64,000 nt of DNA, taken from NCBI GenBank assembly GCA_002269645.1, contig NIVC01001154.1:146077-210076 (forward strand), written 5' to 3'. The position numbers and the translations under genes were made by a program. The notes under the pieces were generated by a model. It was not told the origin of the DNA. It did not search any database and was given only the letters and a program-made list of their open reading frames with translations. This document shows, piece by piece, positions 1 through 64,000 of this stretch. The stretch's first letter is position 1. Each line of letters starts with the position of its first letter. The stretch comes from Macrostomum lignano (Eukaryota).

Positions 1-1
1 G

Positions 2-748
2 TTTACGTCTCAACTCTTTCAGCAAGTGGTGAAGATCCTCAACATCACGCAGATCTACACATCGACCTACAATCCGAAGGCGAACATGGTTGAAAGGTTT
101 CACCGCAACCTACACGAGATGATTACACACTTCGCGCATCAACAACCGGACGACTGGATCATCTATCTGCAAGCAGTAACAATGGCCTACAACAGCGCTA
201 TTCATCGATCAACGGACAATACGCCATTCTTTCTAATGTTTGGGCGAGACTTCCAGCCGCCAAACCTATTGGCACAGCAACTACTACCATCGCAATATGT
301 GGAAGTCCCGACGTCCATTCAAAAGTTCGTCACGCAACTACACCTCGCATGGAAAGTAGCCAAGCACAACATCGACAATCAGGTGGCTCTGACCACCGGC
401 ACCGACACGAGATCGACAACTCTGACAGCCGGCGACATCGTCTACCTGCACTATCCGCCACAACAGACGCACAAACACGCACAGAAGTACAAAGGACCAT
501 ATCGAGTGGTCCAACTAACGTCACCGACAACGGCACGCCTGGCCAATGTGCAAGATCCTCATCAGCACCAATTCTACGTGCACATTCATCGATTGAAAAG
601 GGTCAACACTGACACGGCGACATTTCTACCGTCACTTGACAATGCCGACCGCACGCGTTCGACAAACCGCCACATCGCAACGAAGCACGAGGAGACTCAA
701 ACAACGAACGAGAGCCAGCCGCACGGCTATAATCTGCGACCTCGTTAA
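2..748 (+). CDS. pol: Gypsy pol, integrase core and C-terminus (5'-partial)
   Basis: Frame open from the window start: FTSQLFQQ..TSTYNPKANMVERFHRNL (catalytic E region), W..YL..V..AYN...H.ST..TPFFLMFGR, GPY/F module (GDIVYL..KYKGPYRVV..VHIHRLKR), ending YNLRPR. Confidence 0.92.
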   Translation, partial: FTSQLFQQVVKILNITQIYTSTYNPKANMVERFHRNLHEMITHFAHQQPDDWIIYLQAVTMAYNSAIHRSTDNTPFFLMFGRDFQPPNLLAQQLLPSQYVEVPTSIQKFVTQLHLAWKVAKHNIDNQVALTTGTDTRSTTLTAGDIVYLHYPPQQTHKHAQKYKGPYRVVQLTSPTTARLANVQDPHQHQFYVHIHRLKRVNTDTATFLPSLDNADRTRSTNRHIATKHEETQTTNESQPHGYNLRPR

Positions 749-894
749 GTTGCGAAAACAAACCCGTGTAGAGACCGGGTCAGAATAGCTCTACAGCTTC
801 GCAAGCTTGTCGTAAGAGGCGACTAATCCGAGCGACTCCACAAGTGAACTCTACAATTGACTACATAACCGCAACTGACGCTTGGCTAACGACT

Positions 895-1563
895 ATGGGC
901 AATGCACAGTCTAGACTGGCGACCCAGCCACGGCAACTCTATGAATGCCCTGTCTGTTTGGAAGATGACCTGTATAAAAAACCACCAACCATTTGTATAA
1001 ATAATCATCGCATATGCGGCACTTGCTTGTGTGACGCGCATCATATCCAACACTGGCAAAGCTGCCCCCTATGTAGGAGTAGTCTGACGCAGTGCGCCTA
1101 TTGTTATTCGTGGCGCACCTTTCAATACTGTAATCAAAGTCATTTTATTTGCATGCAATGCTTGAAACGAACCGCTAGTAGGGGCATCATAGGATGCCCT
1201 ATGTGTAACAGTATGCCGAAGGACAGCACCTTCAAGAAGTGGTGTCGCATCAAGCCCGACGCCAATCGATGCTTACATGTTGATAATATTCGAACACTAC
1301 CCGCAATACGTATCGAACAGTTGCTAGAGTTTTGGCCAGTACCTCGTTTCGCTCGACGGTCACGCAATGAATTACTACCGTACGCACATAACAATCAAGG
1401 AATATTGCGTCATATGTTACCCCTGGATATAGAACGACATCTACGACAATTTTTGCATGCCCATCACGCGTTTCACTGGACATTGCACATATATTGCCAC
1501 GCGCTAAAAAGATTAATTTTGTCACGTAGTTATTTCATATGGCTTTTACGGTATACACAGTAG
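895..1563 (+). CDS. Retrotransposon cargo ORF A: tandem double RING (C3HC4, C-x3-H spacing) protein with N-terminal MGNAQS
   Basis: ATG at 895 in strong context (ACTATGG). RING1 is CPVC-x12-CINNH-x2-CGTC-x12-CPLC; RING2 is CAYC-x8-CNQSH-x2-CMQC-x11-CPMC. 222 aa, uninterrupted. Confidence 0.8.
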   Translation: MGNAQSRLATQPRQLYECPVCLEDDLYKKPPTICINNHRICGTCLCDAHHIQHWQSCPLCRSSLTQCAYCYSWRTFQYCNQSHFICMQCLKRTASRGIIGCPMCNSMPKDSTFKKWCRIKPDANRCLHVDNIRTLPAIRIEQLLEFWPVPRFARRSRNELLPYAHNNQGILRHMLPLDIERHLRQFLHAHHAFHWTLHIYCHALKRLILSRSYFIWLLRYTQ

Positions 1564-1617
1564 ACTGTATACTTCACCCTGACTGCTTTAATTACGATGA
1601 TTACATAAAACCCGCAG

Positions 1618-2256
1618 ATGGCCGAGAACAACGACGTATGCCCCTGCTGTCTCGAGACGCGGGACTATATGATCCCGACGTGTGAGTGGGGACACCGCGT
1701 GTGTGTCTCCTGCGACGCCATGGCGCAGCAGGTGGATGGCAATGTTACCATGCTATCTACCTGCCCGGTCTGCCGTCGCGCGCGGGCTACCTGTGTGGTA
1801 TGCGGCGAACAGCCCCATGTTCAGGTGTGTTCCAACCGACATTGGGTCTGTGCAAGCTGTCTCCGAAGGTACGGTGCAAGAGATATAGAGATCTGCACCG
1901 AATGTCTAGCTCCTGTCAACCATTCGACGGCGCTGATGTTGGCGACAATAACACCAGTGCCAGAGTTGACGTTGGCGGAGCCGGACAGCTTGACCTTCGA
2001 GCAATTGTCCATCGCCGTCCGGTCGTGGCCGTGGCCGCACCGGCATCAGGAGTCATGGCGTCACGTCCTTGGAATTTCCAGGAGCCTGGCTCGCGAGCAC
2101 CCAGGACTCACGAGTATTGACGCCTACCTGATGATACTCGAGCGCACAGAGGAACCGCGCTTCACACGCTTTCAGCCGACATTCTGGGCGGTGGCATGTC
2201 TGGCTGCGCGAACAGCGCAGCAGATATCCGCCGTGCTCAAAATCGGGTTCGGCTGA
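1618..2256 (+). CDS. Retrotransposon cargo ORF B: tandem double RING protein, paralogue of ORF A
   Basis: RING1 is CPCC-x10-CEWGH-x2-CVSC-x16-CPVC; RING2 is CVVC-x8-CSNRH-x2-CASC-x11-CTEC (RING2 spacing identical to ORF A). 212 aa, uninterrupted. Confidence 0.8.
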   Translation: MAENNDVCPCCLETRDYMIPTCEWGHRVCVSCDAMAQQVDGNVTMLSTCPVCRRARATCVVCGEQPHVQVCSNRHWVCASCLRRYGARDIEICTECLAPVNHSTALMLATITPVPELTLAEPDSLTFEQLSIAVRSWPWPHRHQESWRHVLGISRSLAREHPGLTSIDAYLMILERTEEPRFTRFQPTFWAVACLAARTAQQISAVLKIGFG

Positions 2257-2467
2257 TCGTCCGAGCGGCATCAACACAGGGGCAAGTGTCATCTGCATTT
2301 ATCAGACGATAACTTTCCATTAACTCTGACAAAACTAACTACTGATAATGTATACAATGTAACATACCGGCAATATAAATATATACAATATCAAGTTCAA
2401 GACGTTTCTGTAAATTTATATTTTTATTCAAACTCGGGACGAGTTTTTTCGTAAAAAAGGGAGATTT

Positions 2468-3279
2468 TGTAGAGTATTATATCTCCCAGAAAAGTTATTT
2501 AAAATTGTTAACGTACTACTTAAATAGTAGTAATTTGAGGAGCATGTATAAGGATATGCGCTGAACCATACATATATTCGAATTAACCAATAGAAAGAGA
2601 GAAATCTCGAGCATGCTAATTTTAGAAATCACCCAATCACGTGCGACCAACAACTGTCAATTCAAACCCCACCTTCAAGTCATCATTTGGTTTGCACTCG
2701 GGTTGCACCCGGATGAACCAATCAAAGTCTACCAGCTACGGTAACCAATCATGCGCTTTTACAGTAGACTAGTTGCGCAACTTTCTACCCTGTCATGCTT
2801 GACAGCCACCGAATCGTGACCCTTTGACATTTGCGAAGACAGTGATGTACGACCTCGAGAGAGGTCTGAACGCCTATAAATACAAGTGGTCCGGAACGGA
2901 CCCGGAGCCAAGAAATCTCCAAGGAGAGAAGCTCCGAAGAGGAAGCTCTAGTGAAGCCTTCCTGAAGAAACTCGCGTCGTGGACGAGTTCTTGCGGTAAG
3001 CCTTACTCATTTGCGCCCGTTGGTTGAGACGTCTCGCTCAAGTCTATTGAGACTTGAGTTTATTTGAGTCTGTTGAGACTCTTGAGTCTGTTTAGACTCC
3101 ACTGGTTGCAGTCTCCAGAAGGACTGCCCCTGATAGATCTTAGAAGACTATCAGTGGTTTCCGGAGCCATACCTAGAGTGCATAGAGGCACTACTAGAAG
3201 GAGTAGGCTTATATTAAACCGCAGATTGGCGCAGGGTACCCATTGTTGATTTGGAAGCTTCCCATTGGTCCGCACTACA
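2468..3279 (+). repeat. 3' LTR of Gypsy element 1 (812 bp)
   Basis: TGTAG...CTACA inverted termini directly after the PPT; several CCAAT boxes, TATAAATA near 2875 and an ATTAAA polyA-like signal near 3213. The partner 5' LTR is not in the window. Confidence 0.75.
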
Positions 3280-3616
3280 GATACCGGCCGGAAACGACTT
3301 CAGTGGACGTAAAGGAACGCGGACCTGGTTACGAACATAGACGTCTAACGAAGTTCGAGGTTCAAAGGAAGTCCGAGAATAACAGAACACGGAAGAGCTC
3401 TCAGAGACAGGACTCAAGGTAATACATACCTTCATTTGATTACTGGGTTGCCTAGCTACAGAGCTAGAAGTGATTGTTCCTTGATTACAGCTGAGGACTG
3501 GTAATAAGGAACACATCAATAGGAGAATCTATGTCGCAGAAAAAACGACAGTTTCAGCCAATAGTTCAGGATTAGTCAAGGTCAGATTAGCAGCAGGTAG
3601 TGAAACTAATTTCGGA

Positions 3617-6600
3617 GTGCCATCAGTTATTGAGCCACTCAGATCAGGATTGAAGACTAGAACAGAGAAAGTAACCGTAGTGCCAAGTTTAGTAACTCTA
3701 AGACAAGGGGAAGCTTATTTAGAAGTAATTAACACCAGTTCACAGGAAGCTAGAGTACCAGCATCAGCATTAGTTGGGATGGCCAAGCCACTCTTAGCTA
3801 GCGAGCTTAACTATCTGAAGGAACAGCCAGAAGAAGAGCAGAATAAGAACACGCAGTCTTGCGGAAGCAGAGAAAAGATCAGCCAGGTACAGGACAAGTC
3901 AGAAGACTGGATTAGTGAGATTAACATAGGAACTGAACTGACTCAGGAACAGAGACAAAAGGTGATCGAGGTCGTCAAGGAACATTCAGCAGCTTTCTCG
4001 CAGCACGAGTTAGACTTAGGCAGAACGCATTTAGTCACACATGAAATTATCTTGAAGGATAACAACCCAGTTCAGATACCAGCTAGAAAGATTCCACCTC
4101 ATTGGATCAAGGAGGTAGATGAGCAGTTAGATCTCATGTTGGCTAGAGGCATAATTAGGCCTAGTTACTCGCAGTACTCGACTCCATTAGTCATAGTACC
4201 TAAGAAAGACGGTTCGCTTAGATTAGTTAACGACTATCGAGCACTAAACAATAAATCGGAGTATTTTCCGTATCCAATAACTAATATCAATGAAACATTC
4301 TCATGTCTCCATGGAGCCAGTCAATTTTCTACGTTAGATCTATTTTCGGGATATTATCAGATAGCTCTTAGGGAAGAAGATAAGTGCAAGACTAGCTTTC
4401 CAACTTTACATCGAGGCTCGTTTGAGTACGAAGTATTGCCAATGGGACTGCAAGGAGCTCCAGGAACTTTTCAAAGGTGCATGAACTTAGTTCTTAAGGA
4501 CATTGCACAGAAGTTCGCCATAGCTTACTTAGACGATGTAATAGTTTATAGTGCAGACTTTGAATCGCATTTAGAACACCTGAAAGAAGTGCTCAAGAGA
4601 CTAATCCAAGCTAACATGAAACTAAAGGCTAAGAAATGTCACCTTTTCAAATCAGAATTACAATATCTAGGACACGTCATAGGCAAAACAGGAATTAAGA
4701 GAGATGCGTCGAAATTAGAATCAATTAGGAACTGGCCGAAACCTAAATCTGTGACAGAGCTTCGAAGTTTTCTCGGACTCTGTAATTACTATAGAAAATT
4801 CGTTAGAGATTTTGCCGAGGTAGCAGCACCACTCTGTGAGTTAACTAAGAAGAACATCAAGTGTATCCAGGACAAATGGACCAGGATTCATGATGAATGC
4901 TTCGAACTGTTGAAGGAACGGATGTGTTCCGAAGAAGTGCTTGCTTACCCAGAGTTCAATACAGACCCCCAAGTTTATTTTGTGTTAGACACTGATGCAT
5001 CAGATGTCAGAATTGGGGCGGTCTTGAATCAAGTTCAGAGCGACGGCATAGAAAGTCCGATCGCGTATTATAGTCGGAAGATGAGGCAGTCAGAAACTAG
5101 ATATCCGATTACGAGGAAGGAGCTTCTAGCGATTGTTGACTCGCTGAAGTATTTTAGATTTTACCTCGTAGGAAAACATTTTAAGGTGCGCACTGATCAC
5201 AATGCCCTAACCTGGTTGCTTCGCCAAACCGAACAGACAGGCATTTTAGGTCGTTGGATCGAAAGACTTTCTGAATTTGATTTTGAGATAGAACATAGGA
5301 GTGGCCCTAAACATGTGAATGCTGACGCTCTATCCAGGATCCCTGATCCTCAACCGGAAGAGATGTCCCCACATGCCAGGTCGCTAAGCTGTAGGGCAAC
5401 TGTGAATACAGACCCAGCATCAGCTTTTACTGTCAGCTCAGGCAATTCCGCGTTCGCTGAAACCTGTAGCTCGAGCAGTGGAGTTCCGTCATGCTGTTCG
5501 TCACAAGACACTGTCACGAACCGACACAATACTCCGATCTTTAGTAGCAGTAGGCTAGACAATAGACAGGGACAGGAGCCTAAAACCGGAAATCCGCCTG
5601 CATGCAATGCCCTGCTCAGTGACTATCTCCGTAGCCCAGTTCGCCGTGACCAATTGATCGCAGCACAGCTAGCCGATCCGGCGGTAGGCTTTGTTAGAAA
5701 ATTAATTGAGAATGACTCGCCTAAACCGACATTTCAAGAACGACTAGAGTTAACCCACGACTGTAGGAACCTCTTAGGTTACTACGAGTTGCTCAGAATT
5801 GAGGACGGCGTACTCAAAGTAGACTTATCTATGGGGCAGACTGATCCAAAGGTAGTGTTGCCCAAGTCTCTGGATAGTGAAGTCTTTCACCAATTCCATG
5901 ATTCACCGTTAGCGGGACACCTAGGTCGAGATAAAACTTATCAGAGAATTAAAATTCGATTTTGGAGGCCAGGATTAGCAACAGCAGTTGAACGCTACGT
6001 AGCCAAATGTAAATCATGCCTAGAAAGCAAAACTAGAAGAAGAATTAAGGCACCAATTCAGAACTATCCTGTAGTCGAACCGTTCGGTAGATTGCACATA
6101 GATCTAATAGGACCTATTGGCCAAACTAGCAAATCAGGAAACAAATATGTACTTTCAGTCATAGACAGTACTAGCAAATTTCCATTCGCATTCGCAATTA
6201 GGAATCAGAAGGCTAAAACAGTTATCAAAATTCTACAAGAACGAGTTTTCGCTGATTTTGGGATTCCACAATGGATTCACACAGACCAGGGAACACAGTT
6301 CACTGGTAGGGCCTTTAAGAAATTTTTAGACCTCTATGGCATTAGACACACTCGAACAACTAGTTATCATCCGCAGAGCAATGGCTTAGTAGAAAACCTT
6401 AATAAGCAGATTAAATCAATTCTCACCTGTTTACTGGAGAAGGAGCATTCCAACTGGGACGTTCTGTTGCCAGGTTGCATAACAGCTCTGAGAACCAGCA
6501 CGCACACTGCCACAGGATTTAGTCCGCACTATTTAGTCTTTGGACGAGAGGCCAGAATGCCCTGTGACAATGAGCTGAACGAGCCAAAGCAGTTTCAGGA

Positions 6601-7459
6601 CCTGCCATCTTATGTCCAGGAACATCAGCAGAATCTGCAGGAAGGCCAAGAACTAGCGAGAAAGAGATTAAAATTAGTGCAACAAAACCGTGAGCAGGAG
6701 TACTCTAACAAGCCTAAGCCGAAAACATTGCCTGTAGGAAGCTTAGTATTTATCAATAATCCAGTAATTGCTAACACAGAGGCTAACAAATTTCACAGAA
6801 AACAGAGGGCAGTTTACGAAATTGTAGAACAACTATCAGAAGTAGTCTTTAAGATTAGACCAGTTACCAGAAATAAGAAGGCCAGGAAGGAAGAACTTAT
6901 CATGCATAGAGACAATTTAATGAAAGTACCGCAAGCAGATTATCAGGAAGAAGAAGCTAGTACTAAACCAAAAGAACAGAAGAAACAATACGATAGGGAA
7001 CAGTTAGCCAATAGTCAGCCGAATGGGTACAATGACTCAGAAAGTGAAGACGAGTACGAAGACGCAGTGCAGTTTATGCCAGTGCAACATCAAAATAATG
7101 AGCAGTTTATGCCAGTGCAAAATCAAAATAATGTGCAGTTAGTGCCAAATCAACAAGTGCAACATCAAAATAATGAGCAGTTTATGCCAGTGCAAAATCA
7201 AAATAATGTGCAGTTAGTGCCAAATCAACAAGTGCAGCATCAAAATAATAATCTAAATAATTTAGTAGGTGTACACGGAGTTATGCCAGTACAATTAAAT
7301 AATAACAATAATAATTTAGGGATTAATTTAGAAGCTAGGCCAGCGAGAGAGCGTCATGCTCCAGATAGATTAACAGTCAGGCCAAATCAGAAAAGTTATG
7401 TGCAGAGGATAGCGGAGTTGTTTAACCCATTTAACCTCTTGCAGCCGAAATCCCAATAA
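3617..7459 (+). CDS. pol: Gypsy Pol: RT, RNase H, integrase
   Basis: RT motifs VPKKDGSLRLVNDYRALN, LDLFSGYYQI, PMGLQGAPGTFQR, YLDD; RNase H LDTDAS..ELLAI..TDH; integrase HHCC (H..AGHLG..C..C) and D-D-E (HIDLIG, TDQG, VENLN). The frame is open upstream to about 3490, so the true start is lost. Confidence 0.95.
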   Translation: MPSVIEPLRSGLKTRTEKVTVVPSLVTLRQGEAYLEVINTSSQEARVPASALVGMAKPLLASELNYLKEQPEEEQNKNTQSCGSREKISQVQDKSEDWISEINIGTELTQEQRQKVIEVVKEHSAAFSQHELDLGRTHLVTHEIILKDNNPVQIPARKIPPHWIKEVDEQLDLMLARGIIRPSYSQYSTPLVIVPKKDGSLRLVNDYRALNNKSEYFPYPITNINETFSCLHGASQFSTLDLFSGYYQIALREEDKCKTSFPTLHRGSFEYEVLPMGLQGAPGTFQRCMNLVLKDIAQKFAIAYLDDVIVYSADFESHLEHLKEVLKRLIQANMKLKAKKCHLFKSELQYLGHVIGKTGIKRDASKLESIRNWPKPKSVTELRSFLGLCNYYRKFVRDFAEVAAPLCELTKKNIKCIQDKWTRIHDECFELLKERMCSEEVLAYPEFNTDPQVYFVLDTDASDVRIGAVLNQVQSDGIESPIAYYSRKMRQSETRYPITRKELLAIVDSLKYFRFYLVGKHFKVRTDHNALTWLLRQTEQTGILGRWIERLSEFDFEIEHRSGPKHVNADALSRIPDPQPEEMSPHARSLSCRATVNTDPASAFTVSSGNSAFAETCSSSSGVPSCCSSQDTVTNRHNTPIFSSSRLDNRQGQEPKTGNPPACNALLSDYLRSPVRRDQLIAAQLADPAVGFVRKLIENDSPKPTFQERLELTHDCRNLLGYYELLRIEDGVLKVDLSMGQTDPKVVLPKSLDSEVFHQFHDSPLAGHLGRDKTYQRIKIRFWRPGLATAVERYVAKCKSCLESKTRRRIKAPIQNYPVVEPFGRLHIDLIGPIGQTSKSGNKYVLSVIDSTSKFPFAFAIRNQKAKTVIKILQERVFADFGIPQWIHTDQGTQFTGRAFKKFLDLYGIRHTRTTSYHPQSNGLVENLNKQIKSILTCLLEKEHSNWDVLLPGCITALRTSTHTATGFSPHYLVFGREARMPCDNELNEPKQFQDLPSYVQEHQQNLQEGQELARKRLKLVQQNREQEYSNKPKPKTLPVGSLVFINNPVIANTEANKFHRKQRAVYEIVEQLSEVVFKIRPVTRNKKARKEELIMHRDNLMKVPQADYQEEEASTKPKEQKKQYDREQLANSQPNGYNDSESEDEYEDAVQFMPVQHQNNEQFMPVQNQNNVQLVPNQQVQHQNNEQFMPVQNQNNVQLVPNQQVQHQNNNLNNLVGVHGVMPVQLNNNNNNLGINLEARPARERHAPDRLTVRPNQKSYVQRIAELFNPFNLLQPKSQ

Positions 7460-7462
7460 ATC

Positions 7463-8285
7463 ATGGCCGAAGCCCCTCTTCGGGTGTATCCAAGGAAACG
7501 CATCTATGGCCAAAGAAGAAGACAGGAGCAAGACGAGAATGAGCCCCCGCGAATTCGGGCCGCACAATTGGCAGAGCGTGAAGAATGCAAGAAGCAGAAA
7601 TTAGATCATCGGGAAGAGGAAGAGGGTAGGCTAACTATCGACGTAGACCTGGAAAAATTAGGAAGAGAGACGGAAAAAGCGGAAGCTGAATTTAGGGACG
7701 AGATGGCGCAATTCATGGAAGAAATCCGACAACAGGAAGAAGGGGTGGAACCCATTGATGAGCAGGAAGAGGCGGCCGCGGAAGAACCAAATCACCAGCC
7801 GGAGCAGTGTCCATCCGAGCAATGCCAGGCAGGGCAAGGCCAGCATGAGTCTACGCTCATCGATTACGCTACATTGCTCAGGGCAGATCTGGGTGATACG
7901 CCGGCTCCTAAAGAGACCAACGCCGAACGGCCGGATAGTCCCGGAACGCAGGCGCGGAAATTCCGCAATTGTCGTCGCGCCTTGAAGCGGGCTATCCTGG
8001 CTACAGGGAAAAACAGGACGATTCGAGGCGCAGCTACCGGACGCGTGCGTCCAGTTCTTGGCCACGGCGACCCCAGAGGAAGCAGTCCGATGCTTCGAGA
8101 TTGCCTGCTCATACTGTTTACAGTACGCCGAAGGGAGAGCGCGGGGTCCGACCAATATGAGAGCGACCACTGAGCAGCTGGAATTTTTCGCCAGACAATT
8201 CGACCCTACTCACCAGATGATCCCGATAAACGGATTACTGTATCTATCTACTCAAAACACCCAAAATCTCCGGCCAATCCATTAG
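7463..8285 (+). CDS. Extra ORF downstream of pol in Gypsy element 2 (acidic/basic protein; probable +1 frameshift near 7986)
   Basis: ATG lies 3 nt after the pol stop, in the same frame. Frame 2 is open to 8173; frame 3 is open 7986-8285 (LSWLQGKTGRFEAQLPDACVQFLA..CFEIACSYC). No recognised domain. Confidence 0.5.
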
Positions 8286-8840
8286 GTAAGATAGAGAACT
8301 TAGCCAACCAATGACTTTTAGCTCGGTTACACATAATCGATGACATTTTATTTTACCATCTTTTGGAGTAGAATTGGAGTAAACTTGCCAAATTATTTTA
8401 CCGCTTTTTTTTGCACTGCATTTTCTTTCTTTTCTTGTTGTATACACCTGCCAATTATTCTTGTTCAATTGCTCAAACAACTCAGCAGCCATTTAATAGT
8501 GCAACTGTTCATGCTATAACTCAATTTATCATATTTAGCCATTTAATAGTGCAATTATGTTAACGGTGCATATCATAATTATCATGTTCAACATTTAATC
8601 CATTCGTAATAATACAGTTCTGCATGCAATCAATCAAACGCGTATTTCAACCTAATCCCATTACTTTTACGACTCGGCATACCAGTAACTTCCCCACTTG
8701 ATATACGTGTAATCTTGTTACAGTAGCTTATATTCAGTATATCGCTGATAAAGCGCAATATTACTTATTAAATTTCATTAAATAAATATAATATCAATGT
8801 ACAAAAGGGGGTTTTGCACATTTGTTTAGCGAGGGGGAGG

Positions 8841-9581
8841 TGTAGTAGGGCATTATTTTAGGAACGGGAAATTTTGTGGGTTTAAATATGCTTTTACCCT
8901 ACTATCAGTAGTTTCAACCCGGGGAAATAATTAGAGCGGGGGTAAGTGGCTAAAATCGGGATTCCTTTAGAACTACAGAGCAGTTGGGCTCTCGGGAAAG
9001 AAAACTCGGACCTTCGTTGGAGTGTCTTCTCCTGTTTAAACTTAGAGAGTTCACGAAGAAGTGGTAAGGAAAGGGAAATATAAGGGATAGGCTTGCACAG
9101 AGGAGTCTTGCCTCTAAAAACTGGGAGTCTTGCCCAAGCACTATAACGGGAATAAGGAAATAGGGAATTAATGTAAAAGCAAAACTAACTTTTGTACCGT
9201 AATTCACTTTTCTATTATAAAGCTTTTTTTGTGTTAACTAAATCCAAATTGGTGTCCTGACTTGGTTCTTTAAGCCTAAAGCTAGAATTAAGGAACAGCA
9301 GGAACCTGGTGGCAGCGAACTACCAAACATTAAGCAGTACCACAGATAGCAATCCGCTCATAATCCTTAGCAATAAGAACCAGTAGCTTAGCCGCGGTTA
9401 CACGCCCATTCCACTAGCCAAGTTGTAACTCTGAGACTGAGCCCCATTCTACTAAAATTTAGCAACCCACGGCAGGGCAGTAAGCATGCAGTAGGCCAAA
9501 ATAAATACAAAGCACTCTACTAAGAGAGAGGGACAGACGCCAGCTTTAAATCTTCATACATTCTGAGCTACCTACACTACA
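8841..9581 (+). repeat. 3' LTR of Gypsy element 2 (741 bp)
   Basis: TGTAGT...ACTACA inverted termini, preceded by the PPT; AATAAA near 9501. Confidence 0.72.
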
Positions 9582-10058
9582 CCGAGCTGAACTATAATAG
9601 TAAAGCGAGAGAAAGAGAGAGAAAGAGAGAGGCCAAGCAGCTTCTGACACGCAGTTGCGTACGTGATTAGGCAGTCAATTTGGTATTCGCATTTCGGTCT
9701 GAGGCAGAGCCAAAGGCTAAACCGGAGGAAGCTTCACCCCCCCCCCACTTCACTGAATATCCAAATGGTTAATTTGCAAGTTCGCCTGAACTACTGGTAT
9801 AGCTGGTTTATAGCCTCTAATTATCTACTGAAGTTCTCAACAAAACGATCTGCTTATTGAATTTCACTTTAGAGTTAAAAATGAGAAAAATATTTTCAAA
9901 ACGAGCATTTCAAAGTGATAATTCAAAGTTCCAACTGAAAATGTACAAGAATTTATGTTTATTTCGGTTTGAAAAGAAAACAAATACAAGATTGAAATAT
10001 TTATAGCGACGAAAGATGCTGCCTTTCGTCGAAATTCAAGCTCCAGTACATAACATTG

Positions 10059-13000
10059 TCACATGACCTCATCCAGTTCCACAACTGCGTCCTCCTCCAT
10101 CGGATCCGAGGACACGAACACTCCGTCCGAGTATTGTAGTGGTCGCCGCTGCTGATCTCGCAGGCTGTCGGAATCTTCGCCAATTGATGACGGCCCCTCT
10201 GTCGACCTGGCGCCGGGAGTCAGATTTGACGCTTCTCCTAGTTCAGCGCCGCCAGCAGTAGTCGGAGTGTCCGGTGGCGCGTAGCGCGGACTACTAGCGC
10301 CAGCGGCGTCTGGAGCGTCCGGGCTGGCAAAGCCAAGACCGAGTCGGTACCTGCCGCCGCCGCCGCCCGAGTCCGACGTCCAGTCGGAGATGCCAGGCAG
10401 CTGAGGAGGCATCGGGCGGCCTCCGTAGCCGCGGAATCCCTGACCGCCAGCTGACGGCTGCTTCCTTGCCAGGCGAACGCTCAGAACGCTGCCTTTGACC
10501 AGCTGGCCATCCAGCTGATGATAATTGGGAGGGAGGTGTTGGAAAGTAGAGTTACGCCGCAGCATAGGAGCCTAGCAAAATCGAATATAATAAACACCGG
10601 TATAGAATGAGGGACTGAGTTGAGTGAAGGACTCACTGAGTTGAGTGAGGGACTCACTGAGTTGAGTGAGGGACTATCTGAGTTGAGTGAGGGACTCACT
10701 GAGTTGAGTGAGGGACTCTCTGAGTTGACTGAGGGACTCACTGAGTTGAGTGAGGGACTCTCTGAGTTGAGTGAGGGACTCTCTGAGTTGAGTGAGGGAC
10801 TTTCTGAGTTGAGTGAGGGACTCTCTAAGTTGAGTGAGGGACTCTCTAAGTTGAGTGAGGGACTATCTGAGATGAGTGAGGGACTCTTCGAGTTGACTGA
10901 GGGACTCTTCGAGATTACTGAGGGACTCTTTGAGTTGACTGAGGGACTCTCTTGAGTTGAGTGACGGACTCTGTGAGTTGAGTGAGGGACTCTCTGAGTT
11001 GACTGAGGGACTCTTCGAGTTGACTGAGGGACTCTTCGAGTTGACTGAGGGACTCTTCGAGTTGACTGAGGGACTCTTCGAGATTACTGAGGGACTCTTT
11101 GAGTTGACTGAGGTACTCTGAGTTGAGTGAGGGACTTATTGAGCTGATGACGGTATTTCTCGAGTTGGTTGGAGTGAAGTTGCGATAATTATGGATAATC
11201 ACGAGTTTTAAAAATATTTTAACGGCATGGTAATCGCTAGCCAAAGAAACTCCATCATACACATACGCACAACAAGGTTATGCAGTAGCAATTTCCGTAC
11301 CACTGCTAAATAACAACTTTATGGAGCTGCAGTGTTGACTAAACAAGCTTTGTAACAAAATTGTAAGATAGCTAAGCTACATAAATGCCCAAACCTCAGA
11401 TACAAAGTCTAGCCAAGTCCAACTCTCTCATTTAGAATTTGTATCTTAGCACATTTTCTTAATACTGCGCGCCAAAAACTGCAGTCGCGTGCTTGAATCA
11501 CCTGTTCAGACAGGCCATGACCAGCCCTCCCCCTACCCTCACCTTTCCCTCGACTATTTATCTAGCCACCCAACTTAGCCTTCTACAAATTAGCTGGCAA
11601 GGCAATCTGATAAGAAAGGCGACTTGAACTGCATGAAACTGGCGATCGCGCACTGATTGAAATAAAAAAAGAGACTATAAAATCTTTCAAAGCTCCATGC
11701 GAGTGCCAGATACGAGTAGGTGAAAAAATGAGAACACAGGGACAGGGGGAAAGTAAAGTACCCATTATCTGTCTCACCTGCTTGTGCGCGCATGTGCACA
11801 CGAAACACTAAACTGGTACTTGTAAGATTTTACCAAACTGTGTATTTTTGACGAGGGTTGACGGCAAGCTTAGTAATGAGCCATGATGAACTCACTGATG
11901 TGAACTCACTGATAAGCAGTTCGTTGCAGCCAGCTTCCACTAGGACCCTGTCTAGTCTGCCTTATGTAGCTGACACCCCTTAGCTGGCGCCCCTTCTGTA
12001 GCCGGCGCCTCTTTTGCTACCAGCGCCTGACTATGTTGATGGCGCCTCTATTGCTGACGCCCTTTTCTGTAGCTGGCGCCCCTTCTGTATCTGGCGCCCC
12101 CTATAAGCTGCCGTCTATTCAAGTCACAAGTCAAATTCAACGTCAGGGTACCCAAAAACCGATCATAAGCTTTACAGATCAAAAAAACTTTCTATTAGTG
12201 TAGAAACACCAGAAATTAATAGAATTGCAGGCAAACTTGACAGTTGCATCCGTTTTTTCCGGTTAATAAAAATTTACTAAGCGATAAAAGCACATAAACA
12301 GAAACGAATAACCGCTAAACTCTACAGAGGGGTAAAAGTTAGCAAGTGAAGGATGCGAGGGGTCCGGCAGCTAGTGAAACTTCTATAAACGGCCGGGACC
12401 AGATAAAATTTCTGCGTCAAAATCTTGCCGCCCGTACCGACTAAGCCATAGTTGGTAGCATAGCCCAAACTATTCAATACTTCTAAGTCTCTCAGGTTTA
12501 GTTTTGACCATAAATAGAATTTTCTCGGCGCCGGCCGCTTACCAAATAAGGAATGTGTCAGGCCTCGCGTAGACTAGAGCGGCCCGCCCCGCCTCCGAAC
12601 TCTTACCAACCCCTCTTTGCCCCTGGACCGCCGGCTGCGCCACCCGCTACCCCCTAGGCCACCCCAGCCATAAGGCACGAAATTAATTTTTAATTACTAA
12701 GTCGCTAATAAGCGATTCCACCTACTTACAGTAGAAAGCAGATAATATTAAGCAAATGTTTCAGCAAAAACAAACAACGCAAATACAATACGTAAACTGC
12801 TAAGTCAACAGAATTCTAATTCCAATTCCAATTCGAAGTTAAGTGAAATTTTATGTTTTGATCTGTGCTTAACAGTGAAAAAATTAACAGAATCAATAAA
12901 AACAATTGTAAAAACTTCGCGACCGTTTCTGCATAAAAATCCTACATTAAGAACTTCTAAAAAACGACTAATGGCTAAATGTAACTTATAAGACGCTTTT

Positions 13001-14429
13001 AAAGAACTTTGCTAGTGACCTTCAAGCCATCTACCTCACCCCGTTTGAGGCCACTTCCTGCCCCTCTGAGCTTTATCGCGAGCGTGTGAGCGCTAAGGTC
13101 TATCTATCTACGAGCTAATTAATTAAAAATATTAAGTAGCATACCTGATCCATAGCGTTAGCGGCGTCGTCCTCCGATTCGAACGTGACAAACGCCTTCG
13201 GCTTGTTGTTGGCTTTGAAGTCGCCAAACCGGCCGGCGAGGCCGCCAGCGCGATTCTCCATAGCGATGCGCGAGATCGGGCCGAACGGGCTGAACGCCGA
13301 CCGGAGCATATCTGGATGGATATTGTAGCCCTGCACGAATAGAGTGTTGCCACGGGGCTTATTGGGCTCGGCGCTGTTCCCTGACGGGGTAGCTGGCGCC
13401 GGATCCTGTACGCCGCCAGAAACGAAGCTGTCGTAGAGATTCGAGCGCGGCCGCTTGGCTGGCGGCTGCTGCAGCTGATTCTGATGCTGTTGAATCTCGT
13501 CAGAGCCGCCGCCAGTAGGCGAGTAGGGCCGATAAGCGGAGACTGGGCCAGTCGAATCGCGGCCTTTCTTCATCAATACCCGAGGCGGGCAGGCGCTTTG
13601 TATTTTAATTTTGCCCAGTTTCACCAGGCGCTCAGCCGCCACCCTGGCATCTTCGTTAGGCTTAACCGGCGTTTCCTCCTTCTCGCGATTTGTCTCGGCC
13701 TCGGCCGCTTGCCGGCTGCGCAGCTCAGTCAGCTGTTTTCTCTGCGGCGATTGACAGGCACAGTTAAAATATATAACTTTTGTAGATCTAAGGTTAACCT
13801 TGACCCGGTGAATTGATCCTAAAGCAGAGCAGATAGTAGAGTAGGGTCCTTACTTGGAGATCGGGTAGAGTAGGGTCCTTACTTGGAGATCGGGTAGAGT
13901 AGGGTCCTTACTTGGAGATCTGGTAGAGTAGGGTCCTTACTTGGAGATCGGGTAGAGTAGGGTCCTTACTTTGAGATCGGGTAGAGTAGGGTCCTTACTT
14001 GGAGATCGGGTAGAGTAGGGTCCTTACTTGGAGATGTGGTAGAGTAGGGTCCTTACTTGGAGATGTGGTAGAGTAGGGTCTCAACCTGGAGATGTGGTAG
14101 AGTAGGGTCTCAACCTGGAGATGTGGTAGAGTAGGGTCTCAACCTGGAGATGTGGTAGAGTAGGGTCTAAACCTGGAGATGTGGTAGAGTAGGGTCTCAA
14201 CTTGGAGATGTGGTAGAGTAGGGTCTCAACCTGGAGATGTGGTAGAGTAGGGTCTTAACTAACTTGGAGATCTGCTAGAATAGAAGCTCAGCCTAAGAAA
14301 AGACAATTTTAGGCCAAAGAAACAATCCATTTTACTTACTAATTGCTTTAACAATGCATAATTTTGCAGCAGCATTTCCTCTTCTTCAGTATTTTTCTCA
14401 GGAAATTTATTTGATTTCTTCATAGTCAT
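10059..14429 (-). CDS. NELFE: Negative elongation factor E (RRM protein), 3 coding exons, about 380 aa
   Basis: Exons 14429-14340, 13741-13145 and 10514-10059, all phase 0 with GT-AG. N-terminal TEEEEMLLQNYALLKQL, AERLVKLGKI, RRM GNTLFVQG..LRSAFSPFGPI..AFVTFES..LDGQLV..LSVRLARKQP and C-terminal RPLQYSD match NELF-E motifs. Confidence 0.9.
10608..11136. repeat. 21-bp minisatellite (GAGTTGAGTGAGGGACTCTCT), about 25 units, NELF-E intron 2
   Basis: Tandem units visible directly. Confidence 0.95.
13837..14275. repeat. 29-bp minisatellite (TAGAGTAGGGTCCTTACTTGGAGATCGGG), about 15 units, NELF-E intron 1
   Basis: Tandem units with two sub-variants (CCTTACTTGG / CTCAACCTGG). Confidence 0.95.
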
Positions 14430-16398
14430 TAAATTAAAGCCTAATGATTGTGGGTAGAAAGGACCAGAAATAGAAGACAGAAGATGATAATGGTTGACGA
14501 AAAATACTTTATTAGTATATCTATTACTATTACTACAAAAGCAACAATTTTTTAATTACTTTTTTACTTTCTTTTTGGAAAATTTGCTAAACTCATTTGG
14601 CTAGTTTAATTTCAGAGGTACTCATTTGTTTGAATATCATAATACATTTAATGATATAATGATTTAAATAAAAATCATTTATTTATTCCAAACTTACTTG
14701 AACCTAGATATTCCAGAATACTATAAAAGAATATTTGCATATACTATGGAGCTCCAAAAATGATTGGATTGGATTAGCTTATGATAAGTTCTTGAGGAAT
14801 GTTCTTATGTATTGGCTTTAAATGCTACCTTCCATTGAGCAAAAATTTTAGAAGTTAGCAAATCACTGTAGTCCTGCATTAACACAAATATACAAGCTTT
14901 GTACATAGACAAAATTTAAGCAGATCTAGCAATTAGGCTATTATTTAGCTTCCTAGTGCATGCTTTTGGTCTGTTGCACAAATACAAGATATTGTTTTCA
15001 ACAAGCAAGACTGTGCTTGTGCACAAACAAATGAAGAAGAAAAGCATTTTTGTCAATTGCCATTTAGTTTATACAGCCTTAAACAAAGTCACAATTTGAC
15101 AGTGCTGCTATGCATCTTTTGTTTGAAGAAATAATAGTTGGGGGTTTGAGACCAACTATTTCTAGTTCTATTCACAAGAACTAGAGCATCACCATCTGCC
15201 AAAAGGCTTCTACTAACATGATCTTGATGATGACAAACACAACACATTGTTATTGCCTTAGCCAATATGTTGCAGCTTTTATATTGACATATAGACATAT
15301 TATTGCATAATTGACAGATTCATAACCAATTGCAAAGGCAATATCAAGCAGATGCCACTGCTTTTTGCCTTTATGTTGCAGTGTAAAACCAAGGACTATA
15401 AACATAATCTATGGACAATGCAGCTAGTGCTAGCTATCAACCTATCATAGCTAGGCCTTGTTCAATTATTTATTTAATTTTCTATTTTACAATACTGAAT
15501 ATACCATTATATAGTGTCCATCATATTTATATATAAGATAGATGAGTTAGAAGTCAAGATAAAACTTTCAACAAAAAACCTACTTTCAGCAAATTGATTT
15601 TTAGCAAATCAACTTGCTACTAGTGACTAAGCATTGGCCTCTAGTAAAAAAATTATTAGGCCTGGCTTAAAATTTGGGATTTTAATGAGATTTTAAAAGC
15701 TATTTTGGTATTTTTATTTTATTTGATGAATCTTACTTGCCTAAAAAGATACCTTAGTCTTAAAAATTAATCATGTAATAAAAAAGGTATTGTAATAGTT
15801 TGACTATTCTGTAATTTGAATCTAGTTTATTTATTCTAACTTTAGTCAAGATCCTTAGCTATAATAATTATGTGTAGTTTATTATAAGGTTCTAATAATA
15901 GGTATTTTGTTTAATTGGTTTCCATTTCTAAGAAATGTGACTCATATTTAAACATGTAAGTTCTAGTCTTTTCTATAAGCATGTGGCAGCCTTAGACATA
16001 GATCAATCAATTTAGCATTTGAAAACCATAGCACACTGATAAATAATCAAAGCCAATCATTAGTATACACATTCATAATAAGACAATACAATTTCTTATA
16101 CTATAGTAAATCATTTAAGACTGATAGGCATAGTTGCTAAACCATTATGTTACTAATAGTAGTGCACTTGTCTCTTTCTAAGTAAATATTAAATATATGG
16201 GACTTATTATAAAATAAAACTGTTTGTATTTATATTTTAAATACTTTATTATGCACTTTGCCTATTAGGCATTGTGATCATTTTGCTAATTTGCTTAGGC
16301 ACTACAAGCTTTTTTAAAAACATTTTGAACTGCTCTCCATTTGTTAAATAATTTTCTTTATTGTATTATTTTATTATATGATCCCTATTAAAAAAGGG

Positions 16399-16920
16399 TA
16401 TAAGACTAAGATGGCCACACAACATTGAATCTCTATTATATCTACTATCTTTTTACCATTAATTAGCAACTTAATAGCTATTGTTAAATTAATTATTGTT
16501 TAATCAATTATATTAATAAATTTTCAGTCTTTGTGCCAATTTATTTCTTACCCTATCAGTATCATTTTATCTATCAAATTTATTACTATCAGTTTTTCAA
16601 AAACCATTGCTATTGGTAATACTATACAAAAATGGGATAAATATGCAATAAGATATTTATTTTTTGCTTGGCTATTTGCTTTATTTAGTGGATAAATATC
16701 TATAGGTAAGCCTATAATAAAAGCTAAAGCAAAAGGAAATGATTATAATGTAATACAATTCTATTATAGCATCTATCTACTTAAGACTTGAAGATCTAAA
16801 CTTAATACAAATTACTACCAATAGGAAATGAGTGAAATATATTGACCTAAGCTTATTATTATCTATTTACATATTTATTTAGAGCTGTGGCCATCTTGGT
16901 ATGTGGCTGTCTTAGTTATA
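16399..16920. mobile_element. Degenerate MITE-like element with TIRs; related copy at about 21955-22405
   Basis: Left TAAGACTAAGATGGCCACAC is inverted to right GTATGTGGCTGTCTTAGTTA; the same motif family flanks 21955-22405. No TSD established. Confidence 0.4.
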
Positions 16921-17412
16921 TGCCTTAAAAGGTCAAGGCAACTAGGCTTAGACAAAGTCAGTTTTCCTTTTTATCATACCCATAATCAGGGTCACTGCAC
17001 ACCTGTGCCAGAATAAATCCTATCAAAAAGTTTGATTGCACCATGCATAAAATGTTATGCTTTTCTTTTCCCACTCTCTTGTTATTTTCTCTGTGTATAT
17101 ATGCTAACTTATAGTTTCCCTATTGCTCACATTCATTTGCTTTATTTTAATTAGTAGCTAGCCTAACAGCTCTTTTATCCAACCTAAAGTGTGCTTTGTG
17201 GCTTTGCTAGATAATATTGGTTTTTGCGAGCTATCTCAGCCAAGGAGCAAACAAACTCATCCATCCCATAGATTTCAATACGATGAAGGAGGTGGTTTAA
17301 ACCATAGACTATCATGTTTTTTCAACCAAACTCATCCAATGGGCGAGCAATCTCAGCCATAGCTTGTCTGCCCATTCATTTCTTCTTCCCTTCTTTCTTT
17401 CCTCCTCCTCCA

Positions 17413-18474
17413 ATGGCTCAGTTGCGACAAACATCCAACTCCGACAGAGAGAAGCTAATCAACGCATGGAATGATAGACAAAATTTGAGCACTGCTTCAC
17501 ACATTCTCGGGATAAAGCTGAAGATGTCCAGACATATAATCCAGACTTACGTAGCTACTGGAAGAATTGCTGCTCTTCAACGTGGCGGAATAAGGGAGGA
17601 ATCAAGCAAGATTGACACAGAAATGCGCCAAGAGTTGACTCGCATTGTGGATGCCAATCTGTTTGCAACACTCAAGACCATGTGTCAGCAGCTGCACAAA
17701 AGACTGCCAAACAAACTCGTGGTGTCAACCACGACTGTGCACAGAGCACTGCAGGGCTCTCTGTACACATTCAAAATTGCAACTAAGGACGCGGACATTT
17801 GCCTGCAAGCCAACTCGGATGAAGTGCTTGCCCAACGATGCAACTATGCCCAGATGATGACGACGCTGCCACACGATGCCGTGGTGGTGTACATCGATGA
17901 GACTGTATATAACTTGTGGAGCCGAAGGTCACAAGGCCGAGCAATCAGAGGTCAGCCTGTGCCTCGCATCTGCACCACTCAGAGAGGACCATATTTGACC
18001 ATTTTCCTTGCCGTCTCCTTTGCACTGGGTTTGGTCAAGAGTGACATCTTCCAAGGAGGCCAAACGCGGCCGCGGTTTCAACAGTTTGTAAACGAGCTAG
18101 TGGAGCAAGTCCAAGGCCAGGTTAACAATGCAAGAATTGTAATTGTCTGTGACGGGCCGACCTTCCACCGTGGAGTCATCGTGCCACAGAATCATCAGCC
18201 GAGGATTTAACTGCAGCTGCTTCCTGCCTATTCGCCGTTCCTAAACCCATGAGAAATGGCGCATAGCGCGGTGAAGGCTGACATCAGATGGCAGCTGGTC
18301 AATCCTGCCCTGGTGGAAGAGGAAGCTGGTGGAATTCTGGATGTAATGAACCATCCCGAGTGGCGCTGTATTCTGTTGGAGCGACTAGGCCGCATTGCCT
18401 TGGACATGGTAACACCACTGAAGGTGGCTCGCTGGGAAATTCATTGTGGCAGAAATTATGCTCAGTGCATCTAG
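17413..18474 (+). pseudogene. IS630/Tc1-family transposase pseudogene
   Basis: HTH N-terminus, VYIDET, IVCDGPTFH, LLPAYSPFLNP*E motifs; in-frame stops at 18208 and 18250. Confidence 0.85.
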
Positions 18475-18561
18475 CAGCAGCCCTTTGTCTAATGAGACTA
18501 GCTGACAAATTGACACCGTGCATCAGATGCAACCAGTGCTTATTTAGTGAGTCATTTGTTT

Positions 18562-18926
18562 TTTTATTAGAGGCAGGGGGGTTGTGTGCACCCTGGCGCA
18601 ATTTAAGCATCATTGGCACACAACTGGCGAGAGGCATTACTGCCCATTCCGCCGACTCCCCTGAGCAGGCATACAAGCGCGCAGATACGTTACGCAGGCA
18701 CACACTCACACAGGAGTGTACAGCAGCCCTAACTTTATCAATTGTTAGGCATGTACACTTCACTGCGCCTTGGGGGGGGGTTGGCTCTCAAGGCTGTTAA
18801 TTGCACAAGCGAGCCAAGCCAAGATTCCAATCCAGCCCCAAATTAATGTGGCTGCACTTGGAATCGAGCCTAGGTTGCGGCACACCAGAGCAGCTGCACT
18901 ACCGCTGGGCTACGGCCCAAAAAAAA
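18562..18926 (-). mobile_element. tRNA-derived SINE, copy 1, with 13-bp TSD
   Basis: Minus strand begins GGGCCGTAGCCCAGCGG (A box) ... GGCTCGATTCC (B box) and ends AATAAAAAAA. TSD GAGTCATTTGTTT at 18549-18561 and 18927-18939. Confidence 0.8.
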
Positions 18927-19266
18927 GAGTCATTTGTTTGTTCTGTTAGTCAATTTCCTGTGTTCTGATGTGCTGCTCTATCATAAAGTCTCTTATATAC
19001 AAACCAATTAAATTTTTCACTTAATAAACAAGCTATGGCTGAGATTGCTCGCCTGTTGGATGAGTTTGGTTGAAAAAACGTGATAGTCTATGGTTCAAAC
19101 CACCTTTGTCGTATTGAAATCTATGGGATGGATGAGTTTGCTTGCTCCTTGGCTGAGATAGCTTGCAAAAAAAGGCTTTTCTTTTCTGAAAAATTTCTTT
19201 TCAAAAATTGGCCAGTAAAAATAATATTAATATTAGCTTGCTCATCCTATTTATCTAATTAATAAA

Positions 19267-19620
19267 ATCCATATACTAAATCCATATACTAAAAATGTGA
19301 TGTTTGTTTGTTTGTACGAAATTGATTTTCTCCTGAATGGCTTGACCGATTTTGTTCGAATTTGCACTGTTCGATCAGAAATTTTCCCGTGATGGTACAT
19401 GCATCGTGGCTAAGAAATTGCTCGATGCTAAAGGCATTAAATATTCGAAAAACATGCTTTTTTGCAAAGGTCAAGCAAAGTTTTCGACTTGAAATGCATT
19501 GTAAGAATGCTAGAGAAAAAACTGACTGGTTGAATTCTGATTCTGAAATAGATTGCATCATAACTGAATTGTAACTCCGACTTGAATTGAAAATGCAGTG
19601 TGGAAGCGTAGCACCAGACT
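19267..19620 (+). mobile_element. Possible non-autonomous Helitron-like (HINE/Lep1-type) fragment
   Basis: TCCATATACTAAAAATGTGATGTTTGTTTGTTTG...GGCTTGACCGATTTTG resembles the 5' end of such elements. No clear CTRR 3' end. Confidence 0.35.
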
Positions 19621-19898
19621 TGATTTAAATTGCGTAACCATATTGTTAACTGATACTGACTGACTGAGAAACTGATTATGTCATAACTGCTTCGTGTGAT
19701 TTACTCTATGCTTGGATTTTAAAGTGTTGAATTATATAAGTGCAAAATTTCATGTTATCAAAACGATGAGAGCTAGCCTAGAGGTGAACAAACTGAACTG
19801 CTAAATGCAGCAACGATGGTTCGAATTTTCATAGAGTATATTTTTTTAATTAAAGCTTTTCATTGTCAGGAAAACTAAAAGACTTTTTAAAAAGAATT

Positions 19899-20368
19899 GC
19901 GTCATGTAAAATCATAGAAGCGTCATGTAAAAATCATAGAAGCGTCATGTAAAAAATCATAGAAGCGTCATGTAAAAATCATAGAAGCGTCATGTAAAAA
20001 ATCATAGAAGCGTCATGTAAAAATCATAGAAACATCATAAAAAAATCATAAAAGCGTCATGAAAAATCATAGAAGCGTCATGAAAAATCATAGAAGCGTC
20101 ATGTAAAATCATAGAAGCGTCATGTAAAAATCATAGAAGCGTCATGTAAAAATCAGAGAAGCGTCATGTAAAAATCAGAGAAGCGTCATGTAAAAATCAT
20201 AGAAGCGTCATGTAAAAATCATAGAAATGTCATGAAAAAATCATAGAAGCGTCATGTAAAAATCATAGAAACATCATAAAAAAATCATAGAAGCGTCATG
20301 AAAAATCATAGAAGCGTCATGTAAAAAATCATAGAAGCGTCATGTAAAAAATTATAGTCATGTAAAAT
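19899..20368. repeat. 21-24-bp minisatellite (GCGTCATGTAAAAATCATAGAA), about 21 units
   Basis: Tandem units visible directly. Confidence 0.95.
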
Positions 20369-20375
20369 TATATAT

Positions 20376-20470
20376 TTCTTTCGCCAAAATGTACATCTAT
20401 TGAAACTTAAGATTCACTTTTGCCGAAGCGTCTTTCGCCGAAAATTCCTTCGCCAAAATGGGCTGCACCC
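20376..20470 (-). mobile_element. Terminus of a TTCGGCGAA-repeat DNA transposon (same family as 44559-48969)
   Basis: Near-identical inverted match to 44559-44655. Confidence 0.7.
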
Positions 20471-20587
20471 GCCACACCTACGCCTACCTTAATATATCAA
20501 CAGTGAATGAAGAAGGCGCTATCAAAATGAATAGGCCTAATTGAGATACAACAGCAAAAAATGTGACCAAATGCACTTGTCGGGATA

Positions 20588-21026
20588 GTGAGACTGCTCC
20601 AACTGCCCAAATTGCAATTTTTCTTGCTGCCTAAGCCAGAAGCCTCAGTCAATCAGGTCCAAGATGAAGACCCCGACACTTGGATCAAGGAGATTGACAT
20701 CAGCAGGAATCTGTCCAGTGACCAGCATGCTCAAGTCATTGAGCTGCTAAAGAAGTACAATACCATCTTCTCTCAGGGGCCAAACAATCTTGGCCAAACT
20801 CATTTAGTCACCCACAATATCATGCTGAAGGACAAAGATCCTGGTGATCATCCCAAAGAAGGATGGCAGCCTAAGAGTTGTACAAGACTTCAGGAGTTTA
20901 AACCAAAAGTGCAAGTACTTTCCATACCAGATACCAAACATCCAAGAAGCATTCGCCAGCCTGGAAGGAAGCCAGCTATTTAGCACATTCATTACCCATA
21001 TAGATTTTAGGCTAATGATTAAATAA
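20588..21026 (+). pseudogene. Internally deleted Gypsy RT fragment
   Basis: WIKEIDI..QHAQVIELLKKY..FSQ..LGQTHLVTHNI and IIPKKDGSLRVVQDFRSLN..YFPYQIPNI parallel the start of the pol at 3900-4350; frameshifted. Confidence 0.8.
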
Positions 21027-22834
21027 AATAAAGCAGTTAATCATTACAATCCACACATTGCAAAATTGCCATTAAAACGAATTGGAAAACAAAACACCCC
21101 CCTAACTTTTGTTATCTCAATATTGTTTGCTGCAACACATGCTCTTAGATAAAAATACCATTTTTAGTTAGATAAATTAATGTAAAATCTAGCAAAACAA
21201 ACGTATTCGTAATCGTTTAGCAAACTCGAGTCTAGCAAAGCAAAGCAAACTCGAGGAAAATAAGGTAAAACGTATATTTAAGTAGCAGTAATTTCTTAGA
21301 AAGTTTGATAAAACAGAATTTCCTTAAAAAAGTATATCCTTAAACAAATCTAACTGTTATATCTTAGCATGTATAACTAAATATTTTTATATTTCTAAAG
21401 TGACGTAAAATTTTGAGTCTAAAATATACACGATGAAAACACAACAAAATGTTTAACTTTTGCAAATTAAGGTTGAAAATGATCTTTGAACTCGTCCGCA
21501 ATTATGAAATAAGCAAATTAGCATATTCTTGTGTTAAATGAAAGGTTTGCTTTTTTAAGATTTATTTTGGTTTCTATTATTGCTATCTATACTATTTTAT
21601 TGCTGTTATTATTGTAATATTGTTATTACCATTAATAATAAACCTAGACCACAAAATAACAATTTTTTCGCTTTTCTGAACTAGCTTACATTTTTTATTT
21701 TAGATTCTTGTTTTTCATTTTATTTTATTTTAAAGACCTACATTATTAAGATTATTTTAATGTTCCTAAGCATTTTAAATAAGATAAATGAATTTTAATA
21801 TTTTACTTTAATTCTATTGGTTTTTTATATTTATAATATTATATCCTACTAATGGCTTTTCTTTGGCCTATATTAGTAACAGTATGGTTTCAATTTTCAG
21901 TATTATTCATGGCATAAAACAATTACAACTAGAAACCATTATTAGGTGCATGACTTATGACTAAGACTGCCATACACCAAGACCACCACAGCTATTACCA
22001 GCTACTAGTATTGTCATTGAGGGGAGCTACCAATCTTTTAGCATTGCTATTCCTCTCATAGCCATAGGTTCTTTTCTCGCAGCCTTGTCTTGCTGGCTCT
22101 CCTACCCACTCATCTTCTCTTTAACACCATCTAATAATCACATTGAGCCAAATTTCTCCCCTAGCTCTCCCAAGTATGATGGTCTTGGTCAAGGGCATAG
22201 GGAGGGAAAGATAGGGGGGATGTATCTCCCTCCCAAAGAGTGTAACCAAAACTTTTTTGTTGCCCTTTGTTGCTCTACATGCTACTATGTGACTCTGTCA
22301 TAGCACTACCCCCCCTCCCCATAGAAAATTCACCTAGGTGTATCCCCCTATAGGAAATTCTTGGCTATGCCCCTGGTCTTGGTATGTGGCAGTCTTGGTC
22401 CTACATCTATATTAAGAATTCTCCTTATTTCTTTTGACTCTTGCAAGAAAGTTGTAAGAATTTATAGGGAATTTACAAGCTATAAATATGGATATAGGTA
22501 ATAATAATCTATGGATATAGATAGCTATAGTAAAAAATGAGCTATGGCTATAGATATAGATATCAGAAAAAGGGCATATCAACTTAAGTTCATAAAGTGG
22601 AGCCCAAGTAACCTATGCACACATATGTCATTCTGCTCATAGTGACACAAAGAAGCTAAATTTAGCAAAAAAGTGACAAAAATTGGACTTAGGATATGGG
22701 ATAATAACTAAGGACATAATTAGGGACTACCATTTCCCATTTCATTTATATTGTCAATAGACTATGGCATAATATTAATTTTATTGGTGTTTAGCACACT
22801 TACTAATAAATCTTTAATACTTTTCTGTTGAGCA

Positions 22835-24186
22835 ATGGGCAAAACACTTAAACTGGTTGTTTGTGGCAGCAAGGGTTGTGGCAAGACATCAATCCTTGAA
22901 CAGTTAATTTATTGCAACTATTCAAATTCGACATCTTCAAAGGTAAGTTAAAAAGCTTTTATTAATAATTTCTACTTATTTCATTTATTGTTGTCCTTAT
23001 CAAATTGCACAGCAAATTTTTTCTTTGTATCTTTGTTGTTTTCTTTTCAGCCACAATTCCCTCATACTATTGAAGATACCTATGTTGCTCACATTGAGTC
23101 AGAGCGAGGCGTCAAGGAGAAAGTTCGCTTTTATGAGATCGGTGGCTCATCAGTGAGTTTTGAATTGCATTTGAGCAAGCCATCTACCTTTGTGAATAGT
23201 GCAGTTAAACTGATTGTTCAAATAAGCCCTCTTTCATTTTTTAGGACATCAAGTCAGTCAGCATACCAAAGCACTTTGTTGTTGGAGCAGATGTAAGTAC
23301 AAGGTCTAGCATAGCGCTTTTATGTACCAGTGGCCCAGGCTCGATTCCAAGTGCAGTCAAATTAATCTGGGGTTAAATTGAAATCTTGCTCGTCCATTAA
23401 AGCCCTTGAGGGCCAATCCCCAAGGCACAGTGAAGTGTACATGGCTGACGATGAGTAATCTCAAGCTAGTGCCGCTGTACACCCCTGTGTGAGTGTGTAC
23501 CTGTGCGTATGACTGCGTACGTATGGGCAGTAATGCCTCTCGCTGATTGTGTGACAATGTCGCTTTAAGTGCGCCTGGGTGCGCAAAACCCGTTGCCAAG
23601 AACAAAGCAAAGTAAGTTTGTTGCAGGCAAGTTATCAATAATTTACCTTTCCTTGCGCAGGCATTCGTGCTAGTGTACGACACCACAGACCTCGGCTCCC
23701 TTTCCTACCTGGACGCTGTGAAACGCGAAATTGAGAAGAATAAAGATCGCAAAGATGTGTTATTGTTTCTGTTGCTTGGCAACAAAAAAGATCTGGACGC
23801 TAGTAGTCGGACCAGTGAACTGGCGGCCAAGTTCGTCAACAAGGAGAGAAGTGGGTACTCATATCAGTAGTCTAGCATGATTTTTATTTTAATGTAGTCA
23901 TGCAGTTTGGATTATTTTTGTGGCTTGTGTATGACAATTGGCCTAGGCTTGTCGTGCTATTCTCGCGCATTAGGGCCAACCCCCACCTCCCCCTGTCGCC
24001 ATGATGTACCATACATATACTATGCATGATATACTCATTGATATAACCTTTGCAGTATTCCGGCACTTCACAGTCACCGTTCAGGATCGCCAATCATTAA
24101 TCGATGCATTCGTTGCCATAACAACCAAGATTACTACGCCGCCAAGTAAATCGGGATTTCCATTCGTCAAGAAAGATCCTAAATGA
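22835..24186 (+). CDS. NKIRAS: NF-kappaB inhibitor-interacting Ras-like protein (kappaB-Ras), 5 exons, 192 aa
   Basis: Exons 22835-22942, 23051-23152, 23245-23292, 23661-23850 and 24056-24186 join in frame (579 nt). MGKTLKLVVCG..GKTSILEQLIY, TIEDTYVAHIESERGVKE, IPKHF..ADAFVLVY, LGNKKD, TVTVQDRQSLIDAF..SKSGFP match the family. Confidence 0.92.
23302..23615 (+). mobile_element. tRNA-derived SINE, copy 2 (NKIRAS intron 3)
   Basis: Collinear similarity to the reverse complement of 18562-18918 (AGGCTCGATTCCAAGTGCAG, CAGTGAAGTGTACATG, CTGTGTGAGTGTGT, ATGGGCAGTAATGCCTCTCGC). Confidence 0.75.
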
Positions 24187-24887
24187 TTGATCAAAAAAAG
24201 CATTATTTGATTTATCAAGACACGTTCAACTGAGTAGTGTTTCTAGTACATGCATACTGAGTATTGCTTTGGCAATTAATTAGTAATCGCGAAGATATGC
24301 AAACTGTTTTGAAGCAGCCTAATTTTCACGGTCTTTCACTGCATACATCCTACAGTAAGTGTAATATTATCCAATCCTATCATTGTAATTGCCTATGCTA
24401 ATGCTTCTTCCCGACCGTAACTGTTATTACCGAATCACTTTTAATGCAGCTTTAAACTTGAAATATAATGGACTCGCATGCCTTGGCTTAAGTGTCATCT
24501 GCACATTTGCACCACCCCTACTAAGCGGAACAGGGTCCAAATTCAGGATGTACGTATATTCATTATGTTGTTCTTATATTCCAGATAGGTACATGTATTA
24601 TGTTAACAAATGGGTATGCTAGACTATGGTTATGATCCAATCTAGCTCTTTTGGCGTTGGCGTTGTAAGTTAAGTAGAGTTGGCCGTAGTTAGTAACGTG
24701 ATATCAGAGCGGCAATGATTATAGAATACCATCGTTGTACATGTATGTCCTCACCCGGCACCTGTGGGATGATCCTGCTCTAATGGGATCGGGGAAAATG
24801 AAAGTTTTTCGTTCTTAAATTAACAGATGAGAGTCTGATTTGTAGCCTAGATTCTTGATTGGGAACCTAGGGGACGCATCGCGGGGT

Positions 24888-25130
24888 CGCCAGCACCAGC
24901 TGATTATAAGGGGCGCTGACACCAGCTGATAAGGGGCGCTGACACCAGCTGATAAGGGGCGCTGACACCAGCTGATAAGGGGCCGCCAGCACCTGCTGAT
25001 AAGGGGCCGCCAGCACCAGCTGATAAGGGGCGCTGGCACCCATGCAGCTGATAATGGGTCGCAAGCACCAGCTGACAATGGGCGCTGGCACCAGCACCAG
25101 CTGTTAAGGGGCGCTAACACCAGCTGCGCT
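24888..25130. repeat. About 23-bp degenerate tandem repeat (CACCAGCTGATAAGGGGCGCTGA)
   Basis: Tandem units visible; a loosely related inverted array lies at about 11965-12110. Confidence 0.85.
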
Positions 25131-25904
25131 GACAAGGAAGCTACGTGCCTTCTGCACTTCCTCACTGTTCAAATCAAATTTAAAACGGATCTGAACATTG
25201 CAAACATTGATTTGAACTATTGAGCTATTTATAGCGCGGTACCATGAACTGACCATTAGGAGGCGTAGAGATGAGGTACATGTACATCTTCTAATAATTA
25301 TGTACTCACTATTGCCGTCCAATAAAAAAATCGCCGTTTCGATTTTGTGATAATGACTCATCTACACCGTCATTAAGCTGTCAAATCGCACGACACGTAT
25401 ATTTTACCGTTTTTTTCATACGTTGTAATTTCTCAGTATACATTGGACAAGGCAGATTTAGAGTAACTCTCTAACCCTCAGTTTGGCCAACCCAGGTTGC
25501 CAATGACGCGAAGTGTACAACGGCGCTCAGTATCCATGGGGTTGGGCTCTGCAGAGGCGGGTGTGAATCCATGCAATTGGGGCAGGGAAGTGCATGCGAG
25601 ACTCCTTCTGAAGTCGCGCGCCTGTACTCGCGTTTCCGTACTTGCAGTCTTACGGCTTCTCTTACCCCCGCGCTCGCGTGCTTCTAAAAATTGTCTGCTC
25701 TGAACTGCAGTGGCTGCACTGTGAGCATATAGGCTGCATAGTAGAAAGTTTTACCCCTGCAACAATTTACCTGGGAAAACACTGCTGTTACTGCTCAGGA
25801 CAGAAGGGTGAGACGCTGCGCATCAATAATATGGGAGGCCAAGCCGCTACAACTAAATATTAGTTCCTATATGTGAAAGCCATCGCAGCTTGATACCAGA
25901 AGCA

Positions 25905-28900
25905 ATGGGCACGACTGTAGAGGATGTGCTCACCTGTCCTGTGTGCTTGAGTCGCTTCACCGACCCCCGGCTGCTGCCCTGCCAGCACACCTTCTGTCTG
26001 CGGCCCTGTCTGGTGAACATCTACGACGAGTCAGTGCGGACAATCCGATGCCCGCTGTGCCGCGAGCTCAGCCGGGCTGCCCGAGGCCCGGAAAATTTGC
26101 CTCGGAACCTCACAGTCACGGCACTGCTTGGCGTGCAGCAGCAGCAACGTCAGCAGACGCCTCCGTCGCAGTCGCAATCGAATCGACGTCAAGTAGCTGA
26201 AAGCTCGACTGAGTCACCAGAGTCGGAGGTGGAACTGAGACGTCGTCTCGACGCATCGGCTAGTCGGCTGAGCGCCGCCGTGCCCGCCCTGCTTTCCGAG
26301 GCCGCCCGCCTTCGCTCCGTGGCCGCCGATATCGAGGCCTCCTCGGCCAGACAGAGCGCCCGGCTGGCTGCCGCTGTAGACTCACTCGCCGAGCAGCTGG
26401 CGGAGCGACGAGCGCAGCTGCTGGCCGACATCGCGGCGGCCTCGGCAAGCCGGCTGGAGTCCCTCTACGCCGCGCTGGACTCGCTGGAGGTGGAGGCGGC
26501 CAGCGCCAGCAGCTGCTGCGAGTCGCTGCCGCCGCCGGGAGCGCCAGTGGAAGAACTCCGTCGCCGACTGGACGCTTGCGAAGACGCCGCCAGGAGACTC
26601 GCCGGCGCCGCGGTCGCCGACTGGTCCGAGGTGGCGACCGATGTCGGCGGTTCTGCGGCGGTCGAGTTGCCGGTGAACGCGGAGCCAGTCAGCCGGGCCA
26701 TCGCGGCTTTGGGCCGCCAGTCGTCGCTGTCGGGCGGCGGCTACCCGGCGGAGCTGCTGGTGGCCAACAATTATCGGACGCCGTTGAATCCTCAGCGCGC
26801 CGGCAGTCGGCAGCAGCAGCCGCAGCGTCAGAGCCGAATTCCCGAGCGTCAAAATCTCTCCGCTTCGGATGACAGCCGAGGCGGCGGCGGCGGCGGCGGC
26901 GCATTCATAAGTTTTGCTAATCCGGCATTTCGCGGAAATCGACGACCGCCAAGACTGAGCTCCGACAACGCAACGTCTGGCGCGGCAGGCAGTGGCGCAG
27001 GCGAACGTGGAGTCGGAGCTGGAGGCGCAGGGGGTAGGGTTAACGCATCAAGACGAGCAGCGAATGCAGCAATCCGAAGGCAGGAACAACAGCAGCACAA
27101 TAATCAACAGCAACAGCAACAACAGCAGCAACAACAGCAGCAGCAACAACAGCAGCAGCAACAACAGCAGCAGCAACAACAGCAGCAGCAACAACAGCAG
27201 CAGCAACCGTCAGATGATGAGTCGCCTTCCTCGTCGGAACCGCATCAACAGCTGACAATGGTCCAGAGGTCGGGAACTTTTGTTCTGTCGCGCGCGAATC
27301 GACCGGTTGCATTTCAGGTTTGTTTTAGTGATTCGTTTTTTATTAATATTTGTTTCTTGGAAAATACTGAAACGCGAATTGACTGGCAGTCTATTCGAAT
27401 ACCCTGTCTGAACTCAACTCAAGCCTTCATTTAGCTTCGATCCCCAAATCCCCTCTCCAGGTGTCCCTGGACGGCAACGGCGACCCGTCGGACCTATCGG
27501 TGTCCGCCGGCGAGGACGCCTCCTATTTGGCTCGCAGCGCACCGTGTGGCGTCTTCGGCCTCGGGCCCAGCGCCGAGGTCGGCCAGCTGAGCGCGCCGCG
27601 CGGCATCGCGGCCTGTCCCCGCACCGGCGCCCTGTTCGTGGCCGACTCCAACAATCACCGACTGCAGGCTTTCTCTCTGACTGGCCAGGTTCGGCTGGCG
27701 TTCGGGCGGCGCGGCGCTGGTCCAGGAGAATTCGAGTGCGTCACCGGGGTGGCGGTGGACCCGGCTTCCCGGCGGGTGTTCGCCACGGACCGCTACAATC
27801 ACAAGGTGCTGGTGTTTGACTACCAGGTGAGGGTGTCAATTTTTATAGTGTACGTTCTAACTACAGATTCTATTCCATGCCACTCCGCGAAAACCCCGCT
27901 GTTCAGACCATAGACTGTAGCTTCTGCTGCTCTCCAGCATAAGTAGCAGCAACTACGAGGTGTCTGTGGCCCAACCCCCCCCCCCTGGGTTTTCGGGGCC
28001 TCGGAGACGGCCGCTAAATACATTAGCAAATGATGGAGTGACAAATCTAGGTAAATATAGAATCTGCAGTGGCTCTAACCGCTAGTTAAATGCTTGAATG
28101 ACCAAAGAAACATCGATATGTACATGTAGCTGCGGAATTTAGGTAGGATTGTTAGTAGCTGGTGTTGCTAATCATAACGAGAAGCGGTAGTTTAAGTATT
28201 TAAAAAGATCAGATTTTGGTAGCTTTTGACGATCGAAATGGGAATTTGGACAATCAAAACGGGACGCCATAGACATTAAAGCCAGGCCACAGATCGCACC
28301 TTAGTCATGAATTTAAGCAGTTTAGCAAAGTCTACTTAGGGAGGCTTGGCCATAGACTATAACTTTGGACATTCAATATGGGAAAAGCCATTGTCATTAA
28401 TTTTTGCGGGCTTAAGCGTCCCTTTTCCGGGCGTCAATGTGGCAATTCGTGCCTTGAATCGTCTATGGTATTGTCTATTTCAGTAATAGAGCGAAATAGA
28501 ACAACAGTGTGAAACAGAGACCAACAAATAACAGCAAAGTTTATGCGCTTATAAGCATGCAAAGAGAGACGATCAGTTAGTTAAATTAAATTAGTCTTTC
28601 AGGCCGTGGAAATCGAACGTACAATTTTGAAATGTTCCAGAGAAATTCACACTGACCGATGGAGCTGGCACAGCCTGCTCAACTTGTCCTTCAGCAAGAC
28701 GATCTCGAGCAAGGACGCTCGTCCTTTGTTCGCAGTGTCGAATAGAAGAAACGCAAATAATTAGCCAGAATCGACTTTGGAATTCGCAGCAGATCCGTTG
28801 ACAGTTTCATTTCTTCCAGAAAAGTCTTGAAGCGGCTCACATTGTCCTCCATCTGCCGGGCGGAGGAGTCCGGTATTCCATCTCGTTCAAGCTGATTTAA

Positions 28901-31900
28901 CTCTTGCATCACGTCCTCCGGAATGTCGAGAATCTCTTCTGATTCTATCTTGCGCGCAAATTCTTCGCTCAGTTCCTCCAAATACCGGCTGTTCGACTCG
29001 GATGATACCCACGCCAGCTCTTCGGTCGACATACCGGAAACCATTTCTCCCGGCAGATTGGAATAATTAATTAAATGGTTGATCATTTTCAGAACTCAAG
29101 CACAGCTTAGTCCTGACAGATTTGAAAAAATATACATTTAGCATTTTTCTAGCTCCTTCAGTTTTACTGTCCATCTCTAGACCTGGACCATCAAAACTTC
29201 GTCTATGGCCCAGAGCTCGCAAATCAAAAGAAAGAATGGCCATAGACATTTCAACTGCATTCTATGTAATAACACAGAGCCCGGAATTTTCGACATTGAT
29301 GCCCGGAAATCTCTTGCATTAATGACAATAATAATGTTACAGGGACTACTCAATTATCGGGACGGGAAACGGCCAAATCATGCAGAAAAAAGATGGAGGC
29401 CGATTTTCTCTGTTCTCTGCTGATCTTATGTTTTATCGCAAGAGCTTCAGCTTCTCACTATGTACACAAAATTTATCCCTCTTCAACTTCCTGTAGCCTG
29501 TTTCTACTCAAATAATTTCGGATAAATGCTAGGAGACATTTTATACAGTACCGCTTTAATACACAAACTCGATGCTTGATAAGCCAAGTGCATCTGTTGT
29601 AGAAGTCTATGGGAAACATTGAAGCAAGAAGTGAAAGCTTGTATTATACGAGAAGTTATGCAACATAAGATATAAGATTAACAAAACTGTTGTATATAGT
29701 CAATACATGTATACCAAGATTTGGAAAACGATCGCGCTAGAATACACACTATTGTGCACTAGAATTATTCAACAACACCAAATGCATAAGTACAAGAAAC
29801 ACAACATTCACAACTAGCATATAAATAACAATAAACACGATAAGAGCAAAAGGCAAGAGAACCACAAGCAAGTGCAAAACGCACATGAACCAGAACAAAC
29901 AAAGTAAGCATAACAAAGTATCCCAATAGTATTGGTTTTTGTATGCTAAGTGAGACATTTTTCAAGCAATCTGAGACTGAATAGCAAAAACACTATTGTC
30001 TATGGCCACCCCTCGCTGCAGCCCAGCTTTTTGGGATCGCCTTGCAAGCAAAGTGAGAAATTTTTTAAAGCTAAGTGAGAACCATATTGAAAACAAAGGC
30101 TGGGCTATGGCAAATCAACTGCGTCTAACAAGCAACGAGGATAGAGAGCGCCTGGTCAATGCCGTCTAAGATGAACAAGATCTGAACAAGAAGACGGCCT
30201 ATCGGATATGGAGTCGCTACGCAGCTACTGGTGAATTCCATGCGTTGCAACGGTGGCCGCAAGCCGCGGTCAACAAAAATGGACAAATATATAGTTTCCG
30301 ACAGTACATCATTTTGTAATTTCGTAAAACCACCCCTTTTTTCAATATGGTTCTCACTTAGCTTGAAAAATGTCTCACTTTACTTGCAAGGCGCGCCCAA
30401 AAAGCTGGGCTGCAGCGAGGGGTGGCCATAGACAATAGTGTTTTTGCTATTCAGTCTCAGATTGCTTGAAAAATTTCTCACTTAGCATGCAAAAACCAAT
30501 AGTAAGCAAATATATAAGCAATGCGACAAATCGAATTCGTAACCCAGTAGTCTCAGTCGGTATCAATCACGCTTATAAACGAGATGAACTGCGTAGCTTT
30601 GTGATTTTACAATCACTTGCGTCTGGTGTTTGTTCTGCAGTTTTGCAGTTTCGCACAAGTCCTTTGAAAAAGCAGTTTGATAGGCGACGAGTCACCGAAG
30701 TTGTATGAATGTCCTTGTCTGGAAAGAAATATTCGGCGATAGCATTGAATATCTGTTGCACACGGGTTGCACAGCTTGGTGAATATGATGTGAAGCTAGC
30801 ATAACAAAGGCGCGAGAATTGGAAAAGCCATTCTGGTGGATGCGCTAGCTTTCCACGGGAAACAAGCTCCGTAAATTCGCATGGTTCATTTCGTGCTGCT
30901 TCTGCGTCAGCGGGAATTCCTTCCTTTGCTGCAACGTAGCCTAGGTAGTTAAAACCAAAAAGATAAATGAAAGTAGATATATATACGAATATTATTATAC
31001 TCGTGCAAGAATACAAAATTGCTTGAAGAAGCAATTTGAAACCTGAAATGTAATGTAGGGCAGCATTCTCATGCGATGTCAAATTCTCCGCAGAAATGCA
31101 GCAACTGTCGACTGTCCCTAATTCCTCATCTGATAGTTGACTGTCGCAGCAGTGGCTCTGTTGGTGACTGAAGTCGGACAATTCAAGCGATGTAAAGAGC
31201 TTCATTCGTCTCAGTCGGGCGCTAAGAAAAACTTGTTCGACTGAAATAAAATAGTTGCCTCCACTCATTTGGCGATAGACTCCGAATTCACCTTCTAAAG
31301 GATCAGTGTTGAATTCAGATAGCAGAACATACTGCATAGCACCGGTTTCCAGCAGTTGGTGACACATTTCTACCACACCGAACAGACTGTTACATAATGC
31401 GTTTTTGGTCTCGGTCGTAAGGCATTGATGTCGACTTCGTCCTCTACCACCGCCACGTTCAGAGACACAGCCTGCGCCAAGGCACTTAAGAATACTAAAC
31501 GTTCGTCCGAAATCGAGGAAATTGGCTTTCGATCAGGATCGTTCAGTCGTATGTGCAAATAAGGGTTGCGGCAATTAACTGTTTTCCAAAACTTAACAAT
31601 AGATTCTACAAACTTTGCAGTATCGTGGAATCCATTGCACGCAAGAGCAGCTACTACCTTGTCATCGAATACCTGCAGAGCTAGAGAAACACAGGTTTTC
31701 TGAATTCCATTTGGGTAGCATGCCCCGTGAGTGAGATTTGTTCGTCTGACAACGTGGTTTTGTTCAGCCTTAAAGACATGAATGATGTGACTCCATTTCG
31801 CCGAAATGACTCTGTCGCATCCCGGAATTCGAAGTGCTATAGTCCCCTTCTGTTCAGTCTGCCAGTTGTTTCTTATCGATTTCAACAAGTGGACCATGTC

Positions 31901-34900
31901 ATTGATCATAAAAAATTGACTAGTCTGATTGACGTCTCGTCCAATCCAATCCTTGTTTTGCCGCTGATCTCTGAACAAATTAAAACATTTTCTGTTAGTA
32001 GGATGATTGTCGCAAACCAAAGCGAAAGCAGTACCACCATGCTTGTTGACCAACTCAATGCTTTGACTTAGTTGCTGTTTGAGAAATTCGGCTGTGAGTA
32101 GAAAAATTGGTATAAGGCGCAATATGAATGGTTTTCCACCCATTAGCGGCTTCAACATTATCGCCAGAATTGTCCGAGCAATTTTCGCCGAGTCGTCCTC
32201 CGCTTGTCCAAACAGATGTTTACATCTAAATCTGACAGATGGCTGCACGTACATCTCGTCAAATAGTAAAACGCAGTTCAGCTGGGTGCCGCGAAGTGCA
32301 GAAAAAACTGTTCGAATAGTTTCATCAGAATCGGCTGCAGTTCCAATCTCTCCAAGACCGGCCAAATTTGTACGGAGAGTTCTTTGATGTGGCAGTGGCA
32401 ACAGAGTGCGAAGTTGAGAGTAAGCCGAACTGCTGATTAAATAGATAAGAGTTGACTGCCTTAGTGTGGCAATGTCGTACCGACGACTCACTGGACTTGT
32501 AGAAATTAGCTGTAGTTGTGAAATTAAAAACTGTATCGATGGATTCGTGATGACAGTATTTTCTAATTCCAACACTTGAAGAAATGACGACGACATCGCT
32601 TTCAACTCATGCTGAACAGACAGTTGAAAATTCATGCATCGAACGATAATGGCATCGAGTTTTGAAAAATACTTCAATGTAGGCTGGAATCCTAGCAGAT
32701 CTCTCAGCGGAACCGGCGAATGATAGTGAAAAGCACGAGTTGCAAAGTTGGACGAAATAAAAATCTTGATCTTTAGTTCTCCGCTCGAATCCAAACCGAA
32801 CAAATAAACTTCTTCATTGCATAACGATACAAACAGCGAATGTTGAGCAACGATATCTGATGATTTGAGTGCAGAAACGAGCTCGCTCCAGCCTGGCAAA
32901 CTGTCGATTTTACGAAATTCTTCCAACTCGTCCGGTTTAAAATTTCTTTCGGCAGACAAAACGCGACGGACTTTTGGTTTTCTCGCTAATGCTAAAATTA
33001 TGGATGTAAGCAATGCGATGCAGAATCGTTTGTAGCTCGTATGTTGGTAGCACAATACGTGTACAGTTTATGTAGTGACAAATTCTCACATTTCGATTGA
33101 ACAAAACATGATGGGGGGGGAATTGCAACGTCAAAGACGGACGGCGGGTCGACAGGTCGCTCATATCTGCTGCGTTTTATCATTGGCACTGATATTGGCC
33201 AGTGCTTCTCGCATACTGCCATATGCGGTGTTGGATCCTGTAGAATTATGAGCGGTGTGCTACAGAAACAATACCTCGCAAAACTTGTCCTTCCGAACAA
33301 GAGAGACAATGCACTGTCTCTCCAACTTGCCCAGCAGAGAGTAAAATCACGAATTTCATTATTACCAGTTTACTACTCGACTCACCTTGATGACATTTGG
33401 TAGAGCCAGTCGCCATTTTTCCTTCTCTATAGGATCGTTTGGGAAAGTAAAGACTTTAACAGAAGTTTTTTTCGTTCAAATAGTTCGACTTGCATGATTG
33501 CACACAGCATTTCCTTGGCATGAATGCGAAAAAACGCAAAGCAAAATTATGACTATTTATTTGCATTCTATGGTATCAGTCCTTACCTTATAGGCCATCG
33601 TATAATACAAGCTTTCACTTCTTGCTTCAATGTTTCCCATAGACTTCTACAACAGATGCACTTGGCTTTTCAAGCATCGAGTTTGTGTATTAAAGCGGTA
33701 CTGTATAAAATGTCTCCTAGCATTTATCCGAAATTATTTGAGTAGAAACAGGCTACAGGAAGTTGAAGAGGGATAAATTTTGTGTACATAGTGAGAAGCT
33801 GAAGCTCTTGCGATAAAACATAAGATCAGCAGAGAACAGAGAAAATCGGCCTCCATCTTTTTTCTGCATGATTTGGCCGTTTCCCGTCCCGATAATTGAG
33901 TAGTCCCTGTAATGTTATGTTAATGTTAATATTAATGTTATATTCAATACGGGAATCGGACTGAGATTTTACAGCTCTCTGTCCCTCTCTCCCCTGTTTG
34001 TTCGTCTTTGGCCTGAAAGCGACCCCATTGAATAGCGCCACCAATTCCTGTAGCAGATCCGCCAGCAGCTGACTGATGCGATTGAACAAGGGTCAGCCAT
34101 CGCAAGAGCTGCAAGAATCTTGCAAATCAAGAAAAACAAGCGCATTCCGAATCGCTGCCAACTTTCGACTCGATGACAGAGTGCAGAATCCCTTCCTCGC
34201 GGTGGTCGTAAAGAAGGATTGTGCAAGGCCGATCAGGAAATGAGAGAATTCTTGCTTGAGAAACTCGATGAAAATCCTTTCCTGACGCTCAAGGAGTTCT
34301 GAGTTACTTTTGTTTGGCGTCCGGTAACGGGCACTTTGTTCACTTTTAAATATTCCAGTGGCCTTGAGATATGGAAAATACATTAAATTGGGCGAATTCC
34401 CATTTCGATAGTCCATTCCACATTCTATGGTTGGGTATTCCCAAGCCGCCCGAGTCTGTGGCCTGGCTTAATTAAACGTCTATAGCGTCCCGTTTTGACT
34501 GTTCAGATTCCCATTTAGATCGTCAAAAGCGATAGTAGAAATAATTTGGCTTTTGTAAAAGTATATAAAAGTGTTGCCTATTCGCTGCATGCATTTCGTA
34601 GAAAATGACACAGTATATACAAAATATTTACACGCTTTGAATTTTCCCATCAGGGGGAGTTCCTTCGCCAGTTCGGCGCTGAGGGTTCCGGGCCCGGCCA
34701 GTTCCGCTATCCATGGGGCGCCGCCGTCCACTCCGGCCACCTGTACGTGGCCGACAAAAAGAACCACCGAGTGCAGGTATTCGACTTGGACGGGCAATTT
34801 CTGTCCAGCTTCGGAGAGCACGGCCGCTCGGACGGCCAGTTGGACAATCCGCACTTTGTCTGCGTCAGGCCGGACGGAGCGTCTGCCTTGGTGTTCGTGT

Positions 34901-36336
34901 CCGACAGCAACAACAACCGGGTGCAGGTGGGGTCTAGAATTCAAATTGGCGCGATTCTAATTTGCCTGCACACTTACTAGTACTAAGTTACTAGTCTCTT
35001 ACTAGTAATCTAGTGCCCACTTCGGGGCGCCTAGCAAGCAAGCGACGAAAATATATTTATGTGAATCCTATTTGCCTTGACACCTAAAGCAATTCCCCCA
35101 GTAAGCCTTGACATCTCAACAATTCCCCCAGTTAGCCTTGACATCTCTGTAGTTCCCCCAGTAAGCCTTGACATCTCAACAATTTCTCCAGTAAGCCTTG
35201 ACATCTCAACGATTCCCCCTGTAAGCCTTGACATCTCTGTAGTCCCCCCAGTAAGCCTTGACATCTCAACAATTCCCCCAGTAAGCCTTGACATCTCGAC
35301 GATTCCCCCAGTAAGCCTTGACATCTCAACAATTCCCCCAGTAAGCCTTGACATCTCAACAATTCCCCCAGTAAGCCTTGACATCTAGACGATTCCCCCT
35401 GTAAGCCTTGACATCTCTGTAGTCCCCCCAGTAAGCCTTGACATCTCAACAATCCCCCAGTTAGCCTTGACATCTCTGTAGTTCCCCCAGTAAGCCTTGA
35501 CATCTCGACGATTCCCCCTGTAAGCCTTGACATCTCGACGATTCCCCCTGTAAGCCTTGACATCTCGACGATTCCTCCTGTAAGCCTTGACATCTCAACA
35601 ATTCCCCCCCCTCCCAGTAAGACTTGACATCCTAGACATCCATCACCCAGCAGACACCTGTATGACAGAATCTAGATGTATAACTTAGATAATACATGTA
35701 CAGATGTCCTATGTATAATCAAGAGATATCCGTGTCCCCCAATCTAGAGATATACAGGAACCCTGTTCCCCAATCAATATCCCTGTCCCCTAATCTAGAG
35801 ATACCTGTCCTACAATCTAGAGATATCCCTGTTCCCTATCTAGTGATGACCATGACACCCCGATCCAGCAATGCATGCATGTGCCCTGTCAACAGTCTTG
35901 AGAACTACTGCTAAATCTATACATGTAGAGGACTATTACATATACATATGCATTTAGTGAACTACGACACTATACATGTAAAATAATGCTCTCGAAGCCA
36001 CGGACGTGTAAAAACTATAAAACTCACAATATTAAACTTCAGGCCTTCGAAAGTACCGATGGCGGCTTCCGTTTCAAATTCGGCGTCGAAGGCTCCGGCG
36101 CCGGCCAGATGCGTCATCCGCGCGGCCTCGCCTGCGACTCAGCCGGCCGCATCATCGTGGTGGATGCTGGCAATAGCCGGCTGCAGGTTTACCAGCGGGA
36201 CGGCGCCTTCCTCTGCCACTGGGGCGCCACAGGGCGCCGGCCCGGCTGTTTTAAAGGCGCCGAAGGAATCGCCGCGCTGCCGGACGGCCGGCTGGCGGTC
36301 ACCGACCGGGACAACAACCGGGTGCAGCTGTTTTGA
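25905..36336 (+). CDS. TRIM-NHL-like E3 ligase: RING-HC, coiled coil, Q34 tract, 6 NHL repeats; 4 exons, about 781 aa
   Basis: Exons 25905-27317, 27461-27826, 34654-34926 and 36043-36336, all phase 0 with GT-AG. RING CPVC..DPRLLPCQHTFCLRPC..CPLC (NHL-1/Abba-like) and six FG..G...G...P.G.A......V.D..N.R.Q.F repeats. Confidence 0.88.
28600..29070 (-). pseudogene. Internally deleted Crypton-like (DUF3504-type tyrosine recombinase) remnant
   Basis: ELNQLERDGIPDSSARQMEDNVSRFKTFL..DLLRIPKSILANYLRFFYSTLRTKDERPCSRSS resembles the N-terminus of animal Crypton recombinases. It is joined out of frame to a FSGTFQNCTFDF C-terminal motif; the catalytic core is absent. Confidence 0.6.
29929..30502 (+). mobile_element. 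Tc1/IS630-derived MITE (about 170-bp TIRs, TA TSD) nested in the P element
   Basis: Inverted arms at 29929-30100 and 30335-30502. The centre encodes MANQLRLTSNEDRERLVNA*..YAATGEFHALQR, homologous to the transposase N-terminus at 17413; both families share the TATTGGTTTTTGC terminus. Confidence 0.78.
30573..33416 (-). pseudogene. Spliced THAP + P-element (THAP9-like) transposase with one frameshift near 31455
   Basis: THAP-like AVCEKHWP..RYERPVDPPSVF; SSSAYSQLR..LPLPHQRTLR, LLFDEMYV, VCDNHPTNR, DMVHLLKSIRNNW, TDPLEGEFGVYRQMSGGN. Probable GT-AG introns at about 33385, 33087-32995 and 31030-30950. Confidence 0.82.
35088..35625. repeat. 30-bp minisatellite (ATTCCCCCAGTAAGCCTTGACATCTCAACA), about 18 units, TRIM-NHL intron 3
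   Basis: Tandem units visible directly. Confidence 0.95.
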
Positions 36337-36504
36337 ATTAATCTATTTTCTTTTCATCTGTTGTGGTTATTTCTATTGCCCATTGCCCTCCCTATACAGT
36401 TGTGCGTTGATGAGGCTTTCTTTTTATACACTGCATGCTTATCATGAGCTGCTTTGATATCACATTGAATGGCATACATGCTCTTCGTGTTCTTTTTCTA
36501 GATG

Positions 36505-36690
36505 TTTTGGGCTGTGTTCTCGACTCTTGTTGGGTGTTCAGGGCTGTGTTGTCGACTCTTGTTGGGTGTTCAGGGCTGTGTTCTTGACTCCTGTGGGTGT
36601 TTAGGGCTGTGTTCTTGACTCCTGTGGGTGTTTAGGGCTGTGTTCTCGACTCTTGTTGGGTGTTCAGGGCTGTGTTCTCTCTCTAATTGT
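36505..36690. repeat. About 32-33-bp tandem repeat (GGGTGTTCAGGGCTGTGTTCTCGACTCTTGTT) downstream of the TRIM-NHL stop
   Basis: About 5 degenerate units. Confidence 0.8.
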
Positions 36691-38585
36691 TGGGTGTTCA
36701 AAGCGGTGTTCTCACTTCTCTGGGTGCTTAGACCTGTGTTTAGACTTTAGATGTATCGATAAGTGCTTCGACAAGCGCATATACATTTCGCAGGCAAGCA
36801 CAGGTACATGCAAGATTAAAAAGTTACTGGACTAGCACAGTTTTATCACATATCGCTTGTAGTTCTGCTGCGATCCAAGTCACTTTCACGTTCACTTTGA
36901 TTTTTAATCATGTATCAAAATATGTATCAAAAAACAAATAGCGCTCAGTGCTCATTGGCGCCCATGGCATAAGGGCTTTGTTGTGCTTGCTTGAGATGCT
37001 TATTTTCAAACCCAACTGCCTATTCGCTATCTTATGATGCAACATGATGGCGCGACTACAAGGCGCGCAAAAGTTACGATTTTATTTTTTTACAAGTCAA
37101 ATTGCCAATTTTCATAGAAATATATTAATACAAACAATATAAGCACTATTCAACGTTTACTATTAATATGAAGACGACTTTGTGTTTAACAGATCTAATC
37201 TACGATCCAGCAAGTCACCGAGCTTGTGACTGTGAGTGAATGCGCGGGCGCTTAAAGAAATTTTAAATCGAGTTAACAAAAAGCAGAGTTTTTTTTCTCA
37301 AACTACATTGTTTTATTCAGTACGCTTACTTACGCGTGTGTAGCATTTGTAAGTAGTATATCAACAACAATTCTAGCCGCAAAAGAGAAAGAATTCACGC
37401 TTTAAATCAAAGCATAGTCAACCAGAATACAATGTTAGCTAAGAAAAAGTGTAATTATAACGAAGCTTATAATTAATTAACCTGTGTGCCGCGTCAACTC
37501 GATCAGGCTATCAATAATCAGGCTTAAATAAGTAGAGCAGATGGGATTAGCAATAATTGATCACATACATATAGAGGGATTAACAGAAGCTCGCTAGAGA
37601 GTAGGAGATTCTCATTTTATCATCATAAAACTTTGTATAAAACAGTTTAGCAGCGTAACAATTAGCGTCAATTACGTTAACAATCAAGTTTAAATAAATG
37701 AAAAATATCTACACAGGAGGGTACAAAGCGGGAGTGAATTCATTATTATAAGAAATGATAATGTTAAACAATTAGAAGCAAGCGATGGCATGCGTCCTGT
37801 AAAATGTTTTAGACCGAATCAGTTTTTGGACTTAGCGTAGCATATTTCAATAATGATACAAACAATGGGCACAAAGCAGAGAACTGGAAAATTGAAAAAG
37901 CGGATGTCTACTACAGCTACTAACAGTAGTCGGGCTGAGAGTTTCTCCTGAGAGAAGCCCCCATAATTAGCATCGATTGGCTACTGAAGATTCCTTAATT
38001 CCTTAGTTCTAGTTCTAGAGTGAACCAAAGAGTCCTCTATGCAAGCTTCGCTCCTCAGTTAAACTGACACGGGAGATCTCGCATTGGCAAACAAAGCTTG
38101 AAACTTTATTCAAGCAAAATAAGTCTTTTTCACTCTATCCAAAAACCGACGCCGTAGGTTTAAAAAAAAGATTTCTAGGATCGCCGATAGTTCTTAGTTC
38201 GAGAGTACTGCTCTAATACATCAGTGTTAGTCTATTTCATCAATGCAATCGGTTGAACATGTCCAGGGTGGTGTCTGTGCACTGCAGCTTAAACAGTTTT
38301 TACCATAGACAACTAAGGGACCTTCAGTAGCCAATCAATGCAAACGGGGGCATCGCGGAGCAAAATCGCACCCCCAAATTTAAAGCAGACGGTCAATCCA
38401 TGATTTCGTCTATGGCCTAAACCAACAGCATAACTGATGCCCGCAACTGCTATGGCCTAGACGCCAAACATGTACATAAACACTGTTTTTATATTCCTTC
38501 ACCCGTGCCTATCGCACGCTCCCATAAAGTTAAACAGTCACGTGACCCCCATCGAACCAAGCAAAAACTCTAAATTAATGTAGCT

Positions 38586-41588
<3,003 letters not shown>

Positions 41589-43736
41589 ACTGCTGGACGT
41601 GCTGTATGAGTGCGAAGACCACGCCAGCTTTGCTGAATTGAATGCAGTCGGGTTAGAAGTTTAAGCATCATTGACTTTAGTCATTCTTAGACTTGAATTT
41701 ATCTTAGCCTCAATTTTGTTTGAACTCTATTCTGGGTTTTTAAGCATCAAAATCACTGTTGCAATCCTAAGTCCAAAATTAGGATGCCAACTGGGCATCT
41801 ATCAAAAAGGTCAAAATCAAATAAATATCAACATCTCTACCCTACCCTTTACATTGGAGAAGTCTGCAGACTCCATGTTGATGCTTCAAATGAAATATGA
41901 ATTAAAGAAAATTAATGGAACTTTAATCTAAATACTATCTAGCTTGGTTTAAACAAGGCAATAATTAGGAATCTGGGATCAAAATTTTGGGCGCCAAAAT
42001 TAAAGTGGATATGATAATCATTCGTGGAAATGAAAATACCAATACCAATACCAAAAGAAGATAGAAGAAAGATACTTTAATTAAAGAATAAAAAGCTCTG
42101 GGTCTAAAATTCCAAATGATGAGCTACAACTAAAATAAAGTTAGTAGGCTAAGAAGCCTAAATATGACAACTAGTTTATACATATTCTAGCATAAACTGC
42201 AATAGACCAAGGGTAGACCTAGAATTTAGTTGCAAAATTGGTAACTTTTAAAATGATTTTTTTTTCTTTGATATTATAATTTTGATTAAAACTATAAGCA
42301 AAACTTGTAACATCATTGATATATTTCATTATTTAAATAATAAGCTTTCTTAAAGGGGATGCTTTGAATAGCCTTTATGTATAGCTGATGCAATTATATC
42401 AAATGAGACTAAAAAAGAGACTAAGCCAATTAGATTAACAAAATAAATAGGACTACTTTAGTTTGCTTAACAAAAAATGCAAAAGTAATTACTTTTATTA
42501 GATTAGGCTACTTTTTTTAACATAAATGGATCTTAGTCATTTTGTCAATTGGAAAGAGTAGAAAAGAATGTTTTATAGTTGATTGCTTTATTAATTGCAA
42601 ATATAAGATCCAAATGACTAGACTAGAGTTCTGCCATAACCAAATTTTTCCTATATCTATATCCATAGCTGTATTTTGAAAATTTTCTGTAGCCTATCCA
42701 TATCCATATTTGTAGCAAAAAACTTTCTGTAACTATTGTACAATGCCAAGACCTGGACCCTAATGGACACATTATAGAGGCAGCTAGATACTGCACATAT
42801 GGCCATGCTATATGTGGCATTTGGAATATGCAGCAATTTTGTATTGAAAGTTAAATATCTTAACTTTAACCCTCTACTCCTATTCCAAACTCAATATGCA
42901 CATAGTGTCAAACATATATGTCTTTGTTGTTTGAATTCCCAATTCTAAGGACTTAGGAGCTTCTCTCACATTGAAAGTGAAAATATTCATCTTAAATTTA
43001 GCCTTCAGCATCCCAACCCCATCCTAGTCCCTGACCATAGAGACTTAAAAGCTCCCCTTGAAAGTGAAAAAAATCAACTTAGGCCTAACTTTAGGCTACC
43101 ACCCAATCCCAATATATACATGGTATTAAAACTCAATTGCTAAGTTTCCAAATCTATGCAGGGACTTAGAGCTCTCCTTGGAATGTGAAAACATTAACAT
43201 TAACTATTAACTTAAGCCTTTACCACCCAACTACAATATGGACATAATATTGACAATCTATGTTAATGCTTGAGTCATAAATTCTAAGGACTTATGAGTT
43301 CCTCCTACTTTGAAACTGCCAACATTCATTTATTTTTACTATTGTAACCTTATCAAATCAATAGCTCTAATGGTCTTTTAATTCTTAATTGAGTGGTATT
43401 ACTAGGCCCTAGATATAAGAACTAGATATAAGGCAATATGTGTTCCCATAACTATATATATATTTATTATTTGTATGCTTTGCCATTTGTAATTTGTAAT
43501 TTTTATTATTTGTAAGCCATAGCCATATCTATACATGCCTAACATCTGTCCAACCTGTCTAAACTAGGTGGGTGAAATGGCTACCAGCCAAGGTAAGCTG
43601 CAAAATTGAAAATGCAAAAAACAAAAATTGGGAAAAGAAGAGAGAGGAAGAAAAAAAGAAAAGAAAGGAAAGAGAAGAGAGGGAGGGGAAAGAAAAGAGA
43701 AAAAGAAAGAGAAAAGAGAAAAAGGCAAGAAAAGTC

Positions 43737-43848
43737 GGCTATCCTGTAGTTTCGCACGTTTAATTATAACCCCCACCCCCCACCACCCTTGAATAGAGGG
43801 CGAAATAATTCCGTAAAATAATTTAACGTGCGAAACTACAGGATAGCC
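43737..43848. mobile_element. 112-bp MITE, 24-bp perfect TIRs, 8-bp TSD (Merlin- or MULE-type termini)
   Basis: GGCTATCCTGTAGTTTCGCACGTT at 43737-43760 is inverted at 43825-43848; TSD GAAAAGTC at 43729-43736 and 43849-43856. Confidence 0.8.
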
Positions 43849-44558
43849 GAAAAGTCATATACTAAGTGAAAATTAAGTCACAATTGGGGGAACTAAATCA
43901 CAATTCAGAGAAACTAAGTTGCACCAAACAGGTGAAATTTTGAGGTTGGGCATGTATGACTATATCTATAGCTATGGCAGAACTCTCTCTTGACTAGATA
44001 TTTTGTTAGGCCTAACTTACTAATGCTCAGTGTTTGGCATGGGGGATATGCAATTTTTTGGTTTTGTTTTATTTTGTTCTGGTTCTGGAATCGACTGCCA
44101 TGAAGAGGCTCCTAGATTATCATTATTGCCCTAGAAGTTCTATAAATTTTAGTTTAAAACTTTAAATTTTAAATTAGGCCTAAACAATTTTGTACATTTA
44201 AACTGTAAGTGCTAGATAACACAGATAAAACAGCTAGGTAAAACTTTTGACAGGTTCATTGAAGAGCCTCTTCATGGCAAATTGATTCTCGAACCAGAAT
44301 TGGTTCGGATTTCCAAGAAAAAAACAGTATAACTGTTTAACTTTGTTGAATGTTTGACTGCCTTAACAGCCTCACTTTGCACAATTTCTCACTTTCTTCT
44401 TGGCTATTGCCATTCGATAATCACAATTTTAAAGCACTAATATCCCTCTAGTCTAGTTTAGGAGACAAAAAGTTATAGGCCTACTTTACAAATTGGTTCT
44501 GGTTCTAGAACCAGAAGAAGCAATATGAAGAGCCTCGAACAGATTAGGTTGGCCTGAA

Positions 44559-47500
44559 GGGTGCAGCCCATTTCGGCGAAGAAATTTTCGGCGAAAGACG
44601 CTTCAGCGAAAGTGAATTTTAAGTTTCAATAGATGTACATTTCGGCGAAAGAAAGTGACCAGTTCGGCGAAAAGATGGGCTACGACTACGTATAGGCCTA
44701 TATTGCAAATATACTACTTTGGTGATTGAAGCTTTTTTTTAATAAATTGTTCATTATTTGCAGTTAGAAAATTTAAAAACTCATGACTTAACTCGTAGTT
44801 ATGTATATGCGATCTGCCGATCTATCGATATACAGTCGATAGATTAGGGATGATGACGGTGTGGTTTTTCAGATTAAATCCCAGGGTCGTTCTCAAATTC
44901 TGGGAGGAGCGAAAATTTTAACAATTTTCGGAACATTTACTATTGTTACTGCCGTATTGAAAATAATAGGACACTTTCATCTGTGAATAAAGATAATTTT
45001 TGGGTTGAAATTTATGTTGCAAAAGTGTTTTAAGTTGTCTTGCGGTATTAGGCGATATTAGGTGATGAAAAAATTCAAATTCAATCACTTCACCGATGTC
45101 CTAATTTTTGACACTATGATGTCTGTAGCTAAAAAAAGTTGTTGTTGTGTTGAAAACTTGCTATATTACATTTAAAATGAAAGCTTATATAAATTTAATT
45201 TAAGATTTTTTTAAAGCTTAATAAACTGCACTATAAATGATTTTATAGACGCTTAACTGTTCGCCTAGCATTTCCGGTGGGATAGCCTCTTTGCGTCTCA
45301 CAAAATGTATTTTTCAGCTGACGTCTAGAATGTGCGCTTAAAATGATACATTTTGATGCAGATAATTAGAAAAACATGTCTTATTATCTTTTTGTAAAAA
45401 ATTGTTATGAAATAGAGCACTATTGTTGATAAAAATAATTAAAAGCAACCATGCATCGCAATAAACTCCTACTTTGAAGCACAAAATACATATCCTGTAA
45501 CCACACTAGCATTCTCCATGGAGCACCTTTTGAGCTGAAATTTTACACAGATATCCAGTAAAGTAAACTGAGCAAATGATTTTTTTTGTTTTTGAAAATA
45601 CTTCAATTTGGCTATGTATCAGTTAGTTCATTGGACATATTTATTATATTTTTATTAGAATCCTTGTAACCAAGCTACAGAGAAACATGTGCAAAACTGG
45701 ACCTTGAAATTTGACCTGAATGATCAGCAAATGTGTATCTCGAAATGATTTTTTTTGTTTTCATCAAGTCATTCTATGCTAATTTTTTCTGAAGGGAAAG
45801 ATACCATGTATTTAGAGTCAATAGGGGAAGCATTTAGACTTATTCAATAGTCATTAAAATTGCAACTATATTATTATAATATAGTAATAATATTATACAT
45901 GTATTATATAGTAATATTAACTTCTAAGATGCCCTTATAAATTTAAGTAAAGACAACAGGCCTTAATTAATTAATCAGCATTTTGAAGAAACTGACCTTA
46001 TACAGATGGGCCCCAAGCTAAGAAATGAATGTAGAGCTTATTTCGTGTAAGGTATAAAAATCAATTTATTATAATATTAAATACTCCTAATAAATTGGTT
46101 AAATTAGTTATTTACCTTGAATTAATTTAATTTAATAATTAAATATATAAATTTGTTTCACTTCTTACTGCATTTAAATAGAGTACCTCTCTACTATACT
46201 ATAGAAGTATAGTAAAAGTATATGGTAAAAAAGTATAGTAAAAAATTTTCTTTGGTTTAATCCCAGCTTGCCTCAGTTTTTTAGTCTTAATACGAGCTAG
46301 ATAGTAAGTGTTGATTAATTTGCTCCATCACCTTTTGCCACGGAAACAGCACATGTCGGACATGCAACACTCTTCCTGATCCCTGGATTCAAGATGACTG
46401 CTTCTGCTTCTTCAATGCTTGAAAACTGAGCTCATGGAGCTTTAGGTTATGCTGTCAGAGTGCTGCTGCCGGTGCTGTGTGTGTATGTGTGTGTCTTCTG
46501 CGGGTAGGTTCCCTGTCCCTCAGTTTAGCCACTGTTGTGGGCTAACTGGAGGAATTGCCGTTGTCGGTGCTGCAGGTGGCACTGCATGGTAGTATTGACG
46601 CTGTCAGTGACGCTGGCAAAGGCTTGGACGAAGCTAGGTGCCGTCATTGTCAGGAGGACATGCGTGTGCTGCTTAGACCAGTGCGCACATTCGACTGGAC
46701 TCGTATCTGGTGCAGTCTGGTGTATTCACTGAGATTGTGTGGATCTGCCTCCTCGCATCACCTCAACCAGGCTCAATTTCTTTTGTAGAATTTTCGTGCG
46801 CTGCTTAACTGCATCTTGTGCCTGCTGAGTGATGCCAAGAATTGTGCCACACAATAATTTGGCCCATAAACTACTCGTATATTATACATATGTATGCACA
46901 GCACACACACACGCAGTTCATTCACATTAAACGTACTAGTTAATGGAATTCTCATCTCATGAGCTCTAGTCTATGGACAAACCTGAAATTACTAGAATAT
47001 CTAGACAGATCTAAACTTCTTTGAGCAGTGCGCTGCGCTGCGAGCAAATACATGTAGATTCCTTAGCGCAACTAATTAATAGTGTAGTACAGTCTACAGC
47101 CTGAAGTAGCCTGTGTAAGATGCGGAGGGATGATTTTTGCATAGGAAGCCACTACGGTAAGGTTGATGGAACTATGGGGAGGTGAGAGATTCAAAGCGAG
47201 GGACGGAAGCCATGCATAGTTCGATCATAAGTTTGATTATTGCATGAGTCTGGGGATGCATTAACGAGAGGCAGACGAGAGCATAGAAATAAAGCGGGCT
47301 AAATATATTAATACACAAAATTACATGTACTAGCTAGTAATTTCAGAATGGTCAGCGACTCCTCCGATTTGTATCCGCGACCGCGTGCCCACAAATCCCC
47401 CGGAAGACCCTGTCGCAGTTGGTGGTTGTGCACAGAATACAATGTTAATTTTCGAGCTTCTCTGCAAAAAATGCGTGATGCACTCAAGATGCGTGCTATA

Positions 47501-48969
47501 GTCTACTTCTCTGATTGATGGCTGGGTTTTGCCTTTTCGCTTGTGATCATCAAAAGCTTGGGCGTCATTGCTACTGGTGTTTCAGTGTGCGCATTATGTC
47601 TGGTTATCATATTATGTGCATGTGCAGTGTCTTTTACCTACATTTTTGTTTGTCTCTGTTTCCTGCATGCTCTTTCGCATTTTTACACCTCGCACATCCT
47701 CATTTTTCTCAATTAACAAGTGAAATCTTTTCTTAAAGACTAATTGCTATTTTAGTTAAGCTAGTAGGTTTTTGGTAATTAAATAATTCAATTTTGTCTA
47801 TTTTCCAAAAAGTTTCAAGAAATGAATTAATTAAAATAAATTTGAATTATTTTAAGTTAATTGGAGTAAAATGTCTAATAAGTAACTATGATTTTTTATT
47901 TTAAGTACATGTAGCTTTGGTATAAGTATTAATGTAATGAGTACTTAAAGTAAAATCAAGCAAGTTATAGTTTTCAGAAATTATGCTACAAATAATCAAA
48001 TATATACTAGTATCTGAATTCCTTTATTAAGGAACATGCAGTCGATATTAAATCCACAATGTGCTCTTTGGTGTTCAAGGATAGTTCCCTGACTTTTTCT
48101 ATTATTAGTTAGATTTTATTATATTTAATGTAAAAATGAACAATTCTATTCAAGGTAAAAATGAACATTCTTTATTTGTCGAATCATCTTGCCTTTGAAA
48201 AGATACATAGTGAAAACTTGATTTTTAATTCAACCTTTCAAGACTTATTTAGACTTCTCAATTCAGTGATTAGTTAAACTGATCGAAGTTCTTTCGAGTG
48301 CATGCTATAATAATTTCGCACTTTTTCGCACACGATAATTTTAAATGTCTGGGATTTAGAGCAGAGTAACAAAATGCTGTGCTCAAAAACATTTCCTTTG
48401 TCAATTTCTTGTTCTTTTATTTTTGCAAAAGAAATTTAACTGCATATTTAAAATAAAAATGGAATAAAATTTTATTTTCTCTTTAATATTTTTGTCGTTT
48501 ATTTTCCGCAACAAAGAATAACAAATAGCCTTGATTTCTTCTCAATTTCAAGTTTTCTTGTGGTTTTAGTAGCAGCTTCTTACAGAAATTGTCAAAAGAA
48601 TTTTTTTTGTACGATTATTGGTCGATGTATAAACTTTTTTTGCAATAACAAAAAGTTGTGACCTAGCTTTGAGAACGACCCCCCAGTCTCCTAAAATCGT
48701 ACTTTGAAATTCCGCCGTAATGGAAGGGCATCTAATAAAACAACTAAATTAAACTGCGACAAAACAAAAACATGTTTAGATAAAATAAGTCTCTTTAAAG
48801 TTCATCGTTTTTTTTAACTTACTTCTAAAACAAAAAACTTCTCAGCAAAGCTTAGAATAAATTTTTCGCCGAAATGGTCTGCAGCTTTAGACGAAATGCT
48901 CATTGCGAAAGTATTTTTCGCCGTTATTGACTTTCGCCGAAAATTCTTTCGCCGAAGTAGGTTGAAAGC
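44559..48969. mobile_element. 4.4-kb non-autonomous DNA transposon (MULE-like) with TTCGGCGAA subterminal repeats and 8-bp TSD
   Basis: Imperfect TIRs GGGTGCAGCCCATTTCGGCGAA / GCTTTCAACCTACTTCGGCGAA; TSD GGCCTGAA at 44551-44558 and 48970-48977. No transposase found inside. Confidence 0.65.
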
Positions 48970-49683
48970 GGCCTGAAGAAAGAGGATTACGAATGAAAAA
49001 AAATTCAGCAAAAAATTATATATTCATGCATTAAATAAGATTATAGTTAGTGAAGCCACGCGGTTTTAAATTATGAAATTAAAATTATTTATACAGCGTG
49101 AAAGTCTCTAAGGCTTTTCTTTTTAACAATTCCGGAACCAGAATCCAATTTTAAGCTTTTCATATTGCCTGTTCCATAACAGGTTCCAGAAGCGTGTTTT
49201 GGTTCTGGAATTTGGATTGAGAAATTTTCTTGATCCGTTATCATGTTCACACTTTATTCTTTAACAGTAGAATATATTTGAAATTGTTAATTTTTTTTGT
49301 TATCAACATATTAATACTCTGTTGTTTGTCTTATCCAAGACAAAGCAAAGTTAAGGAAAGACAAATTTAGGTTGTAAAATACTAACAAACATAAAATGGG
49401 TTCGAAGCTTTTCATTTTCCTACCAATTTTGGTCCTGGAATCGGAATTAGGCCTACTCTTGTTCTAGAACCAATCTTTATAAAAAAGCCTAATTGAAGTC
49501 CTATGGATGTTATATTTATATATCTTCTTCTGGTTATAATGCAGAGCAGAGCCTATGAGTGTAGTAAAATATTTTTGACCAACCTTCTATATTTCAAGTT
49601 TTGATAAAAAAATTTTTTCACTTTTTTAACAGGCTAAGGCTTAGTTTTGTTGTGCCTGTTAGGTAACAACTTTTAGGCGGTTC

Positions 49684-50119
49684 CTGGACACTTCGTCATC
49701 TTACCACTTCGTCATCCACTCTTATTATTGGACACTTCGTCATCTTACCACTTCGTCATCCACTTACTAATGTGGACACTTCGTCATCTACTCCCTGGAC
49801 ACTTCGTCATCCACATTTTGTATGAAAAACTTTGCTATATGTAACATGTATACTCGTACATGCAACTACATAACTATATAAAGATAGCCGAACCGAGGGA
49901 TGTGACCCAGGCGAGAGCAGCTAAGCAGGAAGCTGCGGATGGAGAGTTCGCCAGCTCGATATTTAGCCCAGTTGCGCTCTGCAGACTCCTGCAGACTGCA
50001 GACTGCAGGCCCATGTGTTGTACACGGCGAAAAATTGCTTGGGAGTAGTGGAATAGGCAGCCCTGCAATTTAGCACGAGGAAAAACGGAGCGCAGTGACT
50101 TCCAGACAGCAGATTCAAA
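49684..50119 (-). mobile_element. MULE fragment: terminal GGACACTTCGTCATC repeats plus transposase piece
   Basis: Repeat array at 49684-49815. Minus strand 50119-49874 reads FESAVWKSLRSVFPRAKLQGCLFHYSQAIFRRVQ (MULE DFE..FP..GCxFH signature, cut before FE). Confidence 0.72.
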
Positions 50120-50712
50120 CCCAGCGGAAAAACCAACGTTGATTCAACGTTGTTGCCCTCCGTTGGCCCTCCGTTGGGCGTGTCTGGAGGAAAATCCGTT
50201 GATACAACGGCGGTTTACCAACGGCAGTCCAACTGCGAATCAACGCTATTCCAACGGTCAAAATATTGTTAGAGGTGCTGATCCACGTGAAATAAAGTAT
50301 GAAAAAAGCCAATTTTCGCAATCAAATGTGTCATGTCACTCATGTGTCCAAAAACGTTACATTTTAAAGTTGAGACATTTGGCAAAGATCTATATATTTG
50401 TCAAATGAAATTACAGCAAAGCAAAAAAATTTCTCGCATGCATACGCGTTTAAAGTCTCAGGGTTAGGTATAAGTGTAATCATTGGCAATTATTGCAAAC
50501 TAAATTACTTGTTTATAGGATGATATGATGGCTTCAACAACGTTTTTTATAAATCATTTCTTTATTTTTGAATAATAACTAACTGACTGTGTCCAATGAT
50601 TGTACTGCACATAAGCTAAGTAGCTAAATTGACACAACATACGATCAATATCCCATTCTAGCCTGCTGATTATCTCAAATTGTACTGCTCACAGGTTATG
50701 ACTCCAAACCAG

Positions 50713-52703
50713 TCACTCATCACTGTCAGCGTCGTAAATGATAGGGTCAGGGACCTTCTGAACGGAACGTCGAACCTTGGCAGGCGGAGGGTCTTGCGAT
50801 GTGCCAACTCTGGCTGCCGACGCCTGGCTGCCTGACTCCGTCGGACCTTGACGTCCACGACTTCGCCCGTCCTTGCCCAGCTTCAGCGCAGCAATGACTG
50901 CAAGCTCTACATCGCGGTCTTTTGGACGCTCAGCAGCATCGCGGTACATTGCCTTTATCGTCCCTAAAAGTATGTCACAAAAATACAATTATTAAACATA
51001 ACTGATCTAAAACTAATAGGCCGTCTGATTTTAAAACCTATCAATACGTAAATCAAATGAATTAAGAATCAGTATACTCAGTAATTAATTTCGATCATTG
51101 AATTTAATGTGATATGCACACACACACACACACGCGCGCATTGAACTTACGTAGAATACTGGGCAAGAACACCGATCGAAAGGCAAGTTCGGTGTCCCCA
51201 AGCTCAGAGCCAGAGAGAGCACCAAGACCCTTTCCGTTATAATTGACAGCGGCCAGCATCTCTGGTGACAGAATTCGCCTCACCATTCGGCGAATGGTGC
51301 TGCCAAGGTCGTCAGCCTTGCAGGGCAGCAGCAGCCGTGTCATCTGCAAGGGTGCCAATAATTTTATCATACATGTAGATGGACAGTCACGAAGAAATAT
51401 GGAATATTAATATGAAATAAAATGTGGAATATGTCAGAGACAATTATATTTTCCAACTATCGTGAAAGCATGCTGTCGGAGGCTTTTTGAAATAATAGAC
51501 TTTGCAAAAACAAACACTAAACTATTGGATGTACATACCCATTCGAGAGCCGGTGGATTTTTGATGAAGTCAATGTAGTCAGGCCAGGTCGCAATCGGCT
51601 TCCATTCTGCATCTGCATCAACTGGACCAAATGTAGTAGCAGCAGCAGCGGCACGCGACATGCACTGCTTCAATTCTGAGATTGTTGTCATGCAAGCTGA
51701 TGTCCGACGAAGGGTATGGAGCCCCAGGTAGCACAGTCCGAGAGGCGATGTCAGAGAGACTCCAAGCTTAGCCTCCATTCTAGCCTTCAGCAAGTCAAGC
51801 CCCCCGGTACCGAAGTTCAATGACGCGACGTCAGCTGCAGCTGCATTGAAACGCAAGGCTCCTGGCTGATCCGAAGGGCTGAGCAACTCAGCCGCACTCT
51901 GCTGTGACCTGCACCTGTCGTTCTGTCCATGGTGGGGCAGTGATTTGGGCGTTTCCGGTGGAGCTGTTTCAACCGCTAGCTGAGCCGATGGGTTTCTTGT
52001 CTCCGGCAAAGGCAACAGCGGCAGCGAGCTTGGGCTTTGTTGAACTGCCCTGGCGGAATCCTCAGCTTGGGGTAGTCTAACCGACCGTGAGAAGCTTGAG
52101 GGCGATCGTTGGCAGTCAGACTCGGACTCGGTCTGCAGATTCTGAGAATGATTGCGCGCTACTTATAGTAACGTAGTTCGTGAGATCGATTGAATAATAA
52201 TGACTAATGGTTACAAATGGTTAACATCTTTCGAAGTTTTAATACACACTTATAGCAACAAAAACGGTTTGTAGCTAACCTCCAAAGGAAGGAATCTTTG
52301 CCTCCTGCCATCGGGTACTCGTTTGACCAGTCCCAAAAGAGTTTGGATTTTGCAGTGCTTCTCGCGCCTGAACGCCCGAAGCCAATTTACCGTCCCAGTG
52401 GCGTCATAATCGTCGTCAGGGAGAACCTAGCGCAAATGCAAAATTACTTAGTGAAAATCAAAAATACCAAACGACCCCCATATACAAGTATGATTATGGG
52501 AACATTCAGGGAATAAAGCGTGCAGTTACCTGAAGAATTGTGCAGTCCCATACTTGCTCATTGTAGTATGCCCTTGCAATAGGCTCGCCAACAAAGTTTC
52601 GCCAGTTGTCCAGAGTGAATTTTTGGAAGTTTTCTAAGAGGACTTCAGTCTCGCTCAATTCGACTATTTCTTTGTCAACGTGAAAGATCACGATAAACTT
52701 CAT
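50713..52703 (-). CDS. Spliced accessory (TnpA-like/DUF4806-like) gene of the CACTA element
   Basis: Exon MKFIVIFHVDKE..WDCTILQ|GT (52703-52530), a low-complexity middle exon, LGSTIRRMVRRILSPEMLAAVNYNGKG, and terminal GTIKAMY..DVELAVIAALKLGKD. Internal junctions not fully resolved. Confidence 0.5.
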
Positions 52704-53007
52704 GGCTGAAATGAGAAATAGAAATACTCTTAATAATGGGAATATGTTGGAAATATACACGACATGTTTGTGACATCAAATAAAGAAATTCATATTGTCT
52801 GAAACCAAAATAAAAAAATTGTTATTCATATTATATGTATATTTGTGTTTATATTTATAAACAAGCTGAACACACAAGGAGACATTTAATGCTACAAATA
52901 ATGAAAAATGTACACTTGCACACCCTAGGATGACAGTTGCATGAAAAAAGAAATTGCTATATTGACCAAGACTGACTTAGTACTAGAAGACAATAGTATA
53001 ATCATAA

Positions 53008-54925
53008 TCAAATAGCGCAACAATAGGGAATTACTATATATTCACCTCCAGATGATGGCAACAAGAAGCACTTTCTGCTTGCATTACCAGTAACAACATT
53101 ACGTGTCACATGGTAAAATCCAATATTCAGAATTTCTGATGAATATGGACTTGTATACAAAGGATGCGAAAACTTTAACACATGACCAGTTAGGACATTT
53201 CCTACTACTGTACTAATGAGTATTGGAACTCCATTTACAACTGCACAATTATTTGGAGACTTCTTAGAAAAAAACACAATACTAGCTGGATCACTTGTAA
53301 GAGTAGCACGGACATTAAAAAACTGGTGCAAAATATGCTTAGAAGCAAAGCGGGTAACTGAAATTCGTCTTTTAACATGCCCCAAATAGTTTTCGAAGTC
53401 AAATGCAGAAAAATTGTCAAGTTTTCCATATAGACAAACAAATTCATAAAGATGGAGCAAAGTGTGAGGGTTATAAGAAATTGATGCTTCACCATACAAT
53501 GACTCCATTTCCTTAACAAAAATCTCAATACAACGATGAGCATTTGGTAAGAGAGTCTGGTGGACATCAGAGCAAAAAACATAGATAAAAAAGTGCAAGT
53601 GAAGAAAGTGGTCATAGTATTTTTGTGGTAAAAACTTTCTGAAGAAAAAAGGCCCCAAATATAGCAAAAAGAGTCGAAACTCAGTTGCTTTAAAGTGAGC
53701 TAAATTTGTATCAATACGGCGAGGCCTCCGCTGAAACTCAGCAGGAGTGAACTTGGCATAGCTATCAATAAAATCAGACAGCTCTTTTAACTTTAGTGCT
53801 GAAATCTTACAAGATGAACCAAACTTAGATGAAAAAAAGAAAATTAAAAACTTTTCTACAAACACCTAAACATACAGCATGTTGATAGTCAGGTGGAAAA
53901 TGAGAATAAAAACCAATATTTTTAATACTCAGCAAAGGTGTTGAATGCCCTACCTTCTGGTTATTTTCTTTAGAATCAGCATAGCACTGATCAGTTCGCA
54001 AAGTACCAATAGAAGATGAAAAAACAATACGATTAGCAAAATGTCTACCTTCAGCTTGACAATAACTACATCCCATGCGAGAGTTATGGTTCATAATAGA
54101 GCAGATATGAGCATGAGCAGGGGCATCACAAACAAAAAGAGCACGGACTAACTTAAAATGGTGGCCAAGAACTTGAATACCATTACTAAAAAAAATGTTT
54201 AGCTCTTCACAGAAGCGTGATAACAAAATATTCAATGATGGTTTACTTTTACCAAAAAAAATAGCAATGGGCAATGGACGCAAATAGCCTGATACTTTCA
54301 TTAAAATTGGCCAAGCTGACATGGAAGAACTATTATACAAGGGCATTCCATCTATATTGAAAATGGAATTTACTTTTATGTGCCCAGTTTCAGAATCAGT
54401 AATGCATTTTGAAAAGTCAAAATAATTATTGCTAACACAAAATTCCAAATTTTTGGCCATTGATACATAGAAAAAGTCTCCTTCAGTAGCAATAATAGAA
54501 TAATAAGAAGAATTAGCAGAATGCTTTTTCAAGCCATATACAGACTTTGGAACTGAAATACCCTTGCGATTTAAAAAGGCAAGGATCCAAGCCATAGCAG
54601 AGCGTGACACATTAAAAAGTATATAAAATAGAAGCAGTTCTTGCTCAATTGTTAGCTCTGGCGTAGCATCTTCAACTTCAGGTATATCTTGATCCTCTTC
54701 TACAAGGTCTTCATCTGATTCACTATTATCCATTGGATTGCCCTGACTGTTGCCAAGAAAGTCAATGTCGTATTCTTCAGCTTGAATGAATTCTTCATCT
54801 TGTTGATGATTATTGCCTTGGGCTTGATCTTGGTTAATGGGTTCAGATGCTTTTTGAAGCTGCTCTACTTCAATTTCCTCTAAACAACCCTGAAGCACTT
54901 TTCTAGCAAAGTTACGTTTGGACAT
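53008..54925 (-). pseudogene. CACTA/EnSpm transposase with a frameshift at an A7 run (about 53831-53837)
   Basis: FNIDGMPLY..AWPIL, FVCDAPAH, GCSYC, PPDYQHAVCLG, EFQRRPR..FKATEFRLFLLYLGP, YNPHTLLHL..YGKLDNFSAFDFENYLG motifs. Confidence 0.88.
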
Positions 54926-57139
54926 CTGAAAAATAATTCACAAGTAAAATCATTTATATCACAATATCTTATAGTAATTGGCAAATAATACTATACTATA
55001 CTCATACTATATTTACCATGAATAATTATAAACAATTACATTCTTTTATTTCTATATATACCTGGCACTGCCCAGGCACTAGCTAAAGCATATAAATATT
55101 TATAGCTAATATATATAGCTATGACATAGCTATAGTAATATGGCCTACAATACAAAATAGTTATACAAATATAGCAAATATATAACAAGGAAAACACAGC
55201 ATCTACCTGGCATTTGAGGAATTGATCTACACACACATAGTAGCTAATAATTGATATGTTCCTAGGCTATAGCCCATAAAAGCCCTAAATAAAGTAAAGA
55301 TATAGTGGGTTAAAGGTAAAGCTATATACTGTCATGCTTGCTGGGTTAAATTGCAAAGAACAATTAGGCATTGCACTTCCACTGTTGCCAAGCCATGTGT
55401 GTTGTGTACATTTATGCAACTAAAAAAAGAAAAAACAATTTTGAAACATGCATAGCCTGTGAGTTAATCATAATGACATAAAAAGATAGCTAGCCAGCTA
55501 ATTCAAAAGTGAAGTTTGCAAAGGATCTGCAATACAAGCCATCCACAAAATAAAACACGTGAGCATGAAAATCGGAGGAAACTATATGCTAAACAGACCA
55601 TCAAAATAACAAGTATGACAAAAATCCACATTCTCCTGCTCCAAACAGAAATTGCAAAACAATATTGGTACTATGTAAAATAGACGTGCGTCGTGATGCT
55701 TTGCAACACGTATGAAACATTCGCCGACACTTATTCAGACACTTCTACAGACACTTTAGTTTCTGTCGTACGGTTAGGAACAAGCATTAAATTTGTCTAG
55801 GACACTTCCTAATTCATATTTAATGAAATAAAGCAGTCCATGCATAGTTTTAATTTTGAAATTTTGTTTTTGTGCACTCGTTCCAGACTTTCAAATTATG
55901 GCTTTTATCGCGTAGCGTGCACATGCATCGTGTACAACGATTAGCTGCAGTGTGCTAAATAGTTCACTGAGGTATTAAAAGCGTACAAGGAGACGAACCT
56001 CAAGTATTTGTACATTTTAGTTGAAGTTAAAAGTTCAAGCTTTTAGTGAATCATTGGAAAATAAAACTATCCGTTTTAAATCGTGCAACATATTGTTTTG
56101 TCTCGGACATTTGTGACACTGTCACTTAGGGTTGCAAGGTTTTTAAAAAGAGAAACTGTTGCTTTTCCAATGCTGAAGTATTTGTGTTGTATGGATCAGG
56201 GTTTTTCGTCAAAATTTGGATGCATGTATACATCTAAACATGTATATGCAGATGGAAATATAATAATCAAGATGCCATATGTATATTTGCCAACATTTTC
56301 AGATTTTGTATAAAAATGATCAAGGTTGAGGATTACCCTATGGTATAACTGTTTTCTCCATTTTACTATTTCAAAGTGCCCACGTGAAGTTAGATTTAGC
56401 ATGCCAGCCTTAAAAAATAAAAAAATCTACATAGTGTATAATTGTATACTCTTTTATTTAAGGCTATATTATATTCCCAATATATTTGCTTAGATAAATC
56501 AAAAAGTATTTACTTTACTTGAAAAAAATAATGTTCACTACAAATATTTCAATGTAGAAACCAGGAAACATAAACCTATCAAGTCTTATATAGAAATGAA
56601 GGATAAAGATATGGATAGAATATAATAAAGCCATTGTGGGCATTAAATATAAAACAAAAGAATCACTTAAGGCAAAATTTGAAAAAAAGTGAATTTTTGG
56701 CATGCTCCAAGAAAAGAGGCTTATAATTTGAAATATTTTTGCTTTTGTTTGACAAAAAATATGTATAGATTTATACTTTTAGGCAAGGTTTATTTTCTCT
56801 TAAAATTCTAATTGTAAATTTGCCAGTAAGCTTAAAAATTGTTGTAAGTTGAAGCTCAAATAAAATTAGTCTTAACTCCAATCTGACTTTCCAAAGTAAA
56901 TCCCTAAATTATTTGTTACAATTGCTTTTAAAAACTTGCCATTTCATTCATTCATTAATCAAAATTTTGTTCTAGAAACTGATACCTATAGAAGGTTTAT
57001 AGTTTTTAAGAAATCTAGTAACTAGTGTCAGAGAAATATGTTTATATAGGTTTTATATATATCAACCTTATATATAAAAAAGGTTGCACACTGAGATTTA
57101 AATACAGCTTCTAACATGTGTGTCCAGAGGTGAGATTAT

Positions 57140-58250
57140 GGCCAACTGCACACCAATGGCATACCAACTCCATACTGACATGCCAACTGTATACCAACTG
57201 TATACCAACTGTATACAAACACCATATCAACTCCATACCAATATGCCAACTGCATACCAACTCCATACCAACTGCATACCAACTCCATACCAACTGCATA
57301 CCAACTCCATACCAACATGCCAACTGCATACCAACTACATACCAACTGCATGCCAACTGCATACCAACTGCATACCAACTCTATACCAACTATATACCAA
57401 CATGCCAACTGCATACCAACTGCATACCAACTGCATACCAACTACATACCAACTGCATGCCAACTGCATACCAACTGCATGCCAACTGCATACCAACTCT
57501 ATACCAACTATATACCAACATGCCAACTGCATACCAACTGCATACCAACTCCATACCAACTATATTCAAACATGCCAACTGCATACCAACTGCATACCAA
57601 CTCCATACGACCATACCAACTATATTCCAACATGCCAACTGTATACCAACACCATACCAACTGTATGCCAACTGCATACCAACTCCATACCAACATGCCA
57701 ACTGCATACCAACTCCATACCAACATGCTAACTGCATACCAACTCCATACCAACTGTATGCCAACTGCATACCAACTACATACCAACATGCCAACTGCAT
57801 ACCAACACCATACCAACTCCATACCAACTGCATACCAACTGCATACCAACTCTATACCAACTATATACCAACTGCATGCCAACTGCATACCAACTGCATA
57901 CCAACTCTATACCAACTATATACCAACTGCATGCCAACTGCATACCAACTCCATACCAACATGCCAACTGCATACCAACTGTATGCCAACTGTATACCAA
58001 CTCCATACCAACTGTATGCCAACTGCATACCAACTCCATACCAACATACCAACTCCATACCAATATGCCAACTGCATACCAACTCCATACCAACATGCCA
58101 ACTGCATACCAACTCCATACCAACTGCATGCCAACTGCATACCAACTCCATACCAACTGCATGCCAACTGCATACCAACTCCATACCAACTGCATGCCAA
58201 CTGCATACCAACTCCATACCAACATACCAACTACATACCAACATGCCAAC
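57140..58250. repeat. 11-bp-based tandem array (CCAACTGCATA / CCAACTCCATA / CCAACATG), 1.1 kb
   Basis: Tandem units visible; the array ends about 70 bp before the ATG of the NOF-like ORF. Confidence 0.95.
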
Positions 58251-58320
58251 TTATATTATGCCACACTAAACGAAAACATGGCAAATTCATACCATTGTTT
58301 CATGTTTCAGGCTTCTTTGC

Positions 58321-60657
58321 ATGGCAGCGAAGAAAAGTGTGTACGACACTTCTGAAGCCATTAGCGGTGACCAGTCAGGTGCTGCTGGTGCACAAGTTTT
58401 TTCTGCTGGAGGTGTTTTTGTGGAATCATGCATATCAACTAATCTCTTCGTGAATCACTTTGATACAAGAACTTGTAAACTTAAGCCTTCTTGGTTTGAT
58501 GAAGTCATTTATCTACTGTTAAGACAGCATGGTGAGTATTGTCAGTTCTCAGTTAATAAGGTTAGACTGCGTGCATTTAAGCGCCATCGGAAGGACTGCA
58601 GTTTTCTTTGGATGCGCCTAGTCTGTGCCGAAGGCTCTGGTTGCAGTATGGCATTCGTCGTCACCTTAAACAAGGCGCCGACTGATGGGCAGTCCTCTAC
58701 ACTGACGCTACGAAGAATCTCAGAGCACTCGAGGAATGATGTTCCATCAAGTTGTTCCTCTTATCGCTATCTGTGGCAACGAGGTTCACAAGAGTGCCGT
58801 AACTTTGTTTTATCTCAGGCCAACAACGCTGCTGCCAAGCCAACGCAGATCTATATGAAAGCAATCGAGCTGTTTGGTAGCGAAGCATGCTCTCTATCTG
58901 CTGTCCGTACAACTGTTAGTCGGACAAAAGCTGCCGACGACAAGTCTCCAGACGACATAAGAGATTTAAGACTCCAAATGAAAGACTGGAAGTTGACTAT
59001 AAACGAGGATGGAGTCATTAGCGGCTATATCCAAAAGATTGACGTTGCACCAGTTGGTGTGATTCTCCATACCTCCATGCAGTTGGATTTGCTTCGCGAC
59101 GTGCTGAAAGGCAATCAGCTTGCTCCTCTCCACTTAGACTCCACCGGCGGAATTGTGCGACAGACCCAGAACGTGCCGAGCACTGTACTTCTGTGCAGTG
59201 CTGTTGTTGCAACCCCGGATATAAAGAGAACAGCTGTATCAGAAAGCATCATGGAGGTCACGCGCTCGGAAAATGTGTCCAGTTGGCTAATGCATTTTTT
59301 AGCAGATTTCGCTCGTCACTGCAACATAGGACTGTGGGAACTACCCAAGAAAGGTCCGCAAATCTACGTGTCTGACTTTAGCTGGGTTTTCATTCATGGT
59401 ATTCTCCGAGCCGCATGTACGACCTGTGTTACAGACTACCTGCGTGTACAGTACAATCGACTTCGGAGTGCTGATCTGAAGCCACCTGAATCTCCTGTTG
59501 TGTTTATCTGTAGCTCGCATTTGCTGCGCGCTGTTGCCAGGACTTTGAAGTCACCAGATAAAATCGATAAGGTTACTTATCGCGAGTTCATGCTCTCTTT
59601 TGCACTATTAGTGACGTCGAAAACTTTGCGTTGCGCCCAAGCTGTTTGGAAGGCAATGGTCGAGGTGTTTACCTCCAGGCGAGTAGGTCCTGCCACTTTG
59701 AAGGCTTTACAAATTCTACATGGTAGGTTCGACTTCAGTTCGTTGGAGATTCCTGATGAAAACCAAGTGGCTGAAGATTCTGCTAATGTCTCAAATGCAG
59801 TGCAAGAAGACGTCGCATTGGCTGAATTGGAGACTGGACTACGAGCCTCATCACCTTTTGCGAAGTACTTCAACGATTTGACAAGCGAAGTGACAGCAAG
59901 CGATGGCAATGGCGTGCTGAACAATCTTTTCTACCCTCAGGCTGTTCAGGTTGTATTGCGAAAGTGGATGTCACTGTTTCCTCTTTGGAGTGTGGCAGTG
60001 TTTGGAGGAAATCGTAGCGCACACGTGACCAACGCCGCTGTTGAATCATGGTTCAGCTGGGGCAAAAGCGAAGCACTGCCTTCTCCAAGTTCTCGGCTCA
60101 GGTTACCAAGATTTGTCCGTGCGCAACTAACAACCGTAAAACTGCAACTGAAGCGGTTGCAGCACGAGCAACATCCAATTCGCCCCCCGAAGCGTGCTAG
60201 AGGACGCAAATGTGGCTTTGATGCTCCGTTAAACCCACCTGGAGATCCCTGGAAAAGGTCAAGAGCCTCAAAAAGACAAAGAACCAGCTTCATTCAATCG
60301 GCATTATCAATTCCGCCAGCCGTTGCACCCACGACCTGTACTCTAGCTGCGCCTGCTGCAAGTGGGTCTCGCTCGGGCAGCCAGCCCGTCATTGTCCAGG
60401 TTCGGCCTGCTATTGCACGCACGACCTGTACTCTAGCTGCGCCTGCTGCAAGTGGGTCTCGCTCGGGCATTTCACCTGCACCAACAGCACAGAATACCAC
60501 CTGTCAGAGCCTACCAGATGAGCAAATTGTGAGTGATGAAATTGCATTTTTTCAGTTTAGAAATACCTTCAGTCAACCCTTGTATTGGTTTACGTATTGT
60601 GTATACGCCGTACACTCACTCCGCCACAATTTGCGTCTCCCACTAGATCTGTCGTAG
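58321..60657 (+). CDS. FB-NOF/Rehavkus-like MULE DDE transposase, 778 aa ORF
   Basis: SGYIQKI, LHLDSTGGIV (D1), YVSDFSW (D2), ICSSHLL (CxxH) and TNAAVESWF (E) fit the NOF-type Mutator pattern. The C-terminal part contains a 50-bp direct repeat and a GTGAGT donor at 60532. Confidence 0.72.
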   Translation: MAAKKSVYDTSEAISGDQSGAAGAQVFSAGGVFVESCISTNLFVNHFDTRTCKLKPSWFDEVIYLLLRQHGEYCQFSVNKVRLRAFKRHRKDCSFLWMRLVCAEGSGCSMAFVVTLNKAPTDGQSSTLTLRRISEHSRNDVPSSCSSYRYLWQRGSQECRNFVLSQANNAAAKPTQIYMKAIELFGSEACSLSAVRTTVSRTKAADDKSPDDIRDLRLQMKDWKLTINEDGVISGYIQKIDVAPVGVILHTSMQLDLLRDVLKGNQLAPLHLDSTGGIVRQTQNVPSTVLLCSAVVATPDIKRTAVSESIMEVTRSENVSSWLMHFLADFARHCNIGLWELPKKGPQIYVSDFSWVFIHGILRAACTTCVTDYLRVQYNRLRSADLKPPESPVVFICSSHLLRAVARTLKSPDKIDKVTYREFMLSFALLVTSKTLRCAQAVWKAMVEVFTSRRVGPATLKALQILHGRFDFSSLEIPDENQVAEDSANVSNAVQEDVALAELETGLRASSPFAKYFNDLTSEVTASDGNGVLNNLFYPQAVQVVLRKWMSLFPLWSVAVFGGNRSAHVTNAAVESWFSWGKSEALPSPSSRLRLPRFVRAQLTTVKLQLKRLQHEQHPIRPPKRARGRKCGFDAPLNPPGDPWKRSRASKRQRTSFIQSALSIPPAVAPTTCTLAAPAASGSRSGSQPVIVQVRPAIARTTCTLAAPAASGSRSGISPAPTAQNTTCQSLPDEQIVSDEIAFFQFRNTFSQPLYWFTYCVYAVHSLRHNLRLPLDLS

Positions 60658-61062
60658 TAATGTATGTGCCATGTCTCAGCAACTTGTGGGTAAGGTGCAA
60701 CCTTATCAATCAACTCTCTTTGTAGGCCTCCTCCGTCTCGACTGGCACAGGTATTTATATTGCACAATCCAACATGTTCCGTATGATGCACGTTTCTGTT
60801 ACGTGATTGTTCTCTGATTAGAGATCTAAAGTTTATGATTCCATCATTTTTTGCTTTTCGTGTCACCGATTATGCCCTTTTAAGTTTTACTAATTTCCAT
60901 GAATTAGCATTCAACATGTTGCTTTCCATAAGTATTTGTACTTTTAAGTTTCGTTTCTTTTGCTTACGTCGAGGCGCATTTTTTGTTGTTAAATGGATGT
61001 GACTGGGCTGTTCACTGGGACATTTTGATGGTAAATTCGTTCCTAACCGCCAATTTTATTAG

Positions 61063-62161
61063 GACGCGCCGACACTGCAGTGTCATTTCCTGCACTATCG
61101 CCACGGTCGCCAGAGGGGCTACCGAATCCGACGGGCACGTATTGTGCTTTCAATGCCGCCAGTCAATGCTTGGTTGCAACATTAACGAGCGCACTATCGT
61201 GTGATGCAGATTCACCACTTGCGCTGTTCCTTAACTGCCTAATGACAGGCAAAGACGTTCTGTTGCTGCATTCAGCCGCGTTTCAGTGGTGCAGTAAAGC
61301 ATTTCATATGGATCCTATGGCACAAAACTGTGCCTTAGAGTTTCTGACCGGAATGCTGTTTCTTTCTGAGCTCAAACCGCGATTTAGCTGCGAGGTAAGG
61401 GTGAACGGTTTATTAAGTTTATGACTATTTAAATGCGTTTTAGTAAAGTGATTTAAGCCTGCATCCTGAATCTAAATTTATTTGTAAGTTACCTTCGAAG
61501 ACAGTATATACTTTGCTGACTTATGGGAAGGCAAAGAATACCTTTCAATCGCGCTTCCACTGTGTGTTGGTCTTCACAGTTGCACCATGAGTACTGTTCC
61601 TATCCATCTTTTTTATTTCGTAGATTTCTACAACTTTGAGTTGTTCCGCCTGTTTCAAAGTGACACGACTGCTACCTAGAGACACGGCAACTATTCTACG
61701 TTTATCAATCCTGATCACGACGACTCGCTTGATTTCCCGGCACTCATTAGACAGTCACTGTTTTCTACTCAAGACCACACCGACATCCGTTGTCCGACTT
61801 GCGACGTCGGGGGTGCAGCTATGCACAAACACTTGCAACAACGTCGGAGCACATATGCATGGGAATTAGCCGAGTCTCTGTCAAGCGCAGAAAGGGACAA
61901 ACTGTACTATTCGAGAAGAACACTAAAGTTGTACCCATCGAGATGAAGCTTACTTTGAGTGGCAGAAGCTACAAGCTTCGTGCATTCATCGTTCACATTG
62001 GTAGTCGCGTGAATAGTGGTCACTATATTGCATACGTATTCTGTGGCCGCACTAGCTACTGTGTCAGTGATTTGACTGTACGAAAAGTATCTTTGTCAGC
62101 GGCATTCAATGACGTGAAGCGAAACTGCTGCGCTCTTTTTTTACGGCTAACGTGTTGGTGA
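61063..62161 (+). pseudogene. Ubiquitin-specific protease (peptidase C19) domain gene, spliced, two frameshifts
   Basis: Cys box GLPNPTGTYCAFNAASQCL; intron 61395-61623 (GT-AG); finger motifs CSAC and CPTC; His box YKLRAFIVHIGSRVNSGHYIAYV..SD. Frame changes near 61711 and 61825. Confidence 0.78.
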
Positions 62162-62988
62162 TCTCCGTGTTATTAACATAATGTGGACGGTTTACTTATT
62201 TTCTTGAGTTTATTCGTGTTTGTAATGGTCTTATGCCGTTGAAAGTATAAATTCATAACTGATGATCGTGCTGTGTAATGTATTGATAACAAAAACTTTT
62301 AACTGTGTTGAAAAGGTCTACATATATACATGTACGGATTTGCATTTTATAGTTTACCGCCATTTTATAATTCTCTATTTTTCTGTATGCGCTAAAAGCT
62401 GGGACTAAACGCCGTTAGTAAACCGTTTGGACAACGTGAGTTCTAAAACTTGTAGTGTCTACTATATACTCTTTTCTGGCAGCTAAATACTCTCCATTTG
62501 AGTATAATCGTAATTGTTTTTGGCCTGTGAAACCTGTACACCTGTCACTTATCACTTATAGGCCAATAAATGTCACAAAAAAAATTGTTTCAATCAACGA
62601 AATACGTGCCATGAAACATTCCTTTGCTTTATTTATCCGAAAGAATTTATTTCAACACAAGGACTGACAACTAATACGAGTAAAGGAAATAAAACTGTTC
62701 AAATATAAGTATAAACTACAATTAATCGTTCAAGGAAGTATAGATTAAAAACCACATAAGGTACTTGTCTCATAGTTACTACTACGCTGAAGTCATTCAA
62801 CTACATACTTTGTTGCAATGAAAATTGTTGCATGGTACAATAGATCAGCCAATAAGCTATACGAAGGTATGACTTTGTTTAATGCTCGAATACCAGCGTT
62901 CTTATTTTCGTGCAAAAGAAGCTGGACAAACTGTTATTCAACACGCATCCGATATACCGTCACGCATCATCCTAGTATGTTACTCATG

Positions 62989-63997
62989 TGTGATAAATAA
63001 AGGCAATTAGATAAATAGCATGCACGGTGAGCAATTATTTAGGCCCTAGACAAACCTACTTGAAGCGTTCGGAGATTTTAAAGCTATTGGCCCTAATTGC
63101 CTATCGCCGGTCGGCGAGTCCTACCAGTCTTTCTCCAATAGCCGCAGGTACAGTACAAGAAAAGAAAGAACACGAGGGAACACGAACCGAAAGATTTAGG
63201 GAGTGATAATCCTATAAGAATAGCTAATAAGCAATTGACTTGACGGTTTAATTTGACACATTCAATAGTTACAAGATTCAAGTTCAAAGCGGCGCAGATA
63301 ACTGAGTTGACAAAACGACGATAACGGTTAACAATAATAATTAGATTACGCAACTGGCAAGCAGATCTCAGCTGAGAAGAAGAGGAAGAGGAACCGAACA
63401 CGACCACGGAGAAGACTCCTAACCCCTGGCCTAAACCAGAACCTACTCTCAAACAAGAGCACTGCCGAATCGACTGTTCAACGGAGCACTGACTAAATTC
63501 TATAAGCGCTGCCCTTCAGTGTGACACTGAGGCCCTCGGGGTCGAGGCCGCGTACTTGATCAGATCCGACAGTCTCTATCTAAACCGCGCTTGATAGCGA
63601 CGACGTCAGACAAGGATGCCGAATCGTTACGCTACAAGACTAAAGCGGTTGGGCGGGAACAAAGGTATGGACGGGGGTGACGAATTCAAAACGCCTCAAA
63701 GCGCGAACCAAAGGGAAACAGGCCACCGGCCGGGAAGCTGGACAAAACCAAGAACCGGGAAAAGAAGGCGAGATCCGATTGCCAAATACACTTTCATATA
63801 TAGTCAGAGTCAAACCCTCACAACCCCCCTCAAGCCGGGTGGTGGTCGTCTGGCCGGCCGCTTGCTTAAGCCGATTTGCACTGTGCCCGCGGCGCCGGGT
63901 AGAAACTGGAACTTGCCGCGTGCCAGGGTCCAGCCGGTTCTGATGGCTGACCGCGCAAAGCTGGGGTTCGCAGAAAACTCAACCCTCGTGAGTCACA
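62989..63997. repeat. Possible LTR of a further retroelement at the window edge
   Basis: TGTGA...TCACA inverted termini, a TATA-like site near 63500 and non-coding LTR-like composition. No second copy, TSD or PBS confirmed. Confidence 0.35.
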
Positions 63998-64000
63998 AAT

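Follow-up and report, generated by a model that had tools for sequence, protein, structure and literature searches.

Two intact genes, designated A and B, lie behind the integrase of a Ty3/gypsy retrotransposon of Macrostomum lignano, and each encodes a protein with two back-to-back RING motifs and a helical C-terminal domain. They were found in the window, the whole 64,000-nucleotide stretch of DNA that was analyzed (C1154:146077-210076 of the M. lignano assembly, G000). The pair is cargo inside the LTRs, occurs family-wide, stems from an old duplication, evolves with dN/dS values well below 1, and is accompanied by a separate env. A and B are probably accessory genes, expressed from spliced mRNAs, whose products are predicted to attach ubiquitin, as RING E3 ligases, to host proteins that hold the element in check, with a benefit that would be delivered in trans. 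From conserved signals, we infer both the splicing and the ligase activity; that the substrate would be a host silencing or restriction factor is the least certain part of this reading.

Position of the genes within the element

On the forward strand, ORF A (895..1563; 222 aa) has RING1 at 946-1074 and RING2 at 1093-1206, and ORF B (1618..2256; 212 aa) has them at 1639-1773 and 1792-1905; a helical domain with a WP motif follows in each. The original prediction placed both ORFs, intact, between the integrase stop at 748 and the polypurine tract (PPT) and LTR that begin at 2453 and 2468, respectively, and these coordinates hold. It also gave each protein two C3HC4 motifs with all 16 metal ligands, and the motifs are complete in both A (RING1: C18, C21, C34, H38, C41, C44, C57, C60; RING2: C67, C70, C79, H83, C86, C89, C101, C104) and B (RING1: C8, C11, C22, H26, C29, C32, C49, C52; RING2: C59, C62, C71, H75, C78, C81, C93, C96). 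The RING1 and RING2 motifs are 6 residues apart, and a double motif arose by chance in 0 of 200,000 shuffles of either protein. Among sequences chosen as intact, the RING2 ligands are invariant in 19 of 19, and the rigid RING2 spacing already noticed in A and B, in full x2,x8,x3,x2,x2,x11,x2, is shared by 17 of 17 further paralogues; the WP of the helical domain is likewise invariant. As had also been proposed, A and B are diverged paralogues (29% identity over 137 aa, E=5e-14, in an alignment that takes in the WP motif) of different GC content (44.8% in A and 59.5% in B).

The element that hosts the two genes measures 11,834 bp from LTR to LTR. Its 5' LTR starts at C1154:137761, 10.8 kb upstream, and is 99.9% identical to the 3' LTR (2468..3518, forward strand; TG...CA, 1051 bp), which holds a TATA at 2875-2880. 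Within the window itself, the element comprises the 3' end of a gag-env-pol polyprotein (2..748, forward strand; the end of the integrase core and the C-terminal domain), the two genes, and the PPT (2453..2464, forward strand), whose position does not vary among the 14 elements with paired LTRs. The PBS is TGGTGATCTCGC (12 nt), and the target-site duplication (TSD; 3519..3522) reads ATAG at the 3' end and TTAG at the 5' end, with one mismatch. The element has inserted into the pol of another Gypsy, the two RTs being only 34% identical; the remainder of that interrupted pol (3523..7459, forward strand) is not part of the RING-carrying element. Directly 3' of its integrase stop, the interrupted Gypsy (3523-8173) has an acidic frame of 237 codons (7460-8173) that gave no Pfam match.

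The long ORF of the window copy is broken upstream of the window, and a 99%-identical copy at C669:13555-20994 has a single uninterrupted ORF of 2480 aa. It encodes, in this order, Gag, an acidic linker, a hydrophobic segment, a glycoprotein with RRRR and a transmembrane segment, PR, RT, RH, and IN, its Pfam matches following the PR-RT-RH-IN order of Ty3/gypsy. Its env-like part has hydrophobic segments at residues 602 and 1198 and the RRRR at 930; the glycoprotein sits between the Gag knuckle and the protease, as in gB-type errantiviruses, whose glycoprotein has a signal-like segment, a furin site and a transmembrane segment. Its match to PF24664 is weak (E=5.7e-5), the 21.7 bits falling short of the cut-off of 27. 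With env between gag and pol, the RING genes are thus additional to env and do not replace it. Insect errantiviruses keep env behind integrase, and the 'env position' originally assigned to A and B is right as to that slot, but with env encoded inside the gag-env-pol polyprotein, the two genes are no stand-in for it.

Elsewhere in the window, a host gene at 25857-27913 was recognized by eye from an N-terminal RING, a coiled region and NHL-like repeats; we take it to be of the TRIM-NHL type, and it is related to A and B only by its RING. Also by eye, exons of a PBX/extradenticle-like TALE homeobox gene were seen on the reverse strand (38586-41379), together with a DNA transposon at 29331-33918 that has 321-nt terminal inverted repeats (99%) and a P-element/THAP9-like transposase.

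Fold and ligase hallmarks of the encoded proteins

AlphaFold2 models, made with family alignments, consist of two hairpin-helix zinc modules followed by an all-helical C-terminus (pLDDT 90.6 and pTM 0.82 for B; 87.8 and 0.80 for A). RING1 superposed on RNF146 (Z 5.7, 2.1 Å, 49 residues) and on HHARI (Z 5.2, 1.8 Å, 46 residues), with middling Z-scores (under 8) that show fold and not function. The family profile found Ring1B (1.3e-5), SIAH1 (2.2e-5) and TRIM21 (7e-5) as its best solved structures. The fold comparison suggested at the outset bears out RING1, which models as a RING fold; Foldseek returned no match at E<=0.001 for either model. RING1 ends in a C-P/S-x-C-R type sequence, with the linchpin Arg in 20 of the 20 rows covering the position, again among sequences chosen as intact, and a hydrophobic residue (L, F or Y) follows Cys2 in 19 of 20; the residue after the last Cys is described as the linchpin that primes E2~ubiquitin in the relevant part of PMC12326332. 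At the corresponding position of RING2, Arg is found in 0 of 21 rows and Lys in 1 of 21. In the models, RING1 has a RING-HC fold with E3 hallmarks, and its ligase activity is predicted; only RING1 looks catalytic.

RING2 shows the same hairpin-helix pattern as RING1 in the models, and its best solved match was a weak one (TRIM32, E=0.003). Its rigid spacing and full set of ligands, coupled with that weak match, are as expected of a structural or binding module. For the helical domain, a profile search gave no convincing match (the best was a designed protein, E=0.0035), and a fold search reached a best Z of 5.9 among generic helical bundles; the domain may be a new substrate-binding module. 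ORF A of the window family starts with MGNxxS, presumably a myristoylation-type motif, and this start is not present in the A orthologues of the sister families.

The C-x3-H spacing of the RINGs had been read as that of Sina/SIAH ligases. The spacing is shared, and 24 of 27 family members match the Sina/SIAH RING-HC profile (PF21362) at E<=0.1, with a best value of 1.3e-9, but A and B score only 18 and 19.6 bits against the Pfam Sina_RING cut-off of 29.3 and match no other Sina domain. They differ further by a second RING and the helical domain, and neither SIAH zinc fingers nor a TRAF-like substrate-binding domain was detected. A RING-between-RING (RBR) ligase was considered and rejected, given the 6 residues between the motifs and no IBR match in Pfam. 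RING folds also serve proteins that are not ligases, such as arenavirus Z, which appears in the fold-match lists at Z 3.8-4.0. With Z and the viral RING E3s (ICP0, giant-virus RING proteins), A and B share a virus-encoded RING, and RING1 aligns at 2-3 Å; the likeness is confined to one RING, with no match at E<=0.001, and a mechanism shared with these viral proteins would be an analogy only.

Distribution, selection and loss of the cassette

Three sister families have genes of this architecture, two RINGs and a helical domain; the genes fall into five paralogue groups, and an element has at most three of them. Genome searches with the RINGs of A and with B gave at least 150 and at least 151 matches, respectively. 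The RTs of the sister families are ~81-82% identical, and family genes occupy the same 3' slot in each, two in C583 and C301 and three in C391, whose three are also those of C1063. It had been asked whether such genes always lie inside LTRs: each of the 14 elements whose two LTRs were paired has family genes, or what remains of them, between IN and the PPT. The LTR pairs of all 14 are 99.0-100% identical, and the TSD is an exact 4 bp in 11 and 5 bp in 1; the window copy has its one mismatch, and one tandem element has no TSD. At C669:1-22619, two tandem copies have one LTR in common. For gene clusters in all fetched stretches, 104 of 109 have an LTR, pol or cis-element of the clade within 1 kb on the same strand. 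A host gene outside the element was tried as an explanation for the other 5 and rejected, as 3 have a part of the clade within 4 kb and the last 2 represent one decayed A fragment of ~95 codons, with its ligands lost, beside an unrelated RT. This A-type fragment (L123:4896-5279 and C356:255095-255379) has the unrelated RT frame on the opposite strand, and it is possibly carried by another element type. No stand-alone host copy or host parent gene was found among the loci examined (109 clusters).

A tree of 25 proteins set the first-position genes (A group, 100/100) apart from the four other groups, and the separation of A and B thus predates that of the sister families. Outside G000, a profile search of 1.84 billion representatives recovered a gene model that bears the label Macrostomum lignano, along with five relatives, three of them full-length (E 8e-36 to 3e-33) and two partial; whatever else it matched was a generic RING, single or repeated. 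A fourth full-length relative came from a second search. One of the full-length public relatives falls with A in the tree and three fall on the B side. A single-sequence homologue search with A gave no match, and scans of metagenome and viral contigs with the A alignment yielded 82 and 97 pattern matches, none of which was confirmed as a relative. ESM Atlas gave only sub-0.9 matches for A, to giant-virus SAP/RING clusters, and no match for the helical domain of B. A 223-aa metagenome protein (P0011) has three tandem C-x3-H RING-like repeats between hydrophobic ends, with similar spacing and a different architecture.

Many subfamilies of the clade were also seen in dense arrays, with almost all copies of an array on one strand (C2121:1-70000, C1130:1-50000, C87:225001-285000, C272:355001-435000 and C1405:244001-284000), the copies often truncated or nested, an arrangement that resembles a uni-strand piRNA cluster or self-targeting hotspot. 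A distant gag-env-pol family (C1405:266524-267321 = L086:2524-3321; RT 40% identical, LTRs 99.9% identical) fills its 3' slot with an unrelated frame of 266 codons, which has no RING and matched Pfam only weakly.

The dN/dS calculation proposed in the original prediction was made by NG86 on four subfamilies compared pairwise. Values were 0.11-0.17 for A (5 of 6 pairs; one was saturated) and 0.19-0.31 for B (6 of 6 pairs), with pooled bootstrap 95% intervals of 0.09-0.18 and 0.17-0.31, the pairs not being independent and dS being near saturation. Constraint is seen in all three domains (RING1, RING2 and C-terminal), and no excess of amino-acid change of the kind an arms race might give was found at the gene or domain level. 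Ratios of 0.11-0.31 across dS up to 1.8 make it very improbable that A and B are passive cargo, a captured host RING sequence riding along and now decaying, as do the ligands, linchpin Arg and WP kept across all five paralogue groups at 20-36% identity, and the occurrence of full-length relatives in public assemblies but of no host parent gene among the loci examined. Passive carriage would agree with the truncated or broken cassette of the most numerous young subfamilies; contradicted by dN/dS for the history of the clade, it could still describe individual young lineages. The claim of a kept and duplicated E3-ligase cargo is thus upheld by its location inside the LTRs, its duplication, purifying selection and the E3 hallmarks of RING1, with the restriction that only this RING looks catalytic.

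In every scorable pair, dS of the cassette (0.82-1.82) exceeds that of RT (0.15-0.44) and IN (0.10-0.60), which indicates an exchange of old cassette alleles between pol backbones that are nearly identical; C1639 and C1310 have different cassettes, although their gag, env and pol do not differ. The cassette behaves like an old module passed around by recombination.

Reduced cassettes are common. Among the matches listed, ~21 copies (hand count) have a broken A, and ~15 plus ~7 have only a 124- or 144-aa A, which retains both RINGs and little or none of the helical domain, and no B; together they outnumber the dispersed two-gene copies among these matches (hand count). All 8 fetched copies of the C30 type have the same stop at codon 71 of A and no B, and the polyprotein of one of them runs uninterrupted for 2480 aa; in each of the 6 C102-type copies fetched, the cassette consists of the 124-aa A alone. 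A tie between loss of the cassette and loss of env was ruled out, as the C30-type copies have no B and keep env. C301 and 3 of 4 other C301-type copies have no RT and both genes intact. The broken or missing cassettes of recent copies imply that the cassette is not needed in cis for recent copying, and this, coupled with intact genes in RT-less copies, fits action in trans. Dispensability in cis is the main evidence against an essential role. None of the findings named beforehand as speaking against the prediction was made, with the caveat that the ORFs are broken or missing in many copies.

Expression signals and relation to known systems

Between the pol stop and ORF A lies a conserved non-coding element of 61 nt (763..823, forward strand) with three short predicted stems. 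Its 14 distinct variants in the fetched loci hardly differ between families that are saturated at RT synonymous sites; the 12 predicted pairs are kept in 11 aligned variants, in which no compensatory change was found, and Rfam gave no match for 700-3600. The heptamer with which the LTR starts, TGTAGAG, recurs in the loop of the first stem, and the element could serve as a signal for packaging or export. A candidate splice donor, GCG|GTAAG, is located in the 3' LTR (2995/2996, forward strand), the copy in the 5' LTR being the presumptive working one, and a G|GTAAG donor follows the LTR TATA by ~120 nt in 8 of 9 LTRs examined. Candidate acceptors on the same strand are CTACAG (791-796), inside the 61-nt element, and CAG (1615..1617), directly before the ATG of B. 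This CAG is found in five subfamilies with otherwise diverged spacers, and a YAG is situated within 3 nt of the ATG in C-type genes and one E-type gene; it is mostly missing from third-position genes. In gene model P0003, LTR-encoded ...RLGRVVA is joined to the B-type MNADDAC, matching a junction of the LTR donor to B, a junction that may be ab initio. Taken together, the conserved donor and acceptors point to candidate spliced mRNAs for A and B. Four contig runs compared with a 10-kb stretch, which ended ~90 nt before the predicted donor, look DNA-like and speak neither for nor against expression.

With a strong, conserved donor in its LTR, the retrotransposon faces the problem of exporting unspliced RNA; this, and the near-invariant structured element just upstream of A, would suit proteins that regulate the element's own life cycle, whether by Rev/CERV-like export of unspliced RNA via the 61 nt or by Z-like budding or ubiquitination of Gag or Env. 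A precedent exists in Cer1 of C. elegans, where CERV, a spliced 3'-slot protein with a Cys-rich loop, is described as an RNA-export factor in the relevant part of PMC10309623, and the MGNxxS start of A and the presence of Z among the fold matches agree with this alternative. It is nonetheless unlikely, since amplification went on in lineages whose A is broken and whose B is missing, with env, donor and cis-element retained, which would need complementation in trans, and since up to three deeply diverged paralogues suit several targets better than one RNA element. Moreover, the MGN start is missing from the A orthologues of sister families, and neither CERV nor Z is among the sequence matches listed.

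The reading that we prefer, of accessory ligases directed at host proteins, would run as follows. The LTR donor would be joined to the acceptor before each ORF, and A and B would be translated from spliced subgenomic mRNAs. RING1 would bind E2~ubiquitin, with RING2 and the helical domain serving as the substrate-binding or scaffold part, and the host protein limiting the element would be tagged with ubiquitin. The paralogues would differ in target or place, widening the target range, and A of the window family may be anchored to a membrane via its MGNxxS start. Acting in trans, the proteins would confer a benefit common to the copies, so lineages could drop the cassette and still copy themselves.

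The gB-type errantiviruses that PMC13524379 reports from nematodes, bryozoans and flatworms have this GAG-ENV-POL layout. With one of these, Platyhelminthes_Rhabditophora_Mlig_errantivirus_2, the window element shares the gag-env-pol order, a putatively class III-like glycoprotein (PF24664, weak here) and the identical 12-nt PBS. The LTR (~864 bp) and length (~10.6 kb) of that element resemble those of the short-cassette subfamilies, a match by features and not by sequence, and differ from the 11.8 kb, the 1051-bp LTR and the two intact accessory genes of the window element. In this source, neither 'RING' nor 'zinc finger' occurs in the main text, no 3' ORFs are given in the table, and the env alignment has no row for Mlig_errantivirus_2 (PMC13524379). 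Extra ORFs behind pol are already known from the ORF3s of bdelloids (PMC5408684) and from CERV (PMC10309623); like A and B, these are non-env genes, and theirs are expressed from spliced mRNA. Bdelloid ORF3s are DEDDy exonucleases, GDSL esterases or membrane proteins, and 'RING' occurs 0 times in the text covered (PMC5408684). Cer1 and the bdelloid elements use the 3' slot instead of env, whereas the window element has env too.

A precedent for the cargo comes from planarian elements. The RING+BIR module of Burro1 reportedly has Lee et al. 2026 as its source. Burro elements are gag-env-pol and hold ubiquitin- and apoptosis-related domains (PMC6431247, in part), and the module is reported to shield stem cells from caspase-mediated apoptosis (cited in PMC13465017). 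The window element is like Burro1/GYPSM1, a giant Gypsy, in its flatworm host, its env between gag and pol, and its ubiquitination cargo including a RING. The extras of Burro are mostly inside a polyprotein of ~4,900 aa, with the RING paired with a BIR of the IAP type (PMC6431247; PMC13465017), whereas those of the window family are separate ORFs of ~210 aa behind integrase, with tandem RINGs, an unmatched helical domain and several paralogues. Burro1 lends support to the proposal that the ligases help the host cell (by anti-apoptosis) or limit rival copies (by superinfection exclusion), with selection acting partly via the host; the many cassettes in same-strand clusters and the intact ones of RT-less copies agree with it. 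The proposal is nevertheless quite unlikely, given that the Pfam matches, examined for 27 members, include neither a BIR nor any other apoptosis domain, that clustered copies often have stops and frameshifts and are thus not obviously domesticated, and that no host copy stands alone among the loci examined.

The original prediction knew of no double-RING pair in an animal Gypsy. As regards RINGs in general, Burro1 is a precedent (PMC13465017); for a double-RING accessory family, no description was found in the literature, with Repbase, Dfam and the earlier M. lignano LTR classification outside the scope of that search, and 'RING' is not present in the covered part of the main text of PMC12801592. 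The family of two RINGs and a helical domain is apparently undescribed.

Complex retroviruses and large DNA viruses characteristically carry accessory genes that hijack ubiquitin against host defence; to our knowledge, such genes are hardly known from invertebrate LTR elements. A bolder version of the preferred reading, possible though doubtful, is that of an invertebrate 'complex retrovirus', an enveloped Ty3/gypsy clade in which a swappable, alternatively spliced E3 cassette of several paralogues would destroy host silencing factors as a public good, with cassette-less copies as cheaters and RT-less copies as helpers side by side in one genome; examples of targets would be the proteins of the piRNA pathway in stem cells. 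A and B are small, soluble and well-modelled proteins, borne by young multi-copy elements with natural variants of loss and retention. Given that transgenesis has been reported in Macrostomum lignano (PMC12801592, in part), their substrates can be found, and these would reveal the host factors that restrict an enveloped retrotransposon in a stem-cell-rich animal.
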